From an uncultured bacterium (GTDB lineage Bacteria; Patescibacteriota; Patescibacteriia; Patescibacteriales; UBA12465): 64,000 nt of DNA. The translations under genes and the position numbers were made by a program. This document shows, one piece after another, positions 1-64,000 of this stretch; the stretch's first letter is position 1; each line of letters begins with the position of its first letter. The DNA is taken from assembly GCA_938003925.1 (NCBI GenBank), contig CALKWQ010000022.1, positions 26,278-90,277 of the forward strand. Reading direction: 5' to 3'. Below the pieces are notes generated by a model that searched no databases, was not told the DNA's origin, and worked only from the letters and a program-made list of their open reading frames with translations.

Positions 1-1018
1 ATTAAAGACTCATCGCTTGGCATATCTTCAAGTTTAAGGCGGAACTTTTGCCAACAAGACTCATCGCCACCACAAGCCTCGCGCTCTAATAAGCGCCAGC
101 GCTGCCAGTTTTCATAGATATTAACTGTGCCTTCCAAAAAATCAAAATTAATAGCCAAACCTTTATCCCGATCTTCCTGCAAAGTTAAACTAGTAACATC
201 TAGTGATCTAAAGGAATTCAGTGACACGCCATTTAACTCCAAATTAGATACCAAAGAAGTCAAAGTCTGAGCCGATCCAGGGACACCCTTAAAACGACGA
301 TAAACATCAGCCTCACCACTAGCTAGCACTAAGGGATCGCCTTGGTAAACGTAATTAAAGTTAAAAGCCGGGGCGATCATCTTCATGTCAATCCCCGCGC
401 TCCCCGAGCTAGAGATAGTAGAAACTGCCTGGTCACCAACAACGTTAGGAGACTTTTCGGTCGCATTGGAATCGCCACCTAAACCGGCTGGAACCATCAT
501 CTCCGCCACCTCTGCACTCACAGTTATCCCGTCCGCCGACAACATCCGGCCATGAGAAGGCACTGCTTGGACAACCGAAGCTAGAGAACCAAAAGCACCC
601 GCCGCCAAACGAACAATATCGGTAGCTTCATTTTCATTAGCCTTATCCGTGGCAGACAAAGAAGTGACCGCCGAGTTGTCGTTATTATCAAGTTGTGAAA
701 TTGGTCGTGAAGATTGGGGAATGGTAGTGATAACCATGAACACAACCAAGCCCAGCACCACAGCCGAGAGAGTGTAAGTATATAGCTTCTTATTCATAAA
801 ATTGAAAATAAATGATTTCACTGGAGGCGAGGGCATAACAGCTATGCGCCGCAAAACTTGAGCCTTAATCTTAGCCGCTAAAGCGGGTGTAAATTTAGTA
901 TCGGGACGTAATTCCGACATTTGTAATAGTATTGGCTTTAACTGATCTTCAAATGTTTGTAAATCGGGGTCTAAACGATACAATTCTTGCAACACCAATT
1001 TTAACTCATTTTCTTGCA
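1..1018 (-). CDS. putative anti-sigma-factor-like single-pass membrane protein (C-terminus runs off the window edge)
   Basis: Not in the ORF track because it is open to position 1. The ATG at 1018 overlaps the stop (1001) of the upstream ECF sigma gene. Hand translation gives MQENELKLVLQELYRLDPDLQ..., then one hydrophobic helix LYTYTLSAVVLGLVVFMVITTI, then an uninterrupted frame to the edge. The call rests on position downstream of a sigma factor. Confidence 0.45.
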
Positions 1019-1591
1019 TATATTTATAATCCCTGGCAATAGGATAAATATTGCCAAAGGCATCTTATCTTTTAAACTCTTCAGAGCCCGGCCGCAAGAC
1101 ATCTTCACGGCCCCCTCTTTTTTGCCTAAATGTTCAGCTATCTCTTGAAAAGATAATTCCAACCAAAAACGCATCATCAGTATCTCTCGCTCTTCGGTCT
1201 TTAATTCTGACAAGACTGACCTCACTTTTTCTAACTTCAAACCTTGATCAATATTAGCTAGGAAATCAGCTTGATCGGCTAAATCCCAACAATCATCAAT
1301 ATCTAAATGCTCTCGTTCATGACGATAGTGATCGCTGACAGCGTTACGAGCAATAGTATATAGCCAGGCCACAAAACTACCCTCTCTAAATTGACTGATA
1401 TGCTGCCAAGCTTTAATAAAAACAGTACTTGTAATATCTTCGGCTAATTCCTGATTTAAAGTTTTATAATAAATAAAGTCATAAATCTTTCGGACATAGC
1501 TATCATAAAGACTGCCAAAAGCATCGGCATTACCGTTCTTAGCAGCGATAATCAGCTCAGCTGCTTGTGTTTTATCTAAGATGTTGGCCAT
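1001..1591 (-). CDS. ECF-type RNA polymerase sigma-70 family factor
   Basis: 196 aa. Region 2-like FGSLYDSYVRKIYDFIYYKT...FVAWLYTIARNAVSDHYR and region 4 HTH EREILMMRFWLELSFQEIAEHLGKKEGAVKMSCGRALKSLK. Confidence 0.85.
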   Translation of the reverse strand: MANILDKTQAAELIIAAKNGNADAFGSLYDSYVRKIYDFIYYKTLNQELAEDITSTVFIKAWQHISQFREGSFVAWLYTIARNAVSDHYRHEREHLDIDDCWDLADQADFLANIDQGLKLEKVRSVLSELKTEEREILMMRFWLELSFQEIAEHLGKKEGAVKMSCGRALKSLKDKMPLAIFILLPGIINICKKMS

Positions 1592-1642
1592 ATCTTAAGT
1601 ACATTATAACAAACGCGGCTGGAAACAAAAAGTAACAATTTT

Positions 1643-1674
1643 AAAAAACCAAGCTGCTAAGCCTGGTCTTTTAA
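1643..1674 (-). terminator. hairpin with flanking A/T runs downstream of the PspC gene
   Basis: ACCAAGC-tgctaa-GCCTGGT (one mismatch). It is followed by a T-run on the minus strand (plus-strand aaaaaa at 1643-1648). Confidence 0.5.
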
Positions 1675-1701
1675 TAATACTAACAAAAAGAATCATCACC
1701 A

Positions 1702-3459
1702 TTAATCTACTTGCACCTCAACGGTGGGGGTGGAACTAGAAACTAGAACAGTGGTAACCAAGGGTTCCTTTTCCTGGCCCAAAAAATGTAACTGAAAAAG
1801 AGAAGAAGTGGCTACTGTGACTACCGGCAAATCAGGATTATAAAATAATCTAGCGCCAGGAGCATCAGGAGCAAAGTTGACATCTAAGCTCTGATCAGCG
1901 CGCACAGAAACTTGTGCTGTGCCAGCCAAAGAGGCCTCTACCGACTCTAAGGTCATGTTGCCACTATTAATCCTAACAAAATCAGTTGCTTCCAGTTTTA
2001 ATAATTTAACCTGGCCGCCAACAAAATCAATATCAGCCCCATCTGTAGCGTGTAAATTTAGCTCCTGCAAATTTACAGCTAGATTGCCACCGCTAAAGCC
2101 ACTAAAAAATAACTCCAAATTATCTTGCTGCCAATTATCTAGATTGAGTACCGCGCCATCAGCCACTTCAATTTTTAATAAAGGAGCCGGCATCGTTAAC
2201 ACTAAATTAACAGGGTGACCACAATTGAAACACAACCAATCCTGCGTCGGCATATTTTCAATAGTCAGCTGCCCTTCAGAAATTGTTGCCCAAATATTAT
2301 TTAAATCAGCGGGATGACCTACTGCCTGTAAAGATAGCTGATCGCCTGGTACGAGCTGTACATAATAATGTCCCCTTAACCTTAGCGCCGACACTGGACC
2401 GCTAACTTCTATGACTCTGCTTTCAGTAGTAGTTAAGTAAGGTCGCACACTGGCATAAGCAGAACCAGACAAGGCTCCAGCGCTCAAAAAACTAGCAAAC
2501 CAGATTAACAGAAAGATAAACCAAAACGAAGAAGGCAAGAAATTTCTACGACGCAACAACGCCACTCCTAACAAAATTACAGCCAAACAAGGGAGAGCAA
2601 GCGTAAGAGTAGCGCTTAGCAGCAGCCACGGGTAGATCCAACCGATAGCCGCCACTAGGCCTGGCTCTAAAAACTGGCGTCCGCTAAAAATAGCTATAGC
2701 CCCACTCAAACTAAAAACACCTAAACCAATAAAAGAGAAAAAGATTAAAAATAAACTAATAAGGACACGTAATAGAGGCCCGACTCCTTTAATAATTCTG
2801 CCAATCAGGTCAAAAAATTTTTTCAAAAAATTGCTTAAAGCTAAGACAGCACCACTCCCAGCCTCCCTTAACTGAGGTGAAGACAGGTTATCTTTAATCT
2901 TATTACTCAAAGAAGAAAGATTCACTGCCTCGCCCTGCATCGACAATTTCTGAGCAGTCGTTTTGGCCGTCGGGGCCACTAACCACAGAATGATATAAAT
3001 CCAAACTCCAAAGCCCCAAAAGAAAATAGAGGCAGCAAATAGCAAGCGAACCCACACTGGGTCAATCCCAAAATAATATCCCAGACCAGAACAAACACCA
3101 CCCACAACAACATTATCACCATCGCGATAAAAACGCTTCGGTAGATCGCGCTCGCCAGAGTTAGAGTTAGGGTCGGCGCTGTTCTTTTCTTCAGCAAAAA
3201 AATCAGCTACTGTGCCCATATTTTTTAAAGCCCGCTCCACCTCTTTAAAAGTCACCGCTCTCTGCAAAGCGCCAGCTCCAGCGTTGTTAAATTGTTCCGC
3301 TAAACTAGCTTCAATATCGCGCAAAATTTCGCCGCTATCATCGCCCTTAGCGTCAAAATAATGTTTCACTTCACGCAAATAAGTCTGTAGACGCTGATAA
3401 GCGTCTTCTTCGGCATAGAATAAAGTGCCACCGAGATTAATTGAGATTGTCTTTTCCAT
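1702..3459 (-). CDS. PspC domain-containing membrane protein with long C-terminal extracytoplasmic region
   Basis: 585 aa. PspC-type segment RFYRDGDNVVVGGVCSGLGYYFGIDPVWVRLLFAASIFFWGFGVWIYIILWLVAP, several further TM helices, and a beta-rich C-terminal part. Confidence 0.8.
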   Translation of the reverse strand: MEKTISINLGGTLFYAEEDAYQRLQTYLREVKHYFDAKGDDSGEILRDIEASLAEQFNNAGAGALQRAVTFKEVERALKNMGTVADFFAEEKNSADPNSNSGERDLPKRFYRDGDNVVVGGVCSGLGYYFGIDPVWVRLLFAASIFFWGFGVWIYIILWLVAPTAKTTAQKLSMQGEAVNLSSLSNKIKDNLSSPQLREAGSGAVLALSNFLKKFFDLIGRIIKGVGPLLRVLISLFLIFFSFIGLGVFSLSGAIAIFSGRQFLEPGLVAAIGWIYPWLLLSATLTLALPCLAVILLGVALLRRRNFLPSSFWFIFLLIWFASFLSAGALSGSAYASVRPYLTTTESRVIEVSGPVSALRLRGHYYVQLVPGDQLSLQAVGHPADLNNIWATISEGQLTIENMPTQDWLCFNCGHPVNLVLTMPAPLLKIEVADGAVLNLDNWQQDNLELFFSGFSGGNLAVNLQELNLHATDGADIDFVGGQVKLLKLEATDFVRINSGNMTLESVEASLAGTAQVSVRADQSLDVNFAPDAPGARLFYNPDLPVVTVATSSLFQLHFLGQEKEPLVTTVLVSSSTPTVEVQVD

Positions 3460-3464
3460 ATTTT

Positions 3465-3815
3465 TTAGCGCCGCGCTTCCCGCAGAGCATTAATTGATGA
3501 TTGTAAATTTTCCCAAGTACTATCCAACTGTTTGAGTACTCCTCTGCCCAACAAAGTCAATTCGTAGTATTTGCGTGGAGGACCGCTTTTGGACTCTTGC
3601 CAATGATAATCTAGCAGCCCCGCATTTTTTAAACGACTCAGTAAGGGATATAATGTGCCCTCTACTACCAACATATCGGCATGTTTAAGGGCAGAAATAA
3701 TATCAGAAGCATAAACTTTCTTACGAGAAATCACTAACAGGATGCAATATTCCAATGAACCCTTACGCATCTGGGCTCGTGTGTTCTCTAAATTAAGACT
3801 ATGATCTAAAGACAT
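3465..3815 (-). CDS. PadR family transcriptional regulator
   Basis: Winged-helix core LEYCILLVISRKKVYASDIISAL...GTLYPLLSRLKNAGLLDYHWQESKSGPPRKYYELTLLG. Start moved to MSLDHS (3815), because the track extension to 3848 covers promoter-like and palindromic sequence. Confidence 0.8.
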   Translation of the reverse strand: MSLDHSLNLENTRAQMRKGSLEYCILLVISRKKVYASDIISALKHADMLVVEGTLYPLLSRLKNAGLLDYHWQESKSGPPRKYYELTLLGRGVLKQLDSTWENLQSSINALREARR

Positions 3816-3825
3816 AATGATAAAG

Positions 3826-3839
3826 TTATGTTGACATAA
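3826..3839. promoter_or_regulatory. 14 bp perfect palindrome TTATGTCAACATAA, candidate PadR operator
   Basis: Inverted repeat TTATGT/ACATAA separated by 2 nt. It lies 11 nt upstream of the preferred padR start and overlaps the predicted -10. Confidence 0.35.
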
Positions 3840-3864
3840 TAACACCAACTACCTTTTTATACAA
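3836..3864 (-). promoter_or_regulatory. candidate sigma-70 promoter for padR-pspC (TTGTAT-17-TATTAT)
   Basis: The minus strand reads TTGTAT (3864-3859), a 17 nt spacer, then TATTAT (3841-3836). Confidence 0.3.
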
Positions 3865-3902
3865 GGTACTGTATTTTACACTTATCCACAAGCAGGAGGC
3901 TC

Positions 3903-3931
3903 TTGTCAAAAAAAAATATTTTTGATAATAT
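3903..3931 (+). promoter_or_regulatory. candidate promoter for tRNA-Lys (TTGTCA-17-TAATAT)
   Basis: TTGTCA at 3903-3908 and TAATAT at 3926-3931, about 45 nt upstream of the tRNA. Confidence 0.3.
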
Positions 3932-3977
3932 CAAGATAATTCCATAAGCTTTCGGGCTTTTTTATTTGGACAAAACA

Positions 3978-4050
3978 GCGCCTATAGCTCAGTTGGTAGA
4001 GCAGCTCCCTTTTAAGGAGACGGTCGTGGGTTCGAATCCCCCTGGGCGCA
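3978..4050 (+). tRNA. tRNA-Lys (anticodon UUU)
   Basis: 73 nt cloverleaf by hand. Acceptor GCGCCTA/TGGGCGC, D arm GCTC-AGTTGGTA-GAGC, anticodon loop CTTTTAA, T loop TTCGAAT, no encoded CCA. The hand fold leaves G27-A43 and T50-C64 mismatches. Confidence 0.85.
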
Positions 4051-4056
4051 CTATAA

Positions 4057-4082
4057 AAGACTAGGTTATTCCTAGTCTTTTT
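4057..4082 (+). terminator. rho-independent terminator after tRNA-Lys
   Basis: AAGACTAGG-ttatt-CCTAGTCTT followed by a T-run. Confidence 0.7.
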
Positions 4083-4222
4083 ATATTGACTTTTATTTTA
4101 AATAATGTTAATTTGGACAATTAAAAGCTCTTTAACAACAAAAGGGTTGAAGCGATTTTCTTTTAGTTTTAATGGCCTTAAACCTAAAGCAACATCTCTT
4201 TAACCTTATAAAATAAAAAATC

Positions 4223-4888
4223 ATGAAAGAATTAACACACGCTATTATTAACCTCCGCCTAGAAAGAGGTGATTTAAGCGGCGCCCTGAAGGTCGCTCGA
4301 GAATTAGAGCAACGTACCCTCAACCAAGAGGAATGGGGTCAAGTATGGCGCAAAATTCCGCCAGCAGAAATCCTGGACACTCTTAAAAAGAGCGGCCAGA
4401 AAAGCCAAACCGAATTTATCAAATGGCTGGAAGGTGGTGAAGACGCAATCACATTAATTTTAGCCTGTGAGTCTTTCGACCAAAAAGTTGATTTAACCGT
4501 TCTAGCTAATATGATGGACCATCATATTGAGCAGGGGGAGAATGATTCCGAAGAGCAGCTATACACTGGAGCAAAGTATGTGAAAATGAACTTTCCCAGT
4601 CTACACAACGATTGGGCCTTACAGGCTAAAGAGTTAGCGCTAGCTAGGGGCAATATCCAAACCGCCCTGATAGCAGCCGATTTATCCGGTGATAGCCTCA
4701 GTGAAGCAGAAATTATCTCCCTACTTATTTCCCATACGGAGGCTTTGACGGAAGCGCTGCAAAAGGAAAAAAGAGAGATAATCGACGCACTAATAATGGA
4801 AGGCAAAAATGTCATGCTGTTACTAGAAATAGTGCCAGATAATAAAAAAATGATATACGAAAAAATCAGAAGTTTAATATTCGACTGA
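4223..4888 (+). CDS. hypothetical protein (helical, no recognisable family)
   Basis: 221 aa ORF between a terminator and a convergent hairpin. No motif recognised. Confidence 0.55.
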   Translation: MKELTHAIINLRLERGDLSGALKVARELEQRTLNQEEWGQVWRKIPPAEILDTLKKSGQKSQTEFIKWLEGGEDAITLILACESFDQKVDLTVLANMMDHHIEQGENDSEEQLYTGAKYVKMNFPSLHNDWALQAKELALARGNIQTALIAADLSGDSLSEAEIISLLISHTEALTEALQKEKREIIDALIMEGKNVMLLLEIVPDNKKMIYEKIRSLIFD

Positions 4889-4899
4889 TAACTACCAAA

Positions 4900-4932
4900 A
4901 CAGCCGCTCTCTAACATTTAGAAGGCGGCTGT
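4900..4932. terminator. hairpin between convergent genes
   Basis: ACAGCCGC-17 nt loop-GCGGCTGT, with T-rich sequence after it on the plus strand. Confidence 0.45.
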
Positions 4933-4951
4933 TATTCTTTTGATAAATAAT

Positions 4952-5824
4952 TTATTTTTTGTAATCTATAATTTTCCTAATTCCTGGCAAATTCTCCGTC
5001 TTGATTACAAACCAGTCCCAAGAATAACGCGGCCGAGTCTCGGGATCGCTCGGTTTATGAAAATCTGAACCGCCAGTAGCTATGATTTTTTCTTTATTAA
5101 TAATAGCATTAAGGTGCATAATCGTATTATGACCGTGATGCGGCGATAATAGTTCTAAACCATCCATACCAGTGGCTAATAAATCTGATAATAACTGGCC
5201 TCGTAATTTATTATTTAAGCCGGGGTGACAGAAAATCAGTTGACCGCCAACCAATTTTCGCAACTTTAACAAACGAGTCCAACTGACATGAGCGTCTTGC
5301 AAGCGCGCACCCGTTTTGGGAAATAAACAAAAACGCATAATGTCTTCTTCCCTAATAATATCTAGATTTAATTCTTTTTTAATTAATCGACGATTAGAAG
5401 GTATAGCCCAAATAGCATCAGCCAAGTGATTGGCTGGCAAATAACGCGGGTGCTGGGAGATAAACAGGGGTAAATCTAATTTAATATGCAAACGACGCAA
5501 ACGGCTAGCCACTCTTTCTGCAAAACGGCGACGCCTAGACCAGGTAGACTCCAGCATTTTAATTAATTCTGGCGATGACTGATCGTAGTTATACCACAGC
5601 ACATTAAAGGTCCTGCTCTTATAACGGACATACAATTCTAAACCCGGCACTGTTTTAATACCATAATGAGCACAAGCGCGCCTAAATTCACCTTGGCCAT
5701 TAATAGTATTATGGTCAGTCAAAGACGCGACTTTAATGCCATGATAATTCAAAAAACGAGCCAGCTGGGCAGGCGTATAATAACCGTCTGAATAACGAGA
5801 GTGGACTTGCAAATCAATTCTCAT
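4952..5824 (-). CDS. PHP-domain metal-dependent phosphoesterase
   Basis: 290 aa. N-terminal MRIDLQVHSRYSDGYYTPAQL...ASLTDHNTINGQ and C-terminal GGSDFH are typical PHP His/Asp motifs. Confidence 0.8.
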   Translation of the reverse strand: MRIDLQVHSRYSDGYYTPAQLARFLNYHGIKVASLTDHNTINGQGEFRRACAHYGIKTVPGLELYVRYKSRTFNVLWYNYDQSSPELIKMLESTWSRRRRFAERVASRLRRLHIKLDLPLFISQHPRYLPANHLADAIWAIPSNRRLIKKELNLDIIREEDIMRFCLFPKTGARLQDAHVSWTRLLKLRKLVGGQLIFCHPGLNNKLRGQLLSDLLATGMDGLELLSPHHGHNTIMHLNAIINKEKIIATGGSDFHKPSDPETRPRYSWDWFVIKTENLPGIRKIIDYKK

Positions 5825-5865
5825 ATATATTTAATATACACGATTGCTTCCATCTTAACAAATTC

Positions 5866-5894
5866 TTGCCAAGAAGATAAAAATCAGATAACAT
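5866..5894 (+). promoter_or_regulatory. candidate promoter for tRNA-Thr (TTGCCA-17-TAACAT)
   Basis: TTGCCA at 5866-5871 and TAACAT at 5889-5894. The predicted start lies a few nt before the tRNA 5' end. Confidence 0.3.
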
Positions 5895-5903
5895 CAAAGT
5901 AGC

Positions 5904-5980
5904 GCCGCCTTAGCTCAGTTGGTTAGAGCAGCTGTTTTGTAAACAGCAGGTCGTGGGTTCGAATCCGACAGGCGGCTCCA
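5904..5980 (+). tRNA. tRNA-Thr (anticodon UGU), CCA encoded
   Basis: Acceptor GCCGCCT/AGGCGGC, D arm GCTC-AGTTGGTTA-GAGC, anticodon stem GCTGT/ACAGC with loop TTTGTAA, T loop TTCGAAT, CCA at 5978-5980. The hand fold leaves one G-G mismatch in the T stem. Confidence 0.85.
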
Positions 5981-5984
5981 AAGT

Positions 5985-6009
5985 AAAAACCCCTGTTATA
6001 GGGGTTTTT
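5985..6009 (+). terminator. rho-independent terminator after tRNA-Thr
   Basis: AAAAACCCC-tgttata-GGGGTTTTT. Confidence 0.7.
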
Positions 6010-6074
6010 AAAAATAAAAAATCGCCCCATCCATATCAGACTGAGCGATTATACGAGAGTGCCGTTTACTTCTT

Positions 6075-6593
6075 TTAGTTTAAAGAGCAGTCTGGTTGAG
6101 CATTGAGGCGATCGCAAACTTCTTTAAGCTTGCAATCTGGGCAGGAAGGTTTACTAGACTTGGCAATAACTGCCTTGAAGCCGCGACGTACCCCCATCGA
6201 AATACCAGGAGTCAGCTGAAAACGAGACCGGATAGTAGAAAACAACAAGGTTTTTATTATGCCAGCATCTTCTGACAGTTGGATTAAGCCGGCAACGTCA
6301 TCACTCGACCCCTCAAACACAAAATGTTTGAAACCGTCTTGTGAGCGATCGATATTGCCAAGAATATCCTGAACCTTAACCTTGTCCATCACGCCCTCCA
6401 TAGAGCTGCGCAAACGCTCCATTTTCTCATTTAAAAGGGTGTAGAGCGCCTTCTCCCAAGTGCTCATGTCGCCCAAAACCTGCTCTTGCTTATCTACCGG
6501 CTGAGCGGGTGACACAAAGTCTGAGGGATGAATAAACATCACCTCTTCCAGCACACTGCCAGTAATTCCGAGGAAAAAATCTTCTTTTTTCAT
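6075..6593 (-). CDS. hypothetical protein with Cys-rich C-terminus
   Basis: 172 aa. The C-terminal end KPSCPDCKLKEVCDRLNAQPDCS has four Cys. No family recognised. Confidence 0.5.
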   Translation of the reverse strand: MKKEDFFLGITGSVLEEVMFIHPSDFVSPAQPVDKQEQVLGDMSTWEKALYTLLNEKMERLRSSMEGVMDKVKVQDILGNIDRSQDGFKHFVFEGSSDDVAGLIQLSEDAGIIKTLLFSTIRSRFQLTPGISMGVRRGFKAVIAKSSKPSCPDCKLKEVCDRLNAQPDCSLN

Positions 6594-6797
6594 GCTGCTT
6601 TTTTGATTGAGTTATTATTATGTAAATTTACTGACCCTATATTAATATAAAAATAGCAAAATGTGTGTGCACATTACCGGTTGTAGTGTATAAAAAGTTA
6701 ACAAAAAGTTGACAAACCTTGCTTGAAAAAAAGGCCAGTTTAAGTTAAGATAGAGAGACTTCAGGGCGTTTAAAAATCAAGTTCAGACCACCTTCAT

Positions 6798-8195
6798 ATG
6801 TCTAAAAACGACCAGGTTTTATTGGAAAAAATCCCACCCCACAGTCTAGAAGCTGAGGAATCGCTATTAGGCTGCCTTTTAATAGATAAAGACGCCATTA
6901 TCAAGGTCGTAGACATGATTTTGCCCCAAGACTTCTACCGCCAAGCTAACCAAAAAGTCTATGAGGCCATCCAAGATTTATATAGCGGACAAGAACCTAT
7001 TGATATCATCACGCTGGCTAACAAGTTAGAAGACAAAAAACAGCTAACTGATATTGGCGGTCGCACCTATTTAGCCAAGTTATCAAATACTGTAGCTACT
7101 GCCGGTAATATTAGTCAATATGCTAGCATAATTCAGAAGAAGGCTACCCTGCGTCGTCTCCAGCAAGCAGCCGCTGAAATTACTAATTCTAGCTTTGAGG
7201 AAGATCGCGATATTGATGAAATCTTGGATGAAACTGAAAAAAGAGTGTTCGGCGTCTCGCGTAAATATTTAAAAAACGCTTTTTTGCCCTTGGACAGCCT
7301 ACTTACTGACGCTTTTGAACGTATTGACGAATTACACAAGCGCGGAGGCAAGTTGCGCGGTCTCAGCACTGGTTTTACCGATTTAGACTCTCTATTAGCC
7401 GGTTTACAAAAATCTGACTTAATTATCCTGGCCGCCCGCCCCAGCGTTGGTAAGACTTCCCTGGCCTTAGATATCGCCCGCCAAGCAGCCATACGCAATA
7501 AAGCGGGAGTTGGCATCTTTTCTTTGGAAATGGGCAAGGAACAACTAGTTGACCGCATGCTGTGTGCCCAAGCTAATGTCAATCTCTGGAAGATGCGTAC
7601 CGGCAATCTATCCGACAAAGAAGATGACAATGACTTCACCAAAATTGGTAAAGCTATGGGTGAGTTAGCAGAAGCACCAATTTACATCGATGATTCCAGT
7701 ACCTTGTCGGTGATGGAAATACGCGCCAAATGCCGTCGCCTCCAAATGGAAAAAGGGTTAGGTTTAATTGTAATCGATTATCTTCAGTTAATGGAAGGTC
7801 GCGGACGGTATAGCGATAACCGTGTTCAAGAAATTGGCGAAATTAGCCGCGGTCTCAAAGGTATTGCCAGGGAGTTAAATATACCGGTGTTAGCCTTAGC
7901 TCAGCTGTCTCGTGCCGTAGAAGCAACTAGTCCAGCTATTCCAAAATTATCACATCTGCGTGATTCTGGCTCTATCGAACAAGATGCTGACGTGGTGATG
8001 TTTATCTACCGCAAAGCCGCTGACCGTAGCTACAACCCTAACGACTTACCCATGGATGAAAGATATAAGGCTGAGGTGCATATTGCCAAACACCGCAATG
8101 GACCCACAGGCAAAGTCGATCTCTTTTTCGATGAAAATACTGCCAGTTTCCGTAATCTTAGTCGCCAAAATACTACCTCTACCGATAATATATAA
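6798..8195 (+). CDS. dnaB: replicative DNA helicase DnaB
   Basis: 465 aa. N-terminal PPHSLEAEESLLGCLLID and Walker A ILAARPSVGKTSLALDIA, with RecA-like core motifs. Confidence 0.95.
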   Translation: MSKNDQVLLEKIPPHSLEAEESLLGCLLIDKDAIIKVVDMILPQDFYRQANQKVYEAIQDLYSGQEPIDIITLANKLEDKKQLTDIGGRTYLAKLSNTVATAGNISQYASIIQKKATLRRLQQAAAEITNSSFEEDRDIDEILDETEKRVFGVSRKYLKNAFLPLDSLLTDAFERIDELHKRGGKLRGLSTGFTDLDSLLAGLQKSDLIILAARPSVGKTSLALDIARQAAIRNKAGVGIFSLEMGKEQLVDRMLCAQANVNLWKMRTGNLSDKEDDNDFTKIGKAMGELAEAPIYIDDSSTLSVMEIRAKCRRLQMEKGLGLIVIDYLQLMEGRGRYSDNRVQEIGEISRGLKGIARELNIPVLALAQLSRAVEATSPAIPKLSHLRDSGSIEQDADVVMFIYRKAADRSYNPNDLPMDERYKAEVHIAKHRNGPTGKVDLFFDENTASFRNLSRQNTTSTDNI

Positions 8196-8222
8196 TGTAA
8201 AAAAAATTAAACTATAAATTTT

Positions 8223-8498
8223 ATGTTCAACAAATTAAAGCAATTTAAAGATCTGCGCAGCCAAGCCAAAACCATGCAAAGCGCCCTAGCTCAAGAAAGC
8301 ATAGCTGAAGAAAAAAATGGCGTTAAGCTAGTAATGAATGGTAATATGGAAATTACCGAATTAACCTTGAATCCGGAACTAAATCTAGAAACACAGGCTA
8401 GTTCTGTAAAAACTTGTTTTAACGAAGCTATCAAGAGAACTCAGCGTCTCATGGCCAAAAAATTGCAAGATATGGGTGGTATTCCGGGCTTAAGCTAA
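8223..8498 (+). CDS. ybaB: YbaB/EbfC family nucleoid-associated protein
   Basis: 91 aa. Typical length and the usual position upstream of recR. N-terminal MFNKLKQFKDLRSQAKTMQ...GVKLVMNGNMEITELTLNPE. Confidence 0.8.
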   Translation: MFNKLKQFKDLRSQAKTMQSALAQESIAEEKNGVKLVMNGNMEITELTLNPELNLETQASSVKTCFNEAIKRTQRLMAKKLQDMGGIPGLS

Positions 8499-8516
8499 AA
8501 ACAACTAGTTACGCGC

Positions 8517-9107
8517 ATGAAATATCCTGATTACATCCAAAATTTAATTGACCGTTTTGCCCAATTCCCCAGCGTAGGCCCGAAAACGGCAGAGCGCTAT
8601 GTTTTTTATCTTCTCAACCAGGCTCCAGCAAAATTACAAGCCTTAGCCCTAGCTCTAAATGAATTAACGCAAAAAGCTACTCGCTGTTCCCAGTGTCGTG
8701 TTTTTAGCACCAGCAGTCTATGCTCTATCTGCTCTGACAGAAATCGCAAACAAGATGTGGTTTGCGTAGTTGAAAACAGCCAAGATTTAACAGTTATTGA
8801 AAATACTAAACAATTTAACGGTCTCTATTTTATACTAGACGGTCTAATCGACACCCTAGAAGACATTGGCCCAGACAAGTTACCCTTAGATGATTTACGA
8901 CGCCTGCTCAAAAAAAACCAGGTACAGGAGTTAATTATCGGCCTAAACTTTACCTTAGAAGGAGAAAGCACCGCTTTATACCTTAAAAAAATTCTACCTA
9001 CATTGAAAATAACGCGTTTAGCCCGAGGCCTGCCGGCTGGTTCTGATTTAGAATACGCTGACGAGCTGACACTAGCCAACGCTTTAAAATACCGAAATAA
9101 TTTATAA
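8517..9107 (+). CDS. recR: recombination protein RecR
   Basis: 196 aa. HhH segment FPSVGPKTAERYVFYLL, C4 zinc finger CSQC...CSIC, and a Toprim region. Confidence 0.95.
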   Translation: MKYPDYIQNLIDRFAQFPSVGPKTAERYVFYLLNQAPAKLQALALALNELTQKATRCSQCRVFSTSSLCSICSDRNRKQDVVCVVENSQDLTVIENTKQFNGLYFILDGLIDTLEDIGPDKLPLDDLRRLLKKNQVQELIIGLNFTLEGESTALYLKKILPTLKITRLARGLPAGSDLEYADELTLANALKYRNNL

Positions 9108-9131
9108 ACCCCAAAAACAAGGAGGTATCAA

Positions 9132-9266
9132 GTGCTTAGTTTCTTAATACTACTATTTCTACTCGGGTTATTTTATCCCCGTCTTAGAAAACGCTTCCGT
9201 AACTTGCTAACAAGGCTAAAAATCAAGCTTAAGTCCTGGCGAGCACAAAAAAAATCCGCACTTTAG
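9132..9266 (+). CDS. candidate small membrane protein (44 aa, GTG start)
   Basis: Below the ORF-track size cutoff. AAGGAGG lies 6 nt upstream of the GTG. Hand translation MLSFLILLFLLGLFYPRLRKRFRNLLTRLKIKLKSWRAQKKSAL is one TM helix plus a highly basic tail. It ends inside the terminator hairpin. Confidence 0.4.
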   Translation: MLSFLILLFLLGLFYPRLRKRFRNLLTRLKIKLKSWRAQKKSAL

Positions 9267-9283
9267 CTAGTGGCGGATTTTTT
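9254..9283. terminator. bidirectional terminator between recR/small ORF and rplU
   Basis: ATCCGC-13 nt-GCGGAT flanked by an A-run (upstream) and a T-run (downstream). Confidence 0.55.
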
Positions 9284-9309
9284 CTTGATTGATTAAAAAC
9301 GAATAGACA

Positions 9310-9624
9310 TTAGGCGATACTCACAATCTTTACAGAGGTCTTCAATTGACGATGGCCAACTGTTTTCTTGTAGCGGGTTTTGCTCTTATATTTAACAACC
9401 ATCACCTTATCTTGCTGGGCGGTATTAATAACTTCCGCGGTTACTTTCTCACCCAAAGAAGGTGTGCCAATTTCTACCGCACTACCATCACTTTCCGCCA
9501 CTAACAAAGTGTCAAAGTTAACCTTTGCCCCAGCTGCCAATTCCAGTTTTTCCACTTTAATGGTTTCGCCTTCCTTGACCTTATATTGTTTGCCGCCGGT
9601 GGCAATCACTGCAATCTTAGCCAT
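9310..9624 (-). CDS. rplU: 50S ribosomal protein L21
   Basis: 104 aa. MAKIAVIATGGKQYKVKEGETIKVEKL is the canonical L21 N-terminus. Confidence 0.95.
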   Translation of the reverse strand: MAKIAVIATGGKQYKVKEGETIKVEKLELAAGAKVNFDTLLVAESDGSAVEIGTPSLGEKVTAEVINTAQQDKVMVVKYKSKTRYKKTVGHRQLKTSVKIVSIA

Positions 9625-9759
9625 ACGTTTAATATTAGCAAAATTATTAGAAAAAATCAGGCTTGCGCCGATTTACTCTTCAATATTATCAAATATTTGA
9701 AAAATGTCAATAAATAGGATAAGATGAAGTTAATTATAAAAGCCTAATTATTCCCTCTT

Positions 9760-11025
9760 ATGCCTAAATTCATCATTAATGGCGGGCAACCGCTCAGCGG
9801 TAAGATTAGCGTTAGTGGCGCTAAAAACTCGGCCTTAAAAATTATCCCTGCTGCCATCTTATCTAAACAAGAATTAACGATTAAAAACCTGCCTGATATT
9901 GAAGATGTGGAAAGATCTTTGGAGGTTCTTAGGGATTTAGGCGCTACCGCCACCAGAAATGGCAGTACGGCCGTAGTGAGCACTGCTGGACTTAAAACCA
10001 CAGAATTAAACGCTAAAATGGCGGATAAATTCCGCGGCTCTATTATGTTCGTCGGTCCGATGCTTGCCCGCTTCGGTGAGGTTAAATTCCCTCATCCCGG
10101 CGGTTGCGTAATTGGAGCTGGCGGCCGACCCATTGACCTCTTTTTAGAGGGTTACCGTGCTTTTGGCGCTGACATCAACGAAGATTCTGGTAAATTTTAT
10201 CACATCAAGGCTGAACAATTACATCCAGCTGATTATTTTTTTCCGCTCGTTAGTGTTACCGCCACTGAAAGCATGATGATGACCGCTGCCATTATTCCCG
10301 GCACCACGACTTTAAAAAATTGTGCCATGGAACCAGAAATATCTGCTTTAGCTGATTATCTCAACCAACAAGGAGCTCAAATTGTCGGGGCTGGCACTCC
10401 CACAATGACTATAGTGGGTCAACCGGAACTCGGCGCGGGTGAATTTACAGTGATCCCTGACCGTATCGAAACCGGCTCTTTCGTTATTTTGGCAGCCGCT
10501 GCCAAAGCTGAACTGGAAATTACCAATTGCAACCCAGAACACATCATGACCCTGCTACAAATCATGAAAAAAATCGGCGTCCAATTTAGCACTGGTCCCG
10601 ATTGGATTAAAATTGAAAAAAATACCGGAACACTTCTGGCTCACGATATCAAAACACATGAATATCCTGGCTTCGCCACCGACCTGCAATCACCCTATGT
10701 TGTATTAATGACTCAGGCACAAGGCACCTCCTTAATCCATGAAACGATTTATGATCGGCGACTGCTATGGACAGATATGCTGTCGCAAATGGGTGCTAAT
10801 ATCACTATGTGCGATCCCCATCGGATCGTAGTACAAGGCCCTAGTCGTCTCTACGGTAAACGCTTAATGAGTCCTGACTTGAGAGCTGGTATTGCCCTGG
10901 TCATTGCCGCCTTAATTGCTGAGGGCAAGACGGAAATAGACAACATCTATCAAATAGACCGCGGTTACGAAAAACTGGAAGAACGTCTGCGTGGCTTAGG
11001 CGCTGACATCCAAAGAGTTGAATAA
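9760..11025 (+). CDS. murA: UDP-N-acetylglucosamine 1-carboxyvinyltransferase MurA
   Basis: 421 aa. N-terminal GGQPLSGKISVSGAKNSALKIIPAAIL and an active-site loop with Cys (HPGGCVIGAGGRPIDL). Confidence 0.95.
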   Translation: MPKFIINGGQPLSGKISVSGAKNSALKIIPAAILSKQELTIKNLPDIEDVERSLEVLRDLGATATRNGSTAVVSTAGLKTTELNAKMADKFRGSIMFVGPMLARFGEVKFPHPGGCVIGAGGRPIDLFLEGYRAFGADINEDSGKFYHIKAEQLHPADYFFPLVSVTATESMMMTAAIIPGTTTLKNCAMEPEISALADYLNQQGAQIVGAGTPTMTIVGQPELGAGEFTVIPDRIETGSFVILAAAAKAELEITNCNPEHIMTLLQIMKKIGVQFSTGPDWIKIEKNTGTLLAHDIKTHEYPGFATDLQSPYVVLMTQAQGTSLIHETIYDRRLLWTDMLSQMGANITMCDPHRIVVQGPSRLYGKRLMSPDLRAGIALVIAALIAEGKTEIDNIYQIDRGYEKLEERLRGLGADIQRVE

Positions 11026-11034
11026 TAAAAATTT

Positions 11035-12369
11035 ATGTCTAAAAAATTCCGGGACTGGCTGTTTATTGCTTTCATAGCCTTGTTTATCATTACGACTTTT
11101 TTTGTATCTTTATATGCTGCCGGCTACACCCTAAACCGCCAATGGCCGCCTCGTTTCAATCAACTATTCCAAAAAACTGGCATGCTTGTTCTAGACAGCG
11201 AGCCCAGTGGTGCTGATATCTTCATTAACGATATAGAACAACGCCGTCCGGTTTTATTGGATCTAGGAAGAGACAACATCACTACCCCTACTAAAATTAA
11301 GAACTTGCCGCCAGGTGAATATAATCTGCGCCTAGAGAAAGATGGCTACTGGCCCTTGGAAAAAAAAATATATATTAATTCGGGACAAAGTACTTTTGCG
11401 GAAGATTTTATTCTGTTCAAAAAATCCTTACCTTTAAATTTAACCATCTGTGCCCCGCAAGCTGTATCTTTAAGCCCGGACAAGAAAAACTTGATACTGC
11501 CCAACGATGGCCTGGTGATTAACTTAAAAACAGAGATCTCTAGCAACCTAAAAAAGATTGCTAGCACCACATCAGTGCAGTGGTCAAAAAATAGCGACCA
11601 AATTCTGTGGGGCAATGATTTGATTAATCTTAGCGGTGAAAAGAGCGGCTATAACCTGAAGGCATTAGGGCAAGAAGCCCAAAACTTTTTCTGGGATGAG
11701 AATAATAAAAAGATATATTATCAATCTGGTGGCAATATTAGTTGTGTCTTAACAGACAAAAATACAATAAGCACCATACTCAGCGGTAGCGATTATGTTG
11801 CCTACACCGTGAGAGACGATTTAATTTATACCGTGGAAAAACAAAACCATCAAAACTACTTGCGCGTCTATGATGCCAGCAGTGCTATTTTAAAATCAAG
11901 CAGCGATTTACCTAACGGCGAATACCAATTTCACCAAGACGAATACAGTCTTAATCTATATGATAAGAAACAGCACGCGCTCTATCTAATTAACGCTAGC
12001 TCGCCGCAACCAATAGTTAGACAGGTGCGTCCCGTAGTTTCTTGGCAATGGCTAAGCAATAACTTCTTAGTATGGCACAACGAATTTGAAATCTATTCAC
12101 TGGATATCGACAATAACCGTCAAGAATTGTTAATCCGTGTCAGCGAACCAATTACTGGCATTGCCTGGAGTCGTGCCAATAATTACCTCATTTATGCCAG
12201 CAGCCAGCAAATTCAAATAGTTAATCTCGGTTTAGATAAACGCACGCCTATTGCCTTACTGAAAGCTGAGCAAATCACCAGCATTTTCCTAGACGAGAAA
12301 AACCAGCTGCTCTATTTCTACGCTCAAATTGGTCAGCAAGCAGGTATCTATAAATTGCAATTGCAATAA
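11035..12369 (+). CDS. PEGA domain-containing membrane-anchored protein
   Basis: 444 aa. An N-terminal TM helix, then the PEGA-like segment LVLDSEPSGADIFINDIEQ...LPPGEYNLRLEKDGYWPLEKKIYINSG, then a long beta-rich C-terminal region. Confidence 0.7.
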   Translation: MSKKFRDWLFIAFIALFIITTFFVSLYAAGYTLNRQWPPRFNQLFQKTGMLVLDSEPSGADIFINDIEQRRPVLLDLGRDNITTPTKIKNLPPGEYNLRLEKDGYWPLEKKIYINSGQSTFAEDFILFKKSLPLNLTICAPQAVSLSPDKKNLILPNDGLVINLKTEISSNLKKIASTTSVQWSKNSDQILWGNDLINLSGEKSGYNLKALGQEAQNFFWDENNKKIYYQSGGNISCVLTDKNTISTILSGSDYVAYTVRDDLIYTVEKQNHQNYLRVYDASSAILKSSSDLPNGEYQFHQDEYSLNLYDKKQHALYLINASSPQPIVRQVRPVVSWQWLSNNFLVWHNEFEIYSLDIDNNRQELLIRVSEPITGIAWSRANNYLIYASSQQIQIVNLGLDKRTPIALLKAEQITSIFLDEKNQLLYFYAQIGQQAGIYKLQLQ

Positions 12370-12380
12370 AAATCAACACA

Positions 12381-12410
12381 AAAACCGCCCCTCTAAAGGA
12401 GCGGTTTTTT
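12381..12410 (+). terminator. rho-independent terminator
   Basis: AAAACCGCCCCT-ctaa-AGGAGCGGTTTTTT (one mismatch) between convergent genes. Confidence 0.6.
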
Positions 12411-12433
12411 GTTTAGTCTTACAAATAATCAGA

Positions 12434-13312
12434 TTATAGACCCTGAGCAGTTTGACGAATAAAATTTTGTAAATCTTCTCCAATTTCTGCATCCTTCATA
12501 CCTAACTTAATGGTTGCTTTAATAAAATTAAATTTATTGCCCGTGTCCAGCCATTCTCCGTTCAACTTCTTGCCGTACAAAGGACGACCGGCACTAAGCA
12601 TTAAATCAAAAGCGTCAGCTAAACGAATCTCTCCTGACTTACCAGCCTCCATGGCATTTAGGGTGGTAATAACTTCTGGAGTGATAACGTAAATACCGAC
12701 GGCCGCCAGATTAGAAGGGGCTTCGCCCACTGCTGGTTTCTCCACAAATTTCTTGATTTCAAAGATGTCTTCGCCCAAATCAAGGCCGTCAATCACGCCA
12801 AATTTATTAACCTCACTTGGATCAACTTCAGACAGGCCCACTACAGGGTCGCCATATTTTTCAAACACTTCTATAGCTTGGCGGGCGGGCGAGACCTGGG
12901 AATCATATAAAGTATCACCAAACATTACTAAAACTGGCTCGTCATCACGAACCAAATGGGCGGCACATTTTAAAGCGTGGCCATCACCTAAAGGAATTGG
13001 TTGTCTCACATAAGAAAACTTGGCTAGATTTTCAATTGCCTGCACCTTTTTAACCAAATCTAATTTATTCTTCTCCACTAGAGTTTTGGACAATTCAAAA
13101 GAATAATCAAAATGATCCTCAATCGCCCGCTTACCGCGTCCGGTAACAAAAATGATTTCCTCGATACCGGCAGCAACTGCGTCTTCCACTAAATACTGGA
13201 TTACCGGCTTATCCACTACCGGCAACATTTCCTTGGGCTGAGCTTTAGTGGCTGGTAAAAAACGGGTACCAAAACCAGCTACTGGAAAGATTGCTTTTTT
13301 AATTTTTTGCAT
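12434..13312 (-). CDS. galU: UTP--glucose-1-phosphate uridylyltransferase GalU
   Basis: Start moved to MQKIKKAIFPVAGFGTRFLPATKAQPKEMLPVVDKPVIQY (13312), the canonical GalU N-terminus. The track extension would overlap the upstream gene. Confidence 0.9.
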   Translation of the reverse strand: MQKIKKAIFPVAGFGTRFLPATKAQPKEMLPVVDKPVIQYLVEDAVAAGIEEIIFVTGRGKRAIEDHFDYSFELSKTLVEKNKLDLVKKVQAIENLAKFSYVRQPIPLGDGHALKCAAHLVRDDEPVLVMFGDTLYDSQVSPARQAIEVFEKYGDPVVGLSEVDPSEVNKFGVIDGLDLGEDIFEIKKFVEKPAVGEAPSNLAAVGIYVITPEVITTLNAMEAGKSGEIRLADAFDLMLSAGRPLYGKKLNGEWLDTGNKFNFIKATIKLGMKDAEIGEDLQNFIRQTAQGL

Positions 13313-13335
13313 ATAATTAGGAACGGGTCCAGCAA

Positions 13336-14124
13336 CTAACGCCAGCCCCACTTTTTAAAATATTTCCACCAAGATTGTAAATGAATTCGCGCTAAACGAT
13401 CACTGAAAATAGCTTGATACCAAGGCAAACGAGCGCTATCCCGCATATGATCATGGGTAACCTGGGCCACGGGATGATAGATAACCTTCTTGCCGAGTTG
13501 CTGGGCTCGACGACACAAGTCAACATCTTCAAAATACATAAAAAAACGTTCATCAAACAAATTACCAAACTGAAAAAGCTCATCGCGACGTACTAGAAAA
13601 CAAGCTCCCAAAATCCAATCTACTGCTCTGCTGGCCCGGTGGTCTTCATGTCGCATTAGATAGCGATCTACTAAAGCTGGCAAATACCTACCTAAAGATG
13701 TCCGACGTAAAACTGGCAAGAAAATACTAGGAAAGCGGGCACAAGAATATTGCAAACTGCCGTCTGGATTTAACAATTGTGGGGCCACCACTGCCGCCTC
13801 GGGATGAGCTTGCAAATAAATGTATAATTCCTTGATACTGGATGGACTAAAAACTAAATCTGGGTTAGCAATTAAAATAAACTTACCTCGACTATGTTTA
13901 ATACCGAGGTTGTTGCCGCCACCCATACCTAAATTACGCTCGCTAATTAATAAGCGTACCTTGGGATAAGCGGCAAGCAAACTTTCAAGCTGGTCGCCGG
14001 AATTATTTTCCACGACAATGATTTCATGATCAATATCATCAAAATCAACCTTCTGTAAAGAAAGCAGACAGTTTGCTAGCTTCGTTTGACTTTTATAATT
14101 TACAATAATTATTGATAAGTCCAT
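13336..14124 (-). CDS. glycosyltransferase family 2
   Basis: 262 aa. N-terminal LSIIIVNYKSQ...VVENNSGD and a later DxD-like FEDVDL. Confidence 0.8.
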   Translation of the reverse strand: MDLSIIIVNYKSQTKLANCLLSLQKVDFDDIDHEIIVVENNSGDQLESLLAAYPKVRLLISERNLGMGGGNNLGIKHSRGKFILIANPDLVFSPSSIKELYIYLQAHPEAAVVAPQLLNPDGSLQYSCARFPSIFLPVLRRTSLGRYLPALVDRYLMRHEDHRASRAVDWILGACFLVRRDELFQFGNLFDERFFMYFEDVDLCRRAQQLGKKVIYHPVAQVTHDHMRDSARLPWYQAIFSDRLARIHLQSWWKYFKKWGWR

Positions 14125-14125
14125 A

Positions 14126-15184
14126 TTATTGTCTCAAGAGACTAATCAGTCGTCGCATTACTTGAAAATAAGCGTTAAAGAGTGGATTGGCTACATATTT
14201 CAATAAAGGGTGATCAATCTCCTGATACCAAATACGCCCAGAAAATAAAGGTAGTATTTTATAATCCGGTAAACGGCGCGATCGCTTAGCCGAACGTCTT
14301 GCTTCTAAAAGGTATAGCCAATGACGTGGCTGAAAGAAATAAGACCAAGCTCGGCGTTTTTCTTTAAACCAACCAGAACGCAGAGAAAAAAAGCTCATGC
14401 CGATTTCCATCGTAATTAAAGCTGGAAAAAATAACAGTAGAGATAAGGCGGAGTAATTTTTCCAAGCAGCTAACAAACGATTGCGCTCCATCCAGTAATA
14501 CTTACTAACCGATCGGCTGAATTCATATTTATGGTAAGCCACTGCACGATTAGCTATAAGACACTCCCAGCCGGCTAACCAAAAACGCCAACCCAAATCT
14601 TGATCTTCATTATACATCCAGAATTCTTCGTCAAATAAACCCACAACGCGCAAGGTCTCGGCGCGCAATAAAACACAGGCGCCCGAAGGATAAGCAATTT
14701 TTTTAACTTCCTTGCCGTCGTCAACAAAGGACTGGCGATAACCTTGGCAATAACCAAAGCCCAAAAAATGAGTAGCGTTGCCAAGACTGTTAACTAATTC
14801 TCGGTCCGGGTCCAGCATTAAACGTGCTTGAATAGCGCCAGCTTGAGGATATTTCTCCGCCATTGATACCAATTCTATTAAAGCATCTGGGGCCAAAGAG
14901 GCATCCATGTTGAGCAACAAGATATAATCATAGCCGGCAGTCAATAAATAGCGCAGAGCGTCGTTGTTACCCTTAGCAAAGCCGTCATTATTGGTGTTCA
15001 AGATTAATTTAGCTTCTGGAGCCTGAGCACGTAAAAAAGAAGCGGTTTCCTCGGTACTAGCATTATCAACGATTACTAACTCTGGTTGTAATCCTGGCTC
15101 CAAAGCACGAATAGACGACAAACAAGGAGCTAAAAATCGCTCCGCATAATCTTTATAATTTACCAGCACGATAGCTACCTTCAT
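14126..15184 (-). CDS. glycosyltransferase family 2
   Basis: 352 aa. VAIVLVNYKDY...VDNASTEE, NEDQDLGWR, and a C-terminal membrane-associated tail. Confidence 0.8.
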   Translation of the reverse strand: MKVAIVLVNYKDYAERFLAPCLSSIRALEPGLQPELVIVDNASTEETASFLRAQAPEAKLILNTNNDGFAKGNNDALRYLLTAGYDYILLLNMDASLAPDALIELVSMAEKYPQAGAIQARLMLDPDRELVNSLGNATHFLGFGYCQGYRQSFVDDGKEVKKIAYPSGACVLLRAETLRVVGLFDEEFWMYNEDQDLGWRFWLAGWECLIANRAVAYHKYEFSRSVSKYYWMERNRLLAAWKNYSALSLLLFFPALITMEIGMSFFSLRSGWFKEKRRAWSYFFQPRHWLYLLEARRSAKRSRRLPDYKILPLFSGRIWYQEIDHPLLKYVANPLFNAYFQVMRRLISLLRQ

Positions 15185-15187
15185 ATC

Positions 15188-16033
15188 TCAAGCAAATATC
15201 TTAGCTAATAATCGTCCTAAAGGCCAAAAAGAGCGTAAGATTACATAATGCCAACGCGGCTGCCATTTTTGAAAATAAGCAAGCATAGAGTCTTGAAAGT
15301 AACGCTGCTTTGCCGGTACTTTCACCTGTCCAAAACTCTGTCCAACATAATCAACACATTTAACTGTGGGCGTATACCAGACTTCCCCGCCATTTTCATA
15401 CACCTGGCGACAAAAGTCAACTTCTTCAAACCAGATAAAATAACGTTCATCTAAAAAAGGTTTTTCAGCTCCAGTCAACTCTCGCCAAGCACTACGATTA
15501 ATCATAAAGAAAGCCCCACGGATAGAGTCAACTAGCGCTGCTTGATTATAGTTAAAATTGACCTGCAGATAATCGTCCAGTATATGCGGTAAGAGGTGGG
15601 GTAGCTTCAAAACTACGGCCAATTGATCACGTAGGCGCGGAAAACGCCTAACGTGGGGTAAAAGGTCGCCGGTATCAGTTATTAGGCGACAACCAGAGAC
15701 TACTGCTTGCGGGTGCGTCTGCGCCCACGACAACATACCACTAATCGTCTCCGGGAAAACTTTCATATCAGGATTAAGCAGGAGAATATAATCACCACTC
15801 GCTCTACGTAAGGCTTGATTATTAGCCTTAGCAAAGCCAGCATTGTGCCTATTAGCAATCAACTGTACTTGTGGAAACTCCATTTTCAACATCTCTATCG
15901 TACCATCTTGAGAATTGTTATCTACTACCCACACTTCAGCATCAATATTAGCTAAAGAGGGCAAGAGGGCGGCTAAATTGGCCCTCAGCTTGTCTTTTAC
16001 CTTCCAAGAAACAATGATGATAGAAACATCCAT
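15188..16033 (-). CDS. glycosyltransferase family 2
   Basis: 281 aa. VSIIIVSWKVKD...VDNNSQDGT and FEEVDFC. Confidence 0.8.
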   Translation of the reverse strand: MDVSIIIVSWKVKDKLRANLAALLPSLANIDAEVWVVDNNSQDGTIEMLKMEFPQVQLIANRHNAGFAKANNQALRRASGDYILLLNPDMKVFPETISGMLSWAQTHPQAVVSGCRLITDTGDLLPHVRRFPRLRDQLAVVLKLPHLLPHILDDYLQVNFNYNQAALVDSIRGAFFMINRSAWRELTGAEKPFLDERYFIWFEEVDFCRQVYENGGEVWYTPTVKCVDYVGQSFGQVKVPAKQRYFQDSMLAYFQKWQPRWHYVILRSFWPLGRLLAKIFA

Positions 16034-16047
16034 AAATAAGAATGACT

Positions 16048-16320
16048 TTATTTGCTTTTCACTTTGATGCGCTTTAAACGCGCGCCACCACCAGCAGTAA
16101 TTTCTACTAATTTACGACTAACTCCAAAGGCGGTAGCAATAAAGTTAATAACCTCAGCGTTGGCCTGACCTCTCTCTGGAGCTGCCTTAACCTTCAGCCG
16201 CCTAGTACCATCAGCCAGAGACTCCTGCCAAGCCGTCTGATCAGCCCCAGGAGAAACTTTGATGTGAAAAGAAATTTTACCGCGCTCACGCAAGTTCGCC
16301 TGGAGTTCTGCAATATCCAT
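16048..16320 (-). CDS. DUF167 (YggU-like) family protein
   Basis: 90 aa. IKVSPGADQTAW...LKVKAAPERGQANAEVINFIATAFGVSRKLVEITAGGGARLKRIKV matches the remembered YggU pattern. Confidence 0.7.
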   Translation of the reverse strand: MDIAELQANLRERGKISFHIKVSPGADQTAWQESLADGTRRLKVKAAPERGQANAEVINFIATAFGVSRKLVEITAGGGARLKRIKVKSK

Positions 16321-16323
16321 AAA

Positions 16324-17562
16324 TTATTGTTTAAAAATCAAAGCATTTGGCACCTTTCGGCCAGGACCGACCATGTATTCACCGTTGTAGATCAAAGCCG
16401 AAGAAGAACCACCATCTAAATTTAAGGCGTAATCCATGCCCATAGCTTTCATAATAACGGCTAAATCATCCACCGTCGCCTGACGAGCAATGACAATAAA
16501 CAATTCGCCATATCCCGGTCTGGTAGCAGATTCGCGATAACCGATAGCGTTGCGCCAATATTTTCCGGTCTTCTGTCCTTTATCTAACTCCCATTCAATC
16601 AAGACATTCATTTTATCCTCTACTAACCTAGGCTTATTTCCCAAAGCTGCTTGTAATTTTACTCCATAATTATGCTCAAAATCAGCCGGACTTTGAAAAT
16701 CACGAGCATCCTTAAAATAATAAAAGCGATTACTGGTATCAAAAGCAATCAAAGGGCCGGTGGTCCAATATTTAAGCTGGTCTTGATTGACCATGATGCC
16801 GGTCAGAGTATCATAAACTGGGAAAAAATAATAATTGGCTTGACCACAACCAGATGAAGAACAAAAATAACTACCGTTCACACCAGCAAAACCATCTTGA
16901 GCAAATACGTAGTCGGCTAAGCTTTTAGCAGCACAACTGCCGCTACTACAAACCGCCGAGTCGGCAGCGGCGCTAATAATTTGCAATTGAGGATTTTTTA
17001 AATCAATCTTTAAAACATCCACTTTAAATTCTCCCCGCTCCGTCGTCACACTAGTTAACTCATAACTACTATAAGCATTTAGACTCTCGCTTAAACCAGG
17101 CTTATGAATTAAAGCCAAATCACTGCGAGTAATACCAAGACCTAATTCCCGCATCACCTTAAAAGCGTCCTCGGGGCGACCCAAATAATATTTTTTTAAA
17201 TCGCTAGGATTAACATACCAGGCCTCACCATTCTTCTCTACTTGCAAAATAATACGTCCGGCCAAACGGACCGACAACTCTTCATTGCCGGAAATAGGCA
17301 TACCAGCTTGAGCGATTTCTTGAAACTGCAACTCATTGATACCCAAACCCAATTCCCGCATCACTTTAAAAGCATCGGCCGGGCGACCTAAAAAATAACG
17401 ACGCTGATCTACTGGATTAATATACCAGGCTTCACCGTGTTCTTCCACACTTAAAACAATACGACCAGCCAGCTTGTCAGCTAAAGACGCTGCCCGGCTA
17501 GCAGTTGGCCAACAGATTAAAGCTACAACACCAGCTACCAATAAATATTGCCAATATTTCAT
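16324..17562 (-). CDS. secreted phosphodiester glycosidase (NAGPA/DUF2233-like) protein with duplicated N-terminal module
   Basis: Start moved to MKYWQYLLVAG (signal or TM anchor). The C-terminal NLDGGSSSALIYNGEYMVGPGRKVPNALIF is typical of the family. Confidence 0.6.
   Translation of the reverse strand: MKYWQYLLVAGVVALICWPTASRAASLADKLAGRIVLSVEEHGEAWYINPVDQRRYFLGRPADAFKVMRELGLGINELQFQEIAQAGMPISGNEELSVRLAGRIILQVEKNGEAWYVNPSDLKKYYLGRPEDAFKVMRELGLGITRSDLALIHKPGLSESLNAYSSYELTSVTTERGEFKVDVLKIDLKNPQLQIISAAADSAVCSSGSCAAKSLADYVFAQDGFAGVNGSYFCSSSGCGQANYYFFPVYDTLTGIMVNQDQLKYWTTGPLIAFDTSNRFYYFKDARDFQSPADFEHNYGVKLQAALGNKPRLVEDKMNVLIEWELDKGQKTGKYWRNAIGYRESATRPGYGELFIVIARQATVDDLAVIMKAMGMDYALNLDGGSSSALIYNGEYMVGPGRKVPNALIFKQ
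17107..17472 (-). repeat. intragenic tandem duplication (two ~53 aa modules, 69 aa period)
   Basis: LAGRIVLSVEEHGEAWYINPVDQRRYFLGRPADAFKVMRELGLGINELQFQEI (17314-17472) aligns with LAGRIILQVEKNGEAWYVNPSDLKKYYLGRPEDAFKVMRELGLGITRSDLALI (17107-17265). Confidence 0.85.
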
Positions 17563-17738
17563 AAAAATAATGTAAAAAATAGCCGCCAACTGATTAGAAA
17601 ACTTATCCTTAGTGTAGCTTTTTTTTGATAAAAAATCAACGCAAATAAGATTAAAGCTATCTTGTCAATATTTAATAAATTTCACTTCTATACTACAATT
17701 AAGAAGGCAGACAAAATCCATGCCGCAACAATAAACAT

Positions 17739-18236
17739 ATGAGCGAAACAACTCCTTACATCCGCCCCACCTGGGACGAATATTTTATGAACATCGTGGA
17801 GATGGTTGGGTCTCGCGGTAGTTGTGATCGTGGCAGAGCTGGTTGCATTATTACCCGCGACCGCCGCATCATCTCTACCGGCTACGTCGGCTCTCCAGTT
17901 GGCCTGCCTCACTGCGACGAAGTCGGTCACGAGATGCACACCGTCACCCATCCTGACGGCAGCAGCAGCCGTCATTGTATCCGCACTACTCACGCCGAGC
18001 AAAATGCTATCTGTGAAGCTGCGCGCATGGGCATCGCCATTGGTGGTGGAACTCTGTATTGCAAAATGACCCCGTGCTACACATGCGCTAAAATGATTAT
18101 TAATGCCGGCATCAAACGCGTAGTTTGCGCCCAAGACTACCACGCCAGTGCTCGCAGCAAGGAAATTTTCGCTGAAGCCGGTCTAGAGTTGACCCTGTTG
18201 TCCGAAGAAATGACCACTTATAAAGACATGAAATAA
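17739..18236 (+). CDS. deoxycytidylate (dCMP) deaminase, ComEB-like
   Basis: 165 aa. Zinc motifs HAEQNAI and PCYTCAKMIINAGIKRVV, with an N-terminal WDEYFM. Confidence 0.9.
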   Translation: MSETTPYIRPTWDEYFMNIVEMVGSRGSCDRGRAGCIITRDRRIISTGYVGSPVGLPHCDEVGHEMHTVTHPDGSSSRHCIRTTHAEQNAICEAARMGIAIGGGTLYCKMTPCYTCAKMIINAGIKRVVCAQDYHASARSKEIFAEAGLELTLLSEEMTTYKDMK

Positions 18237-18246
18237 GCTAATCTAT

Positions 18247-19536
18247 ATGGCTAAAATTTTTATCTATGACGAGTTCAGCCCAGAAGACCTCGCCATGATG
18301 CAAGCACTATATTCACGTAGTCCTAAAAGTGTAGCAGAACACGTAGAAAAAGTTAGACAAAGTGGTTCCGGCAAGTTTATGTCTACTTTTTACGTCGGCT
18401 ACGGACATGCTTCTATTGCCGATTGCGGCAGCACCACCATCTTTATTGAAGGCATCAGCATCTTAGCAGATAAAGCTATCCAGGATTGGCCCCTCTATAG
18501 CGGACAAGAAACCAGCACGCGTTATATTGATATGGCCCAAAGACCAATTATCGACCCGCTAGCAACCGAGGAATCTGGTATAATTTTAAAAAAATGGATG
18601 GATTTCTACGTTAACGGTCAGGAGCAGTTAAAACCTTATCTAATTGAAAAGTATCCTATCAAAGCAGGAGAAGATGACAAAGTTTATCAAAAAGCTATCG
18701 CTGCCCGCGCTTTTGATATTATGCGCGGCTTTTTACCGGCTGGAGTGACTACACAACTTAGCTGGCATAGTAATCTCCGGCAAGCTTGGGACAAACTCGC
18801 TCTACTCCGACACCACCCCTTACCTGAAGTCAAAGCTATTGCCGAAGAGATATTGGAACAGTTAAAAGCTAAGTATGCCAACAGTTTTTCACACGAACTT
18901 TACCCGGAACAAGAGGCTTACCGTGCTCAGATGGCTGAAAAATATAGTTATTTTAGCGCTAGCAATCCTGTCGAATTTTCTTTTAGTCATAATATTGATA
19001 AACAAAAGATACAAAATTACCTAGATGTTTTAACTGATCGCCCCATAAAAACCAATTTACCTTATTTTATGGGTGATTTGGGCGCTTGCCATTTTGAATT
19101 TTTACTAGACTATGGCTCCTTTAGGGACATCCAGCGCCACCGTAGCGCTATTGCACGCATGCCTCTATTAAGCACGGAATTGGGATTTCAATCATGGTAT
19201 CTGGAACAATTGCCAGACGACATGCGCCAAACTGCAGAAAAGCTTATCGCCGAGCAAAAGCAAGCCATAAATACTCTGCCCACTGATGATAAACAAAAAC
19301 AATACTACATTGCCATGGGCTTTAACGTATCCTGCAGTTTTCACGCACCACTACCTTCAGCCGTATATGTTACCGAATTGCGCTCAGGCAAAACAGTCCA
19401 CCCCAGTTTAAGAAGAGTCGCGCACGCCATGTGTAACGCAATGCGTGCAGAGCTGCCAGAGGTAAAACTATACTGTGATTTAGACCCAGATGATTGGGAT
19501 GTCAGGCGTGGCCTACATGATATAATTAAGAAATAA
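18247..19536 (+). CDS. tandem two-domain ThyX-like protein (putative flavin-dependent thymidylate synthase)
   Basis: 429 aa. The N-half resembles ThyX (GHASIADCGSTTIFIEGISILADKAIQDWPLYSGQETSTRY; RGFLPAGVTTQLSWHSNLRQAWDKLALLR). The C-half resembles it again (HFEFLLDYGSFRDIQRHRS; YVTELRSGKTVHPSLRRVAHAM). It sits between the dCMP deaminase and Tmk genes. Confidence 0.55.
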   Translation: MAKIFIYDEFSPEDLAMMQALYSRSPKSVAEHVEKVRQSGSGKFMSTFYVGYGHASIADCGSTTIFIEGISILADKAIQDWPLYSGQETSTRYIDMAQRPIIDPLATEESGIILKKWMDFYVNGQEQLKPYLIEKYPIKAGEDDKVYQKAIAARAFDIMRGFLPAGVTTQLSWHSNLRQAWDKLALLRHHPLPEVKAIAEEILEQLKAKYANSFSHELYPEQEAYRAQMAEKYSYFSASNPVEFSFSHNIDKQKIQNYLDVLTDRPIKTNLPYFMGDLGACHFEFLLDYGSFRDIQRHRSAIARMPLLSTELGFQSWYLEQLPDDMRQTAEKLIAEQKQAINTLPTDDKQKQYYIAMGFNVSCSFHAPLPSAVYVTELRSGKTVHPSLRRVAHAMCNAMRAELPEVKLYCDLDPDDWDVRRGLHDIIKK

Positions 19537-19545
19537 ATAGATACT

Positions 19546-20100
19546 ATGCCCAAAATGATTCTCGCCTTCGCCGGTAAGTTGGCCAGCGGTAAAGCAGTTT
19601 GCCAACAATATATCACCGAAAAATATAATGCCGACAATACTAGGTTTTCCACTTCTTTGCGTGATGTGCTCCAGCGCCTACACCTACCTATTTCTAGAGA
19701 GAATCTACAAAACCTATCTTTAGATCTCAGGAATCGTTTCGGCAGTGACGTACTCGCACGCACTATTGCTGAAGATGTAAAAAATAGTCAGAAAGATATT
19801 GTGGTCATAGATGGCATTAGAAGACTAGACGATATCAACAATCTAAAAGGACTACCTGGTTTCCATTTAATCAGCGTTGATGCTTCCCCAGAGAAACGAT
19901 ATGAGCGCATGAAGGAGCGCAACGAAAATGCCGGTGACGATAAAAAAAGTTTTGCCGATTTTCTAAGAGACGAAGCTGGCGAATCAGAATTACAGATTCC
20001 CGCTGTTATGGCTGCTGCTAATTTTCACTTAGACAATAATGGCGATTTAGAGCAGCTGCATGAACAGATTGACAAAATGGTACAAGAGATACAAAATTAA
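19546..20100 (+). CDS. P-loop nucleotide/nucleoside-monophosphate kinase-like protein
   Basis: 184 aa. Walker A AFAGKLASGKAV, VIDGIRRLDDI and ...RYERMKER. The pattern is dephospho-CoA-kinase or dNMP-kinase-like. The substrate is not assignable. Confidence 0.5.
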   Translation: MPKMILAFAGKLASGKAVCQQYITEKYNADNTRFSTSLRDVLQRLHLPISRENLQNLSLDLRNRFGSDVLARTIAEDVKNSQKDIVVIDGIRRLDDINNLKGLPGFHLISVDASPEKRYERMKERNENAGDDKKSFADFLRDEAGESELQIPAVMAAANFHLDNNGDLEQLHEQIDKMVQEIQN

Positions 20101-20182
20101 AGCGTCAACAGCATAAGGAGGAGTGCTGCGGCTGCATACCAAGGCGCTCTTTTGTTATCTGAAAGAGAAAAAATAAGTAATT

Positions 20183-21535
20183 ATGTCCGATTATTCTGGA
20201 AAATTTATTGTTATTGATGGCACAGATGGTAGTGGAAAAACCACCCAGCTGCAGCTTTTGGTAGGCAAGCTTACTTCTGAAGGCTACTCCGTAGAAATTG
20301 CTGATTTTCCCCAATATAACACCAAGTCTGCCGGCATGGTAGAAGAATATTTATCCGGAAAATACGGTGGCGCCGATGACGTCAACCCCTATGCGGCCTC
20401 CCTGCTCTATGCTTCTGACCGTTTTGACGCCAGTTTTCAAATTAGAGATTGGCTAAAGCAGGGCAAAATAGTGGTCTGTAATCGTTACGTTTCAGCTAGC
20501 TTCGCCCATCAAGGAGGCAAGATTGCCAATGCTTTAGAGCGTAAATTATTCTTCAACTGGCTCAGCGAAATTGAGTACAAAATTTTTAATATCCCCAAAC
20601 CAGATCTCTATCTAATATTACATGTAGAAGCAGAAATCGCTCAAAAAATGGCTAAAGATCGTGGCCGAGAAGACTGGAAAGGTAAAACCAAAGACATTCA
20701 CGAAGATAACATCAATCACCTCAAACAAGCGGAAAAAGTATATTTAGAAATCGCTCAAAATATGCCTGATTTTCGCCTGGTGAAATGTACTCGCAACGGT
20801 GAAATCATGAGCCGCGAAGATATTCACTACTTGGTTTGGCTATACGCTAACCGTATCCTCAATGTCAGTCAGCACAAGGCTGCGCCAGACTTCCAAGCTG
20901 TCAGCGATATCTTAATTACGAAAGGCAAATTAACGCCAAATTTACCCGAACTAACCATGGCGCCGCGAGCCGTTATTTCTAGCCCTATATTAAATGTCAA
21001 CATTTCTACAGACCGGGGACTGCCGGCTCATCCTGAAACAGCAGAAAATTCCACGCCAAAGCAAGACTTGATAACCACAAATGCAACCAACGCCAAATCA
21101 CTACAAACCTTTACTGATCTACAGGTAGAACGGTTGCGACCAGAGGCCAAGTTGCCCACCAGAGCTCATACTAATGATGCCGGCCTAGATTTGTATGCTG
21201 CTGAAGACTATTCTATCCCCCCTTACGGACAAGCCCTGGTCGCTACTGGGCTTAAAATAGCCATACCTGATGGCTACGCCGGCTTGGTGTGGGACAAAAG
21301 TGGTCTAGCTAATCATGGCTTTACCACAATGGGTGGAGTTATTGATGCTGGCTACAGAGGAGAAGTCAAAGTAGTGTTTAAAAACCTCAGCGAAGACATA
21401 TATCACATTGAAACTGGACAGAAAATCGCTCAACTACTAATCCAAAAAGTTGAAACTCCTAATATTATAGAAACTAAAATTTCTGATCAACCGGCTCGGG
21501 GTGAAAGCGGCTTTGGCAGTACCGGACAATGCTAA
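20183..21535 (+). CDS. thymidylate kinase - dUTPase fusion protein
   Basis: 450 aa. The N-terminal Tmk part has FIVIDGTDGSGKTTQLQLL...DRF. A low-complexity linker of about 80 aa follows. The C-terminal Dut part has NDAGLDLYA, GVIDAGYRGEVKVVF and RGESGFGSTG. Confidence 0.85.
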   Translation: MSDYSGKFIVIDGTDGSGKTTQLQLLVGKLTSEGYSVEIADFPQYNTKSAGMVEEYLSGKYGGADDVNPYAASLLYASDRFDASFQIRDWLKQGKIVVCNRYVSASFAHQGGKIANALERKLFFNWLSEIEYKIFNIPKPDLYLILHVEAEIAQKMAKDRGREDWKGKTKDIHEDNINHLKQAEKVYLEIAQNMPDFRLVKCTRNGEIMSREDIHYLVWLYANRILNVSQHKAAPDFQAVSDILITKGKLTPNLPELTMAPRAVISSPILNVNISTDRGLPAHPETAENSTPKQDLITTNATNAKSLQTFTDLQVERLRPEAKLPTRAHTNDAGLDLYAAEDYSIPPYGQALVATGLKIAIPDGYAGLVWDKSGLANHGFTTMGGVIDAGYRGEVKVVFKNLSEDIYHIETGQKIAQLLIQKVETPNIIETKISDQPARGESGFGSTGQC

Positions 21536-21635
21536 GTCATCTAACTGAAAAGAGCCCTCAGGGCCCTTTTTTAAAAAAATTACGCGACGCACCCCTACTT
21601 TCCTGAAATCAATTTTTCCATTAAAATAAAGGTAT

Positions 21636-23144
21636 ATGAAATATGACGTCATTATCGGCCTGGAAATACACGCCGAACTAAAAACTAAAAGCAAAATGTT
21701 CTGTGCTTGCGATAATAACAGTGAAGGCCAAGCACCCAATACTACCGTCTGCCCGATTTGCCTAGGCCATCCAGGAACTTTACCAGTACCTAACAAACAA
21801 GCCATAGACTGGACTCTGCTCATTGGCCTGGCTCTAGACTGTCAAATTAACCGTAATTCCAAATTTGACCGCAAAAATTATTTTTATCCAGATTTGCCTA
21901 AGGGTTACCAAATTTCTCAGTATGATCAGCCTTTCTGTTATCGGGGCCATCTAGATATTGGCGAAAGCAGTATTGATATTACTCGCATTCACCTAGAAGA
22001 AGACACGGGCAAATCTTTTCATCCGCAAGGTAGTAAAGACACCTTAATAGACTTTAATCGCGCGGGAACCCCGCTAGTAGAATTGGTGACGGAACCAGTG
22101 ATTAGAGATGCGGAAGAAGCTAAAAGATTTTGCCAAGCTTATCAGCGCGTTCTACGCTTTCTAGATGTCAGTAACGCCGATATGGAAAAAGGGGAGATGC
22201 GTTGCGAAGCTAACATCAGCCTGCAAGCGGTTGATAGCTGGAAATATGAAAACGGACAAATCTTGCCAGTCGGTAAAAAGACCTTAAACGCCAAGGTGGA
22301 AGTAAAAAATATTAACTCTTTCCGAGCTGTAGAAAAAGCTATTAACTACGAAATCAAACGACAAGAAGAAATGTTAGAAGCTGGAGAAAAAATTTTACCA
22401 GAAACTCGCGGCTGGGATGAGAAACAAAATAAAACTATTGCTCAACGCCTTAAAGAAACGGCCGCTGATTACCGTTATTTTCCGGAACCAGACATCCCTC
22501 CGATTGTTATTACTGAGGACTGGATAGACAGTCTTAAACAAAGCTTGGTAGAATTACCACACGCTAAACAAAAGCGCTTCCAACGTCAATATGGTCTCAA
22601 GACAGAAAGCGCCGAAACAATAGCTAATGACAAGCATTTAGCTGCTTTTTTTGAAAATGTTGTTTCTGAAATGGGTGCATGGATAGAAGCAGATGGAGAT
22701 AATTTTGAACGACAAGATAAAAATGCCGCTCAGATGGCCGCCAATTGGATTACCGGCGAACTACTAAAAAATCTCAATACCGACAAACGTACTGCGCAAG
22801 ATTTAAAAATGACGGCAGAAAACTTTGCTGAACTCATGGCCTTAATTTGGGAAAATAAAATTAATTCCAACGCCGGTCAAAGAATCTTAGAAATTATGTA
22901 TTGGGAAGGCGGTGATCCTACCGATATTATGAAAAAATTAGGCTTGGAGCAGTTAGACAATGAGGAAGCGCTGGAGACGGCCATCCGCGCAGTAATAGCT
23001 GCTAACAGCCAACAAGCCCAAGAGTATAGGAACGGCAAAACACCTTTGTTACAATTCTTTGTCGGTAAAGTCATGGCTGAAACTAAAGGTAAAGCCAACC
23101 CTGAAAAACTCAAGCAACTTCTAGAAAAATTACTAGCTGAGTAA
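21636..23144 (+). CDS. gatB: Asp/Glu-tRNA amidotransferase subunit B
   Basis: 502 aa. MKYDVIIGLEIHAELKTKSKMFCAC...CPICLGHPGTLP, and a C-terminal YqeY-like tail. Confidence 0.95.
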   Translation: MKYDVIIGLEIHAELKTKSKMFCACDNNSEGQAPNTTVCPICLGHPGTLPVPNKQAIDWTLLIGLALDCQINRNSKFDRKNYFYPDLPKGYQISQYDQPFCYRGHLDIGESSIDITRIHLEEDTGKSFHPQGSKDTLIDFNRAGTPLVELVTEPVIRDAEEAKRFCQAYQRVLRFLDVSNADMEKGEMRCEANISLQAVDSWKYENGQILPVGKKTLNAKVEVKNINSFRAVEKAINYEIKRQEEMLEAGEKILPETRGWDEKQNKTIAQRLKETAADYRYFPEPDIPPIVITEDWIDSLKQSLVELPHAKQKRFQRQYGLKTESAETIANDKHLAAFFENVVSEMGAWIEADGDNFERQDKNAAQMAANWITGELLKNLNTDKRTAQDLKMTAENFAELMALIWENKINSNAGQRILEIMYWEGGDPTDIMKKLGLEQLDNEEALETAIRAVIAANSQQAQEYRNGKTPLLQFFVGKVMAETKGKANPEKLKQLLEKLLAE

Positions 23145-23146
23145 AA

Positions 23147-23172
23147 TAAAATCCCCTTAATGGGGATTTTTT
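23147..23172 (+). terminator. rho-independent terminator after gatB
   Basis: AAAATCCCC-ttaat-GGGGATTTTTT. Confidence 0.7.
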
Positions 23173-23192
23173 AATGGCATGAAAAAGAATGT

Positions 23193-23741
23193 TTAGTGCT
23201 GTTTTAAAATAACTGGGCGCGGATAACAATTACTGTTATCATCACCGTCCCTGAAGGTGGTGATTTTCAATTCTTCAATATCAGGATAAAATCTGAGTAA
23301 AGGAAAACCATCAACCATCTTTTTCCCGGTACATAGCATTGACGTCTCCGCGTTAAGCGTACGCCCAGTCTCATCCCAAGTCTTAAAGAAGTGGAGCAGG
23401 TACTCAAGCAAAGTGGCGGGAAATAGAGGCTGCTCAGATGACTGAGGATTATCTTCATCCTGCACCCAGATGGCATACGGAAATTCAGAAGCGCTACGAT
23501 CGTCACTAATAATGATACGAGCGATATCAGAAATTTCAGTCCTTACCTTAGTAAAGCGAATTCGCATCGCCCTAATGACTCTATCAGGATTAACTTTTGG
23601 CACCACTACAATAAGGCGGTGGTAGCCAGGAAGATAATCCGGAATAATATCTTGATCTAGGTCAACCCGCAAATTAAAATAACGGGCATAAAACTCCTTC
23701 CAGGAGGCAAGAAGATTTTCATTGATTACATTCTGCTGCAT
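23193..23741 (-). CDS. hypothetical protein
   Basis: Preferred start is MQQNVINENLL (23741). The track start at 23816 adds a low-complexity, AT-driven extension. No family recognised. Confidence 0.5.
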   Translation of the reverse strand: MQQNVINENLLASWKEFYARYFNLRVDLDQDIIPDYLPGYHRLIVVVPKVNPDRVIRAMRIRFTKVRTEISDIARIIISDDRSASEFPYAIWVQDEDNPQSSEQPLFPATLLEYLLHFFKTWDETGRTLNAETSMLCTGKKMVDGFPLLRFYPDIEELKITTFRDGDDNSNCYPRPVILKQH

Positions 23742-23825
23742 GGCACAAGGTTTTAGAGTGAATAAATAAAGTTTTAATGAACAATATAATTTAAGATGTT
23801 TAAATAGAAATGTCAAACTGAAGGA

Positions 23826-24761
23826 CTATCTCAACCAATTATTAATCAACTCCTCTGCGGCCGAAAAATCTTGTGCCCAGTAAATCTGCCGCCCCTGTTT
23901 TTCCCAGCGACGAAACCAGGTTTTTTGTCGCTTCGCAAAACGATACGAGGCATCGCTTAGCTTTTTAAGCATGCTATCGTAATCCAGACGACCTAACAGA
24001 TATTGAGACAAAAACTTATATTCTAAACCGAAGGACAATAAACGTCGCCAAGAAACACCTTCAGCGTGCAAGCGCTTAACCTCACCCAACATGTCTTCCT
24101 GATCCAGGCGATCATTAATACGCTTAATAATCCTAGCTCGCAAAATCTCATCGGGATAAGTCAGGCCTAGGATTAAAAAATCATAAGGCGATTCTTTTCT
24201 AATCTCCAATGAACTGCCTTGCTCTAAGATTTCCAAATAACGAACAAGGCGACGGGGATTATTTTTGTCACTATTATTCAGCTTATGGGCAAAATCTGGT
24301 TTCAAATCTTCTAGGCGTTTAAATAACTCTTCTTTACTCAAAATCTCTAACTCCCGCCTTTTCTCTAAATCAGGTTTAGCTGAGCTGAGACGATAGTTAT
24401 CAACTAAAGCTTGCAGGTAAAGACCGGTACCACCAACGATAATCGGCAGTTGCCCACGCTTAATAATATCAGCTATCGCTTTTAAAGCTAATTTTTGATA
24501 CTTGGCTAGATTAAACTCCGTGTTAGGACTAACGACATCGATTAGATGGTAGGGTACGATTTTTTTACCAACTTTATATGCCTTTAAATCTTTACCACTG
24601 CCAATATCCATACCTTTATACACCTGACGACTATCAGCAGACACAATTTCTCCTTTATATTTAAGGGCCAAACTCACGCCTAAAGCTGTCTTGCCGGAAG
24701 CTGTGGGCCCGAGCAAGACTAAAACTTTTGGTTTATCCGTATTTATCTTTTTTATTGGCAT
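23826..24761 (-). CDS. miaA: tRNA dimethylallyltransferase MiaA
   Basis: 311 aa. P-loop LLGPTASGKTALGVSLA and SADSRQVYKGMDIGSGK. Confidence 0.9.
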   Translation of the reverse strand: MPIKKINTDKPKVLVLLGPTASGKTALGVSLALKYKGEIVSADSRQVYKGMDIGSGKDLKAYKVGKKIVPYHLIDVVSPNTEFNLAKYQKLALKAIADIIKRGQLPIIVGGTGLYLQALVDNYRLSSAKPDLEKRRELEILSKEELFKRLEDLKPDFAHKLNNSDKNNPRRLVRYLEILEQGSSLEIRKESPYDFLILGLTYPDEILRARIIKRINDRLDQEDMLGEVKRLHAEGVSWRRLLSFGLEYKFLSQYLLGRLDYDSMLKKLSDASYRFAKRQKTWFRRWEKQGRQIYWAQDFSAAEELINNWLR

Positions 24762-24795
24762 AATAAGAACAAGTTACAATCAACGCTAGCTTGCT

Positions 24796-26097
24796 TTATT
24801 TTATCATCACTCCCTCCAGGCCAAAGTCCTGGATTTTTTTAATCTTAACCGTCACAAAATTGCCAATAATTTCTTCTGGCTTCAAATCAGCTGGAGCGTT
24901 AAACAGAATAGTTTTAAAACTTGAACTCTTACCATAATATTTATTCCTCCTGTTTTGCCCCTCTGCCAAAACTTTAATTTCTTTGTTAAGATAAGCTTTA
25001 TTGGCTTTCTGCCCGCTCTGGCGTAAAATCTCAGTCAAAACTTGTTCACGGCGACGCTTCTCCTCCTTGGTAACATTGTCTTCCATCTTCCAAGAAGCCG
25101 TTCCAGGACGAGGGCTATATTGAGCGGTATAAGCCATATCAAACTGCAAATCTTTAAACAATTTGACCGAATTTTGAAATTGCTTTTTTGTCTCTCCCGG
25201 AAAACCAACAATTACATCGGTAGTAATAGCGATGCCAGGCTTTGCCTTCCTAATTTTTTTAATCAACGCAGAAAAATGGGCAGCGGTATAGTTACGATTC
25301 ATAGCCCGTAAAATCTCATCATCTCCAGACTGTACGGCCACATGCAAATGATGGCAAATCTTATCAGAGGAAGCTAAAACTTTGATTAATTCCATTGATA
25401 AATCTTTAGGATGACTGGAGGAAAAACGCAACCAAAAATCACCAGATAAATTTGCTAATTTCTTCAATAAAAGAGGAAAATCGGTCTTACCGCTATGATA
25501 ACTGTTAACATTTTGGGCAATTAAAATAATCTCCTTATAGCCTCGACGCAACAAAACCCTAGCCTCACGCATAATGTCTGAAGCCGGACGGTACACCTCG
25601 CGGCCCCGAGCATAAGGCACGACACAATATGAACAAAAATTATTACAACCGTTACCAATGGGTAAATAAGCGGTAAAGTGGCTTTGATATTTAGGAGTAA
25701 TCGTTAAATATTTTTCTCCGCTTAATTTCCTGACCTCTTCCGAGCTGAGAGTTAGCTCGCGGCGACAACCACTTAGTAGTGCTAATAAATTAGGCAGTTC
25801 ATTAATGGGCATAAAAAGATCCACCTTATCCCGTAAGCGGCGCTGTACATCTAAACGATGTGACAAACAACCAGTAATAACTACCGCCGCTCGAGGATTG
25901 ACTTTGCGAATCTGATTAACCAAACCATAAACCCGATCTTCAGCTGATTGGCGAATACCGCAAGTTGTTAAGATCACCAAATCCGCCCCCAACCAATGAT
26001 CTTGGCAAGTGTAACCGCGCTCTTCTAAAAAAGAGGCTACCCGTTCGCTGTCAGCCTTATTCATCTGACAACCAATAGTAATAATATGATAAGTCAT
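24796..26097 (-). CDS. miaB: tRNA-i6A37 methylthiotransferase MiaB (radical SAM)
   Basis: 433 aa. N-terminal UPF0004 Cys pattern (TIGCQMN...TCGIR...TGC), radical SAM motif GCNNFCSYCVVPYARG, and a C-terminal TRAM-like domain. Confidence 0.9.
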   Translation of the reverse strand: MTYHIITIGCQMNKADSERVASFLEERGYTCQDHWLGADLVILTTCGIRQSAEDRVYGLVNQIRKVNPRAAVVITGCLSHRLDVQRRLRDKVDLFMPINELPNLLALLSGCRRELTLSSEEVRKLSGEKYLTITPKYQSHFTAYLPIGNGCNNFCSYCVVPYARGREVYRPASDIMREARVLLRRGYKEIILIAQNVNSYHSGKTDFPLLLKKLANLSGDFWLRFSSSHPKDLSMELIKVLASSDKICHHLHVAVQSGDDEILRAMNRNYTAAHFSALIKKIRKAKPGIAITTDVIVGFPGETKKQFQNSVKLFKDLQFDMAYTAQYSPRPGTASWKMEDNVTKEEKRRREQVLTEILRQSGQKANKAYLNKEIKVLAEGQNRRNKYYGKSSSFKTILFNAPADLKPEEIIGNFVTVKIKKIQDFGLEGVMIK

Positions 26098-26100
26098 AGA

Positions 26101-27879
26101 CTACTTATTAATTTCTAACTGCTGCAAACGATACAGACCAAACCTGCCGCGCCGCTCTTGCAGAACTAGTGTAAAACCAAAAGACGGTAAACGCCTTTCA
26201 TTTAAATACCGCAGATCTTTATCAGGAAAGGCAAAATTATAATAATACACCGGATAATGTGTTAAGAGTTGACCCAGGCTAGCATTAACAGCATCGTTAG
26301 TTAATAAAGCGTTAACTACTCGTCTTTCTGGAAATAACTGCTTGTCGTGATATTGAGTCACAATAATAGCCCCCGCCTCAGTGGCTTGTAAAATAAACCG
26401 AGAGTTAGCTTTATCAGCGAAATGATTATAATACAAGATAGCCAGGCCCTCTTCTGAGCCGAAGACGGTAAATAAACCTGACCACAGCATCCAAATGCCC
26501 ACTAATAATGACGTAATTCCAACGAACACCAATTGACGCGCCCATTGGTGCCAGCGTACCGAGGAACTAGCCTTAATTAACTGCGAAAACCAGCGGGCAC
26601 AACTTACAATAAATAACGAAGCTAAAGGTAGGGCTAAAATATACATGGGCAACCAATAGCGGGTATAGGAATTACCAATAGTAAAACGTCGAGGGTCAGG
26701 GTTATCATTAAACTTCCAACTGCCATAATAAAATACCAAAATAACCGATAGTAATAGCCACAACAAAAGATACAAATAAGCACCTCGTTTAGGGTGACGT
26801 AAAATACGAATTAAAAAGATAACTCCCCCCAAAAAACTCAGAACACACAATAGAGGAAACATCACGACCACATAATAAAAAAACATCTTCAAAGACTGCC
26901 GAGGTTGATAACCAAAATAGAAAATGTTATCTAAAACGACGGTAGCAACCTCCTGATACTGAGTAAATTGTCCTCGGACACTGGCTTGCAATAATTGACC
27001 GCTCGCTTGTGATAATTCGCTTAAAGACTGATTCATCTCGCCATAACCGCCAGAAACGGGGGAGGCATATAATATTTGGTTCCAATAAAACAGGGGCAAT
27101 AAAGCTAATAACACTCCGGCAGCAGTCATAACTAAACGCGTCAAACCAAAACGACGAGCATAGAACAACCAGGCTAAAAATAAACTTGGAGCCAACCACA
27201 ACAATTCAGAAGTTCTAGCAGCGACGGCACCACCCAACATTAATCCGGCCAATAAAGACCAGAGATAAGTCCACCACGTGGTAGTAGATAAACGCCAACA
27301 CCAAAAAGATGTCCGCTCTAACTTTCGGCGCGGCATGCTTAATAATAATAAATAAGCCGCTGCCAATAAAAATACAACAAACAAGACATTATGGAACAGA
27401 CTACGAGTGGTGTAGAAAAAATAAACAGGGAAAGAGGCCAATAAGAAAACTGAAACTAAGGCTATCTGACGTCCAAATAAACGACGAACAAAACCGTAGA
27501 AAAATAATAAACCCAAGGCTGCGAAAGCTGGAGTTAAATAAGGAATAACTGCTGTCCCAATCCAAGCTGCGATTTGGCCATACACCAAAATAATACCCAA
27601 AAAACTCACCGGCTTTAACCAGCCATGATCAGAACGGATGCTACGCGGATGTACAATTTCTTCCGTAATTAAATTAGCTGGTTCAAAAACAGCAATTTCA
27701 CCACTTTCAGCATAATGACGAGCAAAAAAATAATTAGCCGTTTCGTCGGGCGATAGAAATTTCACGTAATCAGGGGTTTGTGTCCGATAATTAAACACTG
27801 AAGTCGCCACGAAAAAACCAGCCACCAATAGACCTAGGAGAATAAAATCAAAATTTTGCCAAAACCAGCGTAATTTCAT
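26101..27879 (-). CDS. GT-C-type (ArnT/PMT-like) polytopic membrane glycosyltransferase, putative
   Basis: Start moved to MKLRWFWQNF (27879). More than 10 TM helices. The first extracytoplasmic loop carries LSPDETANYFFARHY, resembling the DE motif of ArnT/PMT-type enzymes. Confidence 0.55.
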   Translation of the reverse strand: MKLRWFWQNFDFILLGLLVAGFFVATSVFNYRTQTPDYVKFLSPDETANYFFARHYAESGEIAVFEPANLITEEIVHPRSIRSDHGWLKPVSFLGIILVYGQIAAWIGTAVIPYLTPAFAALGLLFFYGFVRRLFGRQIALVSVFLLASFPVYFFYTTRSLFHNVLFVVFLLAAAYLLLLSMPRRKLERTSFWCWRLSTTTWWTYLWSLLAGLMLGGAVAARTSELLWLAPSLFLAWLFYARRFGLTRLVMTAAGVLLALLPLFYWNQILYASPVSGGYGEMNQSLSELSQASGQLLQASVRGQFTQYQEVATVVLDNIFYFGYQPRQSLKMFFYYVVVMFPLLCVLSFLGGVIFLIRILRHPKRGAYLYLLLWLLLSVILVFYYGSWKFNDNPDPRRFTIGNSYTRYWLPMYILALPLASLFIVSCARWFSQLIKASSSVRWHQWARQLVFVGITSLLVGIWMLWSGLFTVFGSEEGLAILYYNHFADKANSRFILQATEAGAIIVTQYHDKQLFPERRVVNALLTNDAVNASLGQLLTHYPVYYYNFAFPDKDLRYLNERRLPSFGFTLVLQERRGRFGLYRLQQLEINK

Positions 27880-27958
27880 AAAATCTAGTATTGACCAACT
27901 AATCTTCTTTTTAATAGTAGCCAAAATTTTCCGAATAAGCAAGAATTTGCTATGATAT

Positions 27959-29887
27959 ATGCATATGGGTAAAATCAAGTTTTTCTTTAATTTTGAAGAT
28001 GCTTATCTCGGTCTTTGCCTCTTCCTTTCGGCCGGGGCTTTAGTATATTTTTTATATGCTTTAGACTGGCTGGGACTGGGCGCTAGTTTTTTAATTAGCG
28101 TCATATTGTATTTAGGTTTAAGACGTAATTTGAAACCACAAACAACACCTACTTCTCCAAATGAAAAAACTAACCCTTGGTTTTGGCTTTACGCCGGCGT
28201 AACCATCACCATGCTGATTATAGCTCTTAGTCTGCTGATGGCAGTGAGAACTGAAGTTGCCCTTATTTCTCCATGGACAGTCGTAAACCCCTGGTTTTTT
28301 GTGGCCATCGCGGTGGCTAATTTGTCTTTACTGGGAACTCTTAGACAAACAGCGCGCCCCATCTTTAAAAAGGTTTTATTAGGAGCATATTATCTGATTA
28401 TTTTTAGTAGTGCGGCTATTGTTTACAAACTAGGCTATGGTTTCGACCCCTTTATTCACCAAGCGGCCATGGAGGAAATCAGCCAACATGGCTACATACT
28501 ACCCAAAACTCCTTATTATATAGGCTTATATACCTTGGTGGTTGCTATCCACAAAATTAGTGGCCTAAGTTTATTCATACTAAATCAATGGTTATTACCT
28601 GTCTTGAGCGCCTTACTACTGCCTAGCCTGCTATCATACTTACATCAAGGCCGTAGCGATAAACAGGCCACGTGGCTAGCTAGTCTGGCTTTAACTGCTA
28701 TTGGTTTTTCGCCCCTGATTTTAACCACCCCCCAGAATTTCAGCTATCTGTTACTGCTAGCAACCGTCATTTTTGTTTATAAAAATAGTGCTTGGCCATT
28801 ACGTTTATTGTCAGCGCTGGCTACTTTTGCAGTACATCCCTTAGCGGGTATACCCGCCCTCTTATTAGCCGGATGGTCATTATTAGTCCAATCTCTACCA
28901 GACAATAACCGCTGGCACAAATATCTCCAACAACCATTATTACTTTTCGTAGGGGCCACGCTTAGTTTTTGCTTAGTAATTTGGATTATTGCCGGCTTTA
29001 ACCCGCCCACTTGGCAACATTTAAACTTAAGTCTTATTAATCCACTCCTAGCTAACAGCGAAAGCTATTGGCTAAACTTCAGTTATTTTTTTATTAACAA
29101 TTATTTCTGGTTTCTATTAGGTTTAGCGGTAGTTATAATCTTTAAACGCAATTCCTTTTGGACTAGGCTGTCAGATCCAACTACCAGAATAGCCAAGGTT
29201 CTCAGTCTAGGCGCTCTAGGAGCTATCACCGCTTACATCATTAGTCGTGGTTTCAGTTTTAACGGTTTAATCGCTTATGAACAAGACGATTATGCCGCTA
29301 GACTGCCTATCATTGCTTTGATTTTCTTACTACCCCTATACTGGGAACTAGGATATTACCTAAGCCAACACGTAAAACTGCAAACACGCGCCCAACAAGT
29401 CATCTTGGCTATTGGCCTGGCTTTAATACTTAGCATAGCTGTTTACGCCTCTTATCCTCGCTTTGACCATTATCATAACTCTCGCGGCTATTCTACTAGT
29501 GCTGCCGATGTCGCCGCAGTCAAAGCGGCTAACTATCGAGCTCAAGGTGAACCCTACTTGGCTCTAGCTAACCAACAAGTCAGTGCTGCCGCTCTAAAAG
29601 AATTGGGTTTTAGACATTATCTATCAACAGCTGCCGGCGACATCTATTTCTATCCCATACCCACCGGTGGGCCGCTTTATCAATATTTTTTAGACATGGT
29701 TTATCAGCAAGCAGACCGCGACACCATGCTTAAAGCCATGGAATTAGGAGGCGTGAAGCGTGCTTACTTAATTATTAACCGCTACTGGTGGGCGAGCGAT
29801 AAGATTATCGCTGAAGCCAAGTTAAGCGCCGATTATTGGGAAAGGATTAACCAAGGAGAAGTTTATCTGTTTGAATATCGACAATAA
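27959..29887 (+). CDS. large polytopic membrane protein (possibly GT-C-like), function unknown
   Basis: 642 aa, at least 12 predicted hydrophobic helices and a soluble C-terminal domain of about 170 aa. Divergent from the preceding gene. The start could also be the ATG at 27965. Confidence 0.55.
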   Translation: MHMGKIKFFFNFEDAYLGLCLFLSAGALVYFLYALDWLGLGASFLISVILYLGLRRNLKPQTTPTSPNEKTNPWFWLYAGVTITMLIIALSLLMAVRTEVALISPWTVVNPWFFVAIAVANLSLLGTLRQTARPIFKKVLLGAYYLIIFSSAAIVYKLGYGFDPFIHQAAMEEISQHGYILPKTPYYIGLYTLVVAIHKISGLSLFILNQWLLPVLSALLLPSLLSYLHQGRSDKQATWLASLALTAIGFSPLILTTPQNFSYLLLLATVIFVYKNSAWPLRLLSALATFAVHPLAGIPALLLAGWSLLVQSLPDNNRWHKYLQQPLLLFVGATLSFCLVIWIIAGFNPPTWQHLNLSLINPLLANSESYWLNFSYFFINNYFWFLLGLAVVIIFKRNSFWTRLSDPTTRIAKVLSLGALGAITAYIISRGFSFNGLIAYEQDDYAARLPIIALIFLLPLYWELGYYLSQHVKLQTRAQQVILAIGLALILSIAVYASYPRFDHYHNSRGYSTSAADVAAVKAANYRAQGEPYLALANQQVSAAALKELGFRHYLSTAAGDIYFYPIPTGGPLYQYFLDMVYQQADRDTMLKAMELGGVKRAYLIINRYWWASDKIIAEAKLSADYWERINQGEVYLFEYRQ

Positions 29888-29915
29888 AAAAAGCCCCGGT
29901 CATAAAGATCGAGGC
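29886..29915 (-). terminator. minus-strand-oriented terminator-like hairpin
   Basis: The minus strand reads GCCTCG-atctttatgac-CGGGGC (one mismatch) followed by TTTTTTT. The T-run lies only on the minus-strand side. Confidence 0.4.
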
Positions 29916-29966
29916 GAAGAACGGCGCATAGGTTAAAAAATAATCTCCTCAGTTGTCATCAGCATA

Positions 29967-30059
29967 CTATGCCATTAATGACCCGGTCACAAAAATGAGA
30001 ATGAATACAATTGCCACGGCAATGTTGGACAAGGTAATTTCAGAAAATAAGTTTTTCAT
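29967..30059 (-). CDS. candidate 30 aa hydrophobic peptide
   Basis: Below the track cutoff. Hand translation is MKNLFSEITLSNIAVAIVFILIFVTGSLMA. It is bracketed by an upstream 84 nt hairpin and a downstream minus-oriented terminator. No clear Shine-Dalgarno. Confidence 0.3.
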   Translation of the reverse strand: MKNLFSEITLSNIAVAIVFILIFVTGSLMA

Positions 30060-30073
30060 GGTATAGATTTTTA

Positions 30074-30157
30074 AAAGGTTTAAATTGAAAATTAGGTTCA
30101 TAACTATGTCTACTGGTGCTTACACCAATAAGCGTAGTTATGAACCTAAAAACCTTT
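30074..30157. other. 84 nt rod-like hairpin (possible 5' leader structure or small RNA)
   Basis: Perfect 15 bp stem TTAGGTTCATAACTA (30092-30106) / TAGTTATGAACCTAA (30135-30149). Apical mini-stem TGGTG-ctta-CACCA. Outer 8 bp AAAGGTTT/AAACCTTT with a 10 nt bulge. Confidence 0.6.
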
Positions 30158-30252
30158 ATTTGTCAACGTACTTAACATTTTATACAATTTGTCAATAGTA
30201 AACTGTGGATAAATATAATTATAGGAATTTATTATCTAAAATTAGCACAAAT

Positions 30253-30279
30253 AAAAAACCACCAAACTCGGTGGTTTTT
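30253..30279. terminator. bidirectional rho-independent terminator
   Basis: AAAAAACCACC-aaactc-GGTGGTTTTT, 28 nt downstream of the minus-strand gene ending at 30307. Confidence 0.7.
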
Positions 30280-30306
30280 CTTATTTTTATCTTTCAACTC
30301 AGCTTC

Positions 30307-32670
30307 TTAACGGCCCTCTTTATGATTAAACACTGGACTAACAGCAAAAACGGTCTGACCGGCGGCCGGGTGAGCCACAATCAATAGGCGGGGAGTGGAA
30401 ATAGTTTCTTTAATATTAGCCTTTAAAGAGACATTTTGCCAAGATAGAACCTTATCGCCTGTTTGACTAGAACTATACATCCTAGCAAAATCTCTAATTA
30501 ATTGAGTGTCTTCAGCGACTAAATCTTCCCCGCGAGCCTGTTTTTCGGCAATAGCTCTTAAGGCTGATAATTGCTGACCGGCATCACGGAGATTATTAGC
30601 AGCTAGGCTAGAACGGTCGTTAACACCTAAGGCTTCAAACATGCTCAACAGCATACTGTTGTGAGCGATGAGGCGATCAAAAAAGTTAAGGTTCGGCTCT
30701 ACCCAGGCATAGTCAGGCACGCTCACCAAAGAAGATAGCCCGGTTGGTTGCGCCGACTGGCTACGTAGAGTTAATTTATCTAAAGGCATTTGCATATCCA
30801 CCCATGAACCCAGAGCGCTCACAGTCATCTGTTGCCTCCAAGCGGCAGAACGCAAGAAAGGGGGTAGCTGTTCATCAGGAGTATTTAGATAGAAGCGCCA
30901 CAAGGCCAAAGAAGACCAGTAATTATTTAAATTAGACCTCATAGCTTCTTCAGCTAGTGGGCTTAGACCGCCTAAAGCCTCCTGATAATTAGCATACTTG
31001 CTATTTTCCAACCAAGCCTCTCCCTGCCAAGACGGATAAATGAAACTCAAAATATCCTGAGAAGACCCCTGACAGCGTTGATAAATTTTTTGCACAGCAC
31101 AGGCGGTCACATTGCCAGCACCTGGTTTATCGCCACCCTGATAGACTCCCACTTGTGGGTAACGTAGGCTACTGAAGATAAAATCGTTGGGCCAATAAAA
31201 ATCTGCCAAAAATTGTAGTCCGGCGTTTTTAAAACCGGTCATAGTTTTTAAATTATGCCCACCTTGCAAGGGAGAAGAGACGCGCTGCAAAAGTTGCTGG
31301 CGCAAAGTTTCCATATTATTGTCCGCATCTACGCTCTCATCGGCAAATAAAGTAATGATATTATAATCATCGCCAAACAATGATTTCATGTTATCACGAT
31401 AATCTACATAGTTCCACGTATCACGTAAACCCTTAAAAAAGGAAATGACTTTATATACTCGTGCCCATTCGTTTTTTAACTCTTGATTGTTAGTAAAATC
31501 TTGAGCAATTAGACAAGCCGCAATAAAATTAACTCGCCAATCATCTTGATCAAGCAGGCATTCCGGGCAGTTCTCGTCGCGATAATTTAAAGGAAAAACA
31601 GAATTTAGCCAAGCAGCAGTCAAATAAAAATTATATAAACGAGCATTATTATTATACTCAGCCGGCACGGCAAAAGACTTATAGTCACGATCGTAAAGTA
31701 GTACTGGCGATTTCTTATTCTCTTTAGCGGCCCTAATTAAGCTTAGCTCTTTCAGTACATCCTCGGTTAAATAGGCAGGTACTGTAAAAGAAAATTTCTG
31801 TTGTTCCTGAGGTGTAAATTTACCAGAATCAAATTTATTTTCTAAATCAACTTGATTAGCGCTAGGTTTTAATAACTCTAATGCAACTGCAAAAAATGCT
31901 GTTTCTAAACGTTCACCCTCCAATACTCGATCATTGGTATTGCCAACGGCCGCTAGATGAGATTCGTAGCGAATACGAGCGCTTTCGTATAGAGCTCGAT
32001 TAATATCCCATAAGCTTTCGTAGAACACGCCCTCTTCCACCTCTTTAAACGCCGTTTTTAAAACACTCTGATAATAATAGGAAATAAAATCAGCACTGAT
32101 AAATAAGGGAATCTGTTTATCATCTAAGGCCGCAGCTAAAGAATAAAAATTACCAGCATCTTTACCCCAGGGATTATCTATTACGGCAAAGCCGTAATTA
32201 TTTAAAGCTTCTAGACTGGTACCGAGATCTAACTTACGAGATAAATCGTAATAGTTAGCTACTTGTACTTTAACATTCATCGGCAAATTATAATCAGCGA
32301 ATTTAAACTCTCGATTGCTGCTGTCAAGCTCTGGATAAAAATCAGCGAAGTATAAATATTCAATAGCATCCATCTCCGCAACATTATTATTACCGGTCTC
32401 CGAATCTCCAGTGCCATCAAGATGAAAATCATCTAAACGCGGAGTAGTGGAAGCTATGACATTATCAGGCTGAGCAGGACCGTCATTCTTGTTTTTCAAA
32501 AACTGCCACAACCACCAAAAACCAGCGCCTAACAATATCAACAAAATCAATACCGAGACTGCAATAACTATCTTTTTTTTGTTATTATTGGAGTCAGGGC
32601 TGGGCGCAGTAGCTGCAGCAACAAAATTATTAGCACTACCCGCAGATAATTTTTCAACTTGTTCAAACAT
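30307..32670 (-). CDS. large N-terminally anchored extracytoplasmic protein, possibly DUF3160 family
   Basis: 787 aa. One TM helix (IVIAVSVLILLILLGAGFWWLW) after a short cytoplasmic head, then a long soluble region. The family assignment rests only on remembered size and architecture. Confidence 0.4.
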   Translation of the reverse strand: MFEQVEKLSAGSANNFVAAATAPSPDSNNNKKKIVIAVSVLILLILLGAGFWWLWQFLKNKNDGPAQPDNVIASTTPRLDDFHLDGTGDSETGNNNVAEMDAIEYLYFADFYPELDSSNREFKFADYNLPMNVKVQVANYYDLSRKLDLGTSLEALNNYGFAVIDNPWGKDAGNFYSLAAALDDKQIPLFISADFISYYYQSVLKTAFKEVEEGVFYESLWDINRALYESARIRYESHLAAVGNTNDRVLEGERLETAFFAVALELLKPSANQVDLENKFDSGKFTPQEQQKFSFTVPAYLTEDVLKELSLIRAAKENKKSPVLLYDRDYKSFAVPAEYNNNARLYNFYLTAAWLNSVFPLNYRDENCPECLLDQDDWRVNFIAACLIAQDFTNNQELKNEWARVYKVISFFKGLRDTWNYVDYRDNMKSLFGDDYNIITLFADESVDADNNMETLRQQLLQRVSSPLQGGHNLKTMTGFKNAGLQFLADFYWPNDFIFSSLRYPQVGVYQGGDKPGAGNVTACAVQKIYQRCQGSSQDILSFIYPSWQGEAWLENSKYANYQEALGGLSPLAEEAMRSNLNNYWSSLALWRFYLNTPDEQLPPFLRSAAWRQQMTVSALGSWVDMQMPLDKLTLRSQSAQPTGLSSLVSVPDYAWVEPNLNFFDRLIAHNSMLLSMFEALGVNDRSSLAANNLRDAGQQLSALRAIAEKQARGEDLVAEDTQLIRDFARMYSSSQTGDKVLSWQNVSLKANIKETISTPRLLIVAHPAAGQTVFAVSPVFNHKEGR

Positions 32671-32675
32671 AAATT

Positions 32676-33608
32676 TTAGGGTAAATACTGCGCTTTATTA
32701 CGCAAATGCTCTGCATAAGTAGCGGCGTAAATCATTTCCTTACTACCCGCAGGAGTCAAGAAATAATTGTAATTTGTTCTAATGGGATAAATTGCCGCCT
32801 CAATAGCTAAAATACCGGGATTACTAATCGGGCCGGGGGGCAAACCAGGATACTTATAAGTATTATAATCCGATTCCACTTGAGTGTCTTCGGTACTGTA
32901 CTGTGCCTTATTGACGCCTAAAATGTAAGCCAAGCTAGCACAAGATTGTAGAGCCTGTCCAACTTTAATTCTATCCCAAAAAATACCTGCTACGATTTTA
33001 GCATCGCGATTATCGCCGGTGGCGTAATTAATAGGAGCCTCTTTTTCTAAAATAGAAGCCATGGTCACGATTTCATAAATAGTCTTACCCTGCTTGGCGA
33101 TATCAGCGCGCATCTGCGCAGTCAAACGCTTATCGAAATTGACTAGCATTTTTTCCAATAAATCGACGGGCGTTGAACTGGAAGCATAGATACGATAAGT
33201 ATCTGGATACAGGTAACCTTCTAAGCCTCTGTTTTTGGGCTTATCGGCTAAAAAGGTAAAACGCTCAGAAAAATCTACAGGCCGAGGCAATTCACTAACT
33301 AAATCATAATTGACCTGTGGGAAACCAGCGACCTCTAGCAATTCCTCGCTTTGCCAAATACCCTGCCCCTCTAAATACTGCCCCATGTCGCGATTGGTCC
33401 AGCCCTCAACAAAACGGACAGTTTTTTCTGGACGCAAGACTACATCTTTAGGCTCATCTTTGATTAACAGAGTTTCCAGTCGGAAAAAAAAACTATTGTC
33501 CTTCGCCATTCCACTTACCAAGCTGCGACCAAAAATAAAGCTCAACGCTAACGCGGTGAATAATAAACACACAACAAATATCACAAAGTAGCGGACTAAA
33601 CGGCGCAT
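32676..33608 (-). CDS. mltG: endolytic murein transglycosylase MltG (YceG-like)
   Basis: 310 aa. N-terminal TM, ASILEKEA, IFWDRIKVGQALQSCASLAYILG and YNTYKYPGLPPGPISNPG. Confidence 0.85.
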   Translation of the reverse strand: MRRLVRYFVIFVVCLLFTALALSFIFGRSLVSGMAKDNSFFFRLETLLIKDEPKDVVLRPEKTVRFVEGWTNRDMGQYLEGQGIWQSEELLEVAGFPQVNYDLVSELPRPVDFSERFTFLADKPKNRGLEGYLYPDTYRIYASSSTPVDLLEKMLVNFDKRLTAQMRADIAKQGKTIYEIVTMASILEKEAPINYATGDNRDAKIVAGIFWDRIKVGQALQSCASLAYILGVNKAQYSTEDTQVESDYNTYKYPGLPPGPISNPGILAIEAAIYPIRTNYNYFLTPAGSKEMIYAATYAEHLRNKAQYLP

Positions 33609-33610
33609 AA

Positions 33611-34102
33611 TTATTTTTTACTATTTAATTTGGCTTTCTTGGCGGCAGCCTCGGCAATCATCGTGGAACTAGCCCTAATTTTTTTACCTAAACCATCTAC
33701 CATCTTAATTTTATATTGCTGGCAAACTTCATATTCAGGCACGTTAGCCAAGTTTTTACGATCACCGCCATTGGCAAATATGTCTGGTCTCACTTTAGCT
33801 AAAGTTTTAATGACGGGAACCTCTCCATCTGGCCAGCGATAATCATCGATAGCCAAAACTACACGATCAACATCACGCAAAGCCTTAACTATCTCCACTC
33901 GGTCTTGCTCAGACATAAAAGGCACACGACCCTTGAGCTTAACCTGCTTATCATTATTAACAATGACTACCAATTTATCACCTAATTTCTTGGCCAATTT
34001 AATCATTTCTAAATGGCCAACATGAAGTGGATTAAAATAGCCAGAAACCGCCACTAAGACTGGCTTTTTCTTGTTAACTTTATTTATTTTCTTAATAGCC
34101 AT
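33611..34102 (-). CDS. cytidylyltransferase-superfamily nucleotidyltransferase (RfaE domain II/TagD-like)
   Basis: 163 aa. HxGH motif SGYFNPLHVGHLEMIKLAKKLGDKLVVIVNND and ...DIFANGGDR. Confidence 0.7.
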   Translation of the reverse strand: MAIKKINKVNKKKPVLVAVSGYFNPLHVGHLEMIKLAKKLGDKLVVIVNNDKQVKLKGRVPFMSEQDRVEIVKALRDVDRVVLAIDDYRWPDGEVPVIKTLAKVRPDIFANGGDRKNLANVPEYEVCQQYKIKMVDGLGKKIRASSTMIAEAAAKKAKLNSKK

Positions 34103-34178
34103 ATTTAATAAATTAATATTTTTATAATCATATTATAGCAAAAAAATGGCGTTACGACCAAGACAGACTTAAAACTAA

Positions 34179-34203
34179 CAAAAAGAGGCTCGGATGAGCC
34201 TCT
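34179..34203 (-). terminator. rho-independent terminator after groEL
   Basis: AGAGGCTC-ggat-GAGCCTCT, followed by a T-run on the minus strand. Confidence 0.7.
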
Positions 34204-34225
34204 TTATGTTTAATTAAAGCGCAAT

Positions 34226-35905
<1,680 letters not shown>

Positions 35906-35918
35906 TTAATTTACTTAT

Positions 35919-36209
35919 TTATTCAATAATTGCGACAATATCGCTTTCGCTGAGAATCAGATAGTCTGCGCCGTCAATTTTCACTTCATCGGGAGAATAT
36001 TTCTTAAATACAACCTGATCCCCAACCTTAACACTCATCGGCGCTAACTGGCCATTATCCAACATTTTACCAGGACCAACGGCAATGACTTCACCTTTTT
36101 CCGGACGCTCTTTGTCAGCTGTCCCTGGTAAAACAATACCGGATTTAGTCACTTCTTCTGGGGCTGATGCCTGCACAATTACATGATTAGAAAGTGGTTT
36201 TAAGTTCAT
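35919..36209 (-). CDS. groS: co-chaperonin GroES
   Basis: 96 aa. LKPLSNHVIVQ...GIVLPGTA...GEVIAVGPG. Confidence 0.95.
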   Translation of the reverse strand: MNLKPLSNHVIVQASAPEEVTKSGIVLPGTADKERPEKGEVIAVGPGKMLDNGQLAPMSVKVGDQVVFKKYSPDEVKIDGADYLILSESDIVAIIE

Positions 36210-36307
36210 AAAAATTTAGACTCAAAATTATCCAGAAAGCTAATCCAATTGCTAAGCTTTAAAGGATTATTTTGGCTTATATTAAATTTTTTTATTAAAG
36301 ATATTGG

Positions 36308-36334
36308 TTAGCACTCACAACAGACGAGTGCTAA
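36308..36334. promoter_or_regulatory. CIRCE operator (HrcA binding site) upstream of groES
   Basis: TTAGCACTC-acaacagac-GAGTGCTAA, a perfect match to the CIRCE consensus. Confidence 0.9.
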
Positions 36335-36344
36335 GTCTACACCT

Positions 36345-36373
36345 ATTTTAAGTCTTTTGCCTTTCCCTGTCAA
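36345..36373 (-). promoter_or_regulatory. candidate groESL promoter (TTGACA-17-TAAAAT)
   Basis: The minus strand has TTGACA at 36373-36368 and TAAAAT at 36350-36345. CIRCE begins 10 nt downstream of the -10. Confidence 0.5.
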
Positions 36374-36451
36374 GACAAGAATGGAGATAAAGATAACATC
36401 TGGTAAGTATGGATAAAATATAGTAAAATTATGATATAAAATTAAAAGATT

Positions 36452-37237
36452 ATGACCATTATTCACTCTCTTCTTCTCGGTATTATTGAAGGTGTTACTG
36501 AATTTTTACCTATCTCCTCTACCGCCCACCTAATAATCGCGGCCAAAGCCTTGGGCACGCCTGACAGTGCTTTTCTTAAAAGCTTTTTAATCTCCATCCA
36601 GTTAGGGGCAATCTTATCAGTAGCAGTCCTATATGCCCGCACCCTCTGGCAAAATCCGAGATTAATCGGAAAAATAGCCACCGCCTTTATACCCACTGCT
36701 ATTATTGGTCTTGGTGTTTACAGCCTAGTTAAAGATTATTTAATGGAAAGCCTGCCACTAATCGCCACCGCCCTTCTATTGGGGGGCGCAGTGCTTATTG
36801 TTTTAGAAAAATACTTTGCGCACCGCAATCGGGACAATACCAAAATAGAGGAAGATATCCATACCGTCAGCTACCGCCAGGCCTTCTTCATCGGTGTTTT
36901 CCAAACTTTGGCCGTTATACCTGGGGTCTCACGCTCTGCTGCTACCATTATGGGCGGATTGTCTCTAGGTGTTTCTAGAAAAAATATTGTGGAATTTTCT
37001 TTCTTATTAGCTCTGCCCACCATGGCTGCCGCCACCGCCCTGGACCTATACAAAACACCGCCAGTACTGCAAGGCAACGAGCTACTAATTTGGATAGTGG
37101 GACTAATCACCGCTTTTATCACCGCTGTCTTGGGCATCAAGTTTTTCTTAAAATTTATCCAAAAGCATGACTTTCAAATTTTCGGCTGGTATCGGATCAT
37201 TCTCGGAATAGCGCTATTTATTTGGCTGGCCTTATAA
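36452..37237 (+). CDS. uppP: undecaprenyl-diphosphate phosphatase UppP (BacA)
   Basis: 261 aa. LLGIIEGVTEFLPISSTAHL and PGVSRSAATI. Confidence 0.9.
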   Translation: MTIIHSLLLGIIEGVTEFLPISSTAHLIIAAKALGTPDSAFLKSFLISIQLGAILSVAVLYARTLWQNPRLIGKIATAFIPTAIIGLGVYSLVKDYLMESLPLIATALLLGGAVLIVLEKYFAHRNRDNTKIEEDIHTVSYRQAFFIGVFQTLAVIPGVSRSAATIMGGLSLGVSRKNIVEFSFLLALPTMAAATALDLYKTPPVLQGNELLIWIVGLITAFITAVLGIKFFLKFIQKHDFQIFGWYRIILGIALFIWLAL

Positions 37238-37244
37238 TAAATAC

Positions 37245-37277
37245 CAAAAAAAGACTATCATTTAGATAGTCTTTTTT
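37245..37277. terminator. bidirectional rho-independent terminator (uppP / atp operon)
   Basis: AAAAAAAGACTATC-attta-GATAGTCTTTTTT. Confidence 0.75.
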
Positions 37278-37293
37278 AATAGGTGACAATAAA

Positions 37294-37734
37294 TTACTTA
37301 ATATTTTTGAGACGGCGCCATTTATGCAAGGCTCTTTCTCGTGCCATTTCCACTTCTAATCTAGCAGCCACCGCCGACAAATCATAACCCTCGTGAGACA
37401 GGGCTTCCGCCTTCGCTTCTTCAGCTCGTTTTCTAGCGCTTTCAATTCTAGATTCATCTAACTCATGAGCGCGCTCAGCGGTATCAGCTAAAATCACCAC
37501 TTTATCTCGCAAAACTTCAATAAATCCACCAGAGATGGCAATGATTTCCATCTCCTGATTCAAGGTCTTAATTTCCAGCACTCCGGGTTTCAAAATGGAG
37601 ACCAAAGGAATATGTTCCGGCAAGATAGTGATTTCACCAACTTGGGTAGGCACAGTTATCTGCAAAACCTCCTGTTGAAAAACTAAGCGCTCAGGCGTCA
37701 CGATTTCAAATTTAATATTTTTTTTCTCGGCCAT
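37294..37734 (-). CDS. atpC: F1 ATP synthase epsilon subunit
   Basis: 146 aa. IVTPERLVFQQEV..ITVPT..GEITILPEHIPL. Last gene of the atp operon. Confidence 0.9.
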   Translation of the reverse strand: MAEKKNIKFEIVTPERLVFQQEVLQITVPTQVGEITILPEHIPLVSILKPGVLEIKTLNQEMEIIAISGGFIEVLRDKVVILADTAERAHELDESRIESARKRAEEAKAEALSHEGYDLSAVAARLEVEMARERALHKWRRLKNIK

Positions 37735-37739
37735 AATAA

Positions 37740-40101
<2,362 letters not shown>

Positions 40102-40124
40102 AGATTAGAAGCTTGTTACAGCGT

Positions 40125-41648
40125 TTAACTGAGTAAATAGTCTAGGGTTTCTTTATAATTAGTCAGTACGGTTTTAATTTTATCCTCAATTTCCGCATCC
40201 AATTCTTTTTTCTCTACAATCAATTTAGAAACGTCGCTATTCAAATCAACATACTTATACAAACCAGACTCAAAACTCCTCACCTTATCAACTGGCACAT
40301 TGTCCACGTAGCCATTAATCAAGGCGTAATAAATAATAACTTGCTTGTCGACAGACAGCGGTTGATATTGATCCTGCTTGAAGACTTCGTATAAGCGCTT
40401 ACCTCTCTCTAACTTGCGGCTAGTTTCTTCGTCTAAATCGGAACCAAATTGAGCAAAAGCCGCCAACTCACGAAATTGAGCTGCTTCCAAACGCATTTTA
40501 CCAGCCACCTTTTTCATTGCCTTAATCTGAGCCGAAGAACCTACACGAGACACGGATAAGCCAGCATTGATAGCCGGGCGATTACCCTTATAAAACATGT
40601 CTGGCTCTAAGAAAATCTGACCGTCAGTGATAGAAATAACGTTAGTGGGGATGTAAGCAGAAATATCACCTGCCTGTGTTTCAATAATCGGTAAAGCAGT
40701 AATTGAACCACCACCAAAATCAGAATTCAACTTGCAAGCTCTTTCTAGCAGACGAGAATGGAGGTAAAAAACATCACCAGGGAAAGCTTCGCGACCCGGA
40801 GGACGACGGAGCAATAAAGAAATTTCACGATAAGATACAGCGTGCTTGGATAAATCATCATAGATGATCAATACATCCTCACCTTTATCCAAAAAGTATT
40901 CCGCCATAGCGCAACCAGCGTAAGGAGCAATGTAAAGCAGAGCGGCCGGACTAGAGGCGCCAGCTAACACAATGGTCGTATATTCCATAGCACCAGCTGT
41001 CTCCAATTTACGTACAATTTCTGCTACTTTAGATTCCTTCTGTCCAATGGCCACGTAGATACATCTCATGTTCTGACCCTTTTGGTTAATGATGGCATCG
41101 ATAGCAATAGCCGTTTTACCAATCTGGCGGTCACCAATAATTAACTCGCGCTGACCGCGCCCAATCGGCACCATCGCGTCAATTGCTTTAATGCCCGTTT
41201 GCACGGGCTGATTGACAGAGGCCCTGGTAATAACGCCAGGCGCAATTTTTTCTACCGGATAAAATTCGGTGGTAGTTAATTGACCCTTGCCATCCATAGC
41301 TTCACCTAAAGGATTAACTACGCGACCAACTAAGGCTTCGCCAACAGGAACACTTAGAATGCGTTTAGTACAAACCACTTCATCCCCCTCCTTAATACCA
41401 GCAAATTCACCCATAATGATAGCACCAACCAAATTTTCCTCTAAATTTAAAGCTACTCCAGGAACTTCGCCATGAGCGGATTTAAAAAGCAAAATTTCAC
41501 TCATCATCGCCTCAGCTAAACCGGAAACTAGAGCGATGCCGTCAGAAATTTTCAAAACACGGCCAACACTGCTTTCTTCTACAGTAACATTGAAATCGGC
41601 AATCTGCCGCTTAATCTGTTCAACAATGAAGTCTTTGGTACTAGACAT
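40125..41648 (-). CDS. atpA: F1 ATP synthase alpha subunit
   Basis: 507 aa. Walker [14 protein letters not shown] and ITDGQIFL. Confidence 0.97.
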
Positions 41649-41657
41649 ATTATTTAA

Positions 41658-42059
41658 TTAATTACTAAGCTGTTTTTTAAATTTTCTTAAATTATTTTGC
41701 AAACTGCCATCAATAACCAAGCCATTATAGCGTAAAACAAAGCCTCCGAGTAAATCAGGATTTAGGCTTTCCTGTAAATTAACAGCGCTGACTCCAGCCC
41801 TCTTTTGCAGATAAGTGGTAATTTGTGATTTAGCCGCTGCGGACAAAGGACGGGCGCTAATTAACTCAGCCTTAACCTTGCCCGTAGCTTCTTCGTAAAT
41901 ATTTTCTAACTCGGCAATTATCAATTCGGCTTTGTTGAGATCTTGGCGCCGATGTAAAAAAGCAATAAAACTAGCAATTAAATTTTTTGCCTGGTCCTCT
42001 GATTTATCGGCAACTAATTCAAATAAGCTGCGAGCATATTGTCTGGCACTAACTTTCAT
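41658..42059 (-). CDS. atpH: F1 ATP synthase delta subunit (short, 133 aa)
   Basis: Sits between atpF and atpA. N-terminal ARQYARSLFEL and C-terminal NPDLLGGFVLRYNGLVIDGSLQNNL. Confidence 0.75.
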   Translation of the reverse strand: MKVSARQYARSLFELVADKSEDQAKNLIASFIAFLHRRQDLNKAELIIAELENIYEEATGKVKAELISARPLSAAAKSQITTYLQKRAGVSAVNLQESLNPDLLGGFVLRYNGLVIDGSLQNNLRKFKKQLSN

Positions 42060-42105
42060 AAACTATTGCGTTATCTTATTAATAAAACCAGGATTTGAGA
42101 AACTA

Positions 42106-42615
42106 TTAAGAATTTCTTAAATCCTTAACAATCTTATTAACAACCTCTTGATCACGGTCATTATTCAAATTTTCTCCCAAAAACTTTTGCAGACTAGCTA
42201 AAACTAGCGCCGCTAATTCCTGCTTGAGTTGCTGTAAAGAAGCTTCTTTTTCCAGAGCTATTTTTTCTCTCTCTTTATTCATCAACGCGCCAATACTTTC
42301 TTCGGCTTGCCTAACAACTTCCTTTTGTCTTAACTCCGCTTGAATTTGCGCTTGCTCAATAATTTGAGAAGCTTCTTGACGAGATTTAAGCAGTATTTGC
42401 TTACTCTCGGCGTTAGCGTTTTCAAGACGTGAAGCCGCCTCTTCGGCATCATCCAAACTCTTATCTACCTTAAGACGTCTTTCTTCTAAGATGCCTAAAA
42501 CTGGCTTGTAGGCAAAACGCCACAACACAAAAATCAAGATGCTAAAATTAACAAGTTGAGCTAACAAAATTCTACCATCTAAACCAAGAGCTTTAATTAA
42601 ACCCATATAAGACAA
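42106..42615 (-). CDS. atpF: Fo ATP synthase subunit b
   Basis: 169 aa. One N-terminal TM helix followed by a long charged helix. The start could be 42606. Confidence 0.8.
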   Translation of the reverse strand: MSYMGLIKALGLDGRILLAQLVNFSILIFVLWRFAYKPVLGILEERRLKVDKSLDDAEEAASRLENANAESKQILLKSRQEASQIIEQAQIQAELRQKEVVRQAEESIGALMNKEREKIALEKEASLQQLKQELAALVLASLQKFLGENLNNDRDQEVVNKIVKDLRNS

Positions 42616-42676
42616 ATAAATTAAAATTCAAAGCAATCCGTCGCATATATTGTATCCGACGGACGAGCTCTGCTTT

Positions 42677-43693
<1,017 letters not shown>

Positions 43694-43697
<4 letters not shown>

Positions 43698-43987
43698 AAC
43701 TTACTATCGGCGGACTGATCTTCATGTTTATCAGTAGCAGCGGATACAACAGGCGGCAGAAAATTATCCGCAATCATCCGATTAATCTTAGTAACTTTTT
43801 TAAATAAGAGTACGTTGGTAATAACAAATGAGACCGCCACCGCTATTAAAAGTAGTAACGGATTGGTACCTAAAGACTTATCTAAGAAATAAGCCGGCAC
43901 ACCCAAAAACAACAAAGGTCCCAAAATAGAAGAGAGACTGTAAGCAGCGCTGGAAAGAATAATTTGTCTGATAGACTGGCTATCCAT
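43694..43987 (-). CDS. AtpI/AtpZ-like small membrane protein
   Basis: 97 aa with two TM helices. First gene of the atp operon, overlapping atpB by 4 nt. Confidence 0.5.
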
Positions 43988-44024
43988 AGGCTGAAATTAG
44001 ATAAATTTTGAGAAAACCACTTGT

Positions 44025-44053
44025 TATATACACCCGCTAGCGAAAAAAGTCAA
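44025..44053 (-). promoter_or_regulatory. candidate atp operon promoter (TTGACT-17-TATATA)
   Basis: The minus strand has TTGACT at 44053-44048 and TATATA at 44030-44025, about 40 nt upstream of the atpI-like start. Confidence 0.45.
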
Positions 44054-44091
44054 GACTAGTTAAAATCAACTTTACAGGTAATTTCTAGCCG

Positions 44092-44943
44092 TTAAATCCT
44101 AAAAAAGCTCCGAGCCGTCTCGGTGGTAGCAGCGGCAATCTTTTCTACAGTAGAATTACGAATTTCCGCTATTCTGCCGGCCACATATTGCACTAAAATA
44201 GGCTCATTACGACGGCCGCGGTAAGGCTCGGGAGTCATATAAGGTGAATCTGTCTCAATCATAAACTTATGTAAAGGAATCTTCCGCACTACATCGTCCC
44301 ACTGCTTACTAAAAGTGACTAGGCCGGTAAAAGAAATGATCAGACCCAGAGAAAAATACTTCCACGCCAAATCTTCATCTCCAGAAAAACAATGAAGCAC
44401 GCCCCAAGGGCGATCGGTAGGAATGAAATCAGCATAAGCCTTGCGAAAATCCTGTAAGATACTCAGCAAATCATCATGAGCTTGCCGACAATGGATAATA
44501 ACAGGTAAATCTAAATTTCTGGCCAGCAATAATTGCTTTAGAAACACCTCTTGTTGACGACGCTTAGCCACGCTGACATCACGAGTAGGGTCAAGATGAT
44601 AATAATCTAAACCAATTTCTCCAATAGCTACAACTTTTTCAAATTTTGCCAACTTTTCGTAAGCATCATAATTGAATTCTTCAGCACGAGTCGTAAAACT
44701 GTATTCTCCGTTATCATCATTGTTTTCCACCGACTGCTCCTCTAAATGAATTGGATGCAGACCAACGGCGGCATAGACCCCTTTTTCATAACGATTAGCA
44801 TGACTTAGAGCTCTGTTAGAGGTTTTGTATTCCGAGCCAACTAAAACCATCCAAGTATCATTATCCAAAGACCGGCGGATCACCTCATCGGCATCATCCT
44901 TAAAATCATGAAAATTAACGTGGGCATGAGTATCAATAAACAT
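44092..44943 (-). CDS. tatD: TatD family metal-dependent hydrolase
   Basis: 283 aa. MFIDTHAHVNF, GEIGLDY and ETDSPYM. Confidence 0.9.
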   Translation of the reverse strand: MFIDTHAHVNFHDFKDDADEVIRRSLDNDTWMVLVGSEYKTSNRALSHANRYEKGVYAAVGLHPIHLEEQSVENNDDNGEYSFTTRAEEFNYDAYEKLAKFEKVVAIGEIGLDYYHLDPTRDVSVAKRRQQEVFLKQLLLARNLDLPVIIHCRQAHDDLLSILQDFRKAYADFIPTDRPWGVLHCFSGDEDLAWKYFSLGLIISFTGLVTFSKQWDDVVRKIPLHKFMIETDSPYMTPEPYRGRRNEPILVQYVAGRIAEIRNSTVEKIAAATTETARSFFRI

Positions 44944-44956
44944 GAGACGTGCTGAT

Positions 44957-44985
44957 AAAAAAACGCGTAACCACGCGCTTTTTTA
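44957..44985 (-). terminator. short GC hairpin with T7 run on the minus strand
   Basis: The minus strand reads CGCGT-ggtt-ACGCG followed immediately by TTTTTTT. It lies between the small Cys-rich ORF and the tatD start. Confidence 0.4.
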
Positions 44986-45001
44986 TAATATTAACAAATA
45001 A

Positions 45002-45130
45002 TTATTGCTGATTAGCGGTCTTTTCTTCCTGAACCGGGGTGGCCGGGGTAATAGGATTTTTATCGGCTGAATGACAACAACACTCTTTTTTAAGTCCTAA
45101 CAATTTTTTCAACCAAGCGCATTTACACAT
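45002..45130 (-). CDS. candidate 42 aa Cys-rich peptide
   Basis: Below the track cutoff. Hand translation is MCKCAWLKKLLGLKKECCCHSADKNPITPATPVQEEKTANQQ. It lies 98 nt downstream of dnaJ on the same strand, before a terminator-like hairpin. No obvious SD. Confidence 0.3.
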   Translation of the reverse strand: MCKCAWLKKLLGLKKECCCHSADKNPITPATPVQEEKTANQQ

Positions 45131-45228
45131 AAATTAAAGCTTAATTTTTATTAAAACCTATATCTTTAGTGTAGCAGCTAAGCCAATAAAGTCAAATAAA
45201 TATAGCTCATCATCAAATTAAAATCCGC

Positions 45229-46299
45229 CTAGAGCTTTAAGTCGGCTAAAAGTTGACGCTGTTTTTTGCTTAGACCCTTAGGGATCTGAACTTGCACTTT
45301 GACAAAGTGATCACCCTGGCCACGACTATGCAGACGGGGAGCTCCCTTTTCTTTGAGGCGAAATACAGTTTGAGGCTGAGTTCCCTCTGGTATCTTGAGT
45401 TGCACCTCGCCTTGAGCGGTTACTACCGCTACCGTATCCCCTAAAACTGCTTGGGTTAAAGAAATATTAATCTGCGAATAAATATCATCTCCTTCGCGCT
45501 GTAAATCGGGATGCTTAGCAACACGGATTTTTAAGAATAAATCACCAGCAGGCGCATTCTTCTCGCCAGCATCACCATAACCCGACAGACGAATACTCTC
45601 CCCCGAGTTAATGCCAGCCGGAATTTTAACTTTAATGGTTTCTGTCTGCTTGCTGCGACCCTGGCCATGACAATGAGAACAAGCAGCGCTAGCTTTTTTA
45701 CCTGCTCCCTGGCAATCAGGGCAAACTGATTTTGTTTGAATGGCGCCTAAAATTGTTCTTTGCACTCGACTGACATAACCCTGTCCGCCGCAGGTATGGC
45801 AAGTCTCTATTTTAGCTCCAGGCGCATGACCGCTACCCTGACAATAATTACAAGCGCGCAAATGGGGAAAAGTTATTTCCGTCTCGGTGCCATGAATAGA
45901 GTCTAAAAAATCAATAGTCAGACTCATCTCCAAATCACGACCTTTAGCTGGACCGCGATGGCGAGATTGGCCACCGAAACCAAACATATCGCCAAAGCCG
46001 CCAAACAAATCGCCTAAGTCATCCATGTTAATATTTACACCATCGAAACCACCAAAACCTTGTCCACCATAAGCGCCTCCGGCTTGACCATTTTGAAAAG
46101 CCGAGCCGAACTGATCATACTGCTGACGTTTATCTTTGTTGCCCAAAACCTGGTAAGCCTCATTAATCTCTTTAAACTTGGCTTCGTCGCCACCCTTGTC
46201 CGGATGATGTTCATGCGCTTTTTTGCGAAAAGCAGTTTTAATCTCATCAGCGCTGGCATTCTTAGCAACACCGAGAATATTATAATAGTCTTTAGACAT
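45229..46299 (-). CDS. dnaJ: molecular chaperone DnaJ
   Basis: 356 aa. J domain with HPD (HEHHPDKGG), a G/F-rich region, and four CxxCxGxG-type zinc repeats. Confidence 0.95.
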   Translation of the reverse strand: MSKDYYNILGVAKNASADEIKTAFRKKAHEHHPDKGGDEAKFKEINEAYQVLGNKDKRQQYDQFGSAFQNGQAGGAYGGQGFGGFDGVNINMDDLGDLFGGFGDMFGFGGQSRHRGPAKGRDLEMSLTIDFLDSIHGTETEITFPHLRACNYCQGSGHAPGAKIETCHTCGGQGYVSRVQRTILGAIQTKSVCPDCQGAGKKASAACSHCHGQGRSKQTETIKVKIPAGINSGESIRLSGYGDAGEKNAPAGDLFLKIRVAKHPDLQREGDDIYSQINISLTQAVLGDTVAVVTAQGEVQLKIPEGTQPQTVFRLKEKGAPRLHSRGQGDHFVKVQVQIPKGLSKKQRQLLADLKL

Positions 46300-46379
46300 A
46301 ATTTATTCCTAAAATTGTCAGCCTTTTAGCCCAACGACCCTCGCTTATTTAAACGAGGGCCGCTGAAAAAAAGTCTGAA

Positions 46380-48284
46380 TTATTTTTTATCCTCCACTTC
46401 CCCTTCCACTACATTATCCTGGGATTTATCAGAACCAGACTCCTGATCGGAATTAGTTTGAGGACCAGCGTTTTCAGTGTTTGGCTGTTGTTGATACATA
46501 GCAGCGCCAATCCTTTGGGCTACCGTATTGACAGCTTCCATTGCTTTTTTCATCTCTTCTTCTTTATCTGCATCTTTGGCAGCCTTTAAATCCGCCACCT
46601 TTGCTTCCAGCTCAGTTTTATCTTCTGGCTTCATTTTATCGCCTGACTCTTTAATCATTTTTTCAGTGGTAAAGATAACCGCGTCGGCTTGATTCTTAGT
46701 TTCTATCTGTTCTCTTTTCTTCTTATCTTCTTCAGCATGCAACTCAGCTTCTTTTTGCATGCGCTCAATTTCTTCTTTAGATAAGCCTGAGGAAGCGGTA
46801 ATCGTAATTTTCTGCTGTTTATTGGTAGCCTTATCGGTGGCGCTAACATTTAAAATGCCATTGGCATCTAGATCAAACTTAACCTCTACTTGAGGTACGC
46901 CACGTGGAGCCGAAGGAATGCCGTCAAGAATGAAACGGCCCAGAGATTTGTTGTCAGTAGCCAAAGGACGCTCACCTTGAACAACGTGAATTTCCACGCT
47001 AGTCTGACCATCAGCCGCAGTGGAAAAAACTTGTGACTTAGAAGTAGGGATAGTAGTATTGCGCTCAATTAAAGGAGTGGCTACTCCGCCCAGGGTTTCA
47101 ATGCCCAAGGTTAAAGGAGTTACATCCAACAAGAGAACATCTTTAACATCTCCCTGCAAAACTCCGGCCTGAACTGCCGCTCCCATCGCCACCACCTCGT
47201 CAGGATTCACGCTCAGATTAGGCTCCTTGCCAAAGAATTCTTTTACCTTCTGGAGCACTAAAGGCATACGCGTCATGCCGCCAACCATCACCACTTCATT
47301 AATTTCCCCTAGGTTAAAACCAGAATCAGCTAAAGCCTTTTTACAGGGCTCGATGGTCTGAGCCACCAAATCGCCCACTAAAGATTCCAGCTTCGCCCGA
47401 CTTAATTTCATTACTAAATGTTTGGGGCCGTTAGCATCAGTGGAAATAAAAGGCTGATTAATTTCACTTTCCATGGAAGTTGATAATTCGATTTTAGCTT
47501 TTTCAGCCGCTTCCTTAATACGTTGCAAAGCTAAAGTATCTTTAGATAAATCAATTCCTTGCTCTTTCTTGAATTCCTCAATAATCCAATCAATGATGCG
47601 CTTGTCAAAATCTTCACCGCCTAAGTGAGTATCACCGTTAGTGGCTTTAACTTCAACCGTATCAGCGGAAATATCTAAAACAGAAACATCAAAAGTACCG
47701 CCGCCTAAATCATAAACAACTATTTTCTGTCCCTGTTTTTTATCGAAACCATAAGCTAAAGCAGCCGCTGTTGGTTCGTTAATAATGCGTTTAACATCCA
47801 AACCCGCAATCAAGCCAGCATCTTTAGTGGCCTGACGCTGAGAGTCGTCAAAATAAGCTGGAACAGTGATGATAGCCTCAGTAATTTTCTCACCGATTTT
47901 AGCTTCGGCGTCAGCCTTTAGTTTCGACAGAATCATAGCCGAAACCTCTTGAGGAGAGTACTCACCGTCACCCATTTTAACTTTCACGCCTTCGCCAGCC
48001 TGTACAATCTTATAAGGCATGGTGTTAAGGTCTCGTTGCACTTCTTCATCCTTAAAGTGGCGGCCAATCAAGCGTTTAACCGCATAGACGGTATTTTCAG
48101 GATTAATCACCGCCTGTCTCTTGGCGGCCGCTCCTACCAAACGCTCACCATTTTTAGAAATGGCAGCAATGGAAGGAGTAGTACGATTACCTTCAATGTT
48201 TTCCAGGATTTTAGGCGCTCCGCCCTCCATGATAGCCATGGCGCAGTTGGTGGTGCCTAAATCAATGCCTAAAATTTTTCCCAT
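46380..48284 (-). CDS. dnaK: molecular chaperone DnaK (Hsp70)
   Basis: 634 aa. [22 protein letters not shown] and an acidic C-terminal tail. Confidence 0.97.
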
Positions 48285-48393
48285 ATGATTTTTATTAATG
48301 ACGGAATATTTTTTCGTCTTTTTATTATTATAATTACTTTATTTACCAGCCCCGATATCGCTTTAGGCGATACCGGACGCCGAGAAACAAAAT

Positions 48394-48837
48394 TTATTTT
48401 TTCTTAACATTTTGAATCTTAATGCTCTTGGGCTGAACTTCTGGCGATTTAGGAATAGTGATTTTAAGGATGCCATCTTCGGTGACGGCAGAGGCTTTAT
48501 CTCCGTCTACTTTAGTCGGCAAGGGGACAGAGCGATAAAAAGAACCGCGACGGATTTCCTTGCGATAATAGTTTTTATCCTCCACCTCGCTCTTGCGCTC
48601 ACTTTCACCCTTGATACACAAGACATCGTTCTCAATAGAGATGCTGACTTTTTCTGGATCAATGCCAGCTAATTGCGTTTCGACAACGATATTGACTTTA
48701 TCTTCGTACATGTCTAGGGCTGGGGTAAAGCCGAATTGATTGCCACGTACTGCCGGCAAAAATTCTCCCACTACCTTATCCATGTCGTCAAAGCCAAAAC
48801 CTTCATTGAAGAAAGGACTCCATTTAATTAAAGACAT
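48394..48837 (-). CDS. Hsp20/alpha-crystallin family small heat-shock protein
   Basis: 147 aa. ...PALDMYEDKVNIVVETQLAGIDPEKVSISIENDVLCIKGE...GSFYRSVPLP...AVTEDGILKITIPK. Confidence 0.9.
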   Translation of the reverse strand: MSLIKWSPFFNEGFGFDDMDKVVGEFLPAVRGNQFGFTPALDMYEDKVNIVVETQLAGIDPEKVSISIENDVLCIKGESERKSEVEDKNYYRKEIRRGSFYRSVPLPTKVDGDKASAVTEDGILKITIPKSPEVQPKSIKIQNVKKK

Positions 48838-48915
48838 AGATTTATATACTCTCCCCTAAAACTCAGATCAAATTTGAGTAGATAAGGAAAGAGCTTATTA
48901 ATTATGTTTAAAAAA

Positions 48916-49953
48916 TTAATTTTCAACAACAACTTTAGCAGCTCTCACTACACGCCCATGTAAAGTATAACCAGGCATTACCTCTTTAGCGACCCGCTCA
49001 CCCGTGCCTTCTAAAGCTTCCATGAGATTATGATCAAATTTTTCACCTACTGTTTTAATTTCTGCCACGCCCCGAGCTCCTAGAATTTCCTTAAACTGTC
49101 TTAGAACATATTCCACTCCTTGCACCCAAGCACTAGCTTTCTCGCTGTCGGGCAGAGACGACACCGACATTTTTAAATGATCGTAGACAGGCAAAATATC
49201 TTGAATAAAATCACCGACAGCAAATTTAACAAATTCTTCTTTATCTTTAGCTGATTGTTTTAATAAATTATGATAATCAGCTAAAGCCCTTTTATACTTA
49301 CCCTCCCAATCGTCAGCATCTTCATCCTTGAGCTTGCGCTCAATGAAAGTGGTCAATAAATCTTTAACACTATCAGCCAAGTCTAATTCTTTCAAAGCCT
49401 TGTCGGGAGCAATCCAAAGATATTCAGTCATTTCATTGGACAATTGCGGTTCACCTCCAGCCAAATGGGCAAAAAAGTTTAAAAAGATGAAATGCTTTTC
49501 TTTCAAAAAGTGTTTGGGCCTAATGCCATCAGTCGCGGAAATAAATTCAATCTGATCAATGCGCAACGACGTTTCCTCCTCGACTTCTCTCACTAAAGTA
49601 TCAACCATCTTCTCACCCCATTCCACATGTCCACCAGGAATGGTCCACTGTCCGTTACACTTTGGATTTTTAATCAAAAAAATTTCGCGCTGGTCATTAT
49701 ATATAATTGGACCCACTGCCGCCTCTGGATAACGTGGGTGCGCTGGCTCTAACCATTGAAACCGAGGACGCAATTTCCCTGCCACGGTCACCTGTTCTTG
49801 CCACATACTGGCTGGTCGTGACCAGATTTTGTTATCATCTAACGAACGATATACGGCTAGCTCATCCTGAGTTTCGGTATGTTCCGATACAAATAATAAT
49901 TCATATTTTCCACCTTTGTAATGCTGGTAGATGCCTGGTTGCATATTTTCCAT
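48916..49953 (-). CDS. grpE: DUF1653-like / Nudix hydrolase / GrpE nucleotide-exchange-factor fusion protein
   Basis: 345 aa in a single frame. N-terminal YQHYKGGKYELLFVSEHTETQDELAVYRSL. Nudix box GHVEWGEKMVDTLVREVEEETSL. C-terminal GrpE core LKQSAKDKEEF...FDHNLMEALEG...MPGYTLHGRVVRAAKVVV. Confidence 0.85.
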   Translation of the reverse strand: MENMQPGIYQHYKGGKYELLFVSEHTETQDELAVYRSLDDNKIWSRPASMWQEQVTVAGKLRPRFQWLEPAHPRYPEAAVGPIIYNDQREIFLIKNPKCNGQWTIPGGHVEWGEKMVDTLVREVEEETSLRIDQIEFISATDGIRPKHFLKEKHFIFLNFFAHLAGGEPQLSNEMTEYLWIAPDKALKELDLADSVKDLLTTFIERKLKDEDADDWEGKYKRALADYHNLLKQSAKDKEEFVKFAVGDFIQDILPVYDHLKMSVSSLPDSEKASAWVQGVEYVLRQFKEILGARGVAEIKTVGEKFDHNLMEALEGTGERVAKEVMPGYTLHGRVVRAAKVVVEN

Positions 49954-49958
49954 AGTGA

Positions 49959-50648
49959 TTATTTAAAACTCTCTTGTAAGTAATTAAGTAAAGATAAGTT
50001 GCGGTTATAATCCATACGCAAAGGACCGAGAATACCACACAAACCAGAAACTCCATGATGACGATATTTTAAAACAGCTGTCCCCAAAAAAGCGCCAAAA
50101 GGATTATTCTCACCTAAAAAAACTTGAGCGCCCTCGGGTAATTTGTCAAACAAATCGTCAATAATTTCTTCCATCCGATCAATGACTTGAGAGACGTCAC
50201 ACACACTCTCTGTTTGCTTAAATTCTGGTTGGGCAAATAAATTAAAGAGTCCTGTGTGATACAGGTCGTTTTTATGAAAGGCCCAAAAAACAGCATTGCC
50301 AGATAATTCAGCCAGAGCACGGGCAGCTGGTTTAAAGTTATCAGTGTCTGTTGATAGGGCTGTATTCAAAATATCTTTATCGGAGATTTTCAGTTCTCTC
50401 TTTTTAGTTAAACCCTCTGCTAAATCCAACAAATAAGCGGCTTCGGTAGGCACGCGGCCAGCCGAAGTATGAGGCTGATAAATATAACCAGCCTCCTCTA
50501 AAAATATTAACTCATTGCGTGCGGTTGCGGGAGAAATATCTAAATGATATTTTTCCACCAACATGCCAGAGGCTACCGGTTGAGCACTTTTAACATATTC
50601 ACGAATCAGGGTGCGCAGAATTAATTTTTGGCGATCGCTTAAAACCAT
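49959..50648 (-). CDS. hrcA: heat-inducible transcription repressor HrcA (short form, 229 aa)
   Basis: N-terminal winged helix LSDRQKLILRTLIREYVKSAQPVASGMLVEKY...SPATARNELIFLEEAGYIYQPHTSAGRVPT, with a CIRCE element in its own promoter. Confidence 0.85.
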   Translation of the reverse strand: MVLSDRQKLILRTLIREYVKSAQPVASGMLVEKYHLDISPATARNELIFLEEAGYIYQPHTSAGRVPTEAAYLLDLAEGLTKKRELKISDKDILNTALSTDTDNFKPAARALAELSGNAVFWAFHKNDLYHTGLFNLFAQPEFKQTESVCDVSQVIDRMEEIIDDLFDKLPEGAQVFLGENNPFGAFLGTAVLKYRHHGVSGLCGILGPLRMDYNRNLSLLNYLQESFK

Positions 50649-50675
50649 AGAATTGGATTATTAACATGCAAACAT

Positions 50676-50704
50676 ATTATAAAAAAAATTAGCACTCAAG
50701 TCAA
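50676..50704 (-). promoter_or_regulatory. candidate hrcA operon promoter (TTGACT-17-TATAAT)
   Basis: The minus strand has TTGACT at 50704-50699, inside the CIRCE spacer, and TATAAT at 50681-50676. Confidence 0.5.
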
Positions 50705-50715
50705 TAGAGTGCTAA
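50689..50715. promoter_or_regulatory. CIRCE operator upstream of hrcA
   Basis: TTAGCACTC-aagtcaata-GAGTGCTAA, a perfect match to the consensus. Confidence 0.9.
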
Positions 50716-50758
50716 TTATTCAAGCTATATGCTATAAATTGATTTAATATTAGTAAAT

Positions 50759-52858
50759 TTATTCATTAATTAACGTGGTGGAATAATCGCGAAAATACCA
50801 AGCTAATATTTCTCGAGCGATAGGCACAGCCACTTCGCTACCCTCGCGTCCTTCTTCCACCAACACCGTAATCGTTATTTCTGGTTGTTCATAGGGAGCA
50901 AAACCGGTAAACCAGGCGTGATTAGCTTTCTTGCTGGACCACTGAGCCGTGCCAGTTTTACCGGCTGCCGCCACTGGCAAAACACTCAAACTGCGCGCAC
51001 TCCCAGCGGTGACTGTTTGACGCATGCCTTCGCGCACTACCTGTAAATTATAGCCGTCGATAAAGCCTTGTCGGATAATTTTAGGTTCAATGGAGCGAAT
51101 CACTTGATTATCTTCACTGAGCAAAGCCTTTACCAAAGTCGGCTGATATAAACGCCCACCGTTAGCTACAGCGGCTGTAAAATTAGCCACCTGCAGCGGA
51201 GTGGTAATAATATCTCCTTGTCCGATAGAGATGTGATAGGTGTCGCCAATATACCAAGCCTCGTTTTTAGTTTTCTCCTTCCAGTCCTGGCTGGGCACAA
51301 AACCAGCCGATTCTCCGTTAAGATCAATGCCTGTCTTTTCGCCCAAACCAAAGAGACGCATATATTTAACCAAACGATCAACCCCAAGCCCGGTAAAATC
51401 CTGGTAACCACCGCCCACATAGTAGAAAAAAGTGTTAACCGATTCAGCTAAAGCTTTACGCACATCCGTGGTGCCATGACCACCAGCCTTCCAGTCAGGG
51501 AAAAACCACTGGCCGATACGCAGGCCGCCGTTACTGAGAAAACTGGTATTTTCTGACACCACTTTCTCTTGCAAAGCTGCCGCCGCCACTACCGGTTTAA
51601 TGGTAGAGCCGGATGGCACTTCACCGCTAATTGCTCGATTAAACAAAGGATTGTTTTCGTCAGCCAAAAATTTGTCATAATCTTCTTGGCTAATACCACC
51701 AGCAAACTGATTATTATCATAAGCTGGTAAACTTACTAGCGCTAAAATCTGACCATTATTGGGATTCATAATAATGACTGAAGCTCTTGCTGTTTTTGTC
51801 TTATCCAGCCAAGATTTAGTGACCACCTCTGCCTGGCGCTGCAAATCAAGATCAAGTGATAATTGTAGATTATATCCAGCCGTAGGAGCGACCTCACTAA
51901 CAACCTTCTTTCGGCGTCCTAAAGCGTCTACTTCAATATTTTTACGACCATTAATACCTTTTAATTCCTTTTCCCAATAATATTCCAGACCTGTTTTACC
52001 AACATAATCAATTAATGAATACTGCCCACCTAAACGCTTAAGAGCCTCTTCGGTAATTTTACCAGTATAGCCAAGTACGTGAGCTAAACTAGATAAATCT
52101 GGCAAACTGCCGTCGTTATTACTGGCAGTAAACGGATACTCGCGTCTTATCTTGGTATCTATAATCACCCCAGGCAGACTATCCCGCTCTAAAATTAAAC
52201 GCAAAGCCTGGTCATAAGGGATATTGTCGGTAATAAAAATTGGTTGATAAGCCTCCAAAGAACGGGGTCTAACCTTGGCCAAAGCGTCCTGCATCAGCTG
52301 GAAAGAAGGGCCATCAGAAACTAAATTAAACGATGAGTCAGCGGCAACAACCTGAGTTTCGCTTAAATCATCGATTACGTGACTAAGATAACGCAATAAT
52401 TTATCACGCTCTAAATCATCTTTGGGTAAATCTATTGGACGCAGAGACAAAACAAAGTTAGCTTTGTTTCTTACTAACGGGCGGTTCTGATTATCATAAA
52501 TAATTCCCCTTTTTGGCTCAATGTTTTCAATACGTAGACGGTTGCCTTCGGCCAAGCCAGCATAATGAGCACCCTTAGCTACCTGTAACCAGGCGGTTCT
52601 ACCAGCTAATACAAGCAAAAAAAATAAAACAAACAATTTAATGGGTAAAAGTTTTTTAACATTAAAAGTTCTGCCTACAACCTCCTTGTCTTTGCTATCC
52701 GAAAGAAAAGAGTGTTCCGTCCAATCGGTGTAATAAGCTGAATCTTTTAATTGACCAAATTTAAAATCGCCTTCTTTAATCACAAAAGGATCATGGTTAC
52801 CTGACTTAGATGAGGAAAATTCCCCCAAAAAAAAGCGTTTTTTCTTGGTATTGGTCAT
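50759..52858 (-). CDS. class B penicillin-binding protein (PBP2/FtsI-type D,D-transpeptidase)
   Basis: 699 aa. SxxK (GSTIKP), SxN (ESVNTF) and KTG (GKTGTA) motifs. The cytoplasmic N-terminal extension before the TM anchor is unusually long, about 70 aa. Confidence 0.9.
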   Translation of the reverse strand: MTNTKKKRFFLGEFSSSKSGNHDPFVIKEGDFKFGQLKDSAYYTDWTEHSFLSDSKDKEVVGRTFNVKKLLPIKLFVLFFLLVLAGRTAWLQVAKGAHYAGLAEGNRLRIENIEPKRGIIYDNQNRPLVRNKANFVLSLRPIDLPKDDLERDKLLRYLSHVIDDLSETQVVAADSSFNLVSDGPSFQLMQDALAKVRPRSLEAYQPIFITDNIPYDQALRLILERDSLPGVIIDTKIRREYPFTASNNDGSLPDLSSLAHVLGYTGKITEEALKRLGGQYSLIDYVGKTGLEYYWEKELKGINGRKNIEVDALGRRKKVVSEVAPTAGYNLQLSLDLDLQRQAEVVTKSWLDKTKTARASVIIMNPNNGQILALVSLPAYDNNQFAGGISQEDYDKFLADENNPLFNRAISGEVPSGSTIKPVVAAAALQEKVVSENTSFLSNGGLRIGQWFFPDWKAGGHGTTDVRKALAESVNTFFYYVGGGYQDFTGLGVDRLVKYMRLFGLGEKTGIDLNGESAGFVPSQDWKEKTKNEAWYIGDTYHISIGQGDIITTPLQVANFTAAVANGGRLYQPTLVKALLSEDNQVIRSIEPKIIRQGFIDGYNLQVVREGMRQTVTAGSARSLSVLPVAAAGKTGTAQWSSKKANHAWFTGFAPYEQPEITITVLVEEGREGSEVAVPIAREILAWYFRDYSTTLINE

Positions 52859-52963
52859 AATTAGATATTATAATTTTAGCTGGATTCCCACAGAAAGGCA
52901 AACCAGCTAAAGTGTTATCAAAATGTTATTGACGCCATGTTATAATGGATGTGGTAAAATATA

Positions 52964-53641
52964 ATGACCCATATGCGCATTCTTATCATTGAAGATGAAA
53001 TAGATTTAGCTAAACTATTAGCCAGTATCATGAAAAGAGACGGCCACATTACCGATATAGCCAATGACGGCGAACGTGGCTCTTTTTTAGCCAGAACCAA
53101 TCATTATGATTTAGTAATTACTGACTATGTGCTGCCTAAATTAGACGGTTACAATGTTATCAAAGAAATTCGTGCCGATGGACGCAGCGTCCCCATCCTC
53201 ATGCTTAGTATTCGCCAAAGTTTAAATGATAAAGTAGACGTCTTAGACGCTGGTGCTGACGATTATTTACCTAAGCCCTTTGCTAGCGAAGAGCTGCTAG
53301 CCCGCGTCAGGGCGCTCTTACGTCGTCCTAACCAAGCTGCTATTGGCCCTCTAAATTTTCACGACCTACGCTTAGAACCGGACACTTTCCGAGTCCATCG
53401 CGGCAAGAGAGAAATTAAGCTGACAAATAAAGAGTTCGCCCTACTCCAACACCTCATGACCAACGCGGAAAAAATCATCTCTCGCGACAGCCTACTGGAA
53501 CATGTCTGGGATGGCGAGACGGATCCTTTCTCCAACACAGTGGAGACACATATTCTCAGGTTACGCCGTAAAATAGATAACCAAGGAAAAAAATTAATCC
53601 ACAATATTGCTGGCAGAGGCTATCGTTTAAGTTGTCGTTAA
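52964..53641 (+). CDS. OmpR/PhoB-family response regulator
   Basis: 225 aa. Receiver RILIIEDE...DLVITDYVLPKLDG and a winged-helix output LTNKEFALLQHLM...VETHILRLRRKID. The start may be the ATG at 52973. Confidence 0.9.
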   Translation: MTHMRILIIEDEIDLAKLLASIMKRDGHITDIANDGERGSFLARTNHYDLVITDYVLPKLDGYNVIKEIRADGRSVPILMLSIRQSLNDKVDVLDAGADDYLPKPFASEELLARVRALLRRPNQAAIGPLNFHDLRLEPDTFRVHRGKREIKLTNKEFALLQHLMTNAEKIISRDSLLEHVWDGETDPFSNTVETHILRLRRKIDNQGKKLIHNIAGRGYRLSCR

Positions 53642-53837
53642 AGTTTAGTTACGCTCGGTTTAAACTATTAGTGCTATGTTTAAAGTAGTAGCGGGCGCAA
53701 AGTCGCCTGAGGTCGGGCTGCTAAAATATATTTTTTATTAAAATATTCATTACTTATGAACAAACAAGAGGAAGCAGAGGTAGAAATTTCTGCAGAAGAT
53801 AATAATCCGGGCACTCCCTGGCGTAGTTAAAACGGCT

Positions 53838-53873
53838 AACGCTTTCTCTCTTAATTGAGAGAAGGCGTTTTTT
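53838..53873 (+). terminator. strong rho-independent terminator-like hairpin 6 nt upstream of the kinase start codon
   Basis: AACGCTTTCTCTC-ttaatt-GAGAGAAGGCGTT (13 bp, one G-U), followed by a T-run to 53873. The kinase ATG is at 53880. Confidence 0.7.
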
Positions 53874-53879
53874 AAATAT

Positions 53880-55271
53880 ATGTCTTGGAAAAAAATAAAA
53901 GAACAACTGCTAGCCAATCAAGCCAGCGACACGAGACAATTAGCTGCTCGTAAATTACAAGCAGTTACCACAATATCAATAATCGTAATGTTGGCACTCA
54001 ATACAATCCGTATCTATGATTTTGTAATTAATCCTCACAATCAAGGACTTCCTCTTTACGCCACAATTATACTGCTCTTATTCTTACTAGGCATCTGGCA
54101 GCTAGGCAGATTGGGAAAGACAACGCTTAGCGCTTGGCTTATAATTACCACCTACACTCTGCCGACAATGTTTTGTTTCTATCAATGGGGAGCAGACTTG
54201 CCTGCAGCTATTTTGATGACCGTGTTAATCATGATGCTGGCAGGCATATTTTTAGGTTTAAAATCCGCTCTGGTTGTAGCCATCGTATTTGCCATTAGCA
54301 TGATTACCTTCTCTTATCTACAGATTAATCAAATAATTGCCTTTGACTCTAGCTGGCGCCAACAAAGCCATCAACTAGCGGATGCCCTGGCTTATATATT
54401 AATTATTGGCATTATTTTTCTGCTTGCCGCAATCATCGTCCGAGAAAATAAAAATGCACTGGCTAAAGCAGATCAAGCCGCCCAAGATTTACAGCAAGAA
54501 AGAGACCAACTAGAAATAAAAGTGATGGAACGCAGCCGTGCTATTATTGCTATGCGCCGAGAAAAACTGGAACAATTACAAACTCTCGCTAGTATTGGCC
54601 AGCTGTCTGGTGGAATTTTCCATGATATCATTAATCCCCTCACTGTGGTCAGCCTTAATCTTGAGCAATTAAAAATTGCCGAGTGCCCAGATTTAAGCAC
54701 ATCACGCAACTATCTACACCAAGCTTTAAAAGCTACCCGCCGTATTAACGATTTAGTAGCCAGCGTTAATTCCTGTCTGCGTCGACAAAGCCAAAAACAA
54801 GATTTTTACGTTAAAAAAGAAATCATACATATTAAACAAATGCTAGAAAACAAGACAAGAATTAAAAATATTAATATCAATATAAATTGTCGAGAAGACA
54901 TTAAAATTAAGGGCTGCACCAGCCGTTTCGGCCAAGTCATTATGAACCTTTTAACTAATGCCATAGATGCTTGTGCCCAAAGCGAACATAATCACAAAAC
55001 TGTTAGCATTAACTGTCAAAAAGATTATATCTCCCAACGACTAATAATTAATGTACAAGATAACGGCGTGGGCATTGCCGCTGAGAACTTGAATAAAATC
55101 TGTGCACCATTTTTCAGCACTAAAAAAGATAACGGTCAAAATATTGGATTGGGGCTGAGCGTGGTTAAGGAAATTATAGAATCAGATTTTAACGGTCAGT
55201 TAAGCGTCAGCAGTATTCTGGGACAAGGCAGCATCTTTACCATCAGCCTGCCCTTAACCATATGCAATTAG
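53880..55271 (+). CDS. sensor histidine kinase with six-TM membrane-embedded input region
   Basis: 463 aa. Six hydrophobic helices with no large loop, H-box GGIFHDIINPL, N-box NLLTNAIDA, and G-boxes DNGVGI and GLGLSVV. Confidence 0.85.
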   Translation: MSWKKIKEQLLANQASDTRQLAARKLQAVTTISIIVMLALNTIRIYDFVINPHNQGLPLYATIILLLFLLGIWQLGRLGKTTLSAWLIITTYTLPTMFCFYQWGADLPAAILMTVLIMMLAGIFLGLKSALVVAIVFAISMITFSYLQINQIIAFDSSWRQQSHQLADALAYILIIGIIFLLAAIIVRENKNALAKADQAAQDLQQERDQLEIKVMERSRAIIAMRREKLEQLQTLASIGQLSGGIFHDIINPLTVVSLNLEQLKIAECPDLSTSRNYLHQALKATRRINDLVASVNSCLRRQSQKQDFYVKKEIIHIKQMLENKTRIKNINININCREDIKIKGCTSRFGQVIMNLLTNAIDACAQSEHNHKTVSINCQKDYISQRLIINVQDNGVGIAAENLNKICAPFFSTKKDNGQNIGLGLSVVKEIIESDFNGQLSVSSILGQGSIFTISLPLTICN

Positions 55272-56128
55272 AACAACGGGAGATATATAAATTGGCTAGC
55301 CTAGCGGTCACACAATGGCCCCCATCCTTACTAAAAGACTTACGCCCTCACTGGCAACAAACACTAAAAGATGACAAAAATGGCTTTATCTCCCTGCTGC
55401 CAACAAAAATATTATCTCCCGCCCAAATTAATATTACTAACAAAAAATATAGTCGGCGACTGGGAGCAGCTAATCTCTACTTATGGACAGCTGCTAATTT
55501 GCAAGATGACTTGAGTGACGAAGAAAACACACCTAAAGAGTATTTGCCACTAGCTAACGCTTGTCTTCGCACTGCCTGGCATTTAAGTTTAACTAAGACT
55601 GTTAGCTCTGCAACTAGGTTGTCTTGGGAAAAATTGATGTTATCCGTCGATCAGGCTAATTGGCAAGAAAGTAAGTACCCCAAAAAGACAAGCATCAATA
55701 AGATTGGCGCTGCCAATAAATCCTCATTTCTATTAGCTAGCATTGTGCTGTTAATCGCTCGTCTTGATTGGAGTAAAACTGAACAAGGCTTATTAATCAA
55801 GGCTTTTAAATACTTATTGGCTGCCAAGCAGTGGGCTGATGACGTTTATGACTATTGTGACGACTGGTTAGCTGGCAAACGTAATTATGCTCATCTGGGT
55901 CTCACCAAATTACCAACTACCCAAGAGCTACCAGCCTACTACCAGAAACAAGCCCATATTATTTTAAACCTCTGTAGGCAAAGTCGCCAAACCCTCAAAA
56001 AAATCCCAGTTCTTAAAAACCAGGATTGTTTTGATGACTATTTAAAACCGTTAGAAGCTAATTGTTATCGGGCGCTGGCCAATTTAAAACTCCCGGCTGT
56101 TCTAACTGATAAGTATCCCAAAAAGTAG
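55262..56128 (+). CDS. hypothetical protein with polyprenyl-synthase-like Asp-rich motifs
   Basis: 288 aa. Overlaps the kinase stop by 10 nt. ANLQDDLSDEE (first DDxxD), NKSSFLLA (KT-like), and KQWADDVYDYCDDWLAGKRN, which resembles the second Asp-rich motif FQxxDDxxDxxxDxxxxGK. Confidence 0.35.
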   Translation: MQLEQREIYKLASLAVTQWPPSLLKDLRPHWQQTLKDDKNGFISLLPTKILSPAQINITNKKYSRRLGAANLYLWTAANLQDDLSDEENTPKEYLPLANACLRTAWHLSLTKTVSSATRLSWEKLMLSVDQANWQESKYPKKTSINKIGAANKSSFLLASIVLLIARLDWSKTEQGLLIKAFKYLLAAKQWADDVYDYCDDWLAGKRNYAHLGLTKLPTTQELPAYYQKQAHIILNLCRQSRQTLKKIPVLKNQDCFDDYLKPLEANCYRALANLKLPAVLTDKYPKK

Positions 56129-57179
56129 CCACTGGCTCATCATCCGGCCAGAGCTGCGCTTGCCCATAGTCCTTAATAACAACGGGTATGAGTTCTGCTT
56201 GACCAGACAAATCTGATTGAAAAACTAAACGCGCCAACAAACCTTGACTAGTGGCCCCAGACCACATTTGATCGAAAACTAAATTACCCAGAGAATAAAA
56301 GATGGGCTTGCCTTGATAAATCTCCCATGACTGCGGCCAATGAGGGTGATGACCGACGACAACGTCAGCACCGGCAGTAATAGCGGCCCGAGCAAAGGCC
56401 TTTTGTTCCACTCCCGGCTGAGCAACATATTCTGTGCCGGCGTGCATCAAAATAATTACTAAATCTGCTTGCTGACGCCAACGAATAATATCAGCCACTA
56501 GCTTGTCTGTATCCATAGTAGCGATACCTGGGCGCTGATCCGTAGCCACACTATTATCATTCGGATAAGCATAGGCCAAAAAGGCGATTTTCCAGCCATC
56601 TCGTTCTATCAGATAACCCTGACGTGCAGTTTCCTCATCTCGACCGGCCCCGACAGTGGCTATACCATGGTCAGACAGCAAAGAGATGGTGTCCCCTAAG
56701 CCTTGCCGCCCCATATTCAACATGTGATTATTAGCTAAAGAAACTATATCGGTACCGGCAAGTAATAAGCCGTCTATTGCCTGGGGGTTGGCCTTGAACG
56801 AAAAAGAGCCCGTAGGCACGCGATAGTCGGCCTCTTTTAAAAAAGGTGATTCCAAATTAAAAATAGTGACATCAGCCACGGAAGTAGTGGAGGCAATCTC
56901 TCTAAAAGGCCAGGCATAGTCTTGATAAGTAGACATCTTAGCGTTAACTGTGCGCGATAACATGACATCGCCACCGAAAATTAAAACTAATGGCTTCTTA
57001 GTAGATGCCCTTAACTCTATAGTAGGAGAGCTAGAAACCGCGGATTGATTAACCGTTAGAGACACGAAGGACCATTCCCCTTCATCAACAGACCACCAGA
57101 TAAATAGCGAGCATACTAAAACCAAGACCACCGCAACCAAACCATAAATACGGGACCGTTTTAAATTACGCCAAGACAT
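56058..57179 (-). CDS. CapA/PGA_cap family metallophosphatase-like protein
   Basis: 373 aa. TM anchor, FGGDVMLSR, SLANNHMLN and VVGHHPHWPQ. Confidence 0.8.
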   Translation of the reverse strand: MSWRNLKRSRIYGLVAVVLVLVCSLFIWWSVDEGEWSFVSLTVNQSAVSSSPTIELRASTKKPLVLIFGGDVMLSRTVNAKMSTYQDYAWPFREIASTTSVADVTIFNLESPFLKEADYRVPTGSFSFKANPQAIDGLLLAGTDIVSLANNHMLNMGRQGLGDTISLLSDHGIATVGAGRDEETARQGYLIERDGWKIAFLAYAYPNDNSVATDQRPGIATMDTDKLVADIIRWRQQADLVIILMHAGTEYVAQPGVEQKAFARAAITAGADVVVGHHPHWPQSWEIYQGKPIFYSLGNLVFDQMWSGATSQGLLARLVFQSDLSGQAELIPVVIKDYGQAQLWPDDEPVATFWDTYQLEQPGVLNWPAPDNN

Positions 57180-57220
57180 ATATATAAATAGATGTTATAA
57201 TATAAGAAAATTTATACAAT

Positions 57221-57697
57221 ATGACTAAATCCTTCCGGGCTGGACTAGGCTTTGGCCTAACTTCAGCCGTTATAACTACACTGGGTCTAATGATTGGACT
57301 TAATGCCTCCACCGGTTCTAAACTCGCTGTAATCGGCGGCATCTTGACCATCGCTATCGCCGACTCTTTTTCTGATGCTTTGGGAGTACACGTGTCCAAG
57401 GAAACTGAGCCCAATGCTGTTGCGCGTGAAGTTTGGGAAGCCACTGGTTTTACCTTTTTATTCAAATTTTTATTTGCGCTCACTTTCATTATCCCCATAC
57501 TTCTTCTACCACTCTCTACCGCTATCGTGGTTAGTATTATTTGGGGATTAAGCATCTTAAGCGTGCTTAGCTATAAATTAGCCCAGAGTCAAGGACAAAG
57601 CCGCTGGGAAAGCCTAGGGGAGCATTTAGGGGTAGCAATTGCGGTCCTTATTATCACTAACACCTTAGGACATATCATTGCTAACAATTTTCACTAA
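57221..57697 (+). CDS. VIT1/CCC1-like membrane protein (short form), putative
   Basis: 158 aa. GLTSAVITTLGLMIGL and AIADSFSDALGVHVS resemble the VIT-family helices. Confidence 0.4.
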   Translation: MTKSFRAGLGFGLTSAVITTLGLMIGLNASTGSKLAVIGGILTIAIADSFSDALGVHVSKETEPNAVAREVWEATGFTFLFKFLFALTFIIPILLLPLSTAIVVSIIWGLSILSVLSYKLAQSQGQSRWESLGEHLGVAIAVLIITNTLGHIIANNFH

Positions 57698-57722
57698 AAA
57701 GACTCAGTTCTAATAACAAACA

Positions 57723-57746
57723 ACAGGTCCTTGTGGCCTGTTTTTT
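57723..57746. terminator. hairpin plus T-run between convergent genes
   Basis: ACAGG(T)CC-ttgt-GGCCTGT followed by TTTTTT. It abuts the stop of the minus-strand U32 gene. Confidence 0.55.
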
Positions 57747-58995
57747 ATAAACGACGACGCAAGACGCTATGCATGGGCCAATCTTGGTCGGAAAGTAGTA
57801 AAATTTGGCGATCCCCACCGCCGCCGTGAGCCTCCGTTAATTCCTCACCAGTCAGAGCATCACGCATAGATGTAATAACTAACTGACCAACACGATAAGC
57901 TGGTGCAACTATTTCCACCTTTTCGCCAGCAAGGATTGTATTATGAACTTTAATTTTCAGTTCATAACCAACACCGATCTTACGAGAAGCAATAACCTGT
58001 CCACAAAATTCCCAAGCTGAGGCTGGAAAATTACCTTCGTAATTCTGCATCACCTGTTTCTCGGGAAACATAAAGCCCTCAGTATAGCCTCGTTGATTTA
58101 ATTTTTCACTCAATTCATTTTTTAAAAACGCTAACTCTTTTTTAATTGTCCTAGCTGAAGCCTGAGAACAACATAGGTCAATAGCACGGCGATAGGCTCC
58201 AACAACATTAGCTAAATAATAAACACTCTTAGCCCTACCCTCAATCTTTAAAGCATCGACGCCGGTAGCAATAATTTCGGGCAGGCGCTCAATTAAACAC
58301 AAATCCTTGGAATTGAGTAAATAGGTGCCATGTCCATCCTCACCGATTAATAATGATTTATCATGACCAGACGGTTTAATCTCATACTCCCAGCGACAAG
58401 GCTGGGAACAATCACCTAAATTAGCGCTGCGACCCATAAAATAATCAGACAAAAAACAACGACCAGAATAAGAACTACACAGAGCTCCGTGCACAAAGAC
58501 TTCAATTTCTGTTTTACCTACTCCTTTCTTAATCTCCGCAATCTCATTTAAAGATAATTCCCGAGACAAAATTAAACGCTTTAAACCTTGCTTAGCCCAA
58601 AAACTAGCGGCCGCACAATTAGTGCAATTAGCTTGAGTGCTTAAGCTCAGCGGTGCTTGAGGCCAAACTGAACGTACGATTGATAAAACACCAGGATCAG
58701 CGACAAATAAAGCATCCGGATTCAGGGTCTTTAATTTTTGCACATGACGCTCCAACTTAGACAGGTGCTGATTATGGGCAAAAATATTAAGAGTAACGTA
58801 GGCGCGTTTTTTCAAGGCATGCGCATAAACAATCCCTCGTTTAATATCCGCTAGAGAAAAATCATTAACCCTTACCCGCAAAGAGAAATCAGGCACTCCA
58901 AAATAAACAGCATCAGCGCCATGAGCTAGGGCGGTTTTTAGTTTTTCTAAATTACCAGCTGGAGCTAATAATTCTGGTTTTTTTATCTTAACCAT
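57745..58995 (-). CDS. peptidase U32 family protein
   Basis: 416 aa. PELLAPAGNLEKLKTALAHGADAVYFG and a conserved Cys-rich core. Confidence 0.85.
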   Translation of the reverse strand: MVKIKKPELLAPAGNLEKLKTALAHGADAVYFGVPDFSLRVRVNDFSLADIKRGIVYAHALKKRAYVTLNIFAHNQHLSKLERHVQKLKTLNPDALFVADPGVLSIVRSVWPQAPLSLSTQANCTNCAAASFWAKQGLKRLILSRELSLNEIAEIKKGVGKTEIEVFVHGALCSSYSGRCFLSDYFMGRSANLGDCSQPCRWEYEIKPSGHDKSLLIGEDGHGTYLLNSKDLCLIERLPEIIATGVDALKIEGRAKSVYYLANVVGAYRRAIDLCCSQASARTIKKELAFLKNELSEKLNQRGYTEGFMFPEKQVMQNYEGNFPASAWEFCGQVIASRKIGVGYELKIKVHNTILAGEKVEIVAPAYRVGQLVITSMRDALTGEELTEAHGGGGDRQILLLSDQDWPMHSVLRRRL

Positions 58996-59013
58996 AAAAA
59001 TAAAAACTTAGTA

Positions 59014-59787
59014 TTATCTACGAACACGTGGCCACCAAGGAATAAAGACACTAGTTTGATAACGATAAGCGGGAAACTCTGGATGAGCTTGCATCTTTTT
59101 CTCTAATAAGGGGATGCCTGAAACTTTTAAAATTAAAATGGTAATGGTAAGTGGCCCAATCAATCCCAGCCAACCACCAGAGACACTTAAAGCCAATAAT
59201 CCTATGCCCCACCATTGCAACACTTCACCAAAATAATTAGGATGACGGCTATAGCGCCATAGGCCGCTTGTAAGTAGGTGGCCTTTATTATTTTTATCCT
59301 TTATAAAACGAGACAGCTGGGCGTCACCAATAACCTCAAAACTAAAACCCAGCAGCCAAATGCCAACAGCTAAATAATCTAGCCAACCCAGATTACCCCC
59401 CGGTTTCTGGTTAATCAATAATAACGGCAAGGCAATGAGAAATAATAGCGCTCCTTGCAATAGATAAACCTGTAAATATGAACGCACATAAAACCAGTCA
59501 CCCCAAGCTTGGCGCCATTCTAGATAACGATAGTCCTCGGCTTTACCCCGATTACGCTGATAAATATGCACAGCTAAACGTAGGCCCCAAATGCTTACTA
59601 AAACACTGCTTAACCAAGGACGGACGCCAGTAGCATCGGCTAGAAAAAAAGAAATCCAGGTTAACAGAATAAAACCAAGACCCCAGGCAGTGTCGGCAAC
59701 ATCATTTCTTTGTTTGATATAAGACCAAACAAACCAAGCGCTCATATAAAGCCAAAGACAAGAAATTAGTAATAGATAGTAATTCAT
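59014..59787 (-). CDS. DUF1295 / steroid-5-alpha-reductase-like membrane protein
   Basis: 257 aa, polytopic. C-terminal signature LWRYSRHPNYFGEVLQWWG. Confidence 0.75.
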   Translation of the reverse strand: MNYYLLLISCLWLYMSAWFVWSYIKQRNDVADTAWGLGFILLTWISFFLADATGVRPWLSSVLVSIWGLRLAVHIYQRNRGKAEDYRYLEWRQAWGDWFYVRSYLQVYLLQGALLFLIALPLLLINQKPGGNLGWLDYLAVGIWLLGFSFEVIGDAQLSRFIKDKNNKGHLLTSGLWRYSRHPNYFGEVLQWWGIGLLALSVSGGWLGLIGPLTITILILKVSGIPLLEKKMQAHPEFPAYRYQTSVFIPWWPRVRR

Positions 59788-60131
59788 AAACCAATTTTAA
59801 GAGCTAATAAATAAGTCAAAACTGACACGCTAGCTGCTAAGACTGCTCCCCATAATAAATCAACCAGGGTAACCACTAGCGGCCAGTTTTTTAGGGTCGC
59901 GAGATTAGTCAAATCATAAGTGGCATAAGTAATCAGGCCAAATAAGGCTCCTAAGCTGAGAGCATATAACCAAGAACCCTTAGCCAACGCGGGGGTAACT
60001 ACAAAAATAATTAAACCAGCAATAAACAGCAGATAAAAAATGATCGCCGCCAACCAATTTACATCCGGTCTCATTAAAAAACCTAGATGTTTAGCGTAAA
60101 AACCTTTAGCTACCAAGCCCAGCCAAACCAT
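59784..60131 (-). CDS. DUF2177-like small membrane protein; upstream hydrophobic N-terminal segment cut off by an in-frame TAA
   Basis: 115 aa from the ATG at 60131, overlapping the DUF1295 start by 4 nt. In the same frame, the ATG at 60182 encodes MNFKLYFLALPIFF, then TAA (60138-60140), then IDMVWLGL... Confidence 0.55.
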   Translation of the reverse strand: MVWLGLVAKGFYAKHLGFLMRPDVNWLAAIIFYLLFIAGLIIFVVTPALAKGSWLYALSLGALFGLITYATYDLTNLATLKNWPLVVTLVDLLWGAVLAASVSVLTYLLALKIGL

Positions 60132-60196
60132 ATCAATTTAAAAAAAGATGGGTAAGGCTAAAAAATAAAGTTTAAAATTCATAAGATTTATTTAAA

Positions 60197-61447
60197 TTAA
60201 ATTGATAATTTAATTGCTGCTGCCGCACTTTCGCCAGCAATATAACCTGTAGTCCAGGCGACCTGCAAATTATAACCACCAGTGGGCCCATCTAAATCCA
60301 GCACTTCTCCGGCAAAATAGAGATTAGAATACAAACGAGACAACATGGTTCGGCCATCAACTTCACGTAAATCTACACCGCCAACAGTAACCATAGCCTC
60401 GTTAAAACCACGTAGACTTAGGATATCAAAACGCCAGTCCTTAAACATAGTTACCAGTTCTAAGCGCTCGCTACGAGTAAAACTATGCCCCTTCTTATCA
60501 GTATCAATTGATAGTTGAGTGAGTAAAAAATGAACTACTTTTTTAGGCAACAAGCGTGCCATAATATTCTTAATCTCTGCCTGTTTATTACTGGCTACTA
60601 GAGTTACTATTTCCGCCTCTAATTCCTCCGAATTCATTTCTGGCAACAAATCAAGACTAACAGTCAATGAAACCGATGACTGACGGGCAATTTGACGACT
60701 TAAATTTAATGACGCCGGGCCACTAATGCCCCGGGCCGTAAAAAGTAAATCCCCTTCTTCTTGAGCAAGTCTCTCTCTGCCCTGATATAAACTTAAACGA
60801 ACGCCAACAATACTAATCCCCTCCAAAGATTCTGCCGGATTTTGTAAAATAATCGGGCTCAGTGCCGCCTGAGGAGTAATAACTCTATGACCAATGGCTC
60901 GTAGCCAATTATAAGCATCACCGCTAGCACCAGCAGACGGGTAAGAACGGCCACCAGTAGCAATTAAAAAATTGCTAGCCTTTACCACACTTTTATCTTT
61001 TAACACTAAATGCACAACCGACCCCGTTTCCGTTACTAAACTGGCAACCGGCGCATTGGTCTTAATATCAACTCCAGCTAGCTTGGCATAATTGACCAAT
61101 ACTGACAAAATCTCACCAGCCTGATTACTGTCAGGAAAAACTCGACCGTTAGCTTCGGTTCTCAAAACTACTCCTCGTTGTTGGAAAAATGCCATCACTG
61201 ACTCCGCGTCAAAACGGCTTAAAGCCGACAATAGCCACTGACCGTTAGTTCCGAGCGCGGCGGCTAATAAACGAGCTGGCAGCTGATTAGTTAAATTACA
61301 GCGACCACCACCAGTCATTAGTAATTTTATCCCTAAAGCCTGATTTTTCTCTAATAATAAAACCTTAGCACCTAATTCAGCTGCTCGGCCAGCAGCCATA
61401 AGGCCCGCGGGACCACCGCCAATTACCACTAAATCGTATGTTTTCAT
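60197..61447 (-). CDS. HI0933/BaiN-like NAD(P)/FAD-dependent oxidoreductase
   Basis: 416 aa. YDLVVIGGGPAGLMAAGRAAELGAKVLLLEKN...TGGGRCNLTN. Confidence 0.85.
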   Translation of the reverse strand: MKTYDLVVIGGGPAGLMAAGRAAELGAKVLLLEKNQALGIKLLMTGGGRCNLTNQLPARLLAAALGTNGQWLLSALSRFDAESVMAFFQQRGVVLRTEANGRVFPDSNQAGEILSVLVNYAKLAGVDIKTNAPVASLVTETGSVVHLVLKDKSVVKASNFLIATGGRSYPSAGASGDAYNWLRAIGHRVITPQAALSPIILQNPAESLEGISIVGVRLSLYQGRERLAQEEGDLLFTARGISGPASLNLSRQIARQSSVSLTVSLDLLPEMNSEELEAEIVTLVASNKQAEIKNIMARLLPKKVVHFLLTQLSIDTDKKGHSFTRSERLELVTMFKDWRFDILSLRGFNEAMVTVGGVDLREVDGRTMLSRLYSNLYFAGEVLDLDGPTGGYNLQVAWTTGYIAGESAAAAIKLSI

Positions 61448-61565
61448 AGAAAGGATATATAAATTACCACCACCAATCTAGACAGCACATTATAAGGCTT
61501 TATCACTGCTTTTACTATCATACCACATTCTAGGACGTGCTAATAATAACTGCGGCTGACAACCA

Positions 61566-61594
61566 TTGACATTTTATATAATATCTGATATAAT
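61566..61594 (+). promoter_or_regulatory. consensus sigma-70 promoter for the cold-shock gene (TTGACA-17-TATAAT)
   Basis: TTGACA at 61566-61571, an exact 17 nt spacer, and TATAAT at 61589-61594. This predicts a 5' UTR of about 78 nt. Confidence 0.65.
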
Positions 61595-61678
61595 TAAAAC
61601 ATCAAAAATTATTTTAGAAAAGTAGTCGAGTTTCAAAACATTTAATTTTGCGATTTTAATTTATTTATCCAATCAATT

Positions 61679-61876
61679 ATGAAAGGCGTAATAAAAAAGA
61701 AGACTGACAAAGGTTTTGGTTTCATTACCGTTGAAGGTCAAGACAAGGACTTATTCTTCCACAGCAATTCTTTAGTAGGTATTTCCTTTGAAGAACTTCA
61801 GGAAGGCGACAATGTCACTTTTGAGAGCGAACAGTCCCCTAAGGGTCCGAATGCAGTCAACGTACAACTCGCTTAA
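61679..61876 (+). CDS. cold-shock protein (CspA family)
   Basis: 65 aa. RNP1 KGFGFI and an RNP2-like LFFHS. Confidence 0.95.
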
Positions 61877-61887
61877 TATCTCTTTAC

Positions 61888-61916
61888 AAAAAAGAACGAC
61901 TACCTCGTTCTTTTTT
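61888..61916. terminator. rho-independent terminator after csp (bidirectional flanks)
   Basis: AAAGAACGA-ctacc-TCGTTCTTTTTT. Confidence 0.75.
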
Positions 61917-61944
61917 GTTATCCAAAAATTATCTCTAAAAAATA

Positions 61945-62844
61945 TCATCCAGAGATTAAACCCATTACTATCACTCCTGACATCACTATTACTGCTCCGA
62001 TATATTGCCATAAACTAATACGCTCACCATTAAACTTAACTCCTAATATCATAGCAATCACCGCGTAACCGGCCACAATGGTTGTAATAATAGATAACTC
62101 TTCCCTTTGTGTGGCGAGGGCGTAGAACAGCCAGGCAGCGGTATCAATTAGAGCTGTGATTAAGATTAAACGACGATAATTAAAGCTGCTGCGCCAAAAT
62201 GAATACCATCCCTGACTGTACCAAATGTAACCTAATAAAAATAAAGAACCGAAAGTCCAGGGAAACCAGACGGCAGTAAAAGCAGAAATATTGCGAGCAT
62301 TACTGGTAATTAAAAAATTATACAAAGCGCTAAAAATTACGGCAGCTAAGGCTAATAGAGCTCCTTTCTCCCAAATAAAATTGCTCTTTTTGCCAAAATA
62401 TCGCCATTGCTCCCACCACTGGCGACGACTTTTAGAAATCAAGCATACTCCGGTAATAATTGCTATAACAACCAACAATTGCGACCAACTTAAAGTTTCT
62501 TTAAAGAAAAGCAATCCCAATATAATAGTAAATGGTAACTCGCCAATTAAAATCATTTCTACGACTGATAGCTTACCCTTGTTATAAGCTTTAAACAATA
62601 AAATACTGTACAATAGCTCAGCCAACGTCATCAACAGTAAAGAGCGAGTATTATCCCATATGAACATAGCCGGTAAATCCTGCCAAACAAAAGGTAATAA
62701 TACAACGGCCGCCACCAAGTCTATCCACAGTAGCGTCTGAAAATCTCCTACCTTACGCACAGTTTTCTGAATTAAAAAATCCCCTACTCCCCAGCCGATC
62801 ATAGCCAAAAAAGCAAAAATCAAACTAACTTGAAAACTGTTCAT
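61945..62844 (-). CDS. EamA/DMT-superfamily transporter
   Basis: 299 aa, about 10 TM helices in two similar halves. Confidence 0.75.
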   Translation of the reverse strand: MNSFQVSLIFAFLAMIGWGVGDFLIQKTVRKVGDFQTLLWIDLVAAVVLLPFVWQDLPAMFIWDNTRSLLLMTLAELLYSILLFKAYNKGKLSVVEMILIGELPFTIILGLLFFKETLSWSQLLVVIAIITGVCLISKSRRQWWEQWRYFGKKSNFIWEKGALLALAAVIFSALYNFLITSNARNISAFTAVWFPWTFGSLFLLGYIWYSQGWYSFWRSSFNYRRLILITALIDTAAWLFYALATQREELSIITTIVAGYAVIAMILGVKFNGERISLWQYIGAVIVMSGVIVMGLISG

Positions 62845-62863
62845 AATTAACAGCTATTTAAAT

Positions 62864-63256
62864 CTAGCCCAATATATTATATAAATAAGCCGCAGCTGCA
62901 TAAGCTAAAGCTAGAAAAGAAAAAAAGAAAATGGCGATGTAATTCCATTTAGCTAAACTCGTGCTCAATCCCTGTAAAATATAATACAAAGCTTCCCGGT
63001 CGGCCTTATCTAGGGTCTGGTTGGTGTTAATTTTATTAACTAAGTCCAAGCGCTGAATCAACTGCTCACGGCGATTTTCAATAGACCAGCGATGACCAAA
63101 ATACCAAATAAAACCAATGGTGCCAATATACCAAGAGACCTCTAACCAAAATGAACTATAATGATTTAAAACTATCACTAGACGATAAGAGATGGTGGCT
63201 ACCACTCCCACTAAAAAAATAAAAATTCTATAAGCGTGTTTATTTAACTTGGGCAT
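62864..63256 (-). CDS. hypothetical membrane protein
   Basis: 130 aa with three hydrophobic helices. No family recognised. Confidence 0.5.
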   Translation of the reverse strand: MPKLNKHAYRIFIFLVGVVATISYRLVIVLNHYSSFWLEVSWYIGTIGFIWYFGHRWSIENRREQLIQRLDLVNKINTNQTLDKADREALYYILQGLSTSLAKWNYIAIFFFSFLALAYAAAAYLYNILG

Positions 63257-63277
63257 ATATTGAGACAGAAATTATGA

Positions 63278-63631
63278 TTAAATTTTTACTGTCTTAGTTA
63301 ATTTTTTTGTCTTCTTAGGTTTAGGCGCTGGCAAGCTGGCGGCCGTAATACTAATTAGCTCGCTCAACCAATCAGCCTCATCTATTCTATCTTCATCAAT
63401 AAGCATGGAAACTTTGGCTCCTGGATAAGCTCGGCCCTCTAGATAATTCTGGTCCGCAAACTGCTGGCCAGGCTCAGTAATTTTAACATACAATTTATTA
63501 TCACAAATTAAAGCCACTACAATTTCATTATAATACACGGCGTATTCGCCAAACATCTTGCGCGCTCTGACATTAACCAGCGACGATAGCTGATCTAAAA
63601 TATAATCAACTTGACTCTGTTTAGTGGCCAT
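63278..63631 (-). CDS. TfoX N-terminal-domain protein
   Basis: 117 aa. VNVRARKMFGEYAVYYNEIVVALICDNKLYVK matches the TfoX_N pattern (MFGG...LyvK). Confidence 0.65.
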   Translation of the reverse strand: MATKQSQVDYILDQLSSLVNVRARKMFGEYAVYYNEIVVALICDNKLYVKITEPGQQFADQNYLEGRAYPGAKVSMLIDEDRIDEADWLSELISITAASLPAPKPKKTKKLTKTVKI

Positions 63632-63653
63632 AGATTTAATTAATAAGCTAACA

Positions 63654-63893
63654 CTATTCTGGCTGCCTGAAATTTAAATTATATTTATCTAATAAATCCT
63701 GCAACTCTTGAAAAGTTTTAGCGTTAACCATAGGCATCTTAGCTCTTAATTCTTCTTCGGTATAGCTAAGCAAATCGCCTAATTTGTTAATCCCCAGATT
63801 TTTTAAATAAACAAAAGCTCGCGTGCTTAAATCACAATCAGCCAACATTAGGTCATCGGGTAAACGGCTAGCTTTAAATTCAAAGGAATTCAT
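63654..63893 (-). CDS. stand-alone RNA polymerase alpha-CTD-like helix-hairpin-helix protein
   Basis: Start moved to MNSFEF (63893). DLSTRAFVYLKNLGINKLGDLLSYTEEELRAKMPMVNAKTFQELQDLL follows the alpha-CTD pattern LSxRxxNxLKxxGIxxxGDLxxxTEEEL. Confidence 0.5.
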   Translation of the reverse strand: MNSFEFKASRLPDDLMLADCDLSTRAFVYLKNLGINKLGDLLSYTEEELRAKMPMVNAKTFQELQDLLDKYNLNFRQPE

Positions 63894-63924
63894 ATAATTA
63901 TTAAAAAATGATAGAAAATTGGGT

Positions 63925-64000
63925 TTATTCAATGACCACTTCCTTGTCCATATATAAATCATCTTGCATCACTTTATTTATCTTGGCATCTATTTCTTCT
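63925..64000 (-). CDS. 3' end of an unidentified gene entering from beyond the window
   Basis: Open frame from the edge, ending ...EEIDAKINKVMQDDLYMDKEVVIE with TAA at 63925-63927. Too short to assign. Confidence 0.3.
   Translation of the reverse strand, partial: EEIDAKINKVMQDDLYMDKEVVIE

Follow-up and report, generated by a model that had tools for sequence, protein, structure and literature searches.

The window, a 64-kb stretch of DNA, contains a gene (18247..19536, + strand) whose 429-aa product is probably a flavin-dependent thymidylate synthase derived from tandem duplication of a ThyX domain, with the active-site residues divided between the two copies. Sequence profiles and structural models indicate with high confidence that two strongly diverged ThyX domains are fused in this protein, and with equally high confidence that each half has the ThyX fold and holds residues complementary to those of the other. 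Its fold and its Pfam match make it a member of the ThyX superfamily. The N-half domain (aa 1-215; 18247..18891, +), supported by Pfam Thy1, HHalign and HMMER alignment to Mycobacterium tuberculosis (Mtb) ThyX, lacks the RHR triad and retains the Ser/Arg/Tyr loop together with the His/Ser and Asn-x-Arg elements. The C-half (aa 216-429; 18892..19533, +), recognised by AF2, Foldseek and HHalign, is a cryptic ThyX domain that retains RHR and the uracil-activating Arg, and from which the Ser/Arg loop is gone.

The ORF and its translation agree with the first-pass annotation, and the stretches quoted there are present, including RHRSAIARMPLL. A database protein (P0001) is 100% identical, and the homologues are about 430 aa long. 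Proteins of this family are currently labelled "FAD-dependent thymidylate synthase" in databases, and full-text literature searches returned no description of a tandem, duplicated or two-domain ThyX, or of ThyX architecture in CPR/Patescibacteria. What appears to be new is thus a cryptic tandem ThyX with catalytic residues sorted by role, widespread in the ultra-small Patescibacteria and also found in some large phages.

Evidence for a ThyX fold in each half

Pfam Thy1 (PF02511) gives a single match to the protein, covering aa 18-209 (E 7e-17, 62.2 bits against a gathering cut-off of 24.8). The first-pass annotation had expected two such matches and had counted one or none as evidence against its reading; the N-half is the only one detected. 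With the NCBIfam thyX equivalog TIGR02170, the protein scores 23.9 bits, far under the cut-off of 87.9, which places it outside that family. The C-half alone has no match in Pfam at E values up to 10 and only noise among PDB sequences (phmmer), and an HMM built from 59 close homologues and compared with PDB ThyX chains detected the N-half alone. The second ThyX domain was recovered only via structure prediction with Foldseek and via profile-profile alignment, Pfam being blind to it.

The full-length AF2 model, based on the 59-homologue alignment, has a pLDDT of 86 and a pTM of 0.85. In this model, the order of secondary-structure elements of aa 3-209 is repeated in aa 244-402, and the best matches to it in the PDB are ThyX structures, Mtb ThyX among them. 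The full-length model can be superposed on the BFVD models of two phage proteins, with TM values of 0.85 (over the full length) and 0.70. When modelled in isolation, the C-half (aa 216-429) reaches a pLDDT of 90.5, and a Foldseek search of the PDB with this model returned ThyX structures only, with E values down to 2e-6, a probability of 1.0 and TM values of 0.55-0.65 over about 200 of the 214 residues. These matches include PBCV-1 (4fzb/2cfa), T. maritima (1kq4/1o2b) and Mtb ThyX. The earlier proposal that both halves are ThyX-like was thus borne out by Pfam Thy1 for the N-half, and by Foldseek and HHalign for the C-half; a predicted fold unrelated to ThyX, which would have spoken against it, was not obtained.

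For the HHalign comparisons, query profiles were built from 132 diverse family members and aligned to a small canonical set composed of T. maritima TM0449 and segments of Mtb and C. glutamicum ThyX. The TM0449 sequence used agrees with all published residue numbers. The N-half aligns to canonical ThyX with a probability of 96.9% (E 1.5e-10). The C-half aligns over 161 columns with a P value of 2e-5; its RHR is paired with the canonical triad and its R379 with T. maritima R174. Compared with each other, the two halves give a weak co-linear match of 52 columns with the 132 diverse sequences (P 0.008; aa 159-212 with aa 351-405), and no significant match when profiles are made from a shallow alignment. 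The later helix patterns that had been pointed out in both halves are present as quoted.

Catalytic residues are sorted between the two halves

In canonical ThyX, three subunits are needed per active site (PMC6514825; PMC11940539). One site of the Mtb and H. pylori (Hp) enzymes receives R95-H96-R97 and R199 from subunit A, S71 and R190 from subunit B, and R87, the Q103 backbone, S105, R107 and the lid residue Y108 from subunit C (PMC6514825). The equivalent residues were located by alignment, and their conservation was counted in 132 sequences, namely, the query and representatives of 50%-identity clusters. For the N-half, mapping by HMMER to Mtb and C. glutamicum ThyX agrees with HHalign to T. 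maritima.

Two elements of the N-half correspond to residues of subunit B. H54-A55-S56 (18406..18414, +), equivalent to Mtb H69/S71 and T. maritima H53/T55, would lie on the flavin/folate side; H54 is present in 129/132 sequences and S56 in all 132. N176-L-R178 (18772..18780, +), equivalent to Mtb N188/R190 and T. maritima N163/R165, is predicted to bind FAD, and R178 is found in 107/132. The N-half also carries the second part of the ThyX motif, S85-G-Q-E88-T-S90-T-R92-Y93 (18499..18525, +), to which the subunit C role of dUMP binding and lid closure can be assigned. S85 corresponds to Mtb S100, E88 to Q103, S90 to S105, R92 to R107 and Y93 to Y108; S90 and R92 are invariant, while E88 and Y93 occur in 128/132 and 127/132, respectively. 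The segment YSGQETSTRY (aa 84-93) is thus kept in the N-half, as first noted. R160, in the sequence MRGFLP (18724..18726, +), aligns with Mtb R172 and T. maritima R147 and is conserved in 127/132 sequences; the C-half has Q352/Y353 at this place.

By contrast, the triad is lost from the N-half. The canonical RHR position (Mtb R95-H96-R97) is occupied in the alignments by D80-W81-P82 (18484..18492, +). The loss itself had been recognised in the first-pass annotation, which read the triad as QDW; both HMMER and HHalign place it one residue later. D occupies position 80 in 108/132 sequences, and R is absent from the five commonest residues there, which together cover 127/132; position 81 is variable and position 82 is P in 82/132. 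Likewise, R188, the N-half equivalent of Mtb R199, has decayed (R in 35/132), and the counterpart of Mtb R87 in the alignment is I72.

With regard to the C-half, the segment R293-D294-I-Q-R297-H298-R299 (19123..19143, +) holds the sole RHR triad together with an upstream Arg. HHalign places ARQWFRHR of T. maritima on SFRDIQRHR, so that R74 corresponds to R293 and R78-H79-R80 to R297-H298-R299. From its mapped role, this segment is predicted to act as in subunit A, contacting the FAD phosphates and dUMP. R293, D294, R297 and R299 are each found in 132/132 sequences and H298 in 117/132. The triad had been correctly placed at aa 297-299 (nt 19135-19143), followed by SAIARMPLL and by loss of the Ser/Arg part. 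Over S300-T310 (SAIARMPLLST; 19144..19176, +), a conserved hydrophobic P-L-L segment (P306, L307, L308) replaces the Ser/Arg loop: the counterparts of S88/R90/Y91 are L307, S/T309 and a variable residue, and P306 is kept in 125/132. Further downstream, R379-S-G-K-T-V-H385 (19381..19401, +) supplies the uracil-activating Arg, R379, which HHalign equates with T. maritima R174 and Mtb R199, and which would again serve in the subunit A role. Both R379 and H385 are invariant (132/132), the latter lying two residues past T. maritima H178.

Neither domain contains a contiguous RHRxxSxxxxSxR(Y) motif. The N-half reads DWPLYSGQETSTRY and the C-half RHRSAIARMPLLST, and the ThyX motif is complete only when both are combined. 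Among the 132 sequences, residues of the A role are conserved only in the C-half and those of the B and C roles only in the N-half, B-role equivalents being absent from the C-half. The retained residues are about 96-100% conserved, apart from the lower values of H298 and R178, and no reversion of the lost RHR was seen in the set. This pattern is far beyond chance, and the alignments support the view that the complementary split matches the published subunit origins in Mtb/Hp ThyX. One residue goes against such a sorting: the C-half has R293, which corresponds to T. maritima R74, in every sequence, yet Mtb R87 is assigned to subunit C. Of note, the C-half also has invariant residues without a canonical counterpart, namely, R265, D288, D294, W317, Y318, Q352, Y374, R389 and R421. 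A degenerate C-half is ruled out by the invariance of its key residues.

Gene neighbourhood, distribution and selection

The gene had been described as lying between those for a dCMP deaminase and Tmk. The first neighbour is as stated: a dCMP deaminase gene (17739..18236, +; Pfam dCMP_cyt_deam_1, E 3e-22), whose product may supply dUMP, ends 10 nt before thyX. On the other side, Tmk is encoded by the second gene downstream. It is preceded by a gene for a UPF0200/AdkA-like P-loop kinase (19546..20100, +; PDB 3lw7/3h0k, E 6e-15; NCBIfam PRK08356, E 1e-22), which begins 9 nt downstream of thyX. The following gene (20183..21535, +) encodes a Tmk-Dut fusion of dTMP kinase (Pfam Thymidylate_kin, aa 11-197) and dUTPase (aa 321-448), after which comes gatB. 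A survey of 80 loci gave nearby same-strand matches to the dCMP deaminase in 63, mostly immediately upstream of thyX, to the UPF0200/AdkA-like kinase in 69, to Tmk-Dut in 69 (in many of them the Tmk part or the Dut part alone) and to gatB in 57. Most of these loci show the gene order dCMP deaminase - thyX - kinase - tmk/dut - gatB, and some have the kinase upstream. Furthermore, one homologue, P0118, is a natural fusion of dCMP deaminase and tandem ThyX.

No thyA or second thyX was found within the window. In another locus (L023), a thyA fragment next to the gene turned out to be a relic of 94 aa within a chimeric ORF and not an intact thyA. The presence of thyA has been reported in some Patescibacteria (PMC12455944).

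More than 4000 proteins among the candidates scored match at E 1e-3, and the listed ones have, almost without exception, a length of 428-438 aa. They come from Falkowbacteria, Saccharimonadales, Uhrbacteria, Moranbacteria, Paceibacterota and other Patescibacteria. Clusters at 50% identity with E < 1e-30 number 499, and two narrow peptide patterns alone retrieved 403 encoding stretches in species-representative genomes. An assembly or fusion artefact is ruled out, since length and architecture are kept across thousands of sequences. Full-length homologues are also encoded by the Vibrio jumbo phages vB_VmeM-Yong and BONAISHI (33% identity over 95-97%), by Microcystis phages and by a 2.9-Mb bacterial contig, and on a 324-kb phage-like contig a homologue adjoins a thymidylate kinase gene. 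Three of the homologues from Vibrio and Microcystis phages were aligned, and they possess the same invariant residues at 23-33% identity. Both halves are under purifying selection: at a saturated pS of about 0.8, pN ranges from 0.07 to 0.17 for the N-half and from 0.19 to 0.29 for the C-half, which evolves about twice as fast.

Proposed assembly and alternative explanations

With moderate confidence, we regard the protein as an active thymidylate synthase whose sites are composite; that it forms a dimer with two such sites is held with somewhat less confidence. Oligomeric state, site number, flavin binding and reaction are all inferred from the residues and the gene context. The C-half would act in the subunit A role, R297-H298-R299 holding the FAD phosphates and ribityl chain and R379 activating the uracil. 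The N-half would take the subunit B role through H54, S56 and N176/R178 on the flavin/folate side, and the subunit C role through E88, S90, R92 and Y93, which would bind the dUMP phosphate and close the lid. As one N-half is unable to fill both the B and the C positions, two chains would be needed per site. The first-pass annotation had proposed a covalent pseudo-dimer with complementary halves. The complementarity is upheld by conservation in 132 sequences and by the subunit roles; a single chain is probably not sufficient for a site, the N-half having residues of both the B and the C roles.

Two chains could pair into a pseudo-222 tetramer of domains (N, C, N', C'), a dimer in which one twofold axis is exact and the other two are pseudosymmetric. 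The sites of a 222 tetramer are formed by the subunit triples (A,B,C), (B,A,D), (C,D,A) and (D,C,B). With C-halves at A and D and N-halves at B and C, the triples (A,B,C) and (D,C,B) would be complete and the remaining two dead. If only C-halves can fill role A, and only N-halves the other two roles, the assembly would have two complete sites, each built from C, N and N', and two degenerate ones devoid of RHR and of the Ser/Arg loop. In the proposed pathway, dUMP provided by the adjacent dCMP deaminase and by Dut would be converted into dTMP, which the nearby Tmk would phosphorylate.

A rather unlikely alternative is a functional monomer, in which one N-half and one C-half make up one site, and H54, S56 and R178 serve another purpose or the geometry is rearranged. 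The two-domain AF2 model is indeed compact and confident (pTM 0.85), and herpesvirus dUTPase provides a precedent for a monomer that mimics an oligomer after duplication. Against this stand the B- and C-role residues of the same half, which a single N-half cannot place in both canonical positions, and the low confidence of segment 11-59, carrying H54 and S56, in the AF2 monomer, which fits an absent partner. The three subunits of each canonical site (PMC6514825; PMC11940539) argue in the same direction. To suppose that one half is catalytic and the other a degenerate structural or regulatory appendage is hardly credible: detection of the N-half alone by Pfam and the roughly twofold faster evolution of the C-half could be read in this way, but neither half is self-sufficient, the N-half having no RHR and the C-half no Ser/Arg/Tyr loop, and R297, R299, R379 and H385 of the C-half are found in 132/132 sequences and kept in phages too.

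The composite site might also belong to a ThyX-fold flavoenzyme with another substrate or chemistry, such as UMP methylation as in PolB, dCMP methylation or hydroxymethylation, or the synthesis of a phage modified base. The score under the thyX equivalog cut-off, the many invariant residues without a canonical counterpart, the PolB structures among the Foldseek matches and the homologues in jumbo phages, which often modify DNA, are compatible with this explanation. We nevertheless judge it distinctly unlikely, given that the uracil and dUMP-phosphate residues R379, S90, R92, Y93 and R160 are conserved in 127-132 of the 132 sequences, that in most loci the gene lies between dCMP deaminase and Tmk/Dut, with a dCMP deaminase fusion in P0118, and that dTMP synthesis is counted in the minimal Patescibacteria gene repertoire (PMC12455944).

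Beyond the two-site thymidylate synthase that we favour, it is conceivable, though doubtful, that the protein forms an obligate asymmetric pseudo-heterotetramer, which is the only thymidylate synthase that most Patescibacteria and some jumbo phages possess, and in which the dead sites have been rebuilt into a new binding site. Such pseudo-sites might be located around R265, D288, R293/D294, W317-Y318, Q352-Y353, Y374, R389 and R421. If this is true, the rebuilt site could accommodate the reductant, an allosteric nucleotide or a substitute for folate, and would alter ThyX reduction or regulation in organisms with minimal metabolism.

Comparison with known systems and significance

The canonical ThyX/FDTS enzymes (T. 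maritima TM0449, M. tuberculosis Rv2754c, H. pylori and PBCV-1 A674R) share the fold and the pathway context with the tandem protein, which also matches their residue total, with equivalents of RHR, S..S.RY, H53, R147, R165 and R174. They are homotetramers with four sites and a contiguous motif, whereas the tandem protein has two domains per chain, a predicted dimer with two sites, and a split motif with residues partitioned by subunit role. The ThyX fold is also found in C. glutamicum ThyX (3fnn/3ge9), Thermus Thy1 (6j61) and the PolB UMP/dUMP methylase (4p5a), which are among the Foldseek matches; unlike the tandem protein, these have one ThyX domain per chain and a complete motif, and the additional domain in 6j61 is described as one appended at the C terminus and not as a second ThyX copy. 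No tandem ThyX was found among solved structures.

ThyX is an antibacterial target, the peculiarity of which is that three subunits contribute to each active site. A role-sorted form that occurs in nature, is ancient and is very widespread would be an evolutionary proof of this three-subunit architecture, and the tandem ThyX would offer a system in which each "subunit" can be addressed individually for the study of flavin reduction and half-site stoichiometry. It bears, moreover, on dTMP synthesis in Patescibacteria of minimal metabolism. Annotation by Pfam or TIGR02170 overlooks half of the protein, and the design is therefore invisible in databases.

Complementation between differently inactivated ThyX mutants has reportedly been achieved by Leduc et al. 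(in PNAS in 2004), mixing of the proteins restoring activity. Those were laboratory mixtures of point mutants of one gene, whereas in the tandem protein the complementation would be fixed by fusion and is evolutionarily conserved. In herpesvirus dUTPase, an intragenic duplication replaced the homo-oligomer and the catalytic motifs are spread over two copies. The likeness lies in this distribution of motifs after duplication, as that enzyme has an unrelated fold and is a true monomer with one site. Finally, Chlamydia ThyX, which is said to have been biochemically characterised by Griffin et al. in 2005, has about 529 aa, roughly double the usual length, and may also be a tandem protein.

Genetic Neighbourhood of the Tandem thyX

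Comparison of the gene neighbourhood across 80 loci showed that the tandem thyX gene is adjoined by a small P-loop kinase gene in 69 of them. In the window, this gene (19546-20100, + strand) codes for a UPF0200/AdkA-like protein related to PDB entries 3lw7 and 3h0k, while the dCMP deaminase gene lies at 17739-18236 (+). With regard to NF041025, the NCBIfam model of anti-phage dCTP deaminases, the kinase matches positions 77-209 and the deaminase positions 336-394. Since each protein matches a separate part of the same model, the pair looks, from its sequences, like a split form of a kinase-plus-deaminase architecture.

Further downstream, a 450-residue Tmk-dUTPase fusion is encoded at 20183-21535 (+), with the Tmk domain at residues 11-197, the dUTPase domain at residues 321-448, and between them a spacer of about 120 residues without family match. 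In related loci, Tmk and dUTPase are at times encoded by two separate genes, and at times just one of them is present.

Directly upstream, on the opposite strand (13336-17589, -), three successive ORFs resemble, as judged by eye, family-2 glycosyltransferases. They are followed by the gene of a 421-residue protein with two internal repeats, a counterpart of which has a Pfam match to NAGPA (phosphodiester glycosidase).

A Conserved N-Terminal Segment

Residues 11-59 of the tandem ThyX (window 18277-18423, + strand) are predicted by AF2 with very low confidence (pLDDT 43-58), yet their conservation is among the highest of the protein, and the invariant S23-R24 and Y52-G-H54-A-S56 are located there. 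This segment may be ordered only in the oligomer or upon ligand binding.

Variants and Homologues

Among the relatives, P0118 (613 residues; cluster of 18 member sequences) carries a dCMP deaminase domain (PF00383/PF14437) naturally fused to a tandem ThyX. A ThyX-like subgroup of about 370-385 residues (P0297-P0300, P0305, P0306, P0320, P0323, P0326, and P0349) is intermediate in length between single-domain ThyX (about 220-250 residues) and the tandem family (430 residues).

Full-length tandem homologues are also encoded by the Vibrio jumbo phages BONAISHI (ORF269) and vB_VmeM-Yong, by Microcystis phage Mvi-JY20, and by a 324-kb phage-like metagenome contig, where a thymidylate kinase gene adjoins. 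These phage or phage-like genes (L081 3899-5341, L082 3920-5305, L083 2917-4335, and L085 5001-6581) are mostly annotated as hypothetical proteins. Several further phage 'thymidylate synthases' of 370-510 residues, e.g., those of Bacillus phage SP-15 and Roseobacter phage RD-1410W1-01, matched less well, at TM 0.25-0.43 over about 280-470 aligned columns, and may represent additional two-domain variants.

At one tandem locus, L023 (JAZDEZ010000024.1, region 3636-5854), a chimeric ORF of 132 residues lies upstream of thyX. Its first 94 residues or so share 61% identity with the E. coli ThyA N-terminus, and its last 50 or so are a near-exact repeat of the C-terminus of the dCMP deaminase, whose gene is 1.3 kb upstream. 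An intact thyA was rejected at this locus, the thyA sequence being a remnant of about 94 residues inside the chimera. The arrangement looks as though a segment had inserted into the dCMP deaminase gene and the 3' end of that gene had been duplicated, or else like a mis-assembly.
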